From: Planctomycetota bacterium
GTDB taxonomy: Bacteria > Planctomycetota > UBA8108 > SXIK01
DNA length: 64,000 nucleotides
Assembly: GCA_965223845.1 (NCBI GenBank)
Contig: CBDCXR010000004.1
Location: forward strand, 5,600,001-5,664,000
Direction of reading: 5' to 3'
Shown here: positions 1 through 64,000 of the stretch, one piece after another
Layout: the number at the start of each line of letters is the position of its first letter
Position numbering within the stretch: position 1 is the first letter of the stretch
Notes under the pieces: model-generated
What the model was told of the DNA's origin: nothing
The model's database searches: none
What the model saw: the letters and a program-made list of their open reading frames with translations, nothing else
Translations under genes and position numbers: made by a program

Positions 1-1640
1 CGCTCCCAATGCTGCGTGCGGCGTTCGGTGTTTCCGAACATGCCCTCGCGCTCGACCCACGCGGCCGACGGCAGGATCAAATCCGCGACGTCCGTCGTCG
101 GAGTCGGATAGATCTCGCTCACGACGATGAACCGACCGTCGCCTGGGCGACGCGCAAACCGGCGCAAGTTGGGCAACGAGACCCACGGGTTCGTCGTCTG
201 GATCCACATCGCGCGCACGTCTCCGCGCTCGAGCGCGCGGAACATGTCGATCGTGTGGTAGCCGGGCTTCGCCGGAATCGAGTTCGCGGGGAGACCCCAG
301 AGCTTTTCGGTGAACTCGCGGTGCTCGGGCTTCGTCACGAGCATGTCGGCCGGCAGTCGATTCGAGAGCGTACCGACCTCACGCGCGGTACCGCAGGCCG
401 AGGGCTGCCCGGTCAAGCTGAGCGGGTTGCTTCCCGGACGGCTGATCTTTCCGGTGACGAGGTGAAGATCGTTGATGAGGTTGTTCATCCACGTGCCGCG
501 GACGTGCTGGTTGACGCCCATGCACCAGAGACTCACCGTTCCGCGATTCGAGTCGCCGTAGAGATCGGCGAGAAGCCGAAGCTGCGCCGCGGGGACGCCG
601 CTCGTCTTCTCGACGGACGCGGGATCGTAGTCCTTCAAGAACGCCCGCATCTCTTCGAGCGAGGAGGGTTTCGCTGCGTCCTTGAACGTGTAGCGCTTCG
701 CCGAGTCGCCATGACAGCCGTAGCCGATCGCCTCGAGGTCCTCGACGCCGCGTCGAAAAACGACGTTCTCTTCGATGAACGCCGTGTCGATACGGTTCGA
801 TTCGAAGAGCAGGTGAAGGATGCCGTTCGCGATCGCGAGGTCCGTGCCCGGCCGAAATCGAACGCGGACGTCGGCGTACTGGCTCGTCGGAGTTTCGCGC
901 GTCGCGAGATCGACGACTCGGACGGACGGACGGCGGCGCTTCGATTCGAGGATGCGACCGAACAGCACGGGGTGCGTCTCGGCCATGTTGTTACCCCAGA
1001 GGACGAAATCGTCGCCCGACTCGAAATCGTCGTAGCAGCCCATCGGCTCGTCGCTCTGGAACTGCGTCATGAATCCCATGACGGCCGAAGCCATGCAGAG
1101 GCGCGCATTCGGATCGAGGTTGTTCGAGCGCATGCCGCCCTTCACCCACTTGAGCGCGGCGTAGCCATCGTAGATCGTCCACTGACCCGACCCGTACATC
1201 GCGACGGCCTCGGGTCCGGACTCGGCGAGAGTCGACGAAAACTTCTCGGCGACGAGATCGAGCGCCGCGTCCCACGAGATGCGCTCGAGAGTCCCGTCCG
1301 CGCGACGGCGCTGCGGGTGCGTGAGGCGGTCTTCGCCGTAGAGGAATCCCGGCAGGTGGTACCCCTTAACGCAGAGGAGTCCGCGGTTGACGGGGCTCGC
1401 TTCGTCGCCGCGCACCGCGACGACGCGCCCCTTGTCGACGCCGACTTCGACGCCGCACCCCGTGCCGCAGAATCGGCAGGGCGCCTTTCCCCAAGTGAGG
1501 TCCGCATGCCTCGTACCCGCAACCGGTCCCGCCGCGATGCGCGCCGCCTCGTCGCGCTCCTTGCACGAGAAGGCGACGACTCCACCAGCGGCTCCGCCGA
1601 GCCAAGTGATGAAATCGCGTCGGTCCATCGGATTCTTCAT
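1..1640 (-). CDS. napA: Periplasmic nitrate reductase catalytic subunit (3' end outside window)
   Basis: Not in the ORF track because it has no stop in the window; translated by hand from ATG at 1640. Tat signal MKNPMDRRDFITWLGG, 4Fe-4S motif CRFCGTGC...GLLCVKG, GSGQWT, Mo-ligand motif DPNARLCMASAV, LTGQPSACGTAREVG. ATGA overlap with the upstream gene. Confidence 0.93.
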   Translation of the reverse strand, partial: MKNPMDRRDFITWLGGAAGGVVAFSCKERDEAARIAAGPVAGTRHADLTWGKAPCRFCGTGCGVEVGVDKGRVVAVRGDEASPVNRGLLCVKGYHLPGFLYGEDRLTHPQRRRADGTLERISWDAALDLVAEKFSSTLAESGPEAVAMYGSGQWTIYDGYAALKWVKGGMRSNNLDPNARLCMASAVMGFMTQFQSDEPMGCYDDFESGDDFVLWGNNMAETHPVLFGRILESKRRRPSVRVVDLATRETPTSQYADVRVRFRPGTDLAIANGILHLLFESNRIDTAFIEENVVFRRGVEDLEAIGYGCHGDSAKRYTFKDAAKPSSLEEMRAFLKDYDPASVEKTSGVPAAQLRLLADLYGDSNRGTVSLWCMGVNQHVRGTWMNNLINDLHLVTGKISRPGSNPLSLTGQPSACGTAREVGTLSNRLPADMLVTKPEHREFTEKLWGLPANSIPAKPGYHTIDMFRALERGDVRAMWIQTTNPWVSLPNLRRFARRPGDGRFIVVSEIYPTPTTDVADLILPSAAWVEREGMFGNTERRTQHWE

Positions 1641-3211
1641 TTGCCGATCCACTCGTGCTCGGGACGCGCCATGATATCGTCGATGACTTTGGCCACGGCG
1701 TCGGCGGCGGCTGCCTTCCCTTCCTCTCGCGCGTGGGCGACGATCTCACGCGCCTGAGGGATGAGCTCCATGTAGAATCGCTCGGCCACTTCGTACATGC
1801 CGTGCCAGTGTGCGTAGTCGGGCGCCATCATGCTCGCACCGTGACGAGCTCGTCGACCTTCGTGGTGCCAGAGATAGAACCAAGTCCACTCGATCTCCTC
1901 GTCGAAAGACGTCGAAGTTCGGAGCCCTTGCTCGAGTAGCGCGGCCATGATCTTCTGGCCGGGCTTGGCGAACTTTTCGTTGTAGAGCACGACGAAGTCA
2001 TCGTACTGGCGGTAGAAGCCGTTGACGTAGTCCGGCGTGTGGCAGTGAAGGCATACGTTCTTCATCTCTTGGCGTTTCGCCTGCCACGTGCTCTTGATCA
2101 ACGCGCGCCGTTTCTCCGGATCGGTCTCCTTGACGACGGCGTGATTCGCGTCCGTGTCCATGACGAGACTTACCGGCGGGCGATTCGTCCAGGAGATACG
2201 CTCGCCCGGGTCGTGCGTGATGCGGCCCTTGTTCTTCGAGTGGCCGGACATGTGACAAGTCGCACAGGTCGGCGCCTGTGAATAGTCCTTTCCGAGCACC
2301 CATTCCTTCGAGTCGAGGTTCAGCTCGTCCTTGAGATCGCGGTAGGCGACGCCGTGCTTCGACTCTTCGTAGATCTCCTTCTGCGGGTGGTCCGGACCGA
2401 GGTGACACTTGCCGCAGTTCTCCGGTTGGCGGGCGCGACGGGGCGAGAAGTCGTGTCGCGAGTGGCACGCGGAGCAAGAACCGCGCGAGCCGTCGAGATT
2501 GAGTCGCCCGATTCCGGTATTCGGCCACGTCCCCGGGTCGTAGAGGGGTCGGCCGTTGTCGTCCTTGCGGATTTTCGCGACGGCGTCGAGGTTCGTCGGC
2601 TTCCCGTCGGCGTCCGGCTTCAGCTCGACGACCGAGATGCGTCCGCCGTCCGTCGACTGAAGCGCGACGGCGCTCCCGTGGCATTGCTGGCAGCCGACGA
2701 ACGCGCTCGCCATGCCGTTGACCGGAGCCGAGCCGCGTCCGGGGGTCGGTGAATGCGGGTTGAACGGCTGGCGCGAGCCTTCGACGGTCTCGGCGAGAAA
2801 GTTATCGAGCGAATGAAGGATGTTCCCACCCTTGGCGTGGTGACTGCGGGCGAACTCATCGGCGACGTTCGGATGGCAACGTCCGCAATCCCGCGGCGTG
2901 ACGATCGTCGCGATTTGGTGTCCGTGGTGATTGAAGCCATCGACGTCGTCGGGTTCAGCCCGATGGCATTCCACGCAGCCGACGCCCTTCTCGGCGTGGG
3001 TACTCCCCTGCCAGTGCTGGACGATGCCCGGTGACGAATCTCCGTGGCAGCTGACGCAATCTTCCGAAGATTTCGGAATCGGATACGCGTGCGTTTCGAG
3101 TCCGGACTCGCGGCGCTTACGGAGGATCTCCATCGCTTGCACGAACACGAGGGAGAGAAGAAACGCGGCCCCGAGGCCCGCGATGATTCGTTTCTTGGTT
3201 TCTAGATTCAT
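1637..3211 (-). CDS. Membrane-anchored octaheme cytochrome c, hydroxylamine oxidoreductase (HAO) family
   Basis: Eight CxxCH motifs (CVSCH, CVECH, CGRCH, CQQCH, CSACH, CGKCH, CATCH, CLHCH); HAO signatures CHSRHDFS, GPDHPQKEIYEESKHG, HEGRRARHGASMMAPDYAHWHG; N-terminal hydrophobic helix. Confidence 0.9.
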   Translation of the reverse strand: MNLETKKRIIAGLGAAFLLSLVFVQAMEILRKRRESGLETHAYPIPKSSEDCVSCHGDSSPGIVQHWQGSTHAEKGVGCVECHRAEPDDVDGFNHHGHQIATIVTPRDCGRCHPNVADEFARSHHAKGGNILHSLDNFLAETVEGSRQPFNPHSPTPGRGSAPVNGMASAFVGCQQCHGSAVALQSTDGGRISVVELKPDADGKPTNLDAVAKIRKDDNGRPLYDPGTWPNTGIGRLNLDGSRGSCSACHSRHDFSPRRARQPENCGKCHLGPDHPQKEIYEESKHGVAYRDLKDELNLDSKEWVLGKDYSQAPTCATCHMSGHSKNKGRITHDPGERISWTNRPPVSLVMDTDANHAVVKETDPEKRRALIKSTWQAKRQEMKNVCLHCHTPDYVNGFYRQYDDFVVLYNEKFAKPGQKIMAALLEQGLRTSTSFDEEIEWTWFYLWHHEGRRARHGASMMAPDYAHWHGMYEVAERFYMELIPQAREIVAHAREEGKAAAADAVAKVIDDIMARPEHEWIGK

Positions 3212-3266
3212 GATTCGGTCCGCGCGAATTCCGCCCGAGTCCTGATCGCGGAGTCGACAGGACCCA

Positions 3267-4316
3267 TCAGTGCTCCACCGCCGCTTCCCAGACGGTGAAT
3301 CCGATGATCAACGACGCAGCGACGATGCCGATCCAAACGCTGAGCTCGACCCGGGGAAACAGCTTCCGCAGCGCCTGATCGATGAACGGCCAAAGGAACA
3401 TGACGAACACGATGAACCCGGTGCTAAGTACCGCGAAGGTCCCCGAGAAGAGTTTCAGCCACCGGAAGACGACGTAGAAGAACCACTCGGGCTTGATGAC
3501 CTCCGGAGTGGTCTGAGGATCTGCGCGAGCGCCGAGCTCCGCCGGCAGGCAGATCGCGAGCGTCGTGAGCACGATCATGATCACGAGGCCGATGATCAAT
3601 TCCGTGAAGAAGTGATCGGGAAAAAAACTAAACGTTCCGGATCCGTCCTTCGGATCCCTCTTGAATCGAAATTCCGTGACGCCTTGGAGCCGGATCAGCG
3701 TGATGTGAACGAAGAGGAGGAGCACCATCGCCATCGGGAGCACGGCCGCGTGAAGAATGAAGAACCGCGAGAGCGTGTGCTCACCGTAGACTTCACCGCC
3801 GAGGAGCATCCGCTTGAGGAATCCCCCGATCAGCGGGACGGTCTCGGCGATGTTGGCGCCGACCGTCGCACCCCAATAGCTGAGCTGCTCGTAGACGAGA
3901 CTGTAGCCCGTGAATCCCACGGTGATGGTGAGGAGGAGAAGACACATCCCCACCATCCAATTGAGCTCGCGCGGCTTTCGGTAGGCGCCGGTGAAATAGA
4001 CGCGCATCTGGTGGAGGATCACGGTCGCGACCATGAGGGTCGCGGCCCACTTGTGGAGGCTTCGGAAATACCAGCCGTACGTGGCTTCTTCCGTGATGTA
4101 GCGAACTGATTCGTAGGCGCGGGCGGCACTCGGCTCGTAGTAGAACGCGAGCAGGATGCCGGTCACGATCTGAACGACGAAGAGATACGCGGGCGTTCCT
4201 CCGAGACAGAACCACCAGTGCTTGAGGTGATTCGGAACCGGCTCGTTCGTGAGCTCCCGGAGGCGATTGCCCGAGACCGGAACGCGATCGTAGAACCAGT
4301 TCGCCACTCGCGACAT
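3267..4316 (-). CDS. Cytochrome b of a Rieske/cytb complex (b6-like, subunit-IV region fused)
   Basis: Heme His pairs SLHKW...ILHQM and ILHAA...VHIT, WFCLGG (heme ci Cys motif), GFTGYSL, Qo-site IKPEWFF. Start taken at ATG 4316, 2 nt after the Rieske stop. Confidence 0.93.
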   Translation of the reverse strand: MSRVANWFYDRVPVSGNRLRELTNEPVPNHLKHWWFCLGGTPAYLFVVQIVTGILLAFYYEPSAARAYESVRYITEEATYGWYFRSLHKWAATLMVATVILHQMRVYFTGAYRKPRELNWMVGMCLLLLTITVGFTGYSLVYEQLSYWGATVGANIAETVPLIGGFLKRMLLGGEVYGEHTLSRFFILHAAVLPMAMVLLLFVHITLIRLQGVTEFRFKRDPKDGSGTFSFFPDHFFTELIIGLVIMIVLTTLAICLPAELGARADPQTTPEVIKPEWFFYVVFRWLKLFSGTFAVLSTGFIVFVMFLWPFIDQALRKLFPRVELSVWIGIVAASLIIGFTVWEAAVEH

Positions 4317-4318
4317 CG

Positions 4319-4921
4319 TCAGGCGAGCCCCGTCGTGTCCGCATCCCGGCGGTGCTTCCCGCCGCACTCGAGGTCTCGGTCCTGATCGCCGCCGCTAGGG
4401 GGATCGGCGGCGGCGAGCTCGTCGGTCGCTACTCGTACGTAGAGCAGCCCCCCGCGCACGTCGAGCGGGAACCGCAGGAGAGACTGCTTCGCGTCGGCCG
4501 GTGGGCCCGAACGCGGCGTGCCGTCGCTCGCGAACACGCCGTTGTGGCACGGGCAGAAGAAGCGATCGTTCTGGGGCTCCCAAAAGACCTTGCAGCCGAG
4601 ATGCGGGCAAGTGCTCGAGAGCGCGAGAAAATCGTTTGCCGTTTCGCCTTCACCGCGCCGCGTGATCGTGACGCGCGCGCCGGCGGGAGTTTCATACGCG
4701 ATCGCATCGCCGACGGAGAGATCTGCGACGCGCGCGACGTAGAGCCACGCCGTCGGTCGCGCCTTCGACGGATAAAGATACCGGCCGCCGTAAAGAGCGA
4801 ACGTGCCGTAGCTGGCGGCGAGGCTGCCCGCCATCACCCATCCCGTGGCTCCGCCGATGAACTCTCGGCGTTCGACGTCGTTCGGTTTCGTCTCGTCAGC
4901 CGCCGGATTCGAATCCACCAC
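4319..4921 (-). CDS. Rieske 2Fe-2S subunit of a Rieske/cytb complex
   Basis: CPHLGC and CPCHNG boxes, GPP motif, N-terminal twin-arginine ERREFIGG plus a hydrophobic helix. Confidence 0.93.
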   Translation of the reverse strand: MVDSNPAADETKPNDVERREFIGGATGWVMAGSLAASYGTFALYGGRYLYPSKARPTAWLYVARVADLSVGDAIAYETPAGARVTITRRGEGETANDFLALSSTCPHLGCKVFWEPQNDRFFCPCHNGVFASDGTPRSGPPADAKQSLLRFPLDVRGGLLYVRVATDELAAADPPSGGDQDRDLECGGKHRRDADTTGLA

Positions 4922-4957
4922 GTCCCTCTGATCCCCAATCCCAGTCTCAGAAGCACC

Positions 4958-4987
4958 GGATTAAAAGATATTCCGACCTTTTTATCC
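4958..4987. promoter_or_regulatory. Inverted repeat GGATTAAAAG-N10-CTTTTTATCC, candidate Rrf2-family operator overlapping a -10-like element
   Basis: 9/10 arm match, an AT-rich island in GC-rich DNA, ~36 bp upstream of the Rieske start; TTTAAT on the minus strand lies within the left arm. Confidence 0.6.
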
Positions 4988-5008
4988 AGAGAAGATCCGA
5001 ACGATCAT

Positions 5009-5422
5009 CTACTCGTCGCGACTGAATGCATCGCGGCCCAGGTCGGCAATCGTCGCGCCGTCGATCCACTCTTCGTAGGATTCCCGCACGCGCGACCACG
5101 CTCCGTGGAGCGGGCACGGATCCGCGTCCGAACAATCGGGAAAGCCGAATATGCACCGAAAGAGAACACTCTCGCCGTCGAGCGCGCGAAGGATGTCGCC
5201 GACCCTCGTCTCGAGCGCTTCCGGCGAGGCGCGAAAGCCGCCCCCCGGACCCTTGCGTGATTCGACGAATCCGCGCTTGCCGAGATCCGCGAGCACCTTC
5301 GCCAGGTACGGGGCCGATAAATCATAGTCGGCGGCGAGAGTTTCGACGTCGTACCACTCGCCTTCTGCGCGGACGAGCGCATGAAGCGCGCGGAGAGCGT
5401 ATTGACTCGTCTTAGAGAGCAA
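5009..5422 (-). CDS. Rrf2-family transcriptional regulator, probably Fe-S binding
   Basis: SKTSQYALRAL, YLAKVL, SRKGPGGGF wing, three C-terminal Cys (CIFGFPDCSDADPCPLH). Confidence 0.92.
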   Translation of the reverse strand: MLSKTSQYALRALHALVRAEGEWYDVETLAADYDLSAPYLAKVLADLGKRGFVESRKGPGGGFRASPEALETRVGDILRALDGESVLFRCIFGFPDCSDADPCPLHGAWSRVRESYEEWIDGATIADLGRDAFSRDE

Positions 5423-5451
5423 CGGGCAAACGGGCTCGACTGCCGGTCCAG

Positions 5452-6897
5452 CTACAGATTCGGGAACGCCGCGGCGAGGTCGAGCTCGTCCCCGGTCGTC
5501 TTCTGCAGCTCGCGCAGTCGCGCGAACAGCTTCTTCATGAGCGCGAGGTTGTTTCGATCGCCCGCGAGGTCGCGCGTCTCGAGGGGATCGGCGACGAGAT
5601 CGTAGAGTCGCGCTCGGCTGATCTTCGGGTAGAGGATCAGCTTGTGGCGGCCGACCGTCACCGAGCGCTGGAGCTTCAAGTACGCGCCGTAGATCGCGTC
5701 GTAGCTCGAGCTCTTCGTCTCGCCGCGAAGGAGCGGAAGCAGGCTGTGAAACTCGACGTGTTCCGGCTTCTCGACTCCCGCGAGCTCGAGCGTCGTCGGG
5801 ACGACGTCCTGAAGGTAGATCGGTGCATCGATCGTCCGCCCCGCCGCGATCCCGGGCCCGCTGACGATGAACGGCACCCGCGTGCTGTGCTCGTAGAGGT
5901 TTTGCTTTCCGAGGAGACCGTGGTGCCCCACCGCGAGCCCGTGATCGGCACTGAACACGATATAGGTATTGTCGGCCTTGCCCGATTTCTCGAGTGCAGC
6001 GAGCATGCGGCCGATCTGCGCGTCCATGTGCGTGATGATCGCGTAGTACTCCTGGCGGTTCACCTTCACCGCGTACTCGGTGCGGGGAAACGGCGCGAGC
6101 TTCTCATCGCGGAGGCCGGGGCCACAGCCGATCGAATCCTTGTACGGGTACTCAGCGAGATAGCTGAACGGGACCTTGACCCGCTGGAGCGGATACTTGT
6201 CGACGTACTCCTTCGGGCTCTGCCGCGGATCGTGGGGCGCGTTGAACGCGAGGTACATGAAGAACGGCTTCTCGCTCTTCGCGGCGATCTCGAAGAACCC
6301 ATCCGCGTCGTCGCCGAGGACTTCACTCCAGTGCTTTCCGCCTCTCCAAAAACCCTCCCACTGCCGGTCCCACGGTCGCCAGGCATCTTCCTCGCCCTCG
6401 TGCGGGCGGTTGTACCCCGCTTTCGTCTGGTTCGGCATGCCCGGTCTCACGTGGACGACGTGATCGAACGCGAGCTCCGCCTTCGCGCGGACGTGCCACT
6501 TCCCCGAGAAGAACGTTTCGTAGCCGGCCTTCCGCAGAATCTCCGACCAAAAGCGCCCCGCCTTTCGCTCGTCTTCCGTCGCTTGATACACGCGGTGCGC
6601 GTGCCAAAGGAACCGCCCCGTGTTGAGCATCGTCCGGCTCGCCACGCAGACCGCGCCGCTCCACGAGCCCATATTGTACGCGCGCGAAAACGAGGTCCCG
6701 CGCGCGACGAGTCGATCGAGGTTCGGCGTCTCGATTTCGTCGTTTCCTAGCGCTCCGACGAGCTCGTGCGAGTGATCGTCGGCGAAAATGAACAGAATGT
6801 TCGGCCGCGCGTCGTCGGCTCCCCGGACGACAGTCGCAATCAGCAGCCCGCAAAGGCAAACGGTCATCGAGAGCGAGAGTCGCGGCCGCGTCGTCAT
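5452..6897 (-). CDS. Exported formylglycine-dependent sulfatase
   Basis: Signal peptide, RPNILFIFADD, CVASR (CxxxR), GKWH, APHDP, SADHG. Confidence 0.9.
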   Translation of the reverse strand: MTTRPRLSLSMTVCLCGLLIATVVRGADDARPNILFIFADDHSHELVGALGNDEIETPNLDRLVARGTSFSRAYNMGSWSGAVCVASRTMLNTGRFLWHAHRVYQATEDERKAGRFWSEILRKAGYETFFSGKWHVRAKAELAFDHVVHVRPGMPNQTKAGYNRPHEGEEDAWRPWDRQWEGFWRGGKHWSEVLGDDADGFFEIAAKSEKPFFMYLAFNAPHDPRQSPKEYVDKYPLQRVKVPFSYLAEYPYKDSIGCGPGLRDEKLAPFPRTEYAVKVNRQEYYAIITHMDAQIGRMLAALEKSGKADNTYIVFSADHGLAVGHHGLLGKQNLYEHSTRVPFIVSGPGIAAGRTIDAPIYLQDVVPTTLELAGVEKPEHVEFHSLLPLLRGETKSSSYDAIYGAYLKLQRSVTVGRHKLILYPKISRARLYDLVADPLETRDLAGDRNNLALMKKLFARLRELQKTTGDELDLAAAFPNL

Positions 6898-6995
6898 GGG
6901 ATGGCTCCTGGGAATGGATTCGAGGTAGGACGAGACAGCCTACCCGACACCCTGGGAACCCTCCAGGTGCGATCCTTCGAGCGAACGCGAGGCGG

Positions 6996-8330
6996 CTACT
7001 CGATGACCTTGAGATCGGGGACAAAGTACTCTTTGCCTTCGATCTCGACTCGGCGAGTCGGCCAGCGGATGCAGGGCGTCAGGATCTCGATGCCGTCCTC
7101 CCCGACGATGAACGTGTCTTCGTGCTTCGAGCCGCGACACGTCGGGTTGTAGGCCATCGCCATTCCCGGACGGATGACCGCGTCCGGCAGCTTGCGCAGA
7201 AGCGTGATCCTCTCCGCGGTGAGGATCGGTCCGCCCTGGAGATGCTTCTGCCATTCGTTCAGGTAACCGCCCTCGGCGTACGCGCGTTCGTTGGCCTGGA
7301 GGACCTGGCGAAACGTATTCCCCGGGCGAGTCGCGTGCAGCATCGCCGCCATGACCTTGGCCCCCACATCGTAGACGCGGAGAAGCTCTTCGTCGGGCTT
7401 CCCGAAGTGGAGGAGGCGACTCGTCGAGATCACCATCCCCCATCGCCGCACGCAGACGTTGAGATTCAGGTAGTCGCGGAGCTCCGCACCCACCGGGAAC
7501 GGATGCTTGTACGTACGTACGCGATCGTCGACCGAGGCGAGGTTGACGGTCGGGAAGATGTCCCAGTACCAGCACTCCCGCGCGAGAAGATACTGGACGT
7601 CGTACTCCGTCATTCCGGGGCGGACGACGTCAGCGACGGCTTCGAGGATCTCGACGCACTTCTGTCCGAGCCACCGGTACTTCTTCAGCTCCGGCGGAGT
7701 CAGCGGGAAGAGGAGACCGAGGAAGTCGGTCGTCTCGAGCGGCTGCATCGCGCCGGGGTGGACCGCGTCGGTGACGATCTTTTCCGGATCGGGACAGTAC
7801 TTCGCGATGCGCGCCGGCTCTTCGGTCGCGTCTTCGTAGTAGCGAAACTGCTCGATCTCGAAGCCGAGCCCGCTCACGACCTCCGCCACGAGCCGCGGCG
7901 CTTCGATGTTGTTCGAGATCAGAACCACCGCATCCTTCGTGACGAGAACCTTCGCCTGCGCAGCGTCGCTCGCGTGAACGATGAAATCCTCGCCGCCGCC
8001 GGTGATCCAGCTGAACGTCGTCTCCTTCGTCAGAAGCAGACCGTCGGCTCCCTTCGACGCGAGGAACGTGCGGACGCGCTGAAGCTTCATCTCGACTTCG
8101 ACACGGCGCTCGGCGCGGTCGATGACCAGCTCGCCGAACCGACTCGAAGCGCGCTCGGGATTCCGAAATAGATCGTCCGAAGGAAGCGTCGTCATCGGGC
8201 CTCCGCAGGAACTGAGACCAAGCGCGATTCCGAGCAAGACCGGAATCGCGACTGCGCTCGAAGCACGAAAGCCGCGAGAGTCTAACGTGGTGGAGAAAAT
8301 AGGAGTACGCTCCTCAGGCGAAATCGTCAC
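6996..8330 (-). CDS. M24/creatinase-fold (Xaa-Pro aminopeptidase-like) protein, possible lipoprotein
   Basis: Creatinase-like N-domain (GADGLLL..FSWITGG), PGMTEYDV, KHLQGG, SKHEDT. Start uncertain (GTG 8330 would include lipobox-like LGLSSC; ATG 8195 is the alternative). Confidence 0.7.
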   Translation of the reverse strand: MTISPEERTPIFSTTLDSRGFRASSAVAIPVLLGIALGLSSCGGPMTTLPSDDLFRNPERASSRFGELVIDRAERRVEVEMKLQRVRTFLASKGADGLLLTKETTFSWITGGGEDFIVHASDAAQAKVLVTKDAVVLISNNIEAPRLVAEVVSGLGFEIEQFRYYEDATEEPARIAKYCPDPEKIVTDAVHPGAMQPLETTDFLGLLFPLTPPELKKYRWLGQKCVEILEAVADVVRPGMTEYDVQYLLARECWYWDIFPTVNLASVDDRVRTYKHPFPVGAELRDYLNLNVCVRRWGMVISTSRLLHFGKPDEELLRVYDVGAKVMAAMLHATRPGNTFRQVLQANERAYAEGGYLNEWQKHLQGGPILTAERITLLRKLPDAVIRPGMAMAYNPTCRGSKHEDTFIVGEDGIEILTPCIRWPTRRVEIEGKEYFVPDLKVIE

Positions 8331-8490
8331 GCGGAAGACCGACCCGTCTGCCCTGTCATCGTCGGTTCCAAAGGGGGGGAAACCAGCTAAGATGACGCTC
8401 GTTTCTCCCTTGCGCAACGACGGGGATTGGTTATCAGACCTTCGACTGCGTGGTTGCCGTCGCGGATGGGTTGGCTCGTAAGAGGTTGTC

Positions 8491-8552
8491 GCCACGAAGG
8501 GCACGACGGACGCGAAGGGAAGAGGAATGCGAGAGGAGAGGGGGGAGGAGTA
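8491..8552 (+). repeat. Copy of the dispersed CACGAAG purine-rich repeat
   Basis: GCCACGAAGGGCACGACGGACGCGAAGGGAAGAGG plus a GA-rich tail; resembles copies at 38097 and 42221. Confidence 0.6.
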
Positions 8553-8652
8553 TGGGTGTAACGTTTCGTAGTTTCGGTGGGGCCCGGACCGTTCGATCCG
8601 CCTAGCAAATCTTCCCTCGGTGCCCGTCTAGTTCTTAGGAAGCGTCTAAGCC

Positions 8653-8997
8653 ATGCCCTTCATCCCCTGGGACAACATCGAGAGCATCGAACCCGCCCCC
8701 GGCATTCGCATGCGTGCGCCCTACGGCGAGCGCATGATGATGACGCGCTTCGACCTCGACGAAGGAAGCGTGATCCCTCTGCACAACCACCCGCACGAGC
8801 AAGTCGGGATCGTGCTCGAGGGCGAGATCGAGGTTACGCTCGCCGGCGAAACGCGCACCCTCGGTCCGGGCGACGCCTACATCATCCCTGGAGGCGTCGA
8901 CCACGAAGTCAAAACTCTTCGCGCGCCGTGTCGAGTGCTCGACGTGTTTTCACCGATCCGAGACGACTACGCGACGGAGAACAACCGGCTCGCGTGA
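8653..8997 (+). CDS. Cupin domain protein
   Basis: PLHNHPHEQ...EG and PGD..IPGGVDH cupin motifs, LDVFSPIRDD. Confidence 0.9.
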   Translation: MPFIPWDNIESIEPAPGIRMRAPYGERMMMTRFDLDEGSVIPLHNHPHEQVGIVLEGEIEVTLAGETRTLGPGDAYIIPGGVDHEVKTLRAPCRVLDVFSPIRDDYATENNRLA

Positions 8998-9008
8998 CGG
9001 GCGCTCGC

Positions 9009-10295
9009 TCAGTGCTGAAACTCCGGCACCTCGGAAGGCTCGCGGCGAATGTGCGCGCCGAGTGAGCTGAGGCGGTGCTCGATCTGCTCGTAGCCGCGGT
9101 CGAGATGGTAGATGCGCTGCACCTCGGTGACGCCGGCCGCGACAAGCCCGGCGAGGAGAAGCGATGCGCTCGCGCGGAGATCGGAAGCCATCACCGGCGC
9201 ACCGCTCAGACAGGGCACGCCGGAGATAATCGCGCTCGGCCCTTCCTTCCGGACATTCGCTCCCATGCGCGCGAGCTCGGCGATGTGAATGAACCGATCG
9301 GGGTAGACCTTCTCCGTGATGATGCTGATCCCGTCGGCGAGGCTGAGAAGCGCCATCATCTGCGCCTGAAGGTCGGTCGGAAAGCCGGGATAGGGAAGCG
9401 TCGTCACATCGACCGCCCGGAATCCACCGTTCGATCTCACGCCGATCGAATCGCCTTCAGCGGTCACGTGGAGTCCGACTTGCCGAAGGATATCCGTCAC
9501 CGCCGCCATGTGGTCGGGCCGCGCCTTCCGAACGACGACGTCCCCGCGCGTGATCGCACCCGCGATGAGAAACGTCCCCGCTTCGATGCGGTCGGGAATC
9601 ACGGTGTACTCGACGCCGCCGAGCTCCGGTACGCCGTGGACGACGACCCGCGGCGTCCCGACGCCCTCGATGATCGCTCCCATCTTCGTGAGGCAGCCGG
9701 CGAGATCGACGATCTCCGGTTCGCACGCCGCCGCCTCGATGACCGTCGTCCCGTGCGCGAGCGTCGCGGCCATCATAATGTTCGCCGTCCCGAGGACGGT
9801 CGAGCCGAACGGCCCGCCGAGAAACACCGTCGCGCCCCGAAGCTCGTCGACCTCCGCCTCGACGTAGCCGTGGCGGATCCGGATGTTCGCTCCCAGCGCC
9901 GCGAGCCCCTTCAAGTGCAAATCGATGGGCCGCACCCCGAAGACGCAGCCGCCGGGAAGCGACACCTTCGCCCGCTTCCGCCGCGCGAGAAGCGGCCCCA
10001 GCGTGCACACCGACGCACGCATTTTGCTCACGTAGCTGTAAGGAGCGGTGTGCGGCTCCGAATCCTCCAGCTCGACCTCGATCGCCCCGTCCTGCCGCCG
10101 CTCGGCGTCCATGCCGAGGTCGCGGAGGATCTGTAGCGTGGTCGTGACGTCCTGAAGCTCGGGGACGTTCTGGATCCGGCACTTCTCATCGGTGAGAAGC
10201 GTCGAAAAAAGGATCGGCAAGGCCGCGTTCTTCGCCCCGCGGACTTCGACGCTACCCTCGAGCGGGATGCCTCCCTCGATGAGGAGCTTGTCCAT
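9009..10295 (-). CDS. murA: UDP-N-acetylglucosamine 1-carboxyvinyltransferase
   Basis: [43 protein letters not shown]. Confidence 0.97.
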
Positions 10296-10581
10296 GGACC
10301 TTCACTTCCCTGTTTTCTCTTCGGGTTCTTCTCGCTTCGCCCACCGTCCCACCGGATTCGATGAGTACAGCGGGCGCACGCACGGCCTCCTCAGATCGCG
10401 CGCGAGGAACTCCGGAGCGGACAGGGGGAAAGCGAAGGCGCAACCGCCCGCTCGGGGCGGGCGATTCTAACGGCGCGCCGGAGCGAGGATCAACCGGAAA
10501 GGATCGTAGAGCGGCTCGCTGCTCGTTCCCGTCCCGAGGTGGGCGAGAGGTAGGCGGACACATCGAACGCCCCACGCCCCC

Positions 10582-11511
10582 TCACCCCCGCCCCACCACC
10601 ACGCGCTCGATGCCGCCGTAGTCCTTGATCACGCGCAGCGCGCCGAGTCCCGCGCGCAAGAGAGTTTCGCGCACGTCTCCGGCTTGGCCGTCTCCCACTT
10701 CGACGATGAGATGGCCGGCGGGCGCGAGGCGCTCGCGCGCAGCCGACGCGATCGCTCGGTAGTAGCCGAGTCCGTCGCGCTCGCGGCTCTTCTCGTCGAC
10801 GAGCGCCGCGCGCGGTTCGTGGTCTCGGACCTCGGGCATCAGGTCGCCGTACTCGCTCTCCGCGACGTACGGTGGATTCGAGACGATGACGTCGTAGCGG
10901 CGATCGATCGGGAGCGGCGCGAAGAGATCGCCGGCGAACAACTCGACGCGCGAAGCGACGTCGTGAGCGCGGGCGTTTCGCTCCGCGACGGCAAGGGCAT
11001 CGGCGCTCGCGTCGACGGCGTCCACGCTCGCGTAGGAGCAACTCTTCGCGATGGCGATTGCGATATTCCCTGCGCCCGTTCCGAGGTCGAGAACTCTCCT
11101 CGCCTCCGGTGCGGCCGGAACGCAATCCTCGCCCCCGTCCGGCACGTCCCGCCCGAGCGCCTCGAGCGCGGCATCGACCAGGTGCTCCGTTTCCGGCCGG
11201 GGAATGAGCACCGCCGGTGTCACTTCGAACGCGAGCGAATAGAACTCCTTCGTCCCGAGGATATACGCGACCGGTTCACGCTTTCCGCGCCTCGCGACGG
11301 ATGCGCGAAACTCCGCGCGCTCCTTACCCTCGACCGGACGCTGGAATCCGGTGTAGAGCTCCATGCGCGTGCAGCCGAGCGCCGCCGCGAGAAGGAGCTC
11401 CGCGTCGAGGCGCGGCGAAGCGCACTCGGCTCGGCGGAAGTAGTCCTCGGTCCACGCGAGGAGCTCCTTCACCGTCCACACATTCGGCGCTTCCGGTTGC
11501 GGCGCGATCAC
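10582..11511 (-). CDS. prmC: Release factor glutamine methyltransferase
   Basis: [22 protein letters not shown]; overlaps the prfA stop. Confidence 0.95.
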
Positions 11512-12590
11512 AACGCCTTCAGCCGCTCCTCGCGATCGCGCGCACGCAGCGCTTCGAACACCGGCTCGAGAGCGCCTTCATGAACCACCTTCTCGAGGTT
11601 GAAGTTCTGTCCGATGCGGTGATCCGTCACGCGGTTCTGAGGAAAATTGTACGTGCGGACGCGCTGACTGCGGTCGCCGGAGCCGATCTGACTCCGCCGT
11701 TCGGACTGTTCCTTCTCGAGTCGCTCCGACTCAAAGTGCTCGTAGAGCCGGCTTCGGAGGACGCGCATCGCCCGCGCGCGGTTCTTGTGCTGAGACGACT
11801 CTTCTTGAATCGCGACGACGATGCCCGTCGGCTCGTGAGTGAGGCGAACGGCCGATGACGTCTTGTTGACCTTTTGCCCGCCGGGTCCCGATGCGCAGTA
11901 AAAGTCCACGCGGACGTCGGCGTCCTTGATGTCGACTTCGACCTCTTCGGGCTCCCCCATGACCGCGACCGTCGCCGCCGACGTGTGGATGCGCCCGCTC
12001 GTTTCCGTCTCCGGCACACGCTGCACGCGGTGACCGCCCATCTCGTAACGGAGATCGCGGAAGACCGCCTCGCCCGTAACGCTGAAGACGATCGTCTTGA
12101 AGCCGCCGAGATCCGTCGGCGAGGCATCGAGGAGCTCGATCTTCCAGCTGCGCCTCTCGGCGAGACGCGAGTACATGCGGAAGAGATCGCCGGCAAAGAG
12201 CGCGGCTTCATCGCCGCCTGTCCCCGCGCGGATCTCCATGATCACGTTTCGCTCGGAGTCCTTGTCTTCGACGAGGACCGCTTCGAGGATCTCGGCCGAC
12301 AGTTGCTCGAGCTCCGGCCCGATGCGCTCGACCTCCTCGCGCGCGAGCGCGCGGAACTCCTCGTCCTCGTCGCTCGAGCCGGCGAGTTCCTCGTTCTCGC
12401 GGAGATCGCTCGCGAGCTCGCGGTACCGCCGGAACCGCCCGACCTTCTTCGCGAGTCCGCCGAGCTCCCGCGAGTGCGCGCGATAGAGCGACGGATTCGC
12501 GATCACATCCGGTGAGCTCACGAGCTGCTCGAGCTCGTCGTGACGAGCGATCAGTTCGTCGAGCTTCTTTTCGACCAGCTCAGGGAGCAT
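11508..12590 (-). CDS. prfA: Peptide chain release factor 1
   Basis: [15 protein letters not shown] (PxT, RF1 type), [14 protein letters not shown]. Confidence 0.97.
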
Positions 12591-12875
12591 CGCGGGTCTC
12601 GCGCGGAACCGCTCACTCGGCGGCGGGCGGAATGGAGGCAGCGCCCAGCGGCCCCTCGGGCATCGGCGCAAGGTTTCGATCGAACCCGCGGCCGTTCGGG
12701 ACGATCTCGACGACCGGCGGGAACGGGGACAGGTTCGAACCCGGAACCAGACACGCATCCGCATATCCGGTTAGCGACATAGCATCGGCGAGAATCCGCC
12801 GGGCGGCAAGATCGGCGCCCGCGCTCACGCGAGTTCGTCGATCGGAGCGCCGCACACTCGTCGAAACCGAGTGAG

Positions 12876-13286
12876 TCAGGACTTCTCGGCGTCGGGCTTC
12901 GCTTCTTCTGCGGGCTTCGCGTCGCCGCCCTTCGCGTCCCCCGGGGCGCCCTTCGACTTCGCGTCCTTCTTCCCCTCGTCCTCCTCGCCCTTCTTCCTCT
13001 TCCGTCCGCGCGGGTCGAGCGACACTTTCTCGCGGCCCGCGCGTCGCGACGACTTCTTCTCGGTAAGGAGCTTGTCCTTCTGCTCGTTGCTCCAAGCGTG
13101 GCGCCGCTGGAACTTTTCGACGCGTCCGGCCGCATCGACGAACTTCTGCTTCCCCGTGTAGAAGGGATGGCAGGCGGAGCAGATTTCGACCGTGAGCGTC
13201 GGGACGGTCGCCCGAGTCTCGAAGCTGTTGCCGCAGCCACACGTAACGGTGCACTCGACGTAACGGGGGTGGATCTTCGGTTTCAT
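12876..13286 (-). CDS. rpmE: 50S ribosomal protein L31 (Cys/Zn type) with a long charged C-terminal tail
   Basis: [38 protein letters not shown]. Confidence 0.96.
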
Positions 13287-13414
13287 CGGTCTTTCCCTGG
13301 CGCGTAGCCGCTTGCGCCTAGCTTGTTCGAGGAGACGGCTCGTGGACGAGATGCCACCGGCGCCGGCGACGCTTGCGCTCCGAAGCAAGACGACCGACCC
13401 GGCGGAAGCCGACC

Positions 13415-13443
13415 ACTATACTGAGTGCCCGGCGACGCATCAA
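13415..13443 (-). promoter_or_regulatory. Sigma70-type promoter for rpmE-prfA-prmC
   Basis: Minus strand TTGATG-17 nt-TATAGT, ~130 bp upstream of rpmE. Confidence 0.6.
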
Positions 13444-13525
13444 ACCACATTCCCGCGCGGTTCCGCGCATCGTGGATGAGCGTGCAACTCGATCCACTGA
13501 GGCGAGTTACGACCGCCCGGCGCCT

Positions 13526-14827
13526 CTAAGCGGTCTCCCGCCGGTTTTTCTTTCGCGCTACGCGCTTCCCCCGGGCGAACGTCTTCTGACGGACGAGCTC
13601 CGGCGTGACGACGTACTCGGCGATCTTTTCGGCGTGGTCGGGGATCTCGAAGAGCGCATCGAGCATGACGTTCTCGACGATCGCGCGCAGTCCCCGCGCC
13701 CCCGTGCCGCGGCCGGCGGCGAGCTTCGCGATGTCGCGAAGCGCCTTGTCCGTGAACGTGAGCTCGACGTCGACCAGGCGGAAGAGCGCCTGATACTGCC
13801 GGACGATCGCGTCCTTCGGCTCGAGGAGGATGCGCACGAGCTCGTCTTCGGTCAGCGGATCGAGCGTGCTGAGGAGCGGGAGCCGCCCGAGGAACTCGGG
13901 GATCATGCCGAACTGGATGAGATCCTCGACCTCGACCTGACGGAGGAGATCGCGACGCGCCTCGAGATCTTCGCGATGGGTCTCACCGAAGACTGGGTTG
14001 AATCCGATCCGCTTCTTACCGATGCGGTTTGCGATGATCTCCTCGAGCCCCGAGAACGTCCCGCCGACGATGAAGAGGATGTTGCGCGTGTCGACCTGGA
14101 TGTACTGCTGCTCGGGATGCTTACGCCCGCCCTGCGGCGGCACGTTCGCAACGGTGCCCTCGAGCATCTTGAGAAGGCTCTGCTGAACGCCCTCGCCCGA
14201 GACGTCACGCGTGATGGAGACGTTTTGTGTCGCGCGCGCGACCTTGTCGATCTCGTCGACGAAGATGATTCCCTGCTCGGCGCGCTCGACGTCGAAGTCG
14301 GCTGCCTGGAGAAGCTTGAGGATCAGGTTCTCGACGTCCTCGCCGACGTACCCGGCTTCGGTGAGCGTCGTCGCGTCGCCGATGGCGAACGGAACCTGAA
14401 GGATCTCGGCCATCGTCCGCGCGAGCGCGGTCTTACCGCAACCCGTCGGTCCGATCAGAAGAATGTTCGTCTTCTCGATCTCGACGTCGGCGCTCTTCGT
14501 CGTGTCCTGGAGGAGCAGCCGCTTGTAGTGGTTGTGAACGGCGACCGAGAGGATCTTCTTTGCGTGTTCCTGGCCGACGATGCGCTCGCTGAGGCGTGCA
14601 AGGATCGTGCGAGGCGTCGGAATCTGCTCGAGATAGAGCGGCGGCGGCGCCTGCCCGGAGTGCTCGTCCTCGTGGAGGATCGAGTGACAGATCTCGACGC
14701 AGCGATTGCAGATGTAGATCGTGGGGCGCCCAGCGATGAGCTTGTCGACTTCGTGCTTCGTCGAATCGCAGAACGCACAGCGCTCGACGTTGTCTCGCTT
14801 TCGTCCGCCCCCTCCACTTCGTGTCAT
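13526..14827 (-). CDS. clpX: ATP-dependent Clp protease ATP-binding subunit ClpX
   Basis: Zn finger CAFC...[31 protein letters not shown] loop, TGARGLR. Confidence 0.97.
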
Positions 14828-15177
14828 GAGAACACCGCCAGGTTTTAGATTGCCCCCCGCGTTCGCCGGCTCACCGTGTGCGCCGGCGTCCGACACCCAC
14901 ATCTATGGTGTCCCCGCGACACGCTAGAGTCCAGCTAGAACACGACGAGCGAGCGACGGAGACCGCCGGAAGGCGCACTTGACGAAGCGACCTGTTCGCG
15001 TTGTGAAGCGCGCGTCCACGCGCTTCGGAAGCGGCGAACGCAAGCCATCTCCGTGATGTTCGAGTGATGACGCAGCGGAGCCGCGCGTGACCGCGCTCGG
15101 AAAATGAGAGATCGGTGAAAGGGCGAACGCCCTCGCAAGGGAAAGTTCGTCTCCGAAGAAGCGCGTCGCGCTTACTC

Positions 15178-15780
15178 CTAGTCCGTCTTTCCCTTGAGCG
15201 TCTCGATCACTTCGTCGACGAGGCCGTACTCGAGCGCCTCGTTCGGCGTCATGAAATTATCGCGGTCGCTGTCCGCGGTGACGTCGTCGACCGAGCGCCC
15301 GGTGTGGGTCGCGAGAATACGCGAGAGCACTTCCTTGTTGCGGCCGAGCTCGCGCGCCTGAATCTCGATGTCCGCCGCCGTACCACCCGTGCCGCCCCAC
15401 GGCTGATGGATCATGATTCGCGCGTGCGGAAGCGAATGACGCTTCCCCTTCGTCCCGGCGGAAAGAAGCACCGCGCCCATGCTCGCCGCCTGTCCGATGC
15501 AGTACGTCGCGATGTCGCACGGCACGAACTGCATCGTGTCGTAGATCGCGAGGCCGGCGGTCACAGAGCCGCCGGGACTGTTGATGTAGACATTGATGTC
15601 CTGATTCTTGTTCTCGCTCATGAGAAACAGAATCTGGGCGATAACGAGCGACGCCGAGTAGTCGTCGATCGACGGGCCGATGAAGATAATCCGGTCCTTC
15701 AGCAGCCGCGAGTAAATGTCGTAGGAACGTTCACCGCGCCCGGTCTTCTCGATGACGATGGGAACAAGGTTGGCGTTCAT
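15178..15780 (-). CDS. clpP: ATP-dependent Clp protease proteolytic subunit
   Basis: [29 protein letters not shown]. Confidence 0.97.
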
Positions 15781-15958
15781 TCGAGATGGCTCCTGGTTGC
15801 TCTAATCAGCCTCGAGAAGTCGGGGGCGCCGCGGTCGAGTGCGGACGAACACCGGGGCGGCGTCGACCGCCTTCCTCCCGGAGGTTCGACCTCGAGCGCA
15901 CTGGATAGTTCGGCAGAAGGGGCCCGGAGAGTTCACGCTTCCATCGCTTCCGCGGGCG

Positions 15959-17533
15959 CTACTGGGAGTCTGAGTCGTCGCCGGCGGCAGCACCCGCCTC
16001 GGAATCACTCGCCGGCTCGTCTCCCGTCTCCGCCGTCGCTTCGCCCTGGATATCGGCCTTCTTGCGGAGAAAATCGCGCACCTTTTCGTGCCGAATCGAC
16101 TGACGAATCTCGCCGAGCTGGCCGCGGCGCTCGAGCATGTCGCGCAGGAATTCGGGAGTCGTCCCATAACTCGGGGCGAGAGAGGCGAGTTCGCGATCCA
16201 CCGCCGACTCCGTCGCAAAGATCTTCTCCTTTTCGGCGATGGCCTCGAGGATGAAGTACTTCTTCGCGCTCAACCGAATCTCGGCGTCACCCTCGGTGTC
16301 TTCGGCCGCCTCCTTCGCGACCGTTTCCTTGGCCTCCTCCGCAGGAACGCCCTCGGCGAGGAGCTCACGCTCGCGTTCCGAGCTCCGGCGACGCACTTGC
16401 TCGCGGACGAGCGCCTCGGGTACGTCCATCTCCGTTTGCTCGGCTAGCTTCGTGAGAACGCCATCGGCGATCGCGTGCTCGGCCTGTCGCTTCGCTCGCG
16501 TTTCGAGCGACTCGCGGATCTCGGTGCGCAGCTCCTCCACCGATTCCTTCTCCCAAGCCGCGACGATCTCGTCGACCTCGGGGAGCTTCGATCGCATCGC
16601 CTCGCCGTCGAGCGTCAGCTCGAGAGCGAGCTCGCGCCCGCGAAGAACCTCGTCCGGGTAGTGCGCCGGAACCGTCACCTCGACTCGGATCGGCTCCCGA
16701 TCCTCCGGCTCCCCGCCGAGCTCTTTCCATTTTGCGACTCGGTCCGCGAGATCTTCGATCAAGAAATGATCGAACACCTTCGAATCCGGACGGAACGTCG
16801 CGTCCTTGCCCGAGTTCACCTCGGTGTCGCCGTCGAGCAGCCGGTACGCCGCCTGATGCCGGTCGTCGGCGTTCGCGCTGTCGACCGCGATCGGCTCGCC
16901 CTTCGCGCTTCGTCGCCGAATATTCTCGAGAGCCTCGTCGACGTCGCCGTCCGATACGGCGTGCGACACGGCCTCGACTTCCACGCCCTTGTAGCTCGGC
17001 AGCTCGAAGTCCGGCCGCACCTCAAACGTCGCTTCGTAGGTGAAATCGGACTCGGCGTCGCCGCCGGACGAGAACGTCACCTTGTCGAACTCCGGCCGGG
17101 AGAACACCTCGAGCTCTTTTTCCTCGACCACCTCCGCAAACGATGTGTGGAGGATGGATTCGCGGACTTCGGCTTCGATCTCCTCGCCGTAGCGGGCCTC
17201 GAGAAGCTGACGCGGAACGCGCCCCTTGCGAAATCCGCGGATCTGCACGCTCTTGGCGAGCTCGCGGTAGCTCTCTTCTAGTTCACGCTCGACGTTGTCG
17301 CGAGGCACCCGCGCGACCATACGCCGCTTGCAGCCGCCGAGATCCGTGATCTCCGCCATCGTCCCGAGCGAATCGTCCTCGTCGGCATCGCCCCCATCGC
17401 CCGCGTCTTCATGCGCGGGGTTCGAGGCATCCGCCTCCGCGGCATCGCTCTCGATGTCCGTCACGTCCCGCGCGTCGTCCGGCGCTCCGGTCGGATCGGG
17501 GGTCCCCGTGGGATTCTCCGTCTCGGTCGGCAT
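15959..17533 (-). CDS. tig: Trigger factor
   Basis: Ribosome-binding loop GFRKGRVP, FEVRPDFELPSYKG, tig-clpP-clpX order. Confidence 0.92.
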   Translation of the reverse strand: MPTETENPTGTPDPTGAPDDARDVTDIESDAAEADASNPAHEDAGDGGDADEDDSLGTMAEITDLGGCKRRMVARVPRDNVERELEESYRELAKSVQIRGFRKGRVPRQLLEARYGEEIEAEVRESILHTSFAEVVEEKELEVFSRPEFDKVTFSSGGDAESDFTYEATFEVRPDFELPSYKGVEVEAVSHAVSDGDVDEALENIRRRSAKGEPIAVDSANADDRHQAAYRLLDGDTEVNSGKDATFRPDSKVFDHFLIEDLADRVAKWKELGGEPEDREPIRVEVTVPAHYPDEVLRGRELALELTLDGEAMRSKLPEVDEIVAAWEKESVEELRTEIRESLETRAKRQAEHAIADGVLTKLAEQTEMDVPEALVREQVRRRSSERERELLAEGVPAEEAKETVAKEAAEDTEGDAEIRLSAKKYFILEAIAEKEKIFATESAVDRELASLAPSYGTTPEFLRDMLERRGQLGEIRQSIRHEKVRDFLRKKADIQGEATAETGDEPASDSEAGAAAGDDSDSQ

Positions 17534-17670
17534 CGATCCTCTGTTCCTCATTGACCAAAGAAGACGCTCTCCGCCGCGAGCGGACGGCCGCACTCTGCGC
17601 GACGTTCGCGGTCGACCCCACCGGTGGTCACGGCAAACGACTCGGGTGGGTCGACGATGCGGGCGAGTCG

Positions 17671-17705
17671 ACAAAACAAACCGGCGACTCGAACGGGGAG
17701 TCGCC
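17671..17705 (-). terminator. Intrinsic terminator-like hairpin with U-rich tract in the tig leader
   Basis: Minus strand GGCGACTC-CCCGTTC-GAGTCGCC followed by GGTTTGTTTTGT. Confidence 0.6.
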
Positions 17706-17952
17706 GACGACGAGCCGCTGGATCGCCAGCCGCGCTGCGCCGGGCGGAAGCGCACCGGAACCTATTCCGCCACCGCAGGATCTGAATCGAGCGTCGGATG
17801 AGCGGCCACCCTGATCTTCACCGGGCCGAAAGCACTCCTCCGGCCGGTGCGGCGCCACCTCCTTGTCGGTTTACGCCCTACGGCGGCTCGCCGCTGCGCT
17901 CACCGAATCCGGCGAGAACTCCGGGTTAGCTGCTCCCCGAGCGAGTTACCGG
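17681..17952 (-). ncRNA. Candidate structured RNA or leader, unassigned
   Basis: Promoter upstream, terminator downstream, nested long-range helices 17933-17952/17681-17700, 17883-17894/17707-17718 and 17844-17850/17752-17758. Confidence 0.5.
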
Positions 17953-17953
17953 T

Positions 17954-17981
17954 AATATATCCTCGCTTCGAAAGAGTGCAA
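17954..17981 (-). promoter_or_regulatory. Sigma70-type promoter pointing toward the structured RNA and tig
   Basis: Minus strand TTGCAC-16 nt-TATATT. Confidence 0.55.
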
Positions 17982-18117
17982 TACGCCCACCCCGAATCCA
18001 AGCGGTGACGCCGCTCCGGTCGTGGTAGAAGGGCCCGTTTCGCCACGCCGCCCAGACGAGCCCGAGCTCCGCTCGAAGGCGCGCGACCGCCAACTCCCTC
18101 CGTGTAGCTCCGCGCGC

Positions 18118-19392
18118 ATGATCAAAAAGACCGAAGAAGTGCTCAGCGTTGAAGGCCTCGTGATCAACGATCCGCCGAGCGGCGACAGCGAGTTCTCGCG
18201 ACGGCGGATCGAAATCGATCGAGCGACGGGGAAGATCTCGACCGTCGGGCCGCCGCAAGGTTCCGGAGATCTCGTGCTCGACGACGACGCGCGGATCTTT
18301 CCCGGACTTATCGACGTCCACATCCACGCGCGCGAGGACGTCACGGGAAAGGAAAGCTACAAAGAAGACTTCGGTTCCGCGGGGCGGGCGGCGATCCACG
18401 GCGGCGTCACGGCGGTCGCGGAGATGCCGAACAACCCGGTCGCTCCCGTCGACGACGACTCCTACCGCGACAAGCGCGCGCTGACGAAGTCGAGTCCGGC
18501 CGACGTGCTGCTCTACGCCGGAATCGGTCCGGCGACGAGTCCGCTCAGCTTCCCCGTTCCGTACAAGGCGTTTATGGGCCCGAGCGTGGGGCAACTCTTC
18601 TTTCGCTCGGACCCTGAGCTGCGCGACGCGCTCGCTCGCTATCGGGGCCACCGTGTTTCATTTCACGCGGAGGCTCCCGAAATCCTCGACGCGTCCAAGA
18701 ACGAGCCGACACACGCGCGCCGACGCCCCCCCGAAGCCGAGATCGTCGCGATCGAGCGCGTGCTCGAAATGTGCGACGGATTCGACATCGAGGCGAATAT
18801 CTGCCACGTGTCGACGGCCGGCGGTCTCGAAGCGATCCGCGACGCCCGAGCGCGCGGACAGAAGGTGACCTGCGAAGTGACGCCGCATCATCTTTACTTC
18901 GATCAAGACATCGCGGCGAGCTTTCGCGAGCCGGGCTTCCTTCAGTGCAATCCGCCCATTCGGACGCGGCTCGATCGCATCGCGCTTCTCGAAGGCCTGA
19001 AAAGCGGCGACATCGACTACTTCGCCACCGATCACGCGCCGCATACGCTCGAGGAGAACGAGCGCGGAATCAGCGGCATGCCCCACCTCGATACGTTCGC
19101 GCCGTTTCTCTTCTGGCTGCGAGACGAGGGCGTCTCGTGGAACGCGATCTTCGGCGCCTGCTGCCGCCGGCCGGGCGAGCTCCTCAGCCGCTACCTCCCC
19201 GACCTCTACGGCCGCGTCGCCGAAGGATTCGTCGGTTCGCTCAGCGTGCTTCGCATGTCACCGACTCCGGTGCGACGAGGCCACCTCGAGACGCGCGCCG
19301 GCTGGTCGCCGTTTGAAGGCGTCGAGTTTTCCGGCGCGGCGAGTCACACCATCGTGCGCGGAACGCTCTACACGAACGAAGCGAGCGACTGA
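18118..19392 (+). CDS. pyrC: Dihydroorotase-family amidohydrolase
   Basis: PGLIDVHIHARE, GGVTAVAEMPNN, CEVTPHHL, NPPIR, TDHAPH. Confidence 0.78.
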   Translation: MIKKTEEVLSVEGLVINDPPSGDSEFSRRRIEIDRATGKISTVGPPQGSGDLVLDDDARIFPGLIDVHIHAREDVTGKESYKEDFGSAGRAAIHGGVTAVAEMPNNPVAPVDDDSYRDKRALTKSSPADVLLYAGIGPATSPLSFPVPYKAFMGPSVGQLFFRSDPELRDALARYRGHRVSFHAEAPEILDASKNEPTHARRRPPEAEIVAIERVLEMCDGFDIEANICHVSTAGGLEAIRDARARGQKVTCEVTPHHLYFDQDIAASFREPGFLQCNPPIRTRLDRIALLEGLKSGDIDYFATDHAPHTLEENERGISGMPHLDTFAPFLFWLRDEGVSWNAIFGACCRRPGELLSRYLPDLYGRVAEGFVGSLSVLRMSPTPVRRGHLETRAGWSPFEGVEFSGAASHTIVRGTLYTNEASD

Positions 19393-19621
19393 CTTCCGCG
19401 CCGCTCGTCCCGCGCTCAAGTTCCGAGAAGCTGGCGCGGAGCATCGTCGGCGACGCGCCGCAGGCGTCGTGCATCGCTCACGCACATTCTCGGAACTCTC
19501 GCAAGCCGCGGAGCCGAGAACCCGCGCGTTTGGCCGCGTCTCGCCGCGCGTTGTACTCTCTGATGCCGGTTGCGAGCCCGACCGGAACACGAGACCGACA
19601 TCTCGGGACGCGGGGACACTG

Positions 19622-21670
19622 ATGCCATACCTAAAGGTTTACGACGGCCAGGAGAAGATCCAGTCGCTGGAGCTCACCGGCGAGGTCGTCTCGATCGGAC
19701 GCGACGCGAGTAACGCGCTGACGCTCCCCGATCCAAGTGTTTCCCGTCACCATGCGCAGGTGGAGCCGAAGGGGAACTTTTACGTCATCCGAGACAACGG
19801 CAGCACGAACGGAACGTTCGTGAACGAGATGCTGGTTCGCCTCCAGCTGCTCACACAGGGCGACAGCATCCGCGTAGGAAAGTACGTCGTCCGCGTCGAA
19901 CTCGAGCGCACCAGCGACGACGAATCGACACGCGTTCGAGTCGAGAAAATCCGTCTTCCGAGCGGGGTCGAGGACACGGCCGAGTCGAGCGACACCGACT
20001 CCTCGGACGATCGCAGCGCGGACGAGCGCCTGACGCGCCTTCGCAGCGTGCTCTCGGAGATTGGATACGTCGACACGGTCGACGGCTTGCTCGGCCGGGC
20101 GCTCGAGCTCACTCTCGAAGAGCTCGAAGCTCATCGCGGAGCGATCCTCCGCCCGGACGATCGTGCCGGCGAGGACGGCGAGCCGAGCGGGCTCAGTCCC
20201 GCCGTCTACCGGAGCAGCGAAGACGAAGATGCCGCGACCGGGGAGGACTTCGTCGTTCCCGAAGAGCTCATCGAAACTGCGCTCCTCCGCGGTGTCGCGC
20301 TCGACGCGGTGGCGCCGCACTACGGTTCAGAAACGAACGTCCCCTGTCTCGCCGTCCCCCTTCGCGATCGCACCGAAACGCACGGCGTGCTCTTCGTCGC
20401 GCGGAACGCCGAAGCGGAGCCGTTCTCGCCGGCGAGCCTCTGTACCGCGAATCTTCTCGCGAGTCGCATCGCGATCAGCCTGACCAACGCGGAGCTCTTC
20501 GCCGAGGTCACGCACATCAAAGAACAGATGAAGGCGATCTTCGCGAACCTGGTCGACGGGGTCGTCGTCACGGACACGAACTTCCAAGTCGTCGAAGCGA
20601 ACGCCGCCTCGACGGCGCTCCTTCAAGTCCGCGACACGAATCTCCTCGGTCGATCTTTTCTCGAGTTGCTCGAGACGCACCGGCTTCGTCCATCGCTCTC
20701 GGCGATCGAGACCGCGGTTGCGCGCGAAGGGGGCGTCTTCGAAGTTCAGATCGAATCCGAAACCGAACGGGACGAGGAGAGAGACGAGCCCGGGCGGCGA
20801 GTCCTCGCCGGGGTGATCAACCCGTTCCCGAGCGCACGCGATCCTCAGGGCTTCGTGATTACCCTTCGGGATCGCTCGCAGGCATGGCATCTCGAACGGA
20901 TCAAGACGGTGTTCATCGAGAACGTCTCACACAAGCTGCGGACGCCGCTCACCGTGCTCACGGCAACGCTCGATCTCCTCGACATCGAGGGCGAGCCGCC
21001 GGACCAGCAGACGTTTCTCGGACTAAAGGAGAGCGCTCGTACGCTGACGACGCTCGTCGACAAGTTCAGCGAATTCTCCGCCCTCTCGCCCCGCGACGCG
21101 TACGACGTGACCGCGGTCGATCAAGTGGATCTCTGCGCGCTCACGCACGACCTCGCTCGGTCGCTCGAGGAGCTCGCGGCGTCGCGCGACGTCGAGTTCC
21201 ACCTCGATCTTCCCGCCGGGCTACCATCCATCGATTGCCGCGGCGACGGGATCAACCAGGCCCTCTTCGATCTCCTCGAGAACGGGGTCAAGTTCGCCTC
21301 GAGTCCCGGACGGGTGGAGGTTCGGGCGAGGGAATCGGGCGGCTTCATTCAGATCGAGATCGTGGACGACGGTCCGGGCATTCCGAGCGACCAGCTCGAG
21401 TCGATCTTCGACGTCGGATACCAGGTCGATGCCGATCGAACGGGACAGGTTCCCGGCGCTGGGCTCGGGCTCGTTATCGCCCGGCACGTCATCCAGGAGC
21501 ACGGCGGTCACGTCCGTCTCCGTCCGGCCGAGAAAGGAACGCGCGTCGTCGTCCATCTTCCCTGTCCGCCGGATCACGTGCCGCGCGACTTGGATCTGGT
21601 CGAGGACGAAGCAGACGATCTCGGCAGCGAAGAAACCCAGATGATCGCGTTAGAGGAGGCGGAGCATTGA
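19622..21670 (+). CDS. FHA-GAF-PAS sensor histidine kinase
   Basis: FHA (IGRD, VSRHHA, GSTNGTFVN), GAF-like segment, PAS, H-box VSHKLRTPL, ENGVKF, DDGPGI, GAGLGL. Confidence 0.9.
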   Translation: MPYLKVYDGQEKIQSLELTGEVVSIGRDASNALTLPDPSVSRHHAQVEPKGNFYVIRDNGSTNGTFVNEMLVRLQLLTQGDSIRVGKYVVRVELERTSDDESTRVRVEKIRLPSGVEDTAESSDTDSSDDRSADERLTRLRSVLSEIGYVDTVDGLLGRALELTLEELEAHRGAILRPDDRAGEDGEPSGLSPAVYRSSEDEDAATGEDFVVPEELIETALLRGVALDAVAPHYGSETNVPCLAVPLRDRTETHGVLFVARNAEAEPFSPASLCTANLLASRIAISLTNAELFAEVTHIKEQMKAIFANLVDGVVVTDTNFQVVEANAASTALLQVRDTNLLGRSFLELLETHRLRPSLSAIETAVAREGGVFEVQIESETERDEERDEPGRRVLAGVINPFPSARDPQGFVITLRDRSQAWHLERIKTVFIENVSHKLRTPLTVLTATLDLLDIEGEPPDQQTFLGLKESARTLTTLVDKFSEFSALSPRDAYDVTAVDQVDLCALTHDLARSLEELAASRDVEFHLDLPAGLPSIDCRGDGINQALFDLLENGVKFASSPGRVEVRARESGGFIQIEIVDDGPGIPSDQLESIFDVGYQVDADRTGQVPGAGLGLVIARHVIQEHGGHVRLRPAEKGTRVVVHLPCPPDHVPRDLDLVEDEADDLGSEETQMIALEEAEH

Positions 21671-22638
21671 GTCCTCGCGATCCCGCCTATCCTCCCGCCT
21701 CGCGATCGTCCGACTTCTCGGCCCCACCGCCGAGCTCCGGCTCGGATCACGGAACGCAGAACGAGATCGGCTGGCTGAAATCCGAGCTCCTCACGAAGAC
21801 GGCCGACGTCGAGCGCTTGAACTCGAAAGTGCAGCAGCTCGAGGCGGACCTCGACTCCGTCCGCGGCGATTATTCGGCGCAGACGAGCGACGAAAAGCTC
21901 GAGATCCGCACGCTTCAATCTCTCCTCGAGAAGGCGCAGGGAGAGATCGACCAGCTGCACGCACAGCTCGCCCGCCAGAAGAAAAGCAACAAGAGCCTCA
22001 AGTCACAGAATCTGCGGCTTCAGTACCACCTGAACGTCTGGGGCATTCCGGTCGCCGCCGGCGCCGAGGAGAGCGTGCCGGAAGGCGACGCCGAACACGC
22101 GTTCTTCCCGAAGCTGAACGCGCTCCTCGACGGGCTCGATCCGATCCCGAGCGTGCTCCGCGGTGACATCTACACGTTCGACGTGCCGAACCTCCTCCAC
22201 TTTCTCGCGAACTCCCAGCTCACTGGGGTTCTCACGATGGTGGCGAGCGGCATCGTGGCGAAGCTCTATCTCGAGGACGGAATCCTTCGCCTCGCCGGCT
22301 GGAACCGGCGGGAGAACGATCTCCGGCTCGCCGCCGTGCTCGAGAACAAGGTCGAGAGCAGCGTGCTCCGGCGGGTCGCCTACGACGATCAGTACGACCT
22401 CGAGCTCGCCGAAACTCTCCTCAAGGAGGAGGTCCCGGCGGCGACGATTCAGGAAGCCCTCCGCGAGCACGCGAAGGCGATCCTGATGTTTATCTTTCAG
22501 GTCGACCAGGGCTCGTTCTTCTTCCAGCCGGGGAAGCTCCGGCGGCAGCGGTCCCTGCAGTTCAACCTCCCGATCCTCGATCTCCTCCTCGAAGCGGCGC
22601 GTGAAGTCGACCACCGGGAGCGGGACCGCACGGAGTAG
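21667..22638 (+). CDS. Coiled-coil plus DUF4388 (PatA N-terminal-like) domain protein
   Basis: Heptad-rich N-terminus, then LRGDIYTFDVPNLLHFLANSQLTGVL...GSFFF...LLLEAAREVD; overlaps the kinase stop. Confidence 0.75.
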   Translation: MSPRDPAYPPASRSSDFSAPPPSSGSDHGTQNEIGWLKSELLTKTADVERLNSKVQQLEADLDSVRGDYSAQTSDEKLEIRTLQSLLEKAQGEIDQLHAQLARQKKSNKSLKSQNLRLQYHLNVWGIPVAAGAEESVPEGDAEHAFFPKLNALLDGLDPIPSVLRGDIYTFDVPNLLHFLANSQLTGVLTMVASGIVAKLYLEDGILRLAGWNRRENDLRLAAVLENKVESSVLRRVAYDDQYDLELAETLLKEEVPAATIQEALREHAKAILMFIFQVDQGSFFFQPGKLRRQRSLQFNLPILDLLLEAAREVDHRERDRTE

Positions 22639-22806
22639 GCCGGACGGACGGCCGCGACGGCGAGGACGCACGACTCAGTCGACGCGGAGCCGGGAAGACT
22701 TCGCACCCCTGCGAGAGCCAACCCCCGCCTGAAATTGAGCCGGCCGGGTCCGCTCGCGCACGGAACCGGCCGGTCTAGTCTCGATCGAAAGCCGAGGGAA
22801 ACGATT

Positions 22807-23163
22807 CTAGCCGAAGATCATTTCGGGAACGTTTCCGACTTCGATCGCGATCACGACCTCGCTGAGGATGCGCGTCTCGCGTCCGGCGACCTCGAGGACG
22901 AACGGCATTCCCGCCTGAACGTCGCCGGCGAGCCGCCCGCGGAACTTGTCGCCGAGATCGAGGCTCTCGTTCGCGGTCGAGAACCGCTGCATCACCATCG
23001 TGTTCGTCTCGGAGCTCTGCAGATGCTCGCGGACAACCCAGCGGTTGCCTTCGTCGTCTGCCTGCGACAGCCAGTACACGGTGCCACCCTGCGTTTCGAT
23101 GCGGCAGCTGCTGGGGTCGATTTCCGAGAAGTAGCCCGTCTGAGGTGTTTGGTCTTCGGTCAT
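22807..23163 (-). CDS. Hypothetical protein
   Basis: 118-aa ORF MTEDQTPQ... with genome-typical codon usage; no motif recognised. Confidence 0.6.
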   Translation of the reverse strand: MTEDQTPQTGYFSEIDPSSCRIETQGGTVYWLSQADDEGNRWVVREHLQSSETNTMVMQRFSTANESLDLGDKFRGRLAGDVQAGMPFVLEVAGRETRILSEVVIAIEVGNVPEMIFG

Positions 23164-24503
23164 GGGATCCCCCAAAGGGTCCGTCCGTCCGGTAATTCCG
23201 GCGGCTTGGAATGGCAGCTTGCGAATGAGAACTCCGCGCGCTCCTCGGTCGATGATCAACGGTCCCGCGGCGGGAGTGGGATCCCGAGGAGGCTCCCGAT
23301 GTATCGGAGCGGGAGCGCCGAAAGCTTGACCCTCGCGGTGCCAGCGCGACGCCGTGCTCGACGTACAGTCCGAGAACGTAGTTCGCGACTGAGCTCCGGA
23401 AAGCGAGGTACCCGCGAAGAGCGCGATGTGCCGCGGAGACCGACGCGAAACTGTGGCCCCGCGGGGACGAAGCAGGGCGCGGAGCGGTCCGCTCCTCCGC
23501 GGGACACTCAACTCGCGCGAACGCGCTCCGAGCGGATCCCAGGCGACCCACATCGAGTCGAAGGCGATCTCGTCGGGGTGAGCCGGCGCGGCTCCGCCGC
23601 GCCAGCGAGGGGGCTTTGAGAAAGCCCGCGAAAAAACGGGGCTGAAACGAAAATCCGTTCTCCGCCCAGCCCCTCGATCAACCTCTTCGAAGCCCGACGG
23701 CGAGCGGATTTGAATCGACGTTCCGAAGATTCCGTCGAACCGACGTCCGCTCTACCGAGCTCCGCGGGTGGGGTCGAGGACCCCGTCCCACTCACTACAC
23801 CCGTCTCGAACCACGCTGCGGTGGATTCGCATCCCCGAGCTGTGAGCCGAGCTCTCGAGATCGCAACGGAAGTCGCATGAGTTCTGCCGTCCACCCGCGT
23901 TCGCTCGATCGCGCCACCGAAGGAATCGCCCGACGCGAGGGTCCGGCGTGTCCGATCGACGCTTTCGTTGCAGGCGCACAAGCCTTTCGGCTCATGGAGC
24001 GCTTCATGCCACAGCGCAAACGTAGAACGAATGACGTTCAACTTCGCAGCGATCGACAAGAGATGTGGCGCTGATCGTAGCGATGCGTTTCATCCTTGTC
24101 AAGCGACTGATGCACTTTCAACTGCGCTCTCAACGCGACCGCAGCGAATCGTTTTCGTGCGCGCAGCGCTACGTCCGCGCGCTTGCGAACCTCGTGTCGA
24201 AACCAATCGTGATGCGTCGCGCGCGTTCTCGCGAACGCGCACGCCTCGAGTGCTCGAAGCTTGCAACGATCCGGAAGGAACTTCCCGACGTGCGTGCGGC
24301 TCGATCGGGTAGAATTCTGCGCGTCGCTCCTGCGAGTTGGCGCTTTGGTCTTTTGGATTCAGGCGGCTTCCCCGCCCCGATCCAGTTTTCCCGGCACCGC
24401 TGTCCCTGGTTCGAAGACGACGAGGAGAAGGTCGCAGTGCGTTCGGCGTTACGGCCAAGCGCGGGTCGTCCCGCCGCGAATCACTCCGCTCCTTGAGAAA
24501 GCC

Positions 24504-25292
24504 GTGAGTGCGAAGCCCGCCGAGCTGTCGGTCGTTATCCCTGCGTACAACGAAGGCGCGCGCATCCGGCGCTCGCTCGAGGAGATCACGGCCTTCCTCC
24601 GTGAGAACTTCAAACGGTGGGAGGTTCTCGTCGTCGACGACGGTTCGACGGACGATACCGCCGCGGAGACCGACGGGATCGACGGTGTCCGCTACCTGAA
24701 GAACGACGCGAATCGAGGGAAGGGCTTCACGGTTCGCCGCGGGATGCTCGAGGCCGAAGGCGACGCCGTGCTCTTCACCGACGCCGATCTCTCCGCCCCC
24801 ATCCCGGAGGCGCGGCGCCTCCACTCCGCGATCGCGCGCGGGGCCGACGTCGCGATCGCGTCGCGCCAGTTCGACGTGACGACGAAGGTCCGGCGGACGC
24901 CGCTCCGCCGTCTCATGGCCTTCGTGTTCCGGACTCTCGTCAAAGTGATCGTGATCCGCGGGATCTACGACACGCAGTGCGGGTTCAAAATGTTTCGCCG
25001 CGAGGCCGCGCAGTCGGTCTTCCCGCTCCAGCGGCTGACGGGCTGGGGGTTCGACGTCGAGCTCCTCTATATCTCACGCGCCCAAGGCTGGAGCATCGAG
25101 GAGGTCGCCGTAAGCTGGACCGAGTCCGACGAGAGCCGTCTCAGCTGGCGCTCGCCCTTCACTATGATCTTTGATCTGCTCAAGATCCGCGCGAACGCTC
25201 TTCTCGGGCGCTACCGCTCCCCCGCGCGCCGGGACGAAATCCTGAGTGGAGCGGGGGGAGCACCGCCAAACTCGCGCGGCGGGAAGAGCTGA
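24504..25292 (+). CDS. GT2 glycosyltransferase (polyprenyl/dolichyl-phosphate glucosyltransferase-like)
   Basis: LSVVIPAYNE, VDDGSTD, NRGKG, DADL, DTQCGFKMF, GFDVE. Confidence 0.92.
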   Translation: MSAKPAELSVVIPAYNEGARIRRSLEEITAFLRENFKRWEVLVVDDGSTDDTAAETDGIDGVRYLKNDANRGKGFTVRRGMLEAEGDAVLFTDADLSAPIPEARRLHSAIARGADVAIASRQFDVTTKVRRTPLRRLMAFVFRTLVKVIVIRGIYDTQCGFKMFRREAAQSVFPLQRLTGWGFDVELLYISRAQGWSIEEVAVSWTESDESRLSWRSPFTMIFDLLKIRANALLGRYRSPARRDEILSGAGGAPPNSRGGKS

Positions 25293-25365
25293 GGGATTGC
25301 CGAGCCGACGGGCTGGCGGTACGTTCTCTCCTCCTCCGTCCCCTCGCCCGCTCCGGCTTCCCGCG

Positions 25366-27213
25366 ATGTCCCCCCAAGGCGTTCTCCGATCGCTCATCGA
25401 TACGTTCGACCTGAAGTCCACCGGCAAGTGGTTTGTCGTGGCGTCGGCGGTCGGCCTCATCGCCGGACTCGGCGCGTTCGTGTTTCAGTTCCTCTGCCAG
25501 CTCGTCCTCGTCTACGCGCTCCACGACGTCGCCGGTTACGAGGCCGCAGAACCGGTCGGCGAGCATCTCTGGCTGACATCGTCTCCCGGAGAGTTCTCGC
25601 CGTGGCTCCTCATCGCGGTGATGGTCGCGGGCGGACTGGTCTCGGGCTGGCTCGTCTACACCTTCGCACCGGAGGCGGAGGGCCACGGGACCGACGCGGC
25701 GATCGAAGCCTTCCACCAGAAACGCGGAGTCATCGCGGCGCGAATTCCCTTCATCAAGATGATCGCTTCCGCCGCGACGATCGGGACGGGTGGCTCCGCC
25801 GGGCGCGAGGGTCCGATCGCGCAGATCGGCGCGGGGTTCGGATCCTTTCTCGCGACGCGCCTCCGCTGGTCGGCGCGCGACCGCCGGATCCTTCTTGCGG
25901 CAGGGATGGGAGCAGGAGTCGGCGCGGTCTTCCGCGCCCCGCTCGCCGGAGCGCTGTTCGCGGGCGAGATACTTTATCGCGACGCCGATCTCGAGTCGGA
26001 CGCCCTCGTTCCCGCGACGGTGGCGTCGATCATTTCGTACACGGTCTACTCGCTCACGCTGCCGGAGCAAGTCCGGTTTCTTCCGCTCTTCGGTGATCAG
26101 CTCGACTTCAGCCTCTCGTCACCCCTCGAGCTTCTCCCCCTCGCCGCTCTCGCCGTGGCGCTCGTCCTCGTGGGAATCGTCTTCATCAAGACGCTCTACG
26201 GGATTCACGGTGCGTTCAAGCGCCTCCCGGTGCCGCCCGTTCTCCGTCCGGCGATCGGAGCTGCGGCCGCGGGCGGACTCGGCCTCGCGCTCCTTCGGTT
26301 TACCGGCGACGCACAATCGCTCGCCGTCCTCTCGTCCGGCTACGGACTCATCCAGGCTGCGCTCGAGCCCGAGGCGATGGTAGGCGTCGCGCTCCTTCTC
26401 ACCGTCGCGTTCGGAAAGATCATCACCACCGGCCTCACGATCGGCTCGGGAGGTTCGGGAGGGGTGTTCGGGCCGTCCATGGTGATCGGCGCGACGGTCG
26501 GAGCCGCCGCCGGACAAACCTACCACTCACTCTGGCCGGCGCTCGTCCCCGAGCCGAGGGCGTACGTCATCGTGGGCATGGCCGGCTTCTTCGCCGGCTG
26601 CGCCCACGCACCGATCTCGACCCTCGTCATGGTCTCGGAAATCACGGGCAGCTATCAGCTTCTCCTTCCCGTGATGTGGGTATCGGCGATCTGCTTCCTC
26701 TTGTGCCGCCGCTGGACGCTCTACGAGAAGCAAGTTCCCTCGCGCCTCGATTCACCCGCTCACGCCGGTGATTTCCTCGTCGACATCCTCGCGGACTGCA
26801 AGGTGCGGGACGTCGTCCGCGAAGATGGAGCAGTGCCGCAGCAGATTTCCGAATCGACCACGCTCGACGAGATCGTCCATCTCTTGGCCGACACTCGCCA
26901 GGCGTACTTCCCCGTGATCGACGGCGAGAATCGCGTCATCGGAATCTTCTCCGATCGGGACGTGCGGGGATCGATCTACGAAGAGTCGATCTGGCCGGTC
27001 ACGGTGGCGCGCGATGTCATGGTGTCAGAGGTCTTGAGCGTCACCCTGGACGACGACCTGAACACCGCGTTACGCCGCTGCACGCAGAGGAATATCGACG
27101 AACTTCCCGTTCTCGATGCGGACCGGCGTCTCGTCGGGATGCTCCGACGGAAGGATGCTCTAGCGTTCTACAACGACCGCCTCGCCGAGATGAAACGCCG
27201 CGCTTCGGACTGA
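25366..27213 (+). CDS. ClC-family anion channel/transporter with CBS pair
   Basis: GHGTD, GGSAGREGP, GGVFGP, LYEKQV, two C-terminal CBS domains. Confidence 0.92.
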   Translation: MSPQGVLRSLIDTFDLKSTGKWFVVASAVGLIAGLGAFVFQFLCQLVLVYALHDVAGYEAAEPVGEHLWLTSSPGEFSPWLLIAVMVAGGLVSGWLVYTFAPEAEGHGTDAAIEAFHQKRGVIAARIPFIKMIASAATIGTGGSAGREGPIAQIGAGFGSFLATRLRWSARDRRILLAAGMGAGVGAVFRAPLAGALFAGEILYRDADLESDALVPATVASIISYTVYSLTLPEQVRFLPLFGDQLDFSLSSPLELLPLAALAVALVLVGIVFIKTLYGIHGAFKRLPVPPVLRPAIGAAAAGGLGLALLRFTGDAQSLAVLSSGYGLIQAALEPEAMVGVALLLTVAFGKIITTGLTIGSGGSGGVFGPSMVIGATVGAAAGQTYHSLWPALVPEPRAYVIVGMAGFFAGCAHAPISTLVMVSEITGSYQLLLPVMWVSAICFLLCRRWTLYEKQVPSRLDSPAHAGDFLVDILADCKVRDVVREDGAVPQQISESTTLDEIVHLLADTRQAYFPVIDGENRVIGIFSDRDVRGSIYEESIWPVTVARDVMVSEVLSVTLDDDLNTALRRCTQRNIDELPVLDADRRLVGMLRRKDALAFYNDRLAEMKRRASD

Positions 27214-27261
27214 CGCGGCATCCGCGGACGGACGGCGTCTTCGCGCGCGTCGAGAGCGTTC

Positions 27262-30045
27262 CTATTCCGATACACCGACGTCGAGCGGAAGCTTCTCGAT
27301 GAGCGTATCCCGGAGTCTCGCCATCTCGTGGGTGAGCGTTTCGGCACACGCCGCAGCGTCGGTGAGATCACCGCTGGAGCCGATCCTCTCGAGCTGGTAC
27401 GCGATCTCCTGGACGACCGCTCCGCCGAGGTTCCCGGCGGAACCCTTGACGCGGTGGCCGATGTGGTTGATCGCCTCCGCGTCCGCGTTCTCGACCGCCG
27501 AGCAGATGCTCTCGCTCAGACTTTCGCAGTCCTCGACGAAGAGCGCCGCGATCTCGTGGAGAAGCTCTTCGTCGCCGTCCACTCGCTGGAGAGCCAGCCG
27601 CTCGTCGAAGATCTTTGTGTCTTCACTCTTCTCGTCCATTGTCTCTTCCTCCTGATTCCATTCGGTTCCGACGACCGACTTCGTCCAGCGCTCGATCGCC
27701 GCGAAAAGATCGGCCGAGCGGATTGGCTTGGCGACGTAATCGTCCATGCCGGCCGTGATGCACAGCTCTCGATCACCCTTGAGAACACTCGCGGTGAGAG
27801 CGATGATCGGGGTGTGAGTTCCGCTCTCCCGTTCGAACTCGCGGATCGCCCGCGTAGCCTCGAGTCCGCCCATTTCCGGCATCATGAGATCCATGAGCAC
27901 GACGTCGAAGTCGCTCGCTCGCACTGCATCTACTGCTTGGCGACCGTCCTCGACCACGGTCGCGAAATGCCCCTCGCGCTCGATGAACTTAACGATCACA
28001 CGCTGATTGATCGGGTTGTCCTCGGCGATGAGGATGCGGTACTTCGCCCGCGAGCTGCCGTCGCGCCGATCGTAGCGAAGCGAGCGCGGCCGCAAGGACG
28101 AAACCGGTCCCTCTGACGGGTGGAGCGCCTCGCGGCACGCGTCGCGAAGTGATTCCGGCGTCACGGGCTTGGCGACGGTCGCGAGGATTCCCAGCGTCAG
28201 ACGCCGATTCGGATCCTCTTTGCCTCCTCGAGGCACGAGACCGACGACGCGCATGTCGCGTTCGTCCGTGCGATCCCGTAGCTCCGCGACGAAGCTCAGT
28301 CCATCGAACGAGCCACCGTCGAGATCGACAAACGCGATGTCGAAGGGTTCACCCTCGTCTCGCGCGCGTTCGACGAGCTGAATCGCTTCGCTCGAGCACG
28401 TTGCGTACGTCGGCCTGAATCCCCAGCTCGACAGCGCGCGCGAGATCGCTCGGCACACCTTTTCATTGTCGTCGAGGATGAGCGCCCTCCAGTCACTCAG
28501 GGCGCGAGCATTCGACGTGCCGTCTTGAGATTGAGATGTCGCCTTGAAGACGGTCGTGAACTGAAAATCGCTGCCACGGCCGCTCTCGCTCGTCATCCAA
28601 AGACGCCCGCCCATGAATCCGACGAGCTTCTGACTGATGGCGAGTCCGAGACCCGAGCCGCCGTAACGGCGCGTCGTCGAGCCGTCGGCTTGAGAAAACG
28701 ATTCAAAGATCTCGCGCTGCTTGTCGCTCGCGACACCGACGCCCGTGTCCGCGACGCTCCAGTAGAGTCGAACCGAGTCTTCCGTGTGCGACACGAGCTC
28801 GACGCGCACGACCACATCCCCTTCGTCGGTGAACTTGAGCGCGTTCCCGATGAGATTGACGAGGATCTGCCGCGTGCGCAGCGCGTCGCCGACGACTTGC
28901 TCCGGCACTTCGCATCCGACATCGAGAATGAGCTCGAGCCCCTTCGCCTGGGCTGCGAACGCAAATGTGCCGAGCGTCTCCTCGATCGTCGCGCGGACGT
29001 CGAAGGTCTGCTCATCGAGAGCGAACCTCCCCGCTTCGATCTTGGAGAAGTCGAGAATGTCGCTGATCAGCTCGAGCAGTGAGTCCGCTGAACGCTTGAT
29101 GAGAGAGAGGTACTCCCACTGCTCGGCCGTGAGATCAGTATCGAGAGCGAGCTCGGCCATGCCGACGATTCCGTTCATCGGCGTCCGAATCTCGTGGCTC
29201 ATGTTTGCGAGGAACATCGTCTTCGCCCGACTCGCGTCCTCGGCGACATCGCGCGCACCGATGAGCTCCGCGTTGAGGTCGGTCAGCTCCTTCGTCCGCG
29301 CCCTGACCTTCTCCTCGAGGTCCGTGCGGTGCGCCTTCAGCTTGTGGTCGCGCTCTTGAATGCGCGCCATCATCTCGTTGAAGGAGTCGGTGAGTCGGCC
29401 GATCTCATCGTTCCCGATCTTCGTCGCGCGGATCGAGTAGGTTTCGTCGTCCGAGACGCGCTGCGCCACTCTCGATAGCGCGACGATCGGTCGAGACACC
29501 GACCGCCGGGCGACGTTCGAGAGGATCAGCACGGCGATGACCGTAAACGCGAAAACGAGAAGCACGATCCCCGAGTAGAGGATGAGACGCTCGGCGAGTC
29601 GAGCCGTACTCGCCCTCACGAGAACGGTGCCGACCGTGCGGCCGTCCATGACCACGCGACGAAACACGTCCATGTACTCGGTGGAATAGACGGTTTCGGT
29701 GGTCTCCGGTGCCGCCGGAATCGCGGCCACCGAGTCCGTCGTCGAATGCTGCGCGAGGATGGACCCATCGCTTCGGTAGACGGCGGCGAGACGAACCTCG
29801 GAGAGATTCGTCATCGAGAGGAGTGTCTCACGGGCGCTCGCGGCGTCGTCGAAGTCGAGAGCCGACGAGCAATTCGCCGCGACCACCTCGGCGAGAGTCG
29901 CGTACTCGGATTCGAGCGCCGACCGAAACGTGATCGCCTCGTAGAGCGAAAACGCGACCGCCGCGACGGCGAGCGGAACGCTGCCGGCGAGGAGAAGGAG
30001 CGTCGTGATCTTCCGCTCGATCGAGGCGTCGGTCAGGAACTTCAT
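27262..30045 (-). CDS. Hybrid sensor histidine kinase (periplasmic sensor-HAMP-HisKA-HATPase-REC-REC-Hpt)
   Basis: Two TM helices, [26 protein letters not shown], two receivers, Hpt [11 protein letters not shown]. Confidence 0.95.
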
Positions 30046-30765
30046 GACGGAGCGGCGGTGAGCTACTCAGCGTGCGCGGTCGTTGGCGGTGAGGACGAAA
30101 GGAGAGCTCTCCGGCTGACGTTCTCGGAAGACCAGCGGATCCATGGAGCGTCCGCGGCACCGCCCCGGCCGGAGGAATGCCCACAACTGAATCGCCGGTG
30201 CCGTCGTTTCGTCGGCCGGCAGTACGCTCGTCGCATCCCCGGCGACGCAGCTCGTGGACGCGTCGATCGGGCGACGCCACTGCGCGCTCCGGTCCCGACC
30301 GAGGTCGTCTCGGCTTTCGCAACGGATTCAGTTCTTTGGCGAGCCCGATAGTCGATTTCGGTCGTGTTTCGACGCGTTCTGTACGTCAACTCGGGGAAAT
30401 CCCCTTTTCGGACTTCTCGGGCGGAGATCCAGGTATCGGCCCACGGCTTCCTTCCCGCGCCCGACGAAAACTCCATCGTCTCTTCCTCCTCTTCCTGCGT
30501 CCGCGATCTCCGCCCCGTGCCCGGCGTCCTCGTGAATCGGTGGTTTCCCCCATCGCCGGTGCGAGGACGGGGAAGCAGAGGCACGGGAAGATACCGGAAC
30601 CTCTCGTTCAATCCGCGGCGGGCGAGGCGCCGATGGGTAAATGAACAACTGGATCCACCTCCCGCGACGGCGCGTCCGACGACGCGCGAGAGAGAACGTC
30701 GACGCGGAACCCCCTCCCCAGCGATCCTCCGATCCCCCCGCGACTTGAACGCGCCGTCACCTCTC

Positions 30766-32466
30766 ATGCTCGGTCGTCCGACGAATCCCCTAGTTCGCGC
30801 CGCGCGCGTTTGGATCGCGGTCTGCGCCGGCGCGATCATCCCCTACTACTTCATCGACATTCAGGCGCCGGACTCCGCGCTCGTCATGTCCGCGTCGACG
30901 GAAGTCCGGCCGACCGTGGCCGCGATTCAGTTCTTCGGCGCGCTGTTCGCCTGCGCGAGCGCTTTCGTCATTCTCATGACGTACCGCGCCAGTCGAAACG
31001 GAGCGTTCCTGCTGCTCGGTCTCGGATTCTTCATCGCGGCGTCGGAGAATCTCGTGAACGGCTTCGTCGCCGGCATCGGAGATGATTCGCTCTTTTCGCG
31101 CTTCGTTCCCGACCTCGAGGTGCTCGCGCGATTTCTTCTCGCCTGCGTCGCGTTCGTGGGATTTCTCTCGACTCGGCCGCTCGGCGCCGACCGTCGCACA
31201 CCAGGTTGGTTCACGCGCACGGCCGCCGGCCCCGGGCTCGTCCTCGGCGGCTTTCTCCTCTTCGAGCTTGCCGGTGCGTTCAGCTCTCTTCCGCGACCCG
31301 CCGACCTCGCGTTCGCCGCCCTCTTTCTCGCCGCGGTGCCCTCGGCCGTGCGCCAGTACCGGAGGATTCCGGGTCCGTTCTCGTCTTCGCTCGTCCTCTG
31401 CCTCCTCCTCTTCGCGTGCAGCGAGATCTACCTCTGCACCTCGGCTCGATTGTTCGACTCCTCGTTCGTCGCCTCCCACGTCGTTCGACTCGGGTGCTAC
31501 CTCGTACCGCTCTTCGGCGCGGCATGGGGACTCGTGGATCAGCACGGCGAGCTCGAGCGCCACCGCCGCAAGCTCGAGCAACAGACGGCGCTTCTCTGGC
31601 AGCAATCCGAAGGACTGAGCAACGCGAACAAGAAGCTGCGCCAGCAGGCAGCCGAGCTCGAAACCGCCAACAATCTGAAGAGCCGGTCCCTCGCGAACAT
31701 GAGTCACGAGCTGCGCACGCCCCTGAATGCGATCCTCGGATTCTCCGACTCCCTCATCGCTTGTCGCGACACGGACCCACTCACTCCGTGGCAACAGGAT
31801 CGCGTCGGGAAGATCGGGGCGAGCGGGGAGCACCTCCTCAATCTGATCGACGACATTCTCGATCTCGCCAAGATCGAAGCGGGACGCGCGAGCGTGCACC
31901 CGAGCACGTTTCAGCCCGACGTTCTCGTCGAGGAAGTTGCATCGTCGCTCGCACCGCTCTTCGAGAAGAAACCCGAGGTCGAGCTTCGAATCGAATTCGA
32001 CCCGGGACTCCCGAGCGTCTGGCTCGATCGCGAGAAGACGAAGCGCATTCTGATCAATCTTCTGAGCAACGCCTGCAAGTTCACCGACCGCGGGAGCGTC
32101 ACCGTCACGGTTTCCGCTTCCGGCGAGCGCATCCGATTCGTCGTCGAAGACACGGGAATCGGTATCGCCGAGGACCACCTCGAGGTGATCTTCGATCACT
32201 TTCGCCAAGTCGACAGCGGCGAAAACCGGATGGCGAAGGGTACGGGGCTCGGCTTGGCTCTCGTCAAAGAACTGACGGAGTTGATGCGCGGCGCGGTCAC
32301 CGTCGAGAGCGATCTCGGCCGCGGAACGAGGTTCTCGATCGACCTTCCCGTCGCGCTCCCGAATCCGCCGGACGGGCTGCGAAATCAAATCGAACAAGGC
32401 GCGAGCGGCCACCCGTGCGCCGGGGACATCCCGGCAAGCGCTGATCAAACCGTCGTGCGGTCCTGA
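30766..32466 (+). CDS. Integral-membrane sensor histidine kinase
   Basis: Multiple TM helices, then ANMSHELRTPLN, NACKFT, GTGLGL. Start approximate. Confidence 0.9.
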   Translation: MLGRPTNPLVRAARVWIAVCAGAIIPYYFIDIQAPDSALVMSASTEVRPTVAAIQFFGALFACASAFVILMTYRASRNGAFLLLGLGFFIAASENLVNGFVAGIGDDSLFSRFVPDLEVLARFLLACVAFVGFLSTRPLGADRRTPGWFTRTAAGPGLVLGGFLLFELAGAFSSLPRPADLAFAALFLAAVPSAVRQYRRIPGPFSSSLVLCLLLFACSEIYLCTSARLFDSSFVASHVVRLGCYLVPLFGAAWGLVDQHGELERHRRKLEQQTALLWQQSEGLSNANKKLRQQAAELETANNLKSRSLANMSHELRTPLNAILGFSDSLIACRDTDPLTPWQQDRVGKIGASGEHLLNLIDDILDLAKIEAGRASVHPSTFQPDVLVEEVASSLAPLFEKKPEVELRIEFDPGLPSVWLDREKTKRILINLLSNACKFTDRGSVTVTVSASGERIRFVVEDTGIGIAEDHLEVIFDHFRQVDSGENRMAKGTGLGLALVKELTELMRGAVTVESDLGRGTRFSIDLPVALPNPPDGLRNQIEQGASGHPCAGDIPASADQTVVRS

Positions 32467-32506
32467 ATTCTCCCCGCGATAACAACGTCTCCTACCCGGC
32501 AGCACC

Positions 32507-33628
32507 ATGACGCAGCGAATCCTCATCGTCGACGACGAACCCCTCAACGTCGAGGTGTTCAAGGACGCCTTTCGAGGTACTCCGTACGAGATTCGAAGCG
32601 CAGGGTCCGCAGAGGAAACGCGGGAGGCTCTCGAAGAATGGCTCCCCGATCTCATCGTGCTCGACATCATGATGCCCGGTACGGACGGCATCGAGCTGTG
32701 CCGGGAGCTGAAGGGCGACCAGAGGTACACCCCGATACCGGTGATGATGCTCACGGCCCGAACGGGAAGCGGCGACATCGTTCGCGGCATCGAGGCCGGG
32801 GCGGAAGACTACGTTACGAAACCGTTCGTGCGCCAAGTGCTACGCGCGCGCGTGCGGGCGATTCTCCGCGCCCAGGCGAGTCTCGCCGCTCTGAGGAAAA
32901 GCGAACGCGAGATGGCCGCGTTCGTCGCGACCGTGGCGCACGATCTCAAGTCGCCGCTCGCGGCGCAGATCGGACTGATCGACGCGCTCGCGTTCGACCC
33001 GACCGCGCCGGAGAGCGAAGAGCTGATCCGTCGCATCGCGGCGAACGCTCGCTACTCGCTCGAGTTCGTCAAGGACCTTCTCGAGCTCATGCGAGCTCAG
33101 ACCGCGCTAGCGCCCGTCCGCCGCGTCGAGACCGGCGAGCTCATCGAACGTGCGCTCTCGCGTATGGCGGCGGAGATCTCGCGCAGCAACGCCGTCGTCT
33201 CTTTTCGGAAGGACGATTTTCCGGAAATCCGCTGCGATCCGGATCGGCTGACGCAGGTATTTACCAACCTCATCGGGAACGCGCTCAAGTACGTGGCGCC
33301 TGGCGTCCATCCCATCGTAGAACTGGGATGCGTACCTTCTTCGAAAACTGTGACGTTCAGCGTTTCCGATAATGGAATCGGCATCGACCCAGACAACCAC
33401 CAACGAGTGTTCGATGCGTTCGTGCGGCTGCACGAGCGATCGAGCTACAGCGGCACCGGCATCGGTCTCGACATCGTCAAACGCATCGTCGAGGCTCACG
33501 AAGGTCGCGTGTGGGTCGAGAGCGAACCGGGGCGGGGCTCTACGTTCTTCGTCTCGCTCCCTCGCGAAGAGATCCTTTCTGCGAGCGCGGACGACGACGC
33601 CTCGCTCGCCGCTGCTCAGCGCCCGTAG
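32507..33628 (+). CDS. Receiver-histidine kinase hybrid (REC-HisKA-HATPase)
   Basis: IVDDE..LDIMMP..KPF receiver; AHDLKSPL; GNALKY; GTGIGL. Confidence 0.93.
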   Translation: MTQRILIVDDEPLNVEVFKDAFRGTPYEIRSAGSAEETREALEEWLPDLIVLDIMMPGTDGIELCRELKGDQRYTPIPVMMLTARTGSGDIVRGIEAGAEDYVTKPFVRQVLRARVRAILRAQASLAALRKSEREMAAFVATVAHDLKSPLAAQIGLIDALAFDPTAPESEELIRRIAANARYSLEFVKDLLELMRAQTALAPVRRVETGELIERALSRMAAEISRSNAVVSFRKDDFPEIRCDPDRLTQVFTNLIGNALKYVAPGVHPIVELGCVPSSKTVTFSVSDNGIGIDPDNHQRVFDAFVRLHERSSYSGTGIGLDIVKRIVEAHEGRVWVESEPGRGSTFFVSLPREEILSASADDDASLAAAQRP

Positions 33629-33700
33629 TCCCGAACGGAGCGACTCGCAGCAGATGGTCCATCGCATCCCCCATCCGCGGCGGGAGCGCATCGATCCGTC

Positions 33701-35665
33701 ATGACGCGCGAGAGCCAGGTCCCACTTCTGCTCATCGTCGATGACGACCAGGACATGACCTACGCCCTGTGCATGCTTCTCGAGCGGACGGGGTATCGCA
33801 CGGTCACCGCGGGAGACGTGTTCGCTGCGAATCAACTCGCGCAGGAGCAATCCCCGGATGCGATCGTGCTCGACCTCATGATGCCGGCGGGTGGCGGTCG
33901 GCGTCTCATCGAGTGGCTCCGCAGCAATCCGCGCACGCAGCACATCCCCGTCGTGATCTACTCGAGCGACGACGACGCCTCGACGAAGAACGAGCTCATG
34001 GTGCTCGGCGCTCGCGCCTACGTGAGCAAGTCCGCTCCCCCCGAGACGCTTCTCACTCAGCTCTCCGCGGCGATCGGCTTCGGCCCTCCGCCTCCGACCT
34101 CCGCGCGCGCAAGTGCGGCACCGAGCGCTCGACCGGCTCCCTTCGACGGAACCGCGGGAGGCGCCGCGGGCGGTCCAGCCGCTCAGTTCGCCACTCCGAG
34201 AGAGACGACAGCTCCGGGGTTCGCGTCGCCACCGCCGAATCCGGGCGCGGGCGGCACCCACGTCCCTCCGGGCGGCGTGCCCTACCCGCTCGGGAGCCCC
34301 GCAGCCGCCAACGCCCCGCAGCCGGCGACCGGACGATCACCGGCGGCGAGCCGCGACGCTTCGTTCCGCGGACCGGCGGGTTTTCCCGGAACTCCGCCGG
34401 AACCCGCTGCCGCCCGACCGCCGCCCTCGCACGCGTCATCCGGAGAGGCTCTGGATTCGATCTTCGGTGGTCCTCCGGCAGCGTCGCAGCCGCCGGCGGG
34501 TCACGACAAGTTCGGCACCTCCGGCGAACCGCCCCCTCCTTCGCGGCCTCCCGCCGGTGAGGCGCCGCCGCTCTTTCCCGATCTCGCGCCGGCGAATCCG
34601 GCGACGTCGGCACCGATGCCGCCGCCGTCGCACGCTCACCATCACCCGTCGGCGCCGCCACCGGGAGGAATGAGAGAGAGCGGCGCCGGCGGAGGCGACG
34701 TAGGAAGTCCCACGATCGAACGGTTTCCACGCCGGTCGTCCGGTTCCGGAACGCTCAGCTTCCGTTCGCACGCTTCGGCCGACGATGCCGCGCCCGGCGC
34801 CGACGCGAACCAGCACGGCGACATGCCCCACGGGACCGGAGCGCAACCCGCGCCGCCGTCCTACCCGCCGCCGAACCCGCCCGCTCCCCCGGCGCCTCAA
34901 GCCCCCGCCCGACCGGCGGGCTTCACGACTGGACACGAGGCGCCTCCCGACCCGAACGCCTGGTCGCACCCGGCGGCCTCACCACCGCCGCGCCAATCGA
35001 CGGGCGGACACGCCCCGCCGGGCGCCGTGCCGTTTCCGATCGTCGGACCTTCGGAGCCCGCACCCATGCCGGCGCCGCAGCCACCTCCGGCCGCGCCCGC
35101 TTACGATCCATTCGGTGGCGCAGGCGGGTACGCAGTAGGCGCAGGCGCCCCGCAACCGCCCCAAGCTCCGGCTCCACCGCGCGCGCCGGCCCCCGCGCCG
35201 CCGCCGACGATTCCCCCCGCCGATACCGAACCGCCGCGACTCCTCATCGTCGACGACTCTCCCGACGAGCGCTTCGCTCTCGCGACACGACTCGAACGAA
35301 AGGGCTTCGTCGTCCTGCAAGCGAGCGACGGCAGTCAGGCGCTCGAGATCGCCCGCCAACACCGGCCGGACTACGTGATCTCCGACGTCCACATGCCCGG
35401 AGCATCCGGCACGTATCTCTGCAGCGAAATCTCCGCCGATCCGCAGTTGTCGTCGGTCCCGGTGTTCCTGATGTCCGGGCTTCCGCAAGAGCTCACCAAG
35501 GCGAAGCTCGAACGGATCGGTGCGGCGGGGTTCTTCGAGAAGCCGATCGAAGTCGACCTACTGCTCGCTCTCCTTCGCAACGTGAAGAAGAAACAAGCGA
35601 AGCCGAAGGAGAACTTCGGCTCCTTCACGGCCGAAGCGCTCGAGCGGCTCGACGAGCTCTTCTGA
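33701..35665 (+). CDS. Double receiver-domain protein with a long Pro/Ala/Gly-rich linker
   Basis: N-terminal REC (IVDDD, LDLMMP) and C-terminal REC (IVDDS, SDVHMP, EKP) separated by a low-complexity region. Confidence 0.88.
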   Translation: MTRESQVPLLLIVDDDQDMTYALCMLLERTGYRTVTAGDVFAANQLAQEQSPDAIVLDLMMPAGGGRRLIEWLRSNPRTQHIPVVIYSSDDDASTKNELMVLGARAYVSKSAPPETLLTQLSAAIGFGPPPPTSARASAAPSARPAPFDGTAGGAAGGPAAQFATPRETTAPGFASPPPNPGAGGTHVPPGGVPYPLGSPAAANAPQPATGRSPAASRDASFRGPAGFPGTPPEPAAARPPPSHASSGEALDSIFGGPPAASQPPAGHDKFGTSGEPPPPSRPPAGEAPPLFPDLAPANPATSAPMPPPSHAHHHPSAPPPGGMRESGAGGGDVGSPTIERFPRRSSGSGTLSFRSHASADDAAPGADANQHGDMPHGTGAQPAPPSYPPPNPPAPPAPQAPARPAGFTTGHEAPPDPNAWSHPAASPPPRQSTGGHAPPGAVPFPIVGPSEPAPMPAPQPPPAAPAYDPFGGAGGYAVGAGAPQPPQAPAPPRAPAPAPPPTIPPADTEPPRLLIVDDSPDERFALATRLERKGFVVLQASDGSQALEIARQHRPDYVISDVHMPGASGTYLCSEISADPQLSSVPVFLMSGLPQELTKAKLERIGAAGFFEKPIEVDLLLALLRNVKKKQAKPKENFGSFTAEALERLDELF

Positions 35666-35710
35666 GTCGAGTCCGCCCGCCCGCGGGGAGCTCGATCGCC
35701 GCAAGGGGCA

Positions 35711-36115
35711 TCACCGCCCGGAAGGAGCGTCCGCCCGTGTGTCGCCGGGATCGTTCTCGCCGTCCGGTTCGACGTCTTCGCGCTCGGCGCCCTCTCGCGC
35801 GGCGACTTCGTCCGGAGTGAGCTCGTCGCCCGCGGCGGCGTCTTCGATCCCCGCTCCGCCCGAAGTCTCGTCGGCCGCGGCGGTCGAGGACGACGGCTCA
35901 CCCGCGGCGGGATCCTTCTCGCGCTCGGCGGCGTCCACTCCCGCCTCTTCGCGCCCGGTCTCGAACTCGCGAACGAGATCGCCGAGGGCCGCGCGCGCCT
36001 TCGACGCGATCGCGCCGGCCTTCTCATCGAGGCCCTTCTCTTTCGCCTTCTGCTTCAGCCGGCCGGTCGTTTTGCCGAGCTCTCGCGCGAGCCGTTCGAA
36101 GAACGATTTGGCCAT
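35711..36115 (-). CDS. Hypothetical protein (amphipathic helix plus acidic tail)
   Basis: ORF MAKSFFERLARELGK... with typical codon usage. Confidence 0.6.
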   Translation of the reverse strand: MAKSFFERLARELGKTTGRLKQKAKEKGLDEKAGAIASKARAALGDLVREFETGREEAGVDAAEREKDPAAGEPSSSTAAADETSGGAGIEDAAAGDELTPDEVAAREGAEREDVEPDGENDPGDTRADAPSGR

Positions 36116-36342
36116 CGGATCGGGTCTCCGTCCGTCCTGCTTCGATTGTAACGCCGAGCCGCGCGTTTCGAGACTCGTATCGAGCCGAGCCGCGGGTTGA
36201 CCTCGGTGCGACGCGCGGTTCTGATCTGTAGCCCGCCTAGACTCCGGCGGCGCCACCCACTCGTCCGGCAAAACCCGATGCCGCTCGGCGCGAAGTTTCT
36301 TTGTCGCGCGCCGTTCGAGCGACAATGACGCGAGGACACTCC

Positions 36343-38085
36343 ATGGCGGCAGAGTCATCCCGAAAAATCGAGGCGGATCGGAAGCTCCTCGAAGAGGCGC
36401 GAACGAAGGGCGGGCTCGCCACGATGTTCGCGTACGTGAAGCTCTCCGGTCCCGGTTGGCTTCAAAGCGCGCTCACGCTCGGCGGCGGATCGCTCGCATC
36501 GAGCCTCTACCTCGGCGTCCTTTCCGGATTCGCGCTCCTCTGGCTGCAGCCGATCGCGATGGTGCTCGGCATCATCATGCTGAGCGCGATCGGGTACGTG
36601 ACGATGTCGACGGGCGAGCGGCCGTTCGCAGCGATCAACCGTCACGTGAATCCGGTGCTCGGGTGGAGCTGGGTCCTCGCGTCGCTCCTCGCGAACATCG
36701 TGTGGTGCTTGCCGCAGTACTCACTCGCGAACGGCGTGCTCCAGCAGACTCTGCTCCCGGGGGTCTTCGGTGCCGACGGACCGCTCGGCGATACCGGGAG
36801 CAAGCTCGTGATCTCGATCGCGATCCTTCTCTTCACGACGACGGTGACGTGGAGCTACGACCGCGGTGGGCTCGGCGTGCGTCTCTACGAGCTCGTGCTC
36901 AAGATCATGGTTGCGGTCATCGTCCTTTGCTTCTTCGGCGTCGTGTTCAGCCTTTCGACGTCGAGCGAGGGTCTCGCCTGGGGCGACATCCTCGGTGGTT
37001 TCATTCCCGACCTCAGCCGAATCACGAGCCCCGCAGCTTCGTTCGAGCCGCTCCTCGCCGCGACGGGTGACGGCCGGGAGTACTGGTCGAATCTCATCGT
37101 CGACAAACAGCGCGACGTCTTGGTCGCCGCCGCAGCGACCGCAGTCGGAATCAACATGACGTACCTCTTTCCCTACAGTCTCCTCAAGCGCGGCTGGGGA
37201 AAGGAGTTTCGCGGCTTCTCGAAGTTCGATCTCGGGACGGGGATGCTGATCCCGTTCGTGCTCGCGACGAGCTGCGTCGTCATCGCTTCCTCGACTCAGT
37301 TTCACGCAGCGCCGCAGCCCGGACTCGCGACGCCGGTCGCCGCGGGTGAGGCCGCGCCGTCGAAGAAGCAGCTTTCTCAGTACATCGGTCTTCTCAATGC
37401 GCGTTTGGAAGCGAAGGAAGAAACGAAGGTCGCGACGAAGGACGGGGAGACCGATCGCGATCTCGCGATCGTGGCGAGCGAGCTCGCCGAGCGAGTGCCC
37501 GAGCCGGACCGCGTCCTCGCGGCGACGCTCGTCGAGCGCGACGCTCGCGACCTCTCACGCGCGCTCGAGCCGCTGCTCGGGAAGTTCTTCGGCGATGTCG
37601 TATTCGGGATCGGCGTCCTCGGCATGGCGCTCTCGACGATCACCCTTCTCATGTTGATCTCGGGGATGATCGTCTGCGAGCTCTGCGGTCTCCCGCCGAC
37701 CGGGAAGCCGTTTCGCCTCGGTACGCTCGTGGCGGCGGCAGGCGTGCTCGGCCCCTTCCTCTGGAGCAAAGCGGCCTTCTACCTCGCCGTGCCGACGTCG
37801 GTATTCGGCTTGATGCTCCTCCCTCTCGCGTACTTGACGTTCTTCTTCCTCATGAATCAGAAGAAGCTTCTCGGCGACGAATGTCCGACCGGGGGACGTC
37901 GCGTCGTTTGGAACGTGCTCATGGGGATCGCTGCCGGGGTGGCGACGTTCGCGAGTGTGTCCATGGTGTGGATCAAGGCCGGGTGGTGGGGAATCGGGGC
38001 GATCGGGGTGATCGTGCTGGCGGCTTTGGTGGTGCATTTTCAGCGCCGGGGGCGCAGGGACGATCTCGAGCACATAGACTCCTAG
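36343..38085 (+). CDS. NRAMP/MntH-related divalent cation transporter
   Basis: GPGWLQSALTLGGGS, many TM helices, AVGINMTYLFPYS. Confidence 0.8.
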   Translation: MAAESSRKIEADRKLLEEARTKGGLATMFAYVKLSGPGWLQSALTLGGGSLASSLYLGVLSGFALLWLQPIAMVLGIIMLSAIGYVTMSTGERPFAAINRHVNPVLGWSWVLASLLANIVWCLPQYSLANGVLQQTLLPGVFGADGPLGDTGSKLVISIAILLFTTTVTWSYDRGGLGVRLYELVLKIMVAVIVLCFFGVVFSLSTSSEGLAWGDILGGFIPDLSRITSPAASFEPLLAATGDGREYWSNLIVDKQRDVLVAAAATAVGINMTYLFPYSLLKRGWGKEFRGFSKFDLGTGMLIPFVLATSCVVIASSTQFHAAPQPGLATPVAAGEAAPSKKQLSQYIGLLNARLEAKEETKVATKDGETDRDLAIVASELAERVPEPDRVLAATLVERDARDLSRALEPLLGKFFGDVVFGIGVLGMALSTITLLMLISGMIVCELCGLPPTGKPFRLGTLVAAAGVLGPFLWSKAAFYLAVPTSVFGLMLLPLAYLTFFFLMNQKKLLGDECPTGGRRVVWNVLMGIAAGVATFASVSMVWIKAGWWGIGAIGVIVLAALVVHFQRRGRRDDLEHIDS

Positions 38086-38096
38086 TCGGAGGATTT

Positions 38097-38270
38097 AACA
38101 CGAAGGGCACGAAGGACACGAAGGAAGACGAAGAGGGAGAGAGAGAGAGAGAGAGGGGGAATAGGAGTAAGAGTAAGAGTTAAGAGTAAGAGGGAGAGGG
38201 AGAGTAAGAAGTAGGAATGGGAAGTGAGGGGGAAGAGGGAAGAAGGAGGGGGTGAGTTGAGAGGGAATGG
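38097..38270 (+). repeat. CACGAAG repeat copy followed by a polypurine low-complexity tract
   Basis: AACACGAAGGGCACGAAGGACACGAAGGAAGACGAAG, then (GA)n, GAGTAA repeats and G-runs. Confidence 0.8.
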
Positions 38271-38286
38271 TGGATGTTGCGAGTGA

Positions 38287-41200
38287 TTGTTCGTGAGGGT
38301 CGACCGGAACGTGCCGGCGGATGAGTCGCCTTTGGTTTGGCGGTTTTCTGTCGATACGGGCGGCACGTTTACTGACTGTGTGGCTGTCGACCCCGATGGG
38401 GTGGTTCAGCGTGTCAAGGTGTTGTCCTCTGGTGCGCTGCGCGGGGCGGTCGTTCGGGTCGCGAGTTCCCGCCGGATTGTCGTTGCGGCGGAGTGGCTGT
38501 CGGGGGCGAACGCCGAGCGGGCGAGTCGAGCCGTTGTCGGGTGTGAGTTTCGCCCTCTCGGCGTCGAGCGGGACGCTCCCGGTGCGGTCGTTGTCGCGCT
38601 CACTCCGGAGTCGAAGCAGCTAGAGCTCGATCGTGCTCCTTCGTTCGAGCTGAACGCGGGCGATCGCTTCGAGCTGCGTTCGTTCGAAGAAGCTCCTCTT
38701 CTCGCCGCTCGTCTCCTCACGGGGACGGCACCGGGGAACCCGCTTCCGCCGGCGGTGGTTCGTCTCGCGACGACGCGCGGTACGAACGCGCTCCTCGAAC
38801 GACGCGGCGCGGCGACGGCGCTCTTCATCTCTCGCGGATTCGGCGATCTCCTCGTCATCGGCGACCAGACTCGGCCCGACCTCTTCGCGCTCGATGTCCG
38901 TCGTCCGGCGCCGCTTTACGATTCCGTCGTCGAAGTTTCCGGCCGGCTCGACGCCGACGGATCCGAGCTCGAAGCGCTCGATATCGAGCCTCTAGGTGAG
39001 CGAATCGACCAGCTTGTCGCCCGCGGAGTTCGCTCCGCTGCGATCGCTCTCCTCCACAGCTATCGCGACTCGAGTCACGAGGAAGCTCTCGCGGAGTTCC
39101 TCCTCGCGCGCGGGTTCGAGCACGTCTCCCGCTCGTCGGCGATCGCCCCATCCATTCGCATCCTTCCTCGCGCGGAGACGGCGACGGTGAACGCCTATCT
39201 CGCGCCGATCATCGCCGAGTACGTCGACGCCGTACGCACTCCGATCGCGACCGGAACTCTCCATGTGATGACGAGCGCCGGCGGTCTCGTCGAGGCGGGG
39301 GAGTACCTCCCGAAGGACAGTCTTCTCAGCGGACCCGCCGGAGGAGTAGCGGGGGCGGCGAGTGTCGCCCGCGCCTGCGGCCGCGAGCGTTCGATCTCGT
39401 TCGACATGGGCGGAACGAGTACGGACGTTGCGCGCTACGACGGCGACTACGAGTACGCATTCGAGCACCGAGTCGGCTCGGCTCGGCTGGTTGCGCCAGC
39501 TCTCGCGATCGAAACCGTCGCGGCGGGAGGCGGATCGATCTGCTCCTTCGACGGCCACCGACTCCTCGTCGGTCCCGAGAGCGCGGGAGCGTTTCCCGGT
39601 CCCGCGTGCTACGGAGCAGGCGGCCCGCTCACGATCACCGACGTTCACCTCCTCGCCGGACGGCTCGCGCCCGATCGCTTCGGGATCCCGATCGACAGCG
39701 AAGCTTCTCGGCGCGCGCTCGCCGAACTCGTCGCGTCGCTGCGCGCGGCCGGCGACGACGCTTCGGAGGACGATCTTCTCGCCGGGCTCCTCGCAATTGC
39801 GGATGAACGCATGGCTGACGCGATTCGAAGCGTCTCCGTACAACGCGGGTACTCTCCTGCGGAGTACGCGCTCGTGGCCTTCGGTGGCGCGGGCGGACTC
39901 CACGCCTGCTCACTCGCCGAGCGCCTCGAGATCACGGAGGTGCTCGTTCCCGCGGAAGCGGGCTTACTGAGCGCGCGCGGCATCGCCGACGCGGCCGTCG
40001 AGCGCTTCGCTTCCGAGCAGGTTCTTCGCCCGCTCGCGGAGATCGATGCCGATCTCGACGATCTCTTCGCGAAGGTCGAGGAACGGGCGCTCGCCGCACT
40101 CGCAACCGAGAACATCGCGAGGGAAAGCGGACGCATTCGTCGTCGCATCGCGCTCCTTCGGTTCTCCGGTCAGGACACCGTCACGGAGATCGAGTACCGC
40201 CGCGGGATGGAGATCGCCACCGAGTTCATCGCGGCGTACAAGAGGATCTACGGCCATCTTCCCGGTGCGCTCGCGATCGAAGTCGAGTCGATTCGCGTTG
40301 TCGCGTCGACGAGCGAGGAGGACGTCGACGCTCCGGCCGATCCCGCGTCGCCCTCCGCCTACACTCCCGTCGCGGCGCCGGCGGAGGCGGCAAAGCTCGA
40401 CCGGAACGAAGCGGAGATGCTCGTCGGAGCCAAACGTAAACGAGTGCCCGTTCTAGCTCGCGACTCACTCGCACGAGGTGACGTCGTCAACGGTCCGGCG
40501 ATCGTCGCCGACCGCTACAGCACCGCGGTCGTCGAAGACGGTTGGCGCGGCACGGTCCTCCCCGACGACACACTCCGCCTCGACCGCATCCCGGTCGCGC
40601 GTACCGAGAGCGCACCTCGCTCCGGCCCCGCGCGAGGTTCGCGTTCGTCCGCGGTCGAGCTCGAGCTCTTCACGAACCGCTTTCGCGCGATCGCGGGCGA
40701 GATGGGCGACCTCCTCCAGCGGACCGCGCTCTCGACCAACATCAAGGAGCGTCTCGACTTCTCGTGCGCGCTCCTCGATCCGTCGGGGGAGCTCGTCGTC
40801 AATGCGCCGCACATCCCGGTCCACCTCGGCGCACTCGGTCTCTGCACTCGGCGGGTGGCGTCCTCGCTCCCGCTCGCACCGGGCGACGTCGCGCTGACGA
40901 ACCACCCGCGCGCAGGCGGATCGCATCTTCCCGACGTCACGGTGATCACGCCGGTCCACTCGACAGACTCCGAGCGGCTCCTCGGCTACGTTGCGAGCCG
41001 CGCCCATCACGCCGAGATCGGCGGCGTGCGCCCGGGCTCGATGCCGCCGTCGGCGCAGAAACTGATCGATGAGGGAGTGGTGCTTCCCCCGGCGCTCGTC
41101 GTTGCGGGCGGGCAGCCCCGATGGCGCGAGATCGAGGCGAAGCTCGCGAGCGCGCCGCACCCGAGTCGAGCCGTAGCCGACAACCTCGCCGATCTCCGCG

Positions 41201-42267
41201 CGGCGGTCGCCGCCAACTCCCTCGGTGCCGAGCGCCTGCGCGCCCTCGCCGAGGACGTCGGCGCCGAGACGGTCGGCCATTTCATGAAGACTCTCGAAGC
41301 GAGCGCCGAGCGCCACCTCCGCGCCGTGCTCGCGGGCCTCCGCCTTCCGGGCGATGATCCGCGCGAGCGAACGGTCGAAGAATTCCTCGACGACGGAACT
41401 CGCCTCCGGGTGCGCGTCGCGCTCGAATCGGGAGGCGCGGCGATCGACTTCACCGGAACCTCCGGCGTCCACGCGGGTAACCTGAACGCGACGCCCGCGA
41501 TCGTTCAGAGCGCCGTTCTCTACGTCCTTCGCCTCCTCGTCGACGAGCCGCTCCCCCTCAACGACGGCCTTCTCAGGCCCGTCCGCATCGTTCTTCCCCC
41601 CAACTCCCTCGTCGATCCCGTCTTTCCCGAGAATGCGCGCGAGTGTCCCGCCGTCGTCGGGGGCAACGTCGAGACGAGCCAGCGCATCGTCGACACTCTC
41701 CTCAAGGCGTTCGGAGTGGTCGCGTGCAGTCAGGGGACGATGAACAACGTTCTCTTCGGCTCGGGGAGTTTCGGCTACTACGAGACCATCGGCGGTGGTG
41801 CCGGCGCGGGAAACGGGTTCGACGGCGCGTCCGCCGTCCACAGCCACATGACGAATACGCGCATCACCGATCCGGAGATCCTCGAGCACCGCTATCCCGT
41901 GCGACTCCTTCGCTTCGAGATCCGGCGCGGCTCGGGCGGCGACGGACGATGGTGCGGCGGCGACGGAGTCGTGCGCGAGATCGAGTTCCTCGAGACTCTC
42001 GAGCTCTCGCTTCTCAGCCAGCACCGGCGCGAAGGTCCGTACGGCCTCGAAGGCGGAGACGCGGGCTCACCAGGGCGTCAGCGGCTCGTACGAGCGAGCG
42101 GTGACGTGGAGACTCTCGAGGGCATCGCCGAGCGCACGGTGCATGCGGGGGATCGCTTGGTCTTGGAAACGCCGGGCGGAGGTGGATTCGGGGCGGTGGC
42201 GAGTTCGAGAGTAAGAATTGCACACGAAGAGCGCGAAGGACCGCGAAGGAAGACGAAGGGAGATTAA
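38287..42267 (+). CDS. ATP-dependent 5-oxoprolinase / hydantoinase A+B fusion
   Basis: VDTGGTFTD, SGPAGG, DMGGTSTDV, NIKERLDFSCA, APHIPVHLG, QGTMNN, ETPGGGGFG. Confidence 0.93.
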   Translation: MFVRVDRNVPADESPLVWRFSVDTGGTFTDCVAVDPDGVVQRVKVLSSGALRGAVVRVASSRRIVVAAEWLSGANAERASRAVVGCEFRPLGVERDAPGAVVVALTPESKQLELDRAPSFELNAGDRFELRSFEEAPLLAARLLTGTAPGNPLPPAVVRLATTRGTNALLERRGAATALFISRGFGDLLVIGDQTRPDLFALDVRRPAPLYDSVVEVSGRLDADGSELEALDIEPLGERIDQLVARGVRSAAIALLHSYRDSSHEEALAEFLLARGFEHVSRSSAIAPSIRILPRAETATVNAYLAPIIAEYVDAVRTPIATGTLHVMTSAGGLVEAGEYLPKDSLLSGPAGGVAGAASVARACGRERSISFDMGGTSTDVARYDGDYEYAFEHRVGSARLVAPALAIETVAAGGGSICSFDGHRLLVGPESAGAFPGPACYGAGGPLTITDVHLLAGRLAPDRFGIPIDSEASRRALAELVASLRAAGDDASEDDLLAGLLAIADERMADAIRSVSVQRGYSPAEYALVAFGGAGGLHACSLAERLEITEVLVPAEAGLLSARGIADAAVERFASEQVLRPLAEIDADLDDLFAKVEERALAALATENIARESGRIRRRIALLRFSGQDTVTEIEYRRGMEIATEFIAAYKRIYGHLPGALAIEVESIRVVASTSEEDVDAPADPASPSAYTPVAAPAEAAKLDRNEAEMLVGAKRKRVPVLARDSLARGDVVNGPAIVADRYSTAVVEDGWRGTVLPDDTLRLDRIPVARTESAPRSGPARGSRSSAVELELFTNRFRAIAGEMGDLLQRTALSTNIKERLDFSCALLDPSGELVVNAPHIPVHLGALGLCTRRVASSLPLAPGDVALTNHPRAGGSHLPDVTVITPVHSTDSERLLGYVASRAHHAEIGGVRPGSMPPSAQKLIDEGVVLPPALVVAGGQPRWREIEAKLASAPHPSRAVADNLADLRAAVAANSLGAERLRALAEDVGAETVGHFMKTLEASAERHLRAVLAGLRLPGDDPRERTVEEFLDDGTRLRVRVALESGGAAIDFTGTSGVHAGNLNATPAIVQSAVLYVLRLLVDEPLPLNDGLLRPVRIVLPPNSLVDPVFPENARECPAVVGGNVETSQRIVDTLLKAFGVVACSQGTMNNVLFGSGSFGYYETIGGGAGAGNGFDGASAVHSHMTNTRITDPEILEHRYPVRLLRFEIRRGSGGDGRWCGGDGVVREIEFLETLELSLLSQHRREGPYGLEGGDAGSPGRQRLVRASGDVETLEGIAERTVHAGDRLVLETPGGGGFGAVASSRVRIAHEEREGPRRKTKGD

Positions 42268-42443
42268 TGAACGAGATGAAGAGAGAGAGGAAGAAGCTCG
42301 TTTGAACTCTGCTGTGCTGTGAGCCTTTGCAACCGCAAGACGAAAAGCGAGAGTCTCGTCGATTCTCGCCTCGATCACTTCCCACCCTAATTCTCTCTTC
42401 TCTTTCTTCGTCTTCCTTCGCGGTCCTTCGCGCTCTTCGTGTG
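42221..42443. repeat. 223-bp element bounded by perfect 38-bp inverted repeats (MITE/REPIN-like)
   Basis: 42221-42258 CACACGAAGAGCGCGAAGGACCGCGAAGGAAGACGAAG and its exact reverse complement at 42406-42443. Confidence 0.85.
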
Positions 42444-42453
42444 AATCTCTTCC

Positions 42454-43325
42454 TCAGGACCCACCGCGACTGGAGAAAGAACAACGGGCTCCACCTTCGA
42501 GCACGCGATAGTCCTGCCCCAGTTCGTCGCACCGACGGACGAACTCCTCCGGGGTCGCCGTATTGAACGTGAACATGTCGTAGTGACACGGAATCGCGCT
42601 CTTCGCCCCGATCGCGTGTGCGAGCTCCGCCGCTTCGCGCCCCCAGAGATTCCCCGCGACGCGCCGCTCGGGCGCGCGTCCGTTGATCGGGAGAAACGCG
42701 AGGTCGACTCCAAACGGTCGCAGCCACTCGACCATGCCGTCGTAAAGGATCGTGTCGCCGCTGTGGTAGACGGACCACGGCCCGAAGCGCGCGACGTAGC
42801 CGAGATACCGGTAGCGCCCGTGCTCATCGCGTTCGAGCTCTTCGTGGGCGGCCGGAACGGCGTGCAACTCGAACGCACCGATCGTCACCTTTTCGCCGGC
42901 GTCGATCGACCGGAGGGAATCGGGCGCGACGCCGAGCCGCTCCGCTGCGAACTCGCGATTCGCCGACGGAACGAGGATCTCGAGGTTCTTGCTGGCACGG
43001 CGAATCGCGGTCAGCGTCTCACCGTCGAGGTGATCGGTGTGGTTGTGGCTCGAGCTGACGATGTCGACGAAGTCGAGCCGATCGGGCGCGACGACTCGCT
43101 CCGACATCCGTACGTGCGGCTTATCGGTCGCCGCGTACTTTCGGGTGAGCGAATCCGAGAGATACGGATCGAACAACAGATGCCGGCCGAGCCACTGCAC
43201 GAGAAACCCGCTCTGGCCGAGCCACCAAACGTGCACGGACTCCTCGCCACTCCTCGCCGCGTCCACGTCGGCGAGGAACGCGTCGTCCTTTTGCGCGGCG
43301 GGGATGAGCTCGCGCCCGGATTCGC

Positions 43326-43329
<4 letters not shown>
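42454..43329 (-). CDS. Metallo-beta-lactamase-fold hydrolase (UlaG-like)
   Basis: WWLGQSGF, DPYLS, SHNHTDHLD, YHSGDT, LPING, IPCHYDMF. Confidence 0.88.
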
Positions 43330-44359
<1,030 letters not shown>

Positions 44360-44363
<4 letters not shown>

Positions 44364-45163
44364 GCGTCCCCGTCCGTTCCGTACGCTTCTGATAGACCCT
44401 GGTAGAGTGCCGATACGCGCTCGGCGTGTTCATCGTAGGCGGCGTCGAAGAGCTTTGCCGCTCGTTCCGTTCCGACGACACAGCCCGCCGCGAGAACGGG
44501 CGGCGGCTTTCCGGCGGCGGCGAGCCGCGCGGCAACCTCGGCTTTCACCGCATTGACGAGCGCGACGCTGCCGATCGTCGAGCCGGGCGAAACGGGCGCG
44601 TCGAGTGCGTCGAGCGTCACCATCGCATCGCCCGCAGGCGCGCCGGTATCGAGAACGAGGTCGGCGATCTCGGAGAGCTTCAGTCCGCGCGGGTGGCGAC
44701 TCGCGCTCGCTTCGGAGTGCGCTCGGCTCACGATCGCGACGACCTTCATCCCGGCGGCTCGGAGCCCCTCGGCGACCTCGATCGGGACCACATTGCATCC
44801 GCTCGATGAGATCACCAGGCCGGCATCCCGAGACGAGAGGTGAAAATTGCGCAGGATCTTCGCCCCGAGGCCGGCCGTGTTCTCGAGGAACATCGCCTGG
44901 CGCTGACCATTGGCGCCGACGACTTGATTGTGAAAGGTGAGCGATAGCTCGACGATCGGGTGGAAGCCGGGAAACGATCCGTAACGCGGCCACATCTCTT
45001 CGACAGCGATGCGACTGTGTCCCGAGCCGAAGACGTGGACGACGCGTGCATCGAGGATCGCCGCGGCAAACCAATCCGCCGCGCGAGCGATTTCGCTCGA
45101 CTGCCGTTCGACGAGGTCGAGGATCTCGCGGCACTTCGCGATGTAGTTTTCACTCGGTGTCAT
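44360..45163 (-). CDS. SIS-domain (sugar isomerase) protein
   Basis: HVFGSGHS, ISSSGCN, LVLDTGAPAGDA. Confidence 0.85.
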
Positions 45164-45187
45164 CGGCGCTCCGTCCTCGTTCGGGAT

Positions 45188-45982
45188 TCACGGGCGGTGC
45201 TGCCCTTCGCTAACGCTCCACCCGCCGTCCACCGTCAGGGTTTGACCCGTCACGAACGACGACGCGTCCGAAAGAAAAAAGACGATCGCGGCATCTACGT
45301 CTTCCGGAACACCGATCCGTCCGCCGGCGAGGGGCTGCTTCGTAGCGATGAAATTCAGGATCTCTTCGTTCTCTTGCGCACGTTCCGACATCGGCGTCTC
45401 GACGAGCGCGGGCGCGATGACGTTCAGCCGAATGTTCCTCGGCGCGTAGTACGACGCGGCGGATTTGGTCAAGCCGACGATCGCCGCCTTCGTCGCCGCG
45501 TAGGCGTGCGTCGCGAAGAACCGCGGCGACGGCGAAAACGCGAGAACGCTGCCCATATTGAGAATACTGCCGCCGCGTCCGTCGGCGAGGAGTTGGCGTA
45601 CGGCCGCTCGATTCGAATAGACGAGAGAGGTCAGATTGAGATCGATCGTATGCCTCCAACCTTCGTCGGTAAGCGCATCGAGGGGGCCGTCGCCCGCCGC
45701 GCGGCCGCTTCCGCCAGCGACGTGATACAGCCCGTCGAACCGTCCAAAGGCATCGATCGCAAGCTCGATCGCGCGCGGAGCCGTCGACGGGTCCGTCGCA
45801 TCGGCTACGAGCGAGCGAGCTCGTTCACCGAGATCGGACTCGGCTTCTTTCGCAGTACTCGCCGTGCGGCCGACGACAACGACGCTGGCGCCAGCGCGGA
45901 TGCATGCGCGCGCAGCCGACCGGCCGAGACCGGTCGTTCCGCCGATGATGACGATGCTCTTAGCTTCGAGAAGACCCTTCAT
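45188..45982 (-). CDS. SDR-family NAD(P)-dependent oxidoreductase
   Basis: IGGTTGLG, YAATK (YxxxK), VTGQTLTVDGG. Confidence 0.92.
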   Translation of the reverse strand: MKGLLEAKSIVIIGGTTGLGRSAARACIRAGASVVVVGRTASTAKEAESDLGERARSLVADATDPSTAPRAIELAIDAFGRFDGLYHVAGGSGRAAGDGPLDALTDEGWRHTIDLNLTSLVYSNRAAVRQLLADGRGGSILNMGSVLAFSPSPRFFATHAYAATKAAIVGLTKSAASYYAPRNIRLNVIAPALVETPMSERAQENEEILNFIATKQPLAGGRIGVPEDVDAAIVFFLSDASSFVTGQTLTVDGGWSVSEGQHRP

Positions 45983-46043
45983 CACCGCGGCCAAGCTACG
46001 AGAGCTCGCGGGCGATGTCCAGCGCTCCGCCCGCGCGCCTCGG

Positions 46044-47993
46044 TCAATCCCCGCCGATTGCGTCGGAGAGGCCGCGCACTTCGCTCGCCCCCGCCGGCAC
46101 CGTGACGGACGAACCCGCGAAATCGCCTCCGATCGGCTCGACGCGACCACCGAGATGCTCCGCGAGGAACCCCTCGACGATCGCGAAGAACGAGAGCCGA
46201 TTCTCCGGTCGCGCGAACCCGTGTCCTTCGTCAGGGTAGAGGACGTACGTGACGGGGATCTTCTTCTCTTCCATCGCTTGCACGATTTGGTCCGATTCGG
46301 ACTGCTTGACGCGCGGATCGTTCGCGCCTTGAGCGATGAGAAGAGGTCGCTGGATTCGATCGGCGTAGGTGAGCGGAGAGATCTCTCGGAGGTCCTTTAG
46401 TCCCTCGTCGGTTCGGTGATCGCCGACGCGCACGGTGAACATCTCGATCATCGGCTCCCAGTAGGGCGGAATCGTCGAGAGAAGCGTGACGAGATTCGAC
46501 GGACCGACGATGTCGACGCCGCACGCGAATCGAGTCGGCGTCATCGTGAGTGCGACGAGAGTCGCGTAACCGCCGTAGCTCCCCCCCATGATCGCAACGC
46601 GATCGGGGTCGGCGATGTTCTCGCTGACGGCCCATTCGACGGCATCGAGAAGGTCATCCTGCATCCGCTTCGACCACTCGCCGTTCCCGGCGTTGATGAA
46701 CGCCTTCCCGAAACCGGTCGATCCGCGGAAATTGACGCTGAGAACGGCGTAGCCTCGGTTCGCGAGCCACTGGTGAGTCGGATCGAAGCCCCAAGAGTCG
46801 CGCGCCCACGGTCCGCCGTGAACGGAAAGCACGAGAGGAAGCGGCGTTTGAGGTCGACCCGACGCCGCGGGATCGCTCTCCGCCGGAAGGCTGAGGTAGG
46901 AAACGAGGTCGAGCTCGTCGCGCGAGCGGAGAACGGTCGAGTGCATCGGGACGAGGGGCAGACTCTCGAGGCTACTCTGGTTCGAGAAGAGCAGCCGCGC
47001 CTCTTTCGACTCGCGCGAGTAGTGATAGTAAAACACCGGCCCGTCGTCGCGCGAATCGGTGACGATCCAAGCCCGGTCGTCGAGTGTCCGGCTCGTCACG
47101 TTGACGTCACCGCGGGTGATTCCTTCGAGGATACGAAGGTCCTCGCCGATCGAGTCGTCGAGGATCTGCCAGCTCACGCGCTCGTAATTCGTCGAGACCG
47201 CCTCGATCGTCTTCTCGGTCGGGTGGGCGAGCACACCGCTCACATCTGCCTTCGGATCGGAGGCGAGCACGCGCGAGGCGCCGGAGGTGAGATCGAGCTC
47301 GACCAGAGCGGCCGTGTCCCGCTCGCGGCTGTCGAGCATGTAGAGCCGATTCCCCGACCGGTCGAAGTCGTAGAGATGCGTCGTCAGACTGTCCTCCATC
47401 TCGACCTCGAGGAAGCTCTCCCAACTCCCGTCTTCGAGTGGCCTCAGGTACTCCGTGCCGCCGCTCGCGTTCATTCGATACGCGAATCGGATGCGGTAGT
47501 CGTCATCCGGAACGAAGCCGGCGTAGCCGTCGTTTTCGAGGAGGAGCTCGCGCTCGCCCGAAAGGAGATCGATGCGATAGGCGTCGTGGAGCGCCGGATC
47601 GCGATCGTTGAGAAAAACGAGGATGTGCTGGGGATGGAGATGGCTCACGTGCCGAAGCTGCGCGGCGACGTTCTCGTACGGCGTGAGATCACGCGTCTCT
47701 GCCGTCTCGACGTCAACCGCATACACGCGCCAGTTCTCGTCTCCGTCCTTGTCCTGCAGGTACACGATGTGTCGGCCGGTGTACGTCCACAGATGCTCGC
47801 GGATCCCTCGCTTCGTGTCGTGAGTGATCGGCCGCGCCGCGGCGGGATCGTCGGGCGGAGACACCCAGATGTTGAGCACACCATCTTCCGGAGCGAGGAA
47901 CGACAGCGTCTCGCCGTCCGGACTGAGGCGAGCCTGAGCTCGCTCCGGATTGCCGAAGAGGATCTGACGCGGGATGAGTTCCGGCGGAGTCAT
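46044..47993 (-). CDS. S9-family prolyl oligo/dipeptidyl peptidase
   Basis: Propeller N-domain, VHGGPW, GGSYGG nucleophile, NDPRV, DEGHGF. Confidence 0.95.
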   Translation of the reverse strand: MTPPELIPRQILFGNPERAQARLSPDGETLSFLAPEDGVLNIWVSPPDDPAAARPITHDTKRGIREHLWTYTGRHIVYLQDKDGDENWRVYAVDVETAETRDLTPYENVAAQLRHVSHLHPQHILVFLNDRDPALHDAYRIDLLSGERELLLENDGYAGFVPDDDYRIRFAYRMNASGGTEYLRPLEDGSWESFLEVEMEDSLTTHLYDFDRSGNRLYMLDSRERDTAALVELDLTSGASRVLASDPKADVSGVLAHPTEKTIEAVSTNYERVSWQILDDSIGEDLRILEGITRGDVNVTSRTLDDRAWIVTDSRDDGPVFYYHYSRESKEARLLFSNQSSLESLPLVPMHSTVLRSRDELDLVSYLSLPAESDPAASGRPQTPLPLVLSVHGGPWARDSWGFDPTHQWLANRGYAVLSVNFRGSTGFGKAFINAGNGEWSKRMQDDLLDAVEWAVSENIADPDRVAIMGGSYGGYATLVALTMTPTRFACGVDIVGPSNLVTLLSTIPPYWEPMIEMFTVRVGDHRTDEGLKDLREISPLTYADRIQRPLLIAQGANDPRVKQSESDQIVQAMEEKKIPVTYVLYPDEGHGFARPENRLSFFAIVEGFLAEHLGGRVEPIGGDFAGSSVTVPAGASEVRGLSDAIGGD

Positions 47994-48271
47994 GGCGGTA
48001 AGGCTGCGCGACGGAAGAATCGAGGTCGTCTCTACACCGATCGACGAGCGCCGGGACGCGGCGCCAGTACGGAAGCCGAACATTGTCGCCGCCGGGAGCG
48101 GAATGTCGATCGTCGAGTTTCGGTCCGGCGACAGCGCCCGAGCTGGCGCGCGAGACGCGGCGTCGGATACGCTGTTCGAACCCCGTTCGAACGCTCGAGT
48201 CCCCGCACGAACGAGATTCCGGTGCCGGAACGCGAGGGAGGAACGGCGTCCTCCGCCTATCCGCCAAGTCT

Positions 48272-49525
48272 ATGATTCCTCGATTCGATCCCGCTGCCTA
48301 TCGGTCGCAGTTTCCCGCGCTCCGACGTCAAGTCGACGGCCGCCCCGCCGTGTTCTTCGACGGTCCGGCGGGAAGCCAAGTGCCCGCGCGGGTCGCCGAG
48401 GCCGTCGCGCGTTCGCTCCTCCACGAGAATGCGAACGTCGGTGGAACGTTCGCGACGAGTCGAGAGGCGGAGAGCTCGCTCGAAGCGGCGCACCGCGCCG
48501 CCGCGGATCTCTTCGGCGCGTCGGATCCTCACGAGTGCGTGTTCGGTCCGAACATGACGAGCCTCACATTCGCGCTCAGCCGCGCGCTCGGGCGGCGCTG
48601 GCGCGCCGGCGACGAGATCGTCGTCACCCGGCTCGATCACGATGCGAACGTCTCGCCGTGGATCCTCGCCGCTCGCGATGCGGGCGCGACGGTGCGGCAC
48701 GTCGGGATCAGGGAGGACTGCACGCTCGACCTCGACGAGTTGAGCGCCGCGGTGAACTCACGCACGCGTCTCGTCGCCGCCGCGTGCGCGTCGAACGCAG
48801 TGGGAACGATCCATCCGGTCGAAACGATCGCTGCGATCGCGCGAAACGCCGGCGCGCTCGTCTTTCTCGACGCCGTCCACTACGCCCCGCACGGTCTCCT
48901 CGACGTCGCGGCATGGGACGCCGACTTCGTCGCGGCGAGCGCCTACAAGTTCTTCGGGCCGCACGTCGGGATCCTTTGGGGACGGCGCCCGCTGCTCGAT
49001 GAGCTGCCGGCGTACAAGGTAAGGCCCGCGCCGAGCGCACCGCCGGGAAAATGGATGACGGGAACGCAGTCGCACGAAGGAATCGCCGGGACGCTCGAGG
49101 CGATCGACTACCTCGCGGATATCGGGCGCGACATCGAGCGAGAGCTCACTGGTGAAGAGACGCGGCGCGCTGCGCTCGAAACGGCCTATCGAGCCATCGG
49201 GGAGTACGAGCGATCACTCGTCGCCCGACTCCTCGACGGCCTCGCGGAGATTCCAGGCGTAAAGGTCTGGGGCATCACCGATCGCGGTCGTCTCACCGAG
49301 CGCGTGCCGACGCTGGGCATCACGCACGCGCGCCTTTCTCCGCGCCGCCTCTCAGAACATCTCGCCGAACGCGGGATCTTCGTCTGGGACGGTAACTTTT
49401 ACGCGCTGCCGCTCACGGAAGCACTCGGGCTCGAGCCGGAGGGAATGGTGCGAATCGGCCTCCTCCACTACAACACGATCGAGGAAGTGGAGCGGCTTCT
49501 CGGAGAGCTCGAGTCGCTCGCGTAG
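48272..49525 (+). CDS. Cysteine desulfurase-like PLP enzyme (aminotransferase class V)
   Basis: FDGPAGSQVP, LDHDANVSPW, DAVHYAPH, SAYKFFGPH. Confidence 0.88.
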   Translation: MIPRFDPAAYRSQFPALRRQVDGRPAVFFDGPAGSQVPARVAEAVARSLLHENANVGGTFATSREAESSLEAAHRAAADLFGASDPHECVFGPNMTSLTFALSRALGRRWRAGDEIVVTRLDHDANVSPWILAARDAGATVRHVGIREDCTLDLDELSAAVNSRTRLVAAACASNAVGTIHPVETIAAIARNAGALVFLDAVHYAPHGLLDVAAWDADFVAASAYKFFGPHVGILWGRRPLLDELPAYKVRPAPSAPPGKWMTGTQSHEGIAGTLEAIDYLADIGRDIERELTGEETRRAALETAYRAIGEYERSLVARLLDGLAEIPGVKVWGITDRGRLTERVPTLGITHARLSPRRLSEHLAERGIFVWDGNFYALPLTEALGLEPEGMVRIGLLHYNTIEEVERLLGELESLA

Positions 49526-49845
49526 GTTTCCCCCACGCCCTCGCGAGATCACGCCCTGCACCAGCTCAGCGGGCGCGCCCGACGCCGGCACCGCTCTGAT
49601 CGGATTAAGCGTTACGGTCCCGGCGAATCAGGTCTCTTAGAGATCGCGGAGCCTTCGCCGAGGCTGGACGCCAAGGGCGATGCGCTTCGCAGATTACGCT
49701 TTACAGCCTGCTCCTTGCGGCCCGATCCTGCGAGTGGACTGCGCCGCAAACCGAGAATTCATCGTTGGTTGTGGGGAAGGGCCACCGTGGGAGTCGCGCT
49801 CCTTCCCTGGGTATTCGCAGTGCTCCGGCTGGGAGGGAATGAGCC

Positions 49846-51993
49846 ATGCTCGCTCCACGCTTCGTTGTGTTCGTCGGTCTCTTGGTCGTCTCCTCCTCGA
49901 CCGACGTGATTCCTCAGGAACTTTCGGACGAAACTCCGGTGACACTCCCGCTCAGCCGGGAACGCCACCACTTCAAGTCGCTCCTCCTCTCTAACCCCAA
50001 CTATTTCGGCAATCTGCCGGACAGCGGTTTCGATCCGGTCGTCTCGATCGCCGGAAACACGACGTACGAGGAGCTCGTGTGCGTGGGGTTCGAGCCGAGA
50101 TCGAGCCGACTCAACGGTGTCGTCTACGTGTACCAACCGGTCGGGTACGGCGGCGGCGTCTGTACGAACGGCACTCCGGAGTACGTTCGGTTCTACGTTT
50201 CCTTTGACGACGGCGCCACGTGGAACGACGAAGGCACCGTGGCGTTTCGCGCCTACGACATCCCGGGCACGACGAAATCGAGACGCCTCGAGTACGCGGT
50301 CTCGCTCAAGATCGAACCACCGCGGAAGTTCTGCACCACCGAGAACATCGCGCTCGTCCGCGCGATCCTCTCCTGGAACCAACCTCCCCCGCCGAACCAA
50401 CCCAACTGGCCGCCGGTCTGGGGAAACGTTCACAACACCTACATTCAGATCCAAGCTAGGCCGCAGCTCACCATCACGGATCTCGCTTCGTTCGGCGAAC
50501 TCAACATCCCGAACTCGGTCCTCGAACTCTTCGCGACGAACCAACCCCTGGCCCTCGCGACACCGACGCCTTCTTTCGGATCGGACGTCATGCGCCGGTA
50601 CAAGGAGGCCAAGGTCGAGCCACTCCGCTACAAGTTCCCGATGATTCAGAACCTCCTCAGCTCGTCGTCGAACGAAGCCTTGTCGGATCCGTTGTTCTCA
50701 AGCGTGTTGGACGATCTCGGGCCGGTGATCGACCTCGACGACATACTCTTTCCTACGAACGGCAACACGAGCTACGAGAATCTCGAGTGCATCGGGCTGA
50801 ACACGAATGAGGACACTCTCGAGGCAGTCATTCGGATCCGAAGGCCCGTTGGCTACGGCGGAGACCTGTGCTCGAAGGGCAGTACCGAGTACGTGACGTT
50901 CTGGGCCGACTTCGATCAGAACGGCTCGCTAGAGTCTTGCCTGGGGACCGCGTCCGTACGAGTTCATGACATCGCCTCGATCCCGAGTGAAGGCCTCGAG
51001 TACGGCGTCTATCTGCCGATCGATCTCACGCACCAGCGCCGGCTCTGCACGTCGGGTCCGAAGGTAGTGCGCGTCCGAGCGATTCTGGCTTGGCAATCGC
51101 CCCCACCCTGCTCGAATCCCAACTATGTCCCCACATGGGGAACACGTCGCGACACCTTCGTGCACATCACACCTGGTCCCGAGATTCCAGTTGGCGCATT
51201 CCTGCCACAGATGTCGATCGTCGGCGGCATTCCCTTCGAGCAGATCAGCACGGTCAACGGTATGACGACAGCCGACGCGCTGTTTGCTCTCAACGGATTG
51301 CCTCCCGATCCATTGGAGCGACCGTGTCCGTTCGGTCGCCGCGTGGTCATTCAGGGTCCGCAGTTCCCGGGCAAGCAGTACCGAGTACAAGTTCAAAGAC
51401 ATGGCGAAACGGGTTGGACGACCGTCAATACGCCGCTGAAGGTCGTCAACGCATCGGGCGTCGTCTCCACTCGATTCCCGTCGGACGACGGCGTGTTCAC
51501 GTATCTGACGCACGCCCAAAACATCTCGAACGTACTCGCGTGGTGGAATACGAGTGGCGACGGCGATTGGCGAATTCGAATCGAGGGATTCGTAGGCGGT
51601 GCTCTTTCGGGCGCGCAAACGCTGCCGATAATTCGGCTCGACAACACACCGCCGAGTACGTCGATCTCGATCAGCACGGGAACGGGCGACTGCGGCAAGT
51701 TCCCGATCGGCACTTCTCTCTCCGGAACGTTCACCGCGCGGGACATTCACTTCCGCGAATTCAGCCTCGTCGTGAAGCCGCCGATCAACACGTCGCCCGT
51801 GGGCGTCCCGAGCCCGTCGTCTGGAATGAGCCAGACGTCTTTCGTCGGAGACCCGTGGACTCTGAACACGACCGGCATGACGGCGTGCGGCTACATCGTC
51901 GAAGTCGACGCGCGCGATCGGTCGATCCTCAACAGCGCGACTGTCGGTCACTACCGGGAAGCGTCCGTCGGGTTCTGTCTCGACGACGAGTAA
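49846..51993 (+). CDS. Secreted Cys-rich hypothetical protein with an internal domain duplication
   Basis: Signal-peptide-like N-terminus; two homologous units NTTYEELVCVG...YGGGVCTNGTPEYV...VRAILSW and NTSYENLECIG...YGGDLCSKGSTEYV...VRAILAW. Confidence 0.8.
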   Translation: MLAPRFVVFVGLLVVSSSTDVIPQELSDETPVTLPLSRERHHFKSLLLSNPNYFGNLPDSGFDPVVSIAGNTTYEELVCVGFEPRSSRLNGVVYVYQPVGYGGGVCTNGTPEYVRFYVSFDDGATWNDEGTVAFRAYDIPGTTKSRRLEYAVSLKIEPPRKFCTTENIALVRAILSWNQPPPPNQPNWPPVWGNVHNTYIQIQARPQLTITDLASFGELNIPNSVLELFATNQPLALATPTPSFGSDVMRRYKEAKVEPLRYKFPMIQNLLSSSSNEALSDPLFSSVLDDLGPVIDLDDILFPTNGNTSYENLECIGLNTNEDTLEAVIRIRRPVGYGGDLCSKGSTEYVTFWADFDQNGSLESCLGTASVRVHDIASIPSEGLEYGVYLPIDLTHQRRLCTSGPKVVRVRAILAWQSPPPCSNPNYVPTWGTRRDTFVHITPGPEIPVGAFLPQMSIVGGIPFEQISTVNGMTTADALFALNGLPPDPLERPCPFGRRVVIQGPQFPGKQYRVQVQRHGETGWTTVNTPLKVVNASGVVSTRFPSDDGVFTYLTHAQNISNVLAWWNTSGDGDWRIRIEGFVGGALSGAQTLPIIRLDNTPPSTSISISTGTGDCGKFPIGTSLSGTFTARDIHFREFSLVVKPPINTSPVGVPSPSSGMSQTSFVGDPWTLNTTGMTACGYIVEVDARDRSILNSATVGHYREASVGFCLDDE

Positions 51994-52079
51994 CCGACTG
52001 GCGGGGAGCGAGCCCGAGATGCGAGACACCTCGGTCTCGCTCCCCGTCGAGAGATCGATCTCCCTCTGCGAAATCGCCC

Positions 52080-55000
52080 TTACCCTCGCGTCACCGCCTC
52101 GTCGAGGTTGAAGACGACCCGCGCGACCGTGACCCAAGCAGCGGCTTCGATCGCGCGCCCGGCGGCGACGCCAGCCTCGAGCCCTGCAAACGTACGGGCG
52201 GCTTCCGCGTCGCGCCGGAAGCTTGCGCGCGCCTCTTCGTAGAGCTCGAGGAGAGCGCCGCGTTCCACGTCGTCTGGCTCGCGAGAGACGACGCTCATAA
52301 AAAGCATTCGTGCGCGGTCGCTCGCGCTCTCGTCGGGTGTCGCCGCGATGCGCCGGCCGAGCGCCTGCGCGCCTTCGAAAAGGACGGGGTCGTTGAGCAG
52401 AGTGAGCGCCTGAAGCGGCGTGTTCGAGCGACGACGACGCAGGCAAGTCGTATTCGAGTCCGGTGCGTCGAACGTCGAGAGCATCGGGAAGGGAACGGTC
52501 CGCTGAAAAAAGATGTAGAGACCGCGCCGGTACCGATCGCCTCCGCTCGCGACGTCCCATTTGACGGAGTTCGCGTAGCCGAGCTCGCGCACTCCCTCCG
52601 GAAGCGGTGGACGCACGCTCGGCCCGCCGATCTTGCGCACGAGGAGATCGCTCGAGCCGAGGAAAAGATCGCGTACGGTCTCGGCCGCGAGGCGAAACCG
52701 GTTCTGCCGCGCGAGGAGTCGATTGCGCGGATCGATCGACTCGAGCTCCGGTCGGACGTTCGACGCTTGACGATACGTCGCCGAGCAAACGATGAGTCGA
52801 ATGAGCTCCTTCCGACTCCATCCGAGCCGGCGGTACTCGTTCGCGAGCCAATCAAGAAGCGCCGGGTGCGTGGGTGTTTCGCCCCGCGTGCCGAAATCTT
52901 CGGGCGTTCTCACGAGTCCCTCGCCGAAGAGATGCTGCCAGACTCGATTCGCAGCGACGCGGGCCGTGAGCGGATTGGCGGGATCGAAGAGCCAATGGAC
53001 GAGGTCGATGCGATCGGGGCTGCTCGCCCGGGGCGAAAACGCGTGGAGAACCTCCGGCGTTCCCGGACCGACTTCCGCGCCCGGCCGAAGAAAGTCCCCG
53101 CGCGCGAGGATGCGCGTCGTTCGACGCGGAGTTCGTTCGCGCACCGTTCGGGCGATCGTCTTCGGCGCAGCCGGCTCGAGCTTTCGGTGCGCATTCAGTG
53201 CTGCCTGGCGCTCGCGCACCGCAGGATCGAGATCGCGATAGAAGCCCCGGATGCGGTTCGCGTCGGACTCGCCTCTCTCTTCGCGCGCGACGCGTGCAAT
53301 GCGGAGGATGTCATCGGGAATCGAGTCCGCGCGACCGTTCTGCGGCGCCGCGCTGAGATCGACGCGAAAGCGACCGATCGTGTGCTGCGAGCCGTGAACC
53401 TGTTTCAATCTGAGCCGTACACGCGCGCCGGGTGAGAGCTCGACCGGCTCGGCGAGCTCGAACGTCGCCGAATGACGCCGTCCGTAATGGGGAGCGATGC
53501 CCCAGCCCGTTTCGGGTTTGCCGTCGATCGTCGCCGTCACCGGCCAACGATTCTGCGAGTGCTCCGCGCTCGCGGCGGCGAGCTTGATCGGTTTCGCCTT
53601 CGCCGCGTCGCCGTCTGCGATCTCGAGCTCGACCTCGGAGAGAACGAAGTTCCCGTGCTCCGTGCGACCGGGACCCTTGGCGCCGAGACTCTCGTGCGGC
53701 AGCGCGTGCACGCGAAGCGCGTGAAGCGCGCGCAAGTCTGCCTTCCCTTCAAGAAGATATGTATCGCTCTCCGGTCGCTCCCCGCTCGCGAGGATCGAGC
53801 CGTCGTCCAGAGTCGCGAGCGTCGCTCCTTCCGTCGAGCTCGCGACGGTCACTTCGAGTGGCGTCCACGAGACGAGGTCGGCGAGCGTTCCCTCCCATTC
53901 GCGCTGTCGCGCGGCGAGACCGTCTCGGTCGACCGACGCCACCGCGGCGACAAGTTTCGCGTCCTCGAGATCGAACGACGCTTTAGCCGCTCGGTACGCT
54001 TTTGCCTCTTCCTCGAGGGCCGCCGGCGTGGTCGTCTCATCGATCGAATTGAAGAAGGCGAAGAGACGATAATACTCGTGCTGCGTGATCGGATCGTACT
54101 TGTGGGAGTGGCACTGCGCGCAGCCGAAGGTGAGACCGAGCCACACGCTCGCCGTCGTATTGGCGCGGTCGACCGTCGCCTTCACGCGAAACTCCTCCTG
54201 GTCCGTTCCGCCCTCGGTGTTCGTCAGCGTGTTGCGATGGAATCCGGTCGCGACGAGTTGCTCCGTCGTCGCCCCAGGGAGAAGATCTCCGGCGAGTTGC
54301 TCGAGGGAGAATCGATCGAACGGAAGGTCCTCGTTGATCGCTCGAATCACCCAGTTCCGGTAGCGCCACGCGAACGGCCGGGGTCGATCCTTCTCGTAGC
54401 CGTCGCTGTCGGCGTAGCGCGCGAGATCGAGCCAGTGCCGCCCCCAGTGCTCGCCGAAGTGCGGTGATTCGAGCAAGCGATCGACCGCCCGCTCATAGGC
54501 ACCGGCGGCGCGATCGGCGAGAAACGACGCGACCTCCGCCGGCGACGGCGGGAGGCCCGTCAGGTCGAGGGAAAGACGACGCAACAGCGTCGTTCGGTCC
54601 GCCTCGGGAGAAGGTTCGATCGCTCGCCGCTCGAGCTGCGCGAGGACGAACGCGTCGATCGAGTTTCGAATCCACTCCGCTCGTTTCACCCGGGGTGGCG
54701 ATGGGTCGGCGATCGGCTGGAACGCCCAGTGGTCGCTCGTCTGCGCGATGGTGACGCCAGCCGGCCACTCGAGTCCGCCGTCGATCCACCGGCGGAGAAC
54801 TTCGATCTCGCGCGTTGTGAGGCGTTCGCCTTCGGGCGGCATGACGAGCTCCGGATCGGAGCCACTCACGAGCTCGACCAGCCGACTCTCCCCGCTCGAG
54901 CCGGGGACCGCTGCCGCTCCACCGTCGCCGCCGCGGAGCACCGCCGCCCGCGAGTCGAGCCGAAGTCCGCCCTTCGCCTTGCCGCCACCGTGACAACCGA

Positions 55001-55190
55001 TACACCGCTTCGCGATGATCGGAAGCACGTCGCGCGCGAACTCGACCGCACGCGGTGAGCTCGCCTTCGAGACATTTTCGTCGCCGAAAGCGACTCCGAC
55101 CGCACTCAGAGCGAGCGCGAACGCAAAGGCGGGCGGGAACGACGAACGGGGCTTAGGCCCCGCGCGGAGCCCGATTCGGATCGAGAGCAT
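52080..55190 (-). CDS. Planctomycete cytochrome C / DUF1549 / DUF1553 (PSD1) domain protein
   Basis: CIGCHG, HWAFQP, RRLSLDLTGLPP, WLDLARYADS, CAQCHSHKYDP, NPLTARV, NTPLQAL. Confidence 0.93.
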   Translation of the reverse strand: MLSIRIGLRAGPKPRSSFPPAFAFALALSAVGVAFGDENVSKASSPRAVEFARDVLPIIAKRCIGCHGGGKAKGGLRLDSRAAVLRGGDGGAAAVPGSSGESRLVELVSGSDPELVMPPEGERLTTREIEVLRRWIDGGLEWPAGVTIAQTSDHWAFQPIADPSPPRVKRAEWIRNSIDAFVLAQLERRAIEPSPEADRTTLLRRLSLDLTGLPPSPAEVASFLADRAAGAYERAVDRLLESPHFGEHWGRHWLDLARYADSDGYEKDRPRPFAWRYRNWVIRAINEDLPFDRFSLEQLAGDLLPGATTEQLVATGFHRNTLTNTEGGTDQEEFRVKATVDRANTTASVWLGLTFGCAQCHSHKYDPITQHEYYRLFAFFNSIDETTTPAALEEEAKAYRAAKASFDLEDAKLVAAVASVDRDGLAARQREWEGTLADLVSWTPLEVTVASSTEGATLATLDDGSILASGERPESDTYLLEGKADLRALHALRVHALPHESLGAKGPGRTEHGNFVLSEVELEIADGDAAKAKPIKLAAASAEHSQNRWPVTATIDGKPETGWGIAPHYGRRHSATFELAEPVELSPGARVRLRLKQVHGSQHTIGRFRVDLSAAPQNGRADSIPDDILRIARVAREERGESDANRIRGFYRDLDPAVRERQAALNAHRKLEPAAPKTIARTVRERTPRRTTRILARGDFLRPGAEVGPGTPEVLHAFSPRASSPDRIDLVHWLFDPANPLTARVAANRVWQHLFGEGLVRTPEDFGTRGETPTHPALLDWLANEYRRLGWSRKELIRLIVCSATYRQASNVRPELESIDPRNRLLARQNRFRLAAETVRDLFLGSSDLLVRKIGGPSVRPPLPEGVRELGYANSVKWDVASGGDRYRRGLYIFFQRTVPFPMLSTFDAPDSNTTCLRRRRSNTPLQALTLLNDPVLFEGAQALGRRIAATPDESASDRARMLFMSVVSREPDDVERGALLELYEEARASFRRDAEAARTFAGLEAGVAAGRAIEAAAWVTVARVVFNLDEAVTRG

Positions 55191-55337
55191 CGCGGCGATT
55201 CCTTCCGGTCCAGCCCGCTCCAAAAGCCGAAAGCGGGTACGATCGGGAAACGATCGTCACCATCATCGCGAATCTCCGCCGCTCGGGCAACGGAAGAGCT
55301 CGCGCACGGGCGCGCTCGTCCGGATGCCGTCCGATGT

Positions 55338-56333
55338 TCAGGTCGCGCGGTCGGCGGTGATCAGGTTGAGGATTCGCTCCTTGTCCCCGAGCGCGATGAG
55401 CGAATCGCCCTCGCGGATGTCCACCGCCGCACCGGGGGTGGTGAGGAGCTCGCCGTCTGCCCGTCGAATCGCGACGATGATGAGCCCGCGATCGCGGAGA
55501 TCGGTGTCCTGAAGTCGAGCCCCCGCGTAGGGCGAATCGGCCGTGATCTGAATCTCCGCGAGATCGAGCCCGGCGTCCTTTGTCGTAACGAGCTCCATGA
55601 ACTCCTGAACGTTCGGGTTGACGAGCCAGCGGGCCATTTTCGTCGCCGTACTGTGATAGAGATTCACGACCTGATCCGCCCCGGCGCGGAGCAGCTTCGC
55701 CTCGCCGTTCTCGTCCGAGGTGCGTGCGACGATGAGCAGTCGCTTCGAATCGCTCGAGAGATGGCGGACGGTGAGCACGACGTAGAGATTGTCTGAGTCG
55801 CTCCCGAGCGTCGCGACCACGCCGCGAGCCTTGTCCACCCCTGCGCTGAGAAGCACGCGATCCTCGGTGCAGTCACCGTGGATCACCGGCCATTTGCGAT
55901 CGCGACACTCTCTCCCAGCGGCCTCATCGACCTCGATCACGACGAACGGCATGTTCATCGCTTCGAGCTGCTCGCACACGATTTGACCCATACGCCCGAA
56001 GCCGCACACGATGAAGTGGTCTTCGAGCGAGCTCTTGATGTTCTCCATGCGCCGCGTCTCCAGCCAGTCGCGCACCACACCTTCGACGAGGAGCTTCCCG
56101 AGCTCCGCCATGCAGAAAACGAACGCTCCGATGCCGATCCCGAGGTAGATCGTGACGAAGACTTTTCCCGTCGTCGAGAGGGGCTGAACTTCTCCGTAGC
56201 CGACCGTGGTCAGAGTGATCACGGTCATGTACGCGCAGTCGACGAGGCTCCACCCTTCGACGATCCGAAAACCCAGGATGCCGACGATTGTGAGAAGCAA
56301 GAGGATCGCGGCGATTCGAGCGAGGTACGCCAT
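55338..56333 (-). CDS. Potassium channel with TrkA-N/TrkA-C (RCK) domains
   Basis: Selectivity filter TTVGYG, CGFGRMG Rossmann motif, C-terminal TrkA-C. Confidence 0.93.
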   Translation of the reverse strand: MAYLARIAAILLLLTIVGILGFRIVEGWSLVDCAYMTVITLTTVGYGEVQPLSTTGKVFVTIYLGIGIGAFVFCMAELGKLLVEGVVRDWLETRRMENIKSSLEDHFIVCGFGRMGQIVCEQLEAMNMPFVVIEVDEAAGRECRDRKWPVIHGDCTEDRVLLSAGVDKARGVVATLGSDSDNLYVVLTVRHLSSDSKRLLIVARTSDENGEAKLLRAGADQVVNLYHSTATKMARWLVNPNVQEFMELVTTKDAGLDLAEIQITADSPYAGARLQDTDLRDRGLIIVAIRRADGELLTTPGAAVDIREGDSLIALGDKERILNLITADRAT

Positions 56334-56645
56334 AAGAGCTGTTCTGACCGACTTCGGCTCTACTTAACGCCGGAAGTCTACCGCGTCACGCGTTCTCGCC
56401 TCTTCCGAAAAAAGCGACCTCGCGCGAGTCGTTCGCGCTCTCATCGTCGTCCGGTCGGAAGCGTGAACTTTCCTCTGCTCCTTTCCGGCCGGAAGGTACG
56501 ATAGTATATGGAGACGGCCGGTGACAGCCGGCGCCTTCGAGGGAGCGAGCGGTTCGACGTAGTCCCGCGCGGAGTTTCGACCGGGCGAGGGCGGGATCGG
56601 CTCGCGTCTTCGATTTCGACCTTCCCCCGAGTTCGGTGTCCCAGA

Positions 56646-56945
56646 ATGAGCGGCACGACCGAAGGACCCGCGGTCCTCGAATCCCCGGAGACCACCGCTG
56701 AGACGCGGCTCGATCGGGTGTGGAATGTCGTCGTCTGGAACGATCCGATCAACCTGATGAGCTACGTGACCTACGTGTTTCAGAAGCTCTTCGGCTACTC
56801 GCTCGAGAAGGCGACGCAGCACATGCTCGAGGTCCACCACCGCGGCCGGTCGGTCGTCGCGAGCGTCGAGCGGGAGAAGGCGGAGTTCTACGTCGGCCAG
56901 CTGCACGCCTACGGCCTCCAGGCGACCATGGAGAAGGTCTGCTGA
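56646..56945 (+). CDS. clpS: N-end-rule adaptor ClpS
   Basis: [33 protein letters not shown]. Confidence 0.92.
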
Positions 56946-57475
56946 TGCTGCGCGCGCAGAAGCTCGACGACGGCGACTACGAGGTCCATCTTCCGCCCCA
57001 GGCGCTCGAGCTCTTGTGGCATCTTCCGCGTCGATTGCGGAATCTTCTCGAGAGCCCCGACTTCGAGGATCGCGTCGTTCGACGACTCTTCCCGGTCGCC
57101 TACGACGACGAGGAGAAGGAAAGCGAGTACCGCGAGCTTCTCGGCGACGACCTGCGCCAACGAAAGCTCGCCGCGATCGATGTCTTCGAGGAGATCTTGC
57201 GGTCGGGAGAGATCCACCGGCGCGAGGCGCATCTCTCGATCCCGGCCGAACGATTCGATTCGGTCCTCGGGTTCATCAATGACATGAGGCTGCTCCTCGG
57301 CGTCGAGCTCGACATCACCGACGACAACTGGCAGTTCGAGATCTCGCCGGACCATCCCCGAGCGGAAGAGATGCTCCTTCTCGACTTCCTCGGCTTCCTC
57401 CAGCACAGCCTTCTCGAGGCGACGGGGATGGCCGACCTCGAGGGGATCGATCTCGCTCCTCCTCCCGAGGCCTAA
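56945..57475 (+). CDS. DUF2017-family protein
   Basis: RRLFPVAY, INDMRLLLG, FLGFLQHSLL; TGATG coupling to clpS. Confidence 0.75.
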   Translation: MLRAQKLDDGDYEVHLPPQALELLWHLPRRLRNLLESPDFEDRVVRRLFPVAYDDEEKESEYRELLGDDLRQRKLAAIDVFEEILRSGEIHRREAHLSIPAERFDSVLGFINDMRLLLGVELDITDDNWQFEISPDHPRAEEMLLLDFLGFLQHSLLEATGMADLEGIDLAPPPEA

Positions 57476-58010
57476 GGGCCGGATCGCGCCACGGTCGAGC
57501 GTTCGGGCTCGGACTGGGCTCAGTCGGTCGCCTCGCAGTCGGTGCGTACGCGTGAATCGGCGATTCACGCTCGACCACCGAAATGAGCTGCCTCGTGCGG
57601 CGGCAATCGTTGTGCGCGCTCGATCGGGTGGATCTTCTGCGCGGAGAGCTTCGGCGGGTGCGACGGTCGCGAGAACCGGAGTCGGCGCCGGCGGCGCCGG
57701 TGCGTAGACCGTCGGTGAATCTCTCGCCGGATGCGCGAAACGAGAATAGCCGAGGATCACGAGCCGGTGCACCCAGCGTCCGTTTCCTTCGCAGTTCGAT
57801 CGGACGGAAAGCTACGCAACTCGTCCGCGAGCAGTCGCACATGCTGCCGAAACTCCCCCTTAGCGCATTCGTCGAACGGGTCAGAAAGGGGTCGCGGAAC
57901 TCTGCGGTAAGAAGCGGCGACGCCCGCCGCCGCACCATTCTCAAATGGACTAGACGCTCGCCGATCGACCTCGATCCTCAGAAAACGAATCAGGTGAGAA
58001 TTTCTTCTTC

Positions 58011-59129
58011 TTGACTTCGGCGGGTCAAGGAAGCGTGGGCCATCTCGCCCGAGTCGCCGAGCGAGCACTGAGGCAGATCACCGACGCACTCCCCGGGGTC
58101 GCAGGCAAGAACTGTTATGGCAAGTTCGCTTGCCTTGCGTTTCGCGACTACGAGACGTACTACGAGTACATCTCGTATTTCTGTCCCGAGGGCGAGTTCG
58201 GCGCTTCCGGCGGTGCCTATCTTGCGCAGGGATACTCCCACTTTGTCCTCAATCACGCAGAACACTCTTCGTTGGAGTTCGTGTTGGTTCATGAGCTCAC
58301 CCACGCCTGTCTCTCCGATTGCCCTCTCCCGCTGTGGCTCGAGGAAGGAGTCACTCAAATCATGGAGGAGGCGATCTTCGGTCACTCGGACTTCGCGATG
58401 AACCGCGAGGAGCTCGCTCGGCACCAGAGTTACTGGGCCGAGAATGGGCTGCGCTGCTTCTGGTCGGGTCGGAGCTTCCAGCGTCCCGACGACGGGATGG
58501 AACTGAGTTACGTGCTAGCGCAAGTCCTGACGCGGAATCTCCTTTCGCGAGGACGAGAGACGTTTCTGCGACTCTTGACGGCTGCGGAGCCCTTGGATTG
58601 TGGGGACAGCGCGACGAGAGAGATCTACGGGTTCGGTCTCGGTGACTTGGCGACTCACTTCCTTGGCGAAGGCGATTGGGGCTGGACGCCTGTGAACGCT
58701 GCCGACTTTTACTCCCGAGCCGTACTGCACCTGACCCGTCGCAAGTACGCGGAGGCGACTCAATACTTCGAGGCGGCTCTCCATGACGGGGAGGATCCAG
58801 AACACTTGAACGCGTTCGCTTGGCTTCTGTGCACCTGTCCCCAAGACAACGTCCGCGATGGCAGTCGAGCAGTTGCGCTTGCGACTCGTGCGTGCGAGCT
58901 GACCCACTGGAGATCCGAAGCAATTCTAGACACGCTCGGCGCTGCCTACGCTGAAGTTCGTGACTTCGCGCGCGCGGTGAAGTGGGCTCGTGCTGCGGTC
59001 GACCTGGCGGCGGACGAACACCAGCAGGGAGACGAAGCTCGGCTGAGGTTGTACGAAGCGGGCGAGCCGTACCGAGAAGACCCTGGGACAACCGGCGATG
59101 CTTCTACTGTCTCGCACGCGAGTCAGTAA
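58011..59129 (+). CDS. HExxH metallopeptidase-like domain plus TPR protein, possibly 5'-truncated
   Basis: VHELTH...PLWLEEG; C-terminal TPR-like NAFAWLLCTCP...DTLGAAYAE; atypical codon usage. Confidence 0.7.
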   Translation: MTSAGQGSVGHLARVAERALRQITDALPGVAGKNCYGKFACLAFRDYETYYEYISYFCPEGEFGASGGAYLAQGYSHFVLNHAEHSSLEFVLVHELTHACLSDCPLPLWLEEGVTQIMEEAIFGHSDFAMNREELARHQSYWAENGLRCFWSGRSFQRPDDGMELSYVLAQVLTRNLLSRGRETFLRLLTAAEPLDCGDSATREIYGFGLGDLATHFLGEGDWGWTPVNAADFYSRAVLHLTRRKYAEATQYFEAALHDGEDPEHLNAFAWLLCTCPQDNVRDGSRAVALATRACELTHWRSEAILDTLGAAYAEVRDFARAVKWARAAVDLAADEHQQGDEARLRLYEAGEPYREDPGTTGDASTVSHASQ

Positions 59130-59538
59130 AAAGCTCGGCATCTACTTCGCACGCGCCCAGGCCGCGACCTCGCCCGGCTCGGATTCGGCCGCCCGGCCGC
59201 CGAGCCGCCGGAAGAGCGGGCAAAAGTGTCATCCGAGCGGTAATTTGGGTGGAGGCTGCTAAGGCAGGTTTACGCTCGCGCTCCCGCGCGACACCGCGCC
59301 CGCCCCGCAAGCCATTTCCAATTCATGGCTTAGGTCGTCTCGACACGTCTCCGTCACGCGCGGCGAGCGGCTTGCGCAGAAGCAGTCGGCCGAATGAATC
59401 TTCGTCGAGCTCCCGCGACGATCCCCTCGCATCGCCAGCGTCTCCCGCTCGCACCACCGCCCCGCGAGGCACGGAGATTCGCCTTATCTTCGTCTACTTG
59501 TTCATTACTAAACCGTAATACTGAGCAACTCGCGCTCG

Positions 59539-62500
59539 ATGCCCTCCGACGATCCCCACCGCCTCGCTCCCGCCGGATTCGGCCCGCGGTACGAAACCAT
59601 TCGTACCCTCGGCCGCGGCGGAGCGGGGACGGTCTATCTCGTCCGCGACGCCTACCTCGAGCAGGAGATCGCGCTCAAGATCCTCGACACGCCCGAGACG
59701 CGAGATGCCGTCGAGGAAACGCAGCGGGAATTCACGCTTCTCGCTCAGATCGACCACCCCGCGATCGCGCGCGCCTACGACTTCGGCTACTTCGGCGATC
59801 GACCGTACTTTACGAGCGAGTACATTCGCGGGGCGCTTCCCGATGCGCCGATCGGCGAGTCCGATGCGCTCGCGCGCATCGGACTCGACATCGCCGAAGC
59901 GCTCGAGTTTCTTCATGCGCACCGGATCCTTCACCTCGACGTCAAGCCGAGCAACATCGCGATCCGGCGCGACCCACCGTCGCACGCGGTGCTTCTCGAC
60001 TTCGGCTTATGGCGGAAAGCCGGTCCCCCGGCGACCGGCCGCCTGCGCGGCTCGCTCCCGTTCATGGCGCCCGAGTACTTCAGCGGGGGCGAGCTCGGAC
60101 CGTGGACGGATGCGTACGCGCTCGGCGTGACTCTCTATCGACTCGCGACGGGCCGGTTTCCGCGCCCGGGCGCCGCCGGCGCGCAGCTCTCGTCCGCAGA
60201 GGACGTCCCCCATCCTTCCGACGAACGTGCGTGGTTTCCCGCGCCCGTTCCTCCGTCGCAAGTGGTCCGTGGTCTCTCGTCCGATTTCGATCGTGTGATC
60301 CTCGAATGCCTGGCGCTCGACCCGGCCGCCCGCGCGATCTCGCCGCGGGATCGGCTCGCGACACTCACGAGACGCGGTTCGTGGAGCCGTCGACTCACGC
60401 GCCCGCACGCCATGCACGAGACGGTCGGGCGAGCCGCTGAGCTCGACCTGATCGATGAGTTTCTGAACGACGACGAGGCGCCCGCCCTCGTCGTGACGGG
60501 ATCGCCGGGTGCAGGCGTGAGTCACGTCCTCCGCGAAGCCAAGCGTCGCGCACAGATCGCCGGCCGAAGCTCGTACCTCGAGCGTGCGGAGGCGCTCGAC
60601 GCGCGACCCGGCAGCGTGCTGCGATGCCTGGCGGCGCATCTCGGCGAAGATGCGGACGCTCGTCGCCGCTGGCGAGAGTTCAGCGATCGACTCCAGCGCC
60701 CGCGAAAGGCTCGCCACCACGGACAGCGAGATAGCACCGCGGACGCCGAACGACGTCTGCGGCGAGTGAGCGAACTCTCCCTCGCGCTGGGCGCGCTCTC
60801 GAATCCGCTCGTCCTTCTCGTCGACGATCTTCACGCATTCGATGAAATCTCCGTTGGACTGATCGCCGATACGCTCCGCGCGATCGCCGCATTCGAAGCT
60901 GACCGTCGACCACCGATTCGAATCGCGGTGGGCTACCGCGAAGAGGGGTCCTCGGTGAGTTTGCTCCGCGAGATCTCGCAACTGGTCGAAGGCGAGAGCC
61001 TCGGCAGGACCTTGACCGTCCTCCCGCTTTCGGCGACCGATACGAACCGTCTCTTCACCGCGGCGGCGCGAGATCTCGGCGAGGAGGCGCCCACGACGAC
61101 GAAGAGCGCGATCGCACGCTACGAAGAGACTCGCGGTCTCCCGGCCCGCATCATCGAGGCGGCGCGGGTGGTCGGACGCGACGCGAAGCAGCGATCGCGG
61201 CGAGAAGAGAAAGAGCCGCCGATCCTTCCCGACGACGAAGGCTCGCTGGCCGTTCTCCGCATCCTTCAGCTTCTGCGCACTCCAGCCTCGGCAAAGGAGA
61301 TTGCGGGCGTGCTCGATCGCCCGCGCCCGCAGATCGAGCGCGATCTCGCGCGGCTCGCCGAGCGTCATCTCGTCCGTGGCGAGGACGACGACCTCCGCCG
61401 TGGGACTCGCTGGCGCGCGCTCGACGGCCTTGCACCAGTCTCGAGCGGAGCGACGAAGACCGAAGAGAGGCGTACGCACCGTGCCGTCGGCCGTATGCTC
61501 GTCACGCGCGCGAAAACGGGAGACGAAGCGGCGATCGTCGAAGCGGCCGGACACTTCGTCCGCGCGGGAGACCGCACCGCCGTGGCCGAGATCGGGGCGG
61601 AGGCGGCTCGTTATTTGACATCGACGTTTCAGAATTGCGCCGCACGCGACATGCTCGCGCGCGTTCTCAAGGCACTCCCTACTCGCGCTCGCGCGCGACG
61701 TGTCGAGGTCGCCCTCGAGATGGCCGATCTCTATTCGCGCACCGGCGACCTCGAGCGCGGGATCGATCTTCTCCGCTCGATCCTCGCGGGCACGCCCGCC
61801 CCGAGCGGCTCGACACGACTCCGCGTCCTCCTCAGCCTCGCGGTCCTCTACGGCCGGCGCGGCGAGTTCAAGCACGCCTCCGCACTCTTCGGCGAGGTGA
61901 TCCCGCGCGACGTCGAATCGGTCCGCGGACTCGAGCGCGAGGAGCTCATTCATTTCGTGAACGAGTACGCCGCGATGAAAGGGTTCACCGGCGACTACGA
62001 GGGCGCGATCGCGCTCTGCGAAAGCGCGATGAAGCTCGCCGGACGAAGCCGCTCGACGGCGATCCGCGACGCCGTCCTCAATCTCTACGCCACGCGAGCC
62101 GCGGTCGCGGTGCGCACGTACGACTATTCCGGAGCGAGCCACCACTTCGAGAGTGCCCTTCAGATCGCCGAGGCGATCGGCTCCGTCACGAACCGCGCGG
62201 TGATCCTCAACAATCTCGGTATCGTCTACAACCAATGCGATCGCTACGCCGATGCGATCCGAGCGTTTCGGGAAGCTGAGCGCACCTGCGTCCAGCTCGA
62301 CGAGGGCCCTTCGCTCGTCTCGATCCAGTGCAACCTCGCGATCCTCTACGCCAAACGCGGCGAGTTCGCCGCCCAAGAGCGTGCGATCGCCGAGGCCGAG
62401 CGCCTCCATCCCGCGGCGGTCGGACAGAGACAGGCTTTCTTCTTCGATCACGCTCGCGGATTGTGCTCCCTCTACCGCGGACGCTTCGCCGAGGCGCGGG

Positions 62501-64000
62501 CTCACCTCGACCGGGCGATCGAAGTCGGAAGCGCCATGGGCGACGAGCACGTCGCGGCGTTCGATCGAATCTACCGCGGGGAGGCTCTATTCTTTCTCGC
62601 CGAGTACGAAGGCGCGGTGCGTGCGCTCGAGGCGGAAACCCGATCGACGCTGCCGACTCGAGTCCGTCAGATGGCTTTCGCACGCCTCGCGCTCGTTCAC
62701 GCGATGACGGCGCTCGAATCCAAGGCGCAGGCGGCTATCGCCGCGCACGCGAGCCTCGCCAACGAACGACCGGTGCCGTTTCTCGATGCATGGGACGACC
62801 TCTTTCTCGGGTGGGCTGCGTCGCTGCTCGGTGATCGCGAGCGCGTCGAAGAACGCCTCGCGCGCGCGGAGCAGTTCTTCGCGCGACACGGCTTCGCACC
62901 GGCTCACGCTCTTACGCGCTGGGTGCGCGCGGAGAACGATCTCCTCGCGGGCGATCTCTCTCGCGTGAGCGAGGCGCTCCGCGGGGTATCCGACGGGAAC
63001 CATCTCACGGCCGTACTCTGGCTCCTTCTCGAGGCGCGAGTCGCCGCCCACGCACTCACCGAGACGCGGGATCGCCAGCCGGTCGGCGATCTCATCGCGC
63101 GATCGGGAGCGGCGCTCGTCGGGAATCCGCTCCCGGAGTGGGAAGCGCGCCTCGAGCGGATTCGCTCCAGGCTCTGGGGCGGGAGAAAGGAAGAAGCGGT
63201 CGACGCGGATCGCGCGCGCTGGGTCGCACACCTCGAAGCATCCGATCGAGATCGCTACCTCGAGAGCGAACACTGGCGCGCTTGGACGGCGATCGATCGC
63301 CTCGACGTGCCGAGCGAACAGCCCGTCGCGCTGGATCGCGCGGAGCTTCCCACCGCGAGCGCGGCTTGCGGTCCGCTTCGCGACGGTTTGGTCACGCGAT
63401 CCCCTGCGATGCGGCGCATCGCGCAGACACTCGACCGCGTCCGCGGAACGGACATCCCGATTCTGCTCACGGGCGAGACGGGAGTTGGAAAAGACTTCAT
63501 CGCGAACATCATTCACGCGGAGAGCGAGCGCGCGAATGAGCCGCTCGCAGTCATCTCCTGCGCAGCTCTCGCGCCGGAGCTCCTCGAAGCGGAGCTCTAC
63601 GGCGCCCGGGCGGGCGCGTACACGAGCCTCGAAACCGACCGTCCGGGCATCCTTCGCGAGGCTCACGGCGGCACCGTTCTTCTCGACGATATCGGTGCGC
63701 TCGGCGCGGAGTCTCAAGCAAAGCTCCTCCGAGTCTTGTCCGCGCAGACGTTTCGGCCGCTCGGGAGCGACGAGGAAATCGAGGTCGACGTTCGCTTTCT
63801 CTTTACGTCCGCGCGCGATCTCGAAGCGGAGGTGACCGCAGGGAACTTTCGCCGCGATCTCTTCCACCGAATGAGCGTTCTCACGATCGCCGTGCCTCCG
63901 CTTCGCGAGCGCGCGGAAGACCTCGAAGCGCTCGCCGGAATCTTTCTCGCCGAAGAGACACGGGCGAACGGATCGCGTCAGGAGCGGATCACGAGCGATG
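59539..64000 (+). CDS. Ser/Thr kinase-degenerate NTPase-TPR-sigma54 enhancer-binding fusion (3' end outside window)
   Basis: Not in the ORF track because it has no stop. Frame from ATG 59539 gives LGRGGAGTVY, ALKIL, HLDVKPSN, DFG, MAPE, then TGSPGAGVS, TPR helices (LNNLGIVY), and in the same frame TGETGVGKD, AELYGARAGAYTS, FRRDLFHRM. Confidence 0.88.
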   Translation, partial: MPSDDPHRLAPAGFGPRYETIRTLGRGGAGTVYLVRDAYLEQEIALKILDTPETRDAVEETQREFTLLAQIDHPAIARAYDFGYFGDRPYFTSEYIRGALPDAPIGESDALARIGLDIAEALEFLHAHRILHLDVKPSNIAIRRDPPSHAVLLDFGLWRKAGPPATGRLRGSLPFMAPEYFSGGELGPWTDAYALGVTLYRLATGRFPRPGAAGAQLSSAEDVPHPSDERAWFPAPVPPSQVVRGLSSDFDRVILECLALDPAARAISPRDRLATLTRRGSWSRRLTRPHAMHETVGRAAELDLIDEFLNDDEAPALVVTGSPGAGVSHVLREAKRRAQIAGRSSYLERAEALDARPGSVLRCLAAHLGEDADARRRWREFSDRLQRPRKARHHGQRDSTADAERRLRRVSELSLALGALSNPLVLLVDDLHAFDEISVGLIADTLRAIAAFEADRRPPIRIAVGYREEGSSVSLLREISQLVEGESLGRTLTVLPLSATDTNRLFTAAARDLGEEAPTTTKSAIARYEETRGLPARIIEAARVVGRDAKQRSRREEKEPPILPDDEGSLAVLRILQLLRTPASAKEIAGVLDRPRPQIERDLARLAERHLVRGEDDDLRRGTRWRALDGLAPVSSGATKTEERRTHRAVGRMLVTRAKTGDEAAIVEAAGHFVRAGDRTAVAEIGAEAARYLTSTFQNCAARDMLARVLKALPTRARARRVEVALEMADLYSRTGDLERGIDLLRSILAGTPAPSGSTRLRVLLSLAVLYGRRGEFKHASALFGEVIPRDVESVRGLEREELIHFVNEYAAMKGFTGDYEGAIALCESAMKLAGRSRSTAIRDAVLNLYATRAAVAVRTYDYSGASHHFESALQIAEAIGSVTNRAVILNNLGIVYNQCDRYADAIRAFREAERTCVQLDEGPSLVSIQCNLAILYAKRGEFAAQERAIAEAERLHPAAVGQRQAFFFDHARGLCSLYRGRFAEARAHLDRAIEVGSAMGDEHVAAFDRIYRGEALFFLAEYEGAVRALEAETRSTLPTRVRQMAFARLALVHAMTALESKAQAAIAAHASLANERPVPFLDAWDDLFLGWAASLLGDRERVEERLARAEQFFARHGFAPAHALTRWVRAENDLLAGDLSRVSEALRGVSDGNHLTAVLWLLLEARVAAHALTETRDRQPVGDLIARSGAALVGNPLPEWEARLERIRSRLWGGRKEEAVDADRARWVAHLEASDRDRYLESEHWRAWTAIDRLDVPSEQPVALDRAELPTASAACGPLRDGLVTRSPAMRRIAQTLDRVRGTDIPILLTGETGVGKDFIANIIHAESERANEPLAVISCAALAPELLEAELYGARAGAYTSLETDRPGILREAHGGTVLLDDIGALGAESQAKLLRVLSAQTFRPLGSDEEIEVDVRFLFTSARDLEAEVTAGNFRRDLFHRMSVLTIAVPPLRERAEDLEALAGIFLAEETRANGSRQERITSD

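Follow-up and report, generated by a model that had tools for sequence, protein, structure and literature searches.

A conserved Rieske/cytochrome b/octaheme gene unit with appended nitrate reductase genes in a planctomycete genome

Analysis of the Caldithrix abyssi genome led in 2017 to the proposal, genome-based only, that a Rieske/cytochrome b (cytb) complex feeds a tetraheme cytochrome, an octaheme cytochrome, or both, in an electrogenic chain (PMC5317091). As far as its published description goes, the cluster concerned (Cabys_2564-2556) is like the locus studied here in encoding NapA, a tetraheme cytochrome, a Rieske protein, cytochrome b, and a tyrosine-less octaheme together, with neither NapC nor NrfA (PMC5317091). 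In Campylobacter jejuni, gene deletion (2018) showed that a menaquinol-oxidizing Qcr complex is required for Nap, so that nitrate reduction is electrogenic (PMC6195509); this is a published exception to the premise, on which an earlier sequence-only reading of our locus relied, that Nap is not proton-motive. The idea of a Rieske/cytb-driven Nap is thus already known, and the locus described here is a variant. HAO-family proteins are described as having one five-coordinate heme (PMC8042395, PMC9250108); forms without the cross-link tyrosine reduce nitrite, NO, and hydroxylamine (PMC8042395), and IhOCC, which has no P460, has been termed an octaheme nitrite reductase (PMC9250108).

Gene content and layout of the locus

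The locus lies at the start of the window, the 64,000-nucleotide stretch of planctomycete DNA that was analyzed, and continues beyond its position 1. Its genes are as follows:

5009..5422, minus strand: rrf2, Rrf2-family regulator, 137 aa (PF02082, 100.6 bits)
4319..4921, minus strand: Rieske iron-sulfur subunit, 200 aa (PF00355, 38.9 bits; CPHLGC...CPCHNG)
3267..4316 (GTG frame to 4367), minus strand: cytochrome b, 349 aa from the ATG at 4316 (PF00033, 183.8 bits)
1637..3211, minus strand: octaheme cytochrome c of the HAO/IhOCC clade, 524 aa (PF13447, 83.5 bits; eight CXXCH)
1..1640, minus strand: napA, 5' two-thirds, ATG at 1640, with 732 nt more beyond the window start
window -1286..-696 (L003:12714-13304), minus strand: tetraheme, apparently doubled NapB, 196 aa; the gene after napA, outside the window

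Domain matches and coordinates confirm the co-oriented, tightly spaced order rrf2, Rieske, cytb, octaheme, napA that the sequence-only reading had given for these five minus-strand genes. The gaps are 87 nt between rrf2 and the Rieske gene, 2 nt between the Rieske stop and the likely cytb ATG (a 49-nt overlap if the upstream GTG is used), and 55 nt between cytb and the octaheme gene; the ATGA shared by the octaheme stop and the napA start, also borne out in the sequence, suggests one transcript and translational coupling. The sequence past position 1, where the sequence-only reading had proposed to look for napB, napD, and possibly napC, completed napA and yielded a NapB-like gene, but neither napC, napGH, nor napD follows. 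The lack of NapC/NirT, NapGH, NrfH, and cytochrome c1 domains persisted throughout the cluster, the next genes of the window (sulfatase, M24 peptidase, and EPSP synthase), and 14 kb beyond position 1.

The completed napA is a 794-aa frame (790 aa from the ATG; L003:13268-15652(-)) whose product passes both equivalog cutoffs (NF010055, 966.3 versus 904; TIGR01706, 939.5 versus 930.55) and matches PF04879 at 65.5 bits; its N terminus, MKNPMDRRDFITW, carries a twin-arginine export signal (Tat motif DRRDFI) and an N-terminal 4Fe-4S domain. The NapB-like protein matches PF03892 at only 30.8 bits (cutoff 25.1), over its first half, and is not a standard diheme NapB, scoring 15.8 against an equivalog cutoff of 230 and having four CXXCH motifs rather than two. 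They fall into two halves that are homologous to each other (internal alignment score 113, versus a shuffle mean of 27.5, SD 5.2, maximum 45), and four motifs are present in 46 of 46 relatives. By sequence, the protein appears to be a doubled form that would work like NapB, and it is a likelier direct electron donor to NapA than the octaheme.

The Rieske subunit has a twin-arginine motif and one transmembrane (TM) helix, and its C105-P106-H107 and C123-P124-C125-H126 are invariant in the family alignment (A3). Cytochrome b is a fusion of b6 and subunit IV, with PF00032 matching the C-terminal part (29 bits); its four heme-ligand histidines (H88, H102, H189, and H204) and the Qo residues P276-E277-W278 are invariant (alignment A2). 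The pair thereby shows the hallmarks of the bc1/b6f superfamily: Rieske 2Fe-2S motifs, four heme-ligand His, and a PEWY-type Qo motif. Scores for cytb fall below cutoff with both the cytochrome b6 subfamily model (226.8 versus 325 bits) and the ExtP model (230 versus 290 bits). The Cys of WWFCLGG is present here and is replaced by Ala in roughly half of the relatives; that the covalent heme-ci cysteine is not conserved across the family counts against the reading favored below. The cluster holds no cytochrome c1 or f domain as a third redox subunit, and an octaheme gene stands in its place in 40 of 40 loci.

The rrf2 product passes only the Rrf2 superfamily model (TIGR00738, 97.5 versus 73.3). 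NsrR was considered and rejected (equivalog 43.8 versus 182). The protein carries a Cys3-His pattern, C-x6-C-x5-C-x2-H, that is a possible Fe-S site; in most related loci, no such gene adjoins the Rieske-cytb-octaheme triad.

A conserved triad and its predicted complex

The eight CXXCH motifs of the octaheme are invariant across its family alignment (A1), in the spacing of the HAO/IhOCC clade, and the PF13447 score of 83.5 stands against a cutoff of 21.9. Its closest solved relative is IhOCC (4qo5; E value of 9.9e-40 with the single sequence and 1.3e-64 with a profile); 6h5l (6.4e-35) and NeHAO (1.2e-26) also appear in the profile search. Assignment as HDH was rejected (equivalog 74 versus 900). 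In chained alignments, the position of NeHAO Tyr467 corresponds to His468 and is His or Gln in the family; as these alignments are chained and a nearly invariant Tyr466 stands two residues before the aligned position, a heme cross-link may, on sequence alone, still be present. By alignment, then, the octaheme lacks the HAO cross-link tyrosine and would be of the reductive type, which, together with IhOCC as the closest solved relative, agrees with the suggestion of the sequence-only reading that it may reduce nitrite.

Rieske, cytb, and octaheme genes are co-oriented and in the same order in 40 of 40 related loci, drawn from the 45 genomes of the phylum sample that bear an orthologue. Such recurrence is far more than chance would produce, and the synteny survey that the sequence-only reading had called for thus found the triad conserved. 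In the cross-phylum set, 62 of the 69 loci with enough upstream sequence have the triad within 600 bp, another six show it beyond a gap of roughly 0.8 kb, and the remaining locus has a partial cytb match only. Whole-length octaheme identity is 66-77% across the phylum sample and, among the matches listed, 69-75% in other phyla. The family has a great many members: of 8000 candidates scored, only one was not significant, and a scan of species genomes gave at least 590 matching stretches, 584 of those 590 encoding a relative. Recurrent neighbors of the triad are universal stress proteins, Hsp20, Crp/Fnr, PAS kinases, and sigma-54 regulators.

Nap is a modular addition. NapA and the doubled NapB follow the triad in 14 of 40 related loci, NapA follows it in 28 of 64 cross-phylum loci, and 27 of the 46 triad genomes lack NapA altogether; where NapA does occur in a triad genome, it adjoins the octaheme gene in 17 of 19 cases, the others (G144 and G170) having it on another contig. 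Seen from the NapA side, a 401-genome sample includes 65 genomes with NapA, of which at least 25 have it beside an HAO-like octaheme, leaving at most 40 that do not. One divergent octaheme-NapA-NapB cluster (L083) has a multiheme c, 4Fe-4S, and NrfD quinol module in place of Rieske/cytb. The conserved unit is therefore Rieske-cytb-octaheme, not Nap, and it is very widespread and highly conserved. With NapA missing from 27 of 46 triad genomes, serving as a wire to NapA, as had been thought earlier, is not the primary role of the octaheme; those genomes imply that it needs a terminal reaction of its own, and that entry through nitrate is not the rule, so that the real substrate may differ.

All triad-linked octahemes, those of divergent triads included (43-50% identical, tblastn), share a conserved N-terminal TM helix motif, which is missing or different in stand-alone, Nap-only, and anammox octahemes. 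When modeled together, Rieske, cytb, and octaheme scored 0.70, against 0.12 for the best of three controls; 58 of 80 solved complexes reached this mark, as did 2 of 110 mismatched pairs, counts that hold only roughly because our own alignments and three chains were used. Model runs agree in at least 89% of contacts, with partner pLDDT of at least 82. The octaheme N-terminal helix (residues 3-31) is predicted to pack on cytb 233-255 and on the Rieske TM helix (23-44), and residues 44-47, 75-81, and 111-112 to touch the Rieske head; built without hemes, the model may partly echo the helix packing of cytochrome f or c1 in solved complexes. HAO-family enzymes are usually trimers and Rieske/cytb complexes dimers, a mismatch that counts against a complex. 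Taken with the 40 of 40 loci and the triad-specific helix, the interface nevertheless upholds the view that Rieske/cytb and octaheme form one unit, and we infer a physical complex from it.

Alternative readings and the proposed mechanism

This genome holds two further cytochrome b genes. Profile searches of it (91.7% complete, so that absences are to be read as "not found") gave no NapC/NirT/NrfH, no NapD, no NapH over the cutoff, no NirK over the cutoff, no real NirS, and, for NrfA, a 26-bit partial match only; NrfA, NirK, and NirS are all missing from 17 of the 19 triad genomes with NapA. The check for nrfA, nirS, and nirK thus came out as the sequence-only reading had anticipated. A distant cbb3-like heme-copper enzyme (201 bits versus a cutoff of 583) could be a relative of NO reductase, so the route may form NO.

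The reading we favor, at slightly better than an even chance, is that of a menaquinol-oxidizing Rieske/cytb complex in which the octaheme is both the c-type subunit and a terminal nitrite (or NO/hydroxylamine) reductase, while also feeding NapAB. It seems unlikely that the octaheme catalyzes nothing and is an electron-transfer subunit only, a multiheme substitute for c1/f whose soluble or lipid-anchored partners would be NapAB here and other reductases or oxidases elsewhere. Its membrane anchor and c1/f gene position would suit such a role, as would the NapAB with its own tetraheme donor that follows in 14 of 40 and 28 of 64 loci and the multiheme c subunits known in Rieske/cytb clusters such as Geobacter ext (PMC5877670). 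Its HAO/IhOCC relatives, however, are described as enzymes with one five-coordinate heme (PMC8042395, PMC9250108); identities of 66-77%, and of 69-75% among the matches listed for other phyla, seem more than a wire needs; the 25 of 40 loci that have neither NapA nor a NapA-like gene after the octaheme show no conserved acceptor gene there; and a further nitrite reductase is missing from 17 of the 19 carriers with Nap. Oxidative action on hydroxylamine or a related compound, like that of nitrifier HAO, is very improbable: membership of the HAO superfamily and the conserved Tyr466 near the cross-link position are set against a His or Gln at the aligned position itself, the lack of P460 in the closest solved relative (PMC9250108), the absence of any ammonia-oxidation context among the loci, and the normal direction of Rieske/cytb complexes, which give electrons to a c-type subunit rather than take them from it.

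Other alternatives concern the link to Nap. The triad might be a stress or detoxification system for NO, hydroxylamine, or nitrite in hypoxia, under redox- or NO-sensing regulators and tied to Nap by co-regulation; we give this similarly little credence. The Cys3-His Rrf2 upstream here and beside some relatives, including those with distant octahemes (L089 and L090), and the recurrent stress proteins and regulators listed above among the neighbors are what it would lead one to expect, but a full Rieske/cytb quinol oxidase is a costly donor for detoxification, another respiratory quinol module takes its place in the divergent cluster, and the napA/octaheme ATGA overlap suggests one transcript. 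Less probable again is a NapAB fed by another quinol dehydrogenase, or by soluble cytochromes from the two other cytochrome b complexes, with the octaheme acting independently on nitrite. The two extra cytochrome b genes, the NapA on another contig in G144 and G170, and the up to 40 of 65 planctomycete NapA genes that are not beside an octaheme speak for it; that NapC/NirT/NrfH was not found and NapH not over the cutoff in the genome, that NapA adjoins the octaheme in 17 of 19 NapA-bearing triad genomes, and that octaheme, NapA, and NapB keep their order where another quinol module has taken over speak against it.

Under the favored reading, in which the octaheme is both c-type subunit and reductase, menaquinol would be oxidized at the Qo site of a b6-type Rieske/cytb complex whose cytochrome c1 or f is replaced by the octaheme, held by its conserved N-terminal TM helix. 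One electron would pass from the Rieske cluster into the octaheme heme chain and the other recycle via the b hemes, a bifurcated route that we infer because all studied Rieske/cytb complexes work in this way. The five-coordinate heme of the octaheme would serve as the terminal reductase, most likely taking nitrite to ammonium or NO, and NapA and the doubled NapB, appended here and in roughly 35-45% of relatives, would draw on the same module; nitrate would go to nitrite and onward without NapC, NapGH, NrfA, NirS, or NirK, here with an Rrf2 regulator bearing a putative Fe-S site upstream of the triad. Triad and Nap together would probably support energy-conserving reduction of both nitrate and nitrite, with a proton-motive yield if a Q cycle operates.

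More tentatively, and with real doubt, we suggest that the triad is an unrecognized energy-conserving quinol:nitrite oxidoreductase and, in many members of the Planctomycetota, Acidobacteriota, Gemmatimonadota, and further phyla, the main enzyme that reduces nitrite (to ammonium), missed by nrfA/onr/nirK/nirS surveys, and that NapA and doubled NapB extend it to a nitrate-to-ammonium chain in which both steps are Q-cycle-fed. One global ammonifier survey, as far as its published account indicates, used HAO and IhOCC sequences, along with further multiheme homologs, solely to test for false positives (PMC10716430). If Q-cycle-coupled quinol nitrite reduction is real, nitrate/nitrite respiration in many soil, sediment, and aquatic bacteria would occur more widely and yield more energy than marker-gene surveys suppose.

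Comparison with known systems

In the literature searched, we found the octaheme family described for anammox bacteria and Caldithrix, and not elsewhere. The C. abyssi cluster, as described, differs from ours in having NapGH and NapF, NapM instead of the doubled NapB, and the octaheme last; likeness of our octaheme to epsilonHao rests on the missing tyrosine and nap adjacency, by description rather than by sequence (PMC5317091). C. jejuni QcrABC likewise drives a periplasmic NapAB without NapC, whereas, according to its description, its c-type subunit is conventional, its genes lie apart from nap, and it also serves oxygen respiration and involves no octaheme enzyme (PMC6195509). IhOCC of Ignicoccus hospitalis (4qo5) shares the eight hemes, the HAO-like clade, the lack of P460, and the nitrite reductase assignment, but no Rieske/cytb partner is mentioned in its description (PMC9250108), and the anchor helix motif of our octaheme lies outside the aligned region. 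The Geobacter extHIJKLMNOPQS cluster also combines a Rieske protein (ExtO), a short cytochrome b (ExtP), and multiheme cytochromes, with an outer-membrane porin as well; as described, it differs in its 4-, 5-, 10-, and 12-heme cytochromes, the lack of Nap, and its implication in selenite and tellurite reduction (PMC5877670).

The parallel drawn by the sequence-only reading was with anammox planctomycetes, in which Kuenenia Kuste4569-4574 joins a b6-type Rieske/cytb to a membrane-bound, cross-link-less HAO-like protein, Kuste4574, proposed to reduce nitrite (10.1101/2025.06.25.661457, PMC12485887). That complex is described with an extra hexaheme/octaheme cytochrome, an NAD(P) oxidoreductase subunit, and no Nap (10.1101/2025.06.25.661457, PMC12485887); our cluster has no gene of either extra type. 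The Rieske/cytb-linked HAO-like protein of an anammox genome in our sample (G032) shares 25% identity with this octaheme and has its anchor at the opposite end, in a C-terminal helix, so the parallel stands as analogy but not as orthology. As many non-anammox bacteria carry the module, they may offer a more tractable model for the role of the HAO-linked Rieske/cytb complex in anammox bacteria.

Gene content of the cluster and its surroundings

The cluster lies on the minus strand of the window, which spans G000:C4:5600001-5664000 in a 7.9-Mb source genome (G000; 64% G+C, completeness 91.7%), and its arrangement is as the sequence-only reading had described it: five minus-strand genes, the octaheme stop overlapping the napA start in ATGA, and no gene for NapC, NapGH, NrfH or cytochrome c1. 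The Rieske, cytochrome b and octaheme genes are referred to here as the triad, and the periplasmic nitrate reductase as Nap.

Features of the cluster and its neighborhood (window positions unless a locus is named)
5009-5422, minus strand: rrf2
4319-4921, minus strand: Rieske protein, with an RR motif, one helix and CPHLGC/CPCHNG
3267-4316 (open from GTG at 4367), minus strand: cytochrome b, b6-like and subunit-IV-like parts fused
1637-3211, minus strand: octaheme cytochrome c, 524 aa, eight CXXCH
Start at 1640, minus strand: napA, twin-arginine signal at the NapA N terminus
5452-6897, minus strand: sulfatase, upstream of rrf2
6996-8504, minus strand: M24 peptidase, upstream of rrf2
9009-10295, minus strand: EPSP synthase, upstream of rrf2
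L003:6789-12506 (fetched stretch reaching beyond position 1, outside the window), minus strand: 1905-aa protein with three lamin-tail (LTD) domains, a CotH kinase domain and a beta-helix/NosD-like region

To see the rest of the cluster, 14 kb past window position 1 was fetched. There napA is completed, its product passing both NapA equivalog cut-offs, and is followed by a gene for a 196-aa cytochrome with four CXXCH. No napC, napGH, napD, nrfH or cytochrome c1 gene was found on either side of the cluster, among the window genes or in these 14 kb; napC or napGH directly after napA had been named in the sequence-only reading as evidence against its proposal. The three genes upstream of rrf2 are ordinary genes without relation to the cluster. 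The 1905-aa protein is likewise unrelated: its gene lies 207 bp downstream of the tetraheme cytochrome gene on the same strand, and other loci gave no sign of a tie between it and the cluster. A plus-strand 584-aa frame over napA, without a family match and in a gene of 64% G+C, was treated as a shadow frame. The operon scan gave no promoter-like sites and six terminator-like sites, against 4.8 expected. The sequencing runs listed as containing this DNA are four DNA runs from a single study, with no RNA run among them.

The 196-aa tetraheme cytochrome is a doubled NapB. Its halves align to each other with a score of 113, compared with 27.5 ± 5.2 for shuffled sequences (maximum, 45), each half carries the pattern APPxxPH...CxxCH...CRQCH, and exactly four CXXCH are present in all 46 relatives from the fetched loci. 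Its match to the Pfam NapB model is weak (30.8 bits), and it stays below the cut-off of the NapB equivalog.

Conservation of the triad and its linkage to Nap

All but one of 8000 scored candidate relatives of the octaheme were significant, the best 120 being at least 73% identical, and a full-length orthologue (66-77% identity) is encoded in 46 of the 401 genomes of the phylum sample, G000 included. Loci of ±9 kb, taken from 40 of the other 45 genomes (G287, G030, G170, G231 and G257 were left out), were queried with the window's own proteins. Rieske, cytochrome b and octaheme genes are adjacent and co-oriented in all 40. NapA (69-75% identical) and the doubled NapB follow the octaheme directly in 14; in 25, nothing conserved follows, the neighbors being phosphofructokinase, glycosyltransferases, Nramp or kinases, often on the opposite strand, although these neighbor tallies are approximate because crude gene calling got some genes wrong. 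A family search over all 46 triad genomes found true NapA in 19, adjoining the octaheme in 17 and on a separate contig in two (G144 and G170), and did not find it in 27. Across the whole sample NapA is present in 65 of 401 genomes, at least 25 of which have it, by coordinates, beside an HAO-like octaheme. What is conserved as a unit is thus the triad rather than Nap. The earlier proposal, which centered on Nap wired to Rieske/cytochrome b through the octaheme, is partly supported: its triad linkage and its lack of napC and napGH hold, but the octaheme is not in the first place a wire to Nap.

A cross-phylum scan matched at least 590 stretches, at least 584 of which encode an octaheme relative; 80 loci were kept from the matches listed. 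Among those, record titles name Planctomycetota, Acidobacteriota/Thermoanaerobaculia, Gemmatimonadota, Krumholzibacteriota, Myxococcota, Chloroflexota, Eiseniibacteriota and others. Rieske and cytochrome b genes lie within 600 bp upstream of the octaheme in 62 of 69 listed loci with enough sequence; six of the rest have both after a gap of ~0.8 kb, and one has a partial cytochrome b match only. NapA follows the octaheme in 28 of 64 listed loci, with doubled NapB in 27 of the 28. The contigs of at least six of these loci already occur in the first set, so the cross-phylum and 40-locus counts are not independent. In L128, L132, L153, L162, L172 and L173, ~0.8 kb separates the cytochrome b and octaheme genes, compared with mostly <100 bp, which could leave room for an extra small gene.

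After the triad, two loci carry a divergent NapA-like molybdoenzyme (41-42% identical; L071, oriented 10940-14224, and L161:10147-12396), which may represent a different terminal reductase on the triad module; in L071 (42%), the remaining one of the 40 loci, a 102-aa gene without family match and then a 4Fe-4S protein come next, standing where the doubled NapB would be. An Alginate_exp-type outer-membrane beta-barrel gene, absent next to the window's own cluster, occurs beside 10 of the 40 loci, 8 of them with NapA (cluster c7: L035, L037, L041, L043, L044, L050, L055, L061, L063 and L067), and also, at L083:14317-15717, beside the NrfD-type cluster of that locus; its product may let nitrate or nitrite through the outer membrane as a channel.

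Four gene contexts are seen among the phylum's more distant octahemes.

Gene contexts of more distant octahemes
Triads: L078, L079, L081, L093 (L093 also with NapA and doubled NapB)
Octaheme-NapA-NapB without Rieske/cytochrome b: L083, L084
Stand-alone octaheme genes: L074-L077
Octaheme beside an Rrf2 regulator: L089, L090

In L083, which has octaheme, NapA and NapB, the place of Rieske/cytochrome b ahead of the octaheme is taken by three genes, encoding a multiheme cytochrome c, a 4Fe-4S protein and an NrfD-type membrane protein (L083:5501-8497); they make up another quinol-dehydrogenase module. This swap is the strongest comparative argument that Rieske/cytochrome b is the electron input to octaheme and Nap. 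A DUF2492 gene comes after NapB in this locus. Rrf2 regulators near distant HAO-like octahemes (37-38% identical) without Rieske/cytochrome b (L089:6499-6909 and L090:11742-12062) hint at a recurrent Rrf2-octaheme regulatory link.

The octaheme protein as a putative subunit and enzyme

The octaheme has features expected of a Rieske/cytochrome b complex subunit. Its N-terminal transmembrane helix carries a conserved motif, MxLxxKRxIIxxLxxxFLxSLVxVQxxE (alignment A1, 27 sequences), found in every triad-linked octaheme of the alignment, including those of the divergent triads L078, L079 and L093 (43-50% identical by tblastn), and missing or different in stand-alone octahemes (L075 and L077), Nap-only-linked forms (L083 and L084) and anammox paralogues. 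A model of the complex was run with cytochrome b, Rieske residues 16-166 and octaheme residues 1-500, using custom alignments and without hemes. The three-chain model scored 0.70, with 0.12 for the best of three controls; of the solved complexes, 58 of 80 reach this mark, as do 2 of 110 mismatched pairs, a calibration that is only rough for a three-chain job on custom alignments. Contact agreement between runs was at least 89%, and partner pLDDT was at least 82. In the model, the octaheme helix (residues 3-31) packs on residues 233-255 of cytochrome b and on membrane helix 23-44 of Rieske, and the heme 1-3 region (44-47, 75-81 and 111-112) contacts the Rieske head. The prediction supports, but does not show, binding of the octaheme to the complex.

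Among solved proteins, 4qo5 comes closest (E = 9.9e-40 when searched with the sequence alone and 1.3e-64 when searched with the profile), followed by 6h5l (Kustc0458) and nitrifier HAO (NeHAO); 4QO5 is described as IhOCC, the Ignicoccus octaheme nitrite reductase without P460 (PMC9250108). The cross-link tyrosine was located via an alignment of a Kustc0458 orthologue with NeHAO, chained through IhOCC alignments. NeHAO reads ...HVNPGGWTY(467)TEGW..., and Kustc0458 has Trp at the Tyr467 position. In the chained alignment, octaheme His468 stands opposite Tyr467 and Tyr466 opposite Trp465, so that the tyrosine of oxidative HAOs is not at the aligned position, with a conserved Tyr two residues off; across the family (A1) the position is His or Gln. 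By this alignment the octaheme lacks the feature that defines oxidative HAOs. HAOs without the tyrosine are reported to reduce nitrite, NO and hydroxylamine and not to oxidize hydroxylamine (PMC8042395).

Cytochrome b has four invariant His with b6-type spacing and an invariant Qo motif, PEW(F/Y); CPHLGC/CPCHNG is invariant in the Rieske relatives. The Cys of WWFCLGG (position 37 of 349 aa; window about 4206-4208), which would bind heme ci covalently, is present here; of 15 aligned cytochrome b relatives, 7 have Cys at this position and 8 have Ala (A2), and heme ci was rejected as a family-wide feature. Cofactor content may vary across the family.

Proposed electron route and comparison with known systems

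Alternative routes were sought in the genomes, all of which are incomplete to some degree, so that absences mean "not found." In G000 there was no match for NapC/NirT/NrfH, and neither NapD nor NosZ was found; the NapH model reached 57.9 against a cut-off of 213 and the NirK model 26 against 296, NirS matches were only repeat-like, within very large proteins, and NrfA gave one 26-bit partial match in a 797-aa frame. The genome also encodes one NIR_SIR protein, one A-type oxidase and a cbb3-like enzyme that is only distantly related (201 against a cut-off of 583). Two further cytochrome b genes (G000:C4:4123183-4123713 and G000:C4:671775-672173), one within an 854-aa open frame and the other ~10 kb from the A-type oxidase gene, bring it to as many as three Rieske/cytochrome b-type complexes. 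Among the 46 triad genomes, NrfA was found in 3, NirK in 1 and NirS in 1; none of the three was found in 17 of the 19 with triad and NapA. NosZ is present in 4 of these 19. The independence from NrfA, NirS and NirK suggested by the sequence-only reading agrees with these counts.

The cluster is a real, coherent feature, best read as a putative menaquinol:nitrite (or NO/hydroxylamine) oxidoreductase on a b6-type Rieske/cytochrome b core, in which the octaheme would act as terminal enzyme as well as c-type subunit. In G000 the same electron supply would also serve NapA and the doubled NapB, and the core would provide Q-cycle coupling. What is shown is which genes are there, their linkage, the swap of quinol modules and the lack of alternative routes; the complex, its substrate and product, the passage of electrons to NapB and NapA and the Q-cycle are inferred. 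Ammonium as the product would fit G000, where neither NosZ nor a clear NO reductase was found; by analogy with proposals for anammox enzymes, the product could also be NO. The interest of this putative nitrite-reducing complex lies in its breadth of distribution and direct testability.

A genome-based proposal for Caldithrix abyssi follows the same logic (napM-napA-napG...napH-Rieske-cytb-epsilonHao; PMC5317091), and Qcr-dependent, electrogenic Nap is reported as demonstrated in Campylobacter jejuni (PMC6195509). Anammox bacteria are described as having a Rieske/cytochrome b complex with an HAO-like subunit (bioRxiv 10.1101/2025.06.25.661457; PMC12485887), a parallel that the sequence-only reading had drawn. 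Orthology to the anammox Kuste4574 was rejected: the counterpart in the anammox genome G032 is 25% identical and has a C-terminal anchor helix, in contrast to the N-terminal one here, so the resemblance is convergent or very distant. Outside anammox and Caldithrix, no description of the octaheme family or triad was found in the searchable literature, although one may be in print in subscription journals or supplements beyond that scope. What is new here is an IhOCC-like, N-terminally anchored octaheme as a fixed third subunit, together with the doubled NapB, the absence of all other Nap accessory genes and a very wide distribution.
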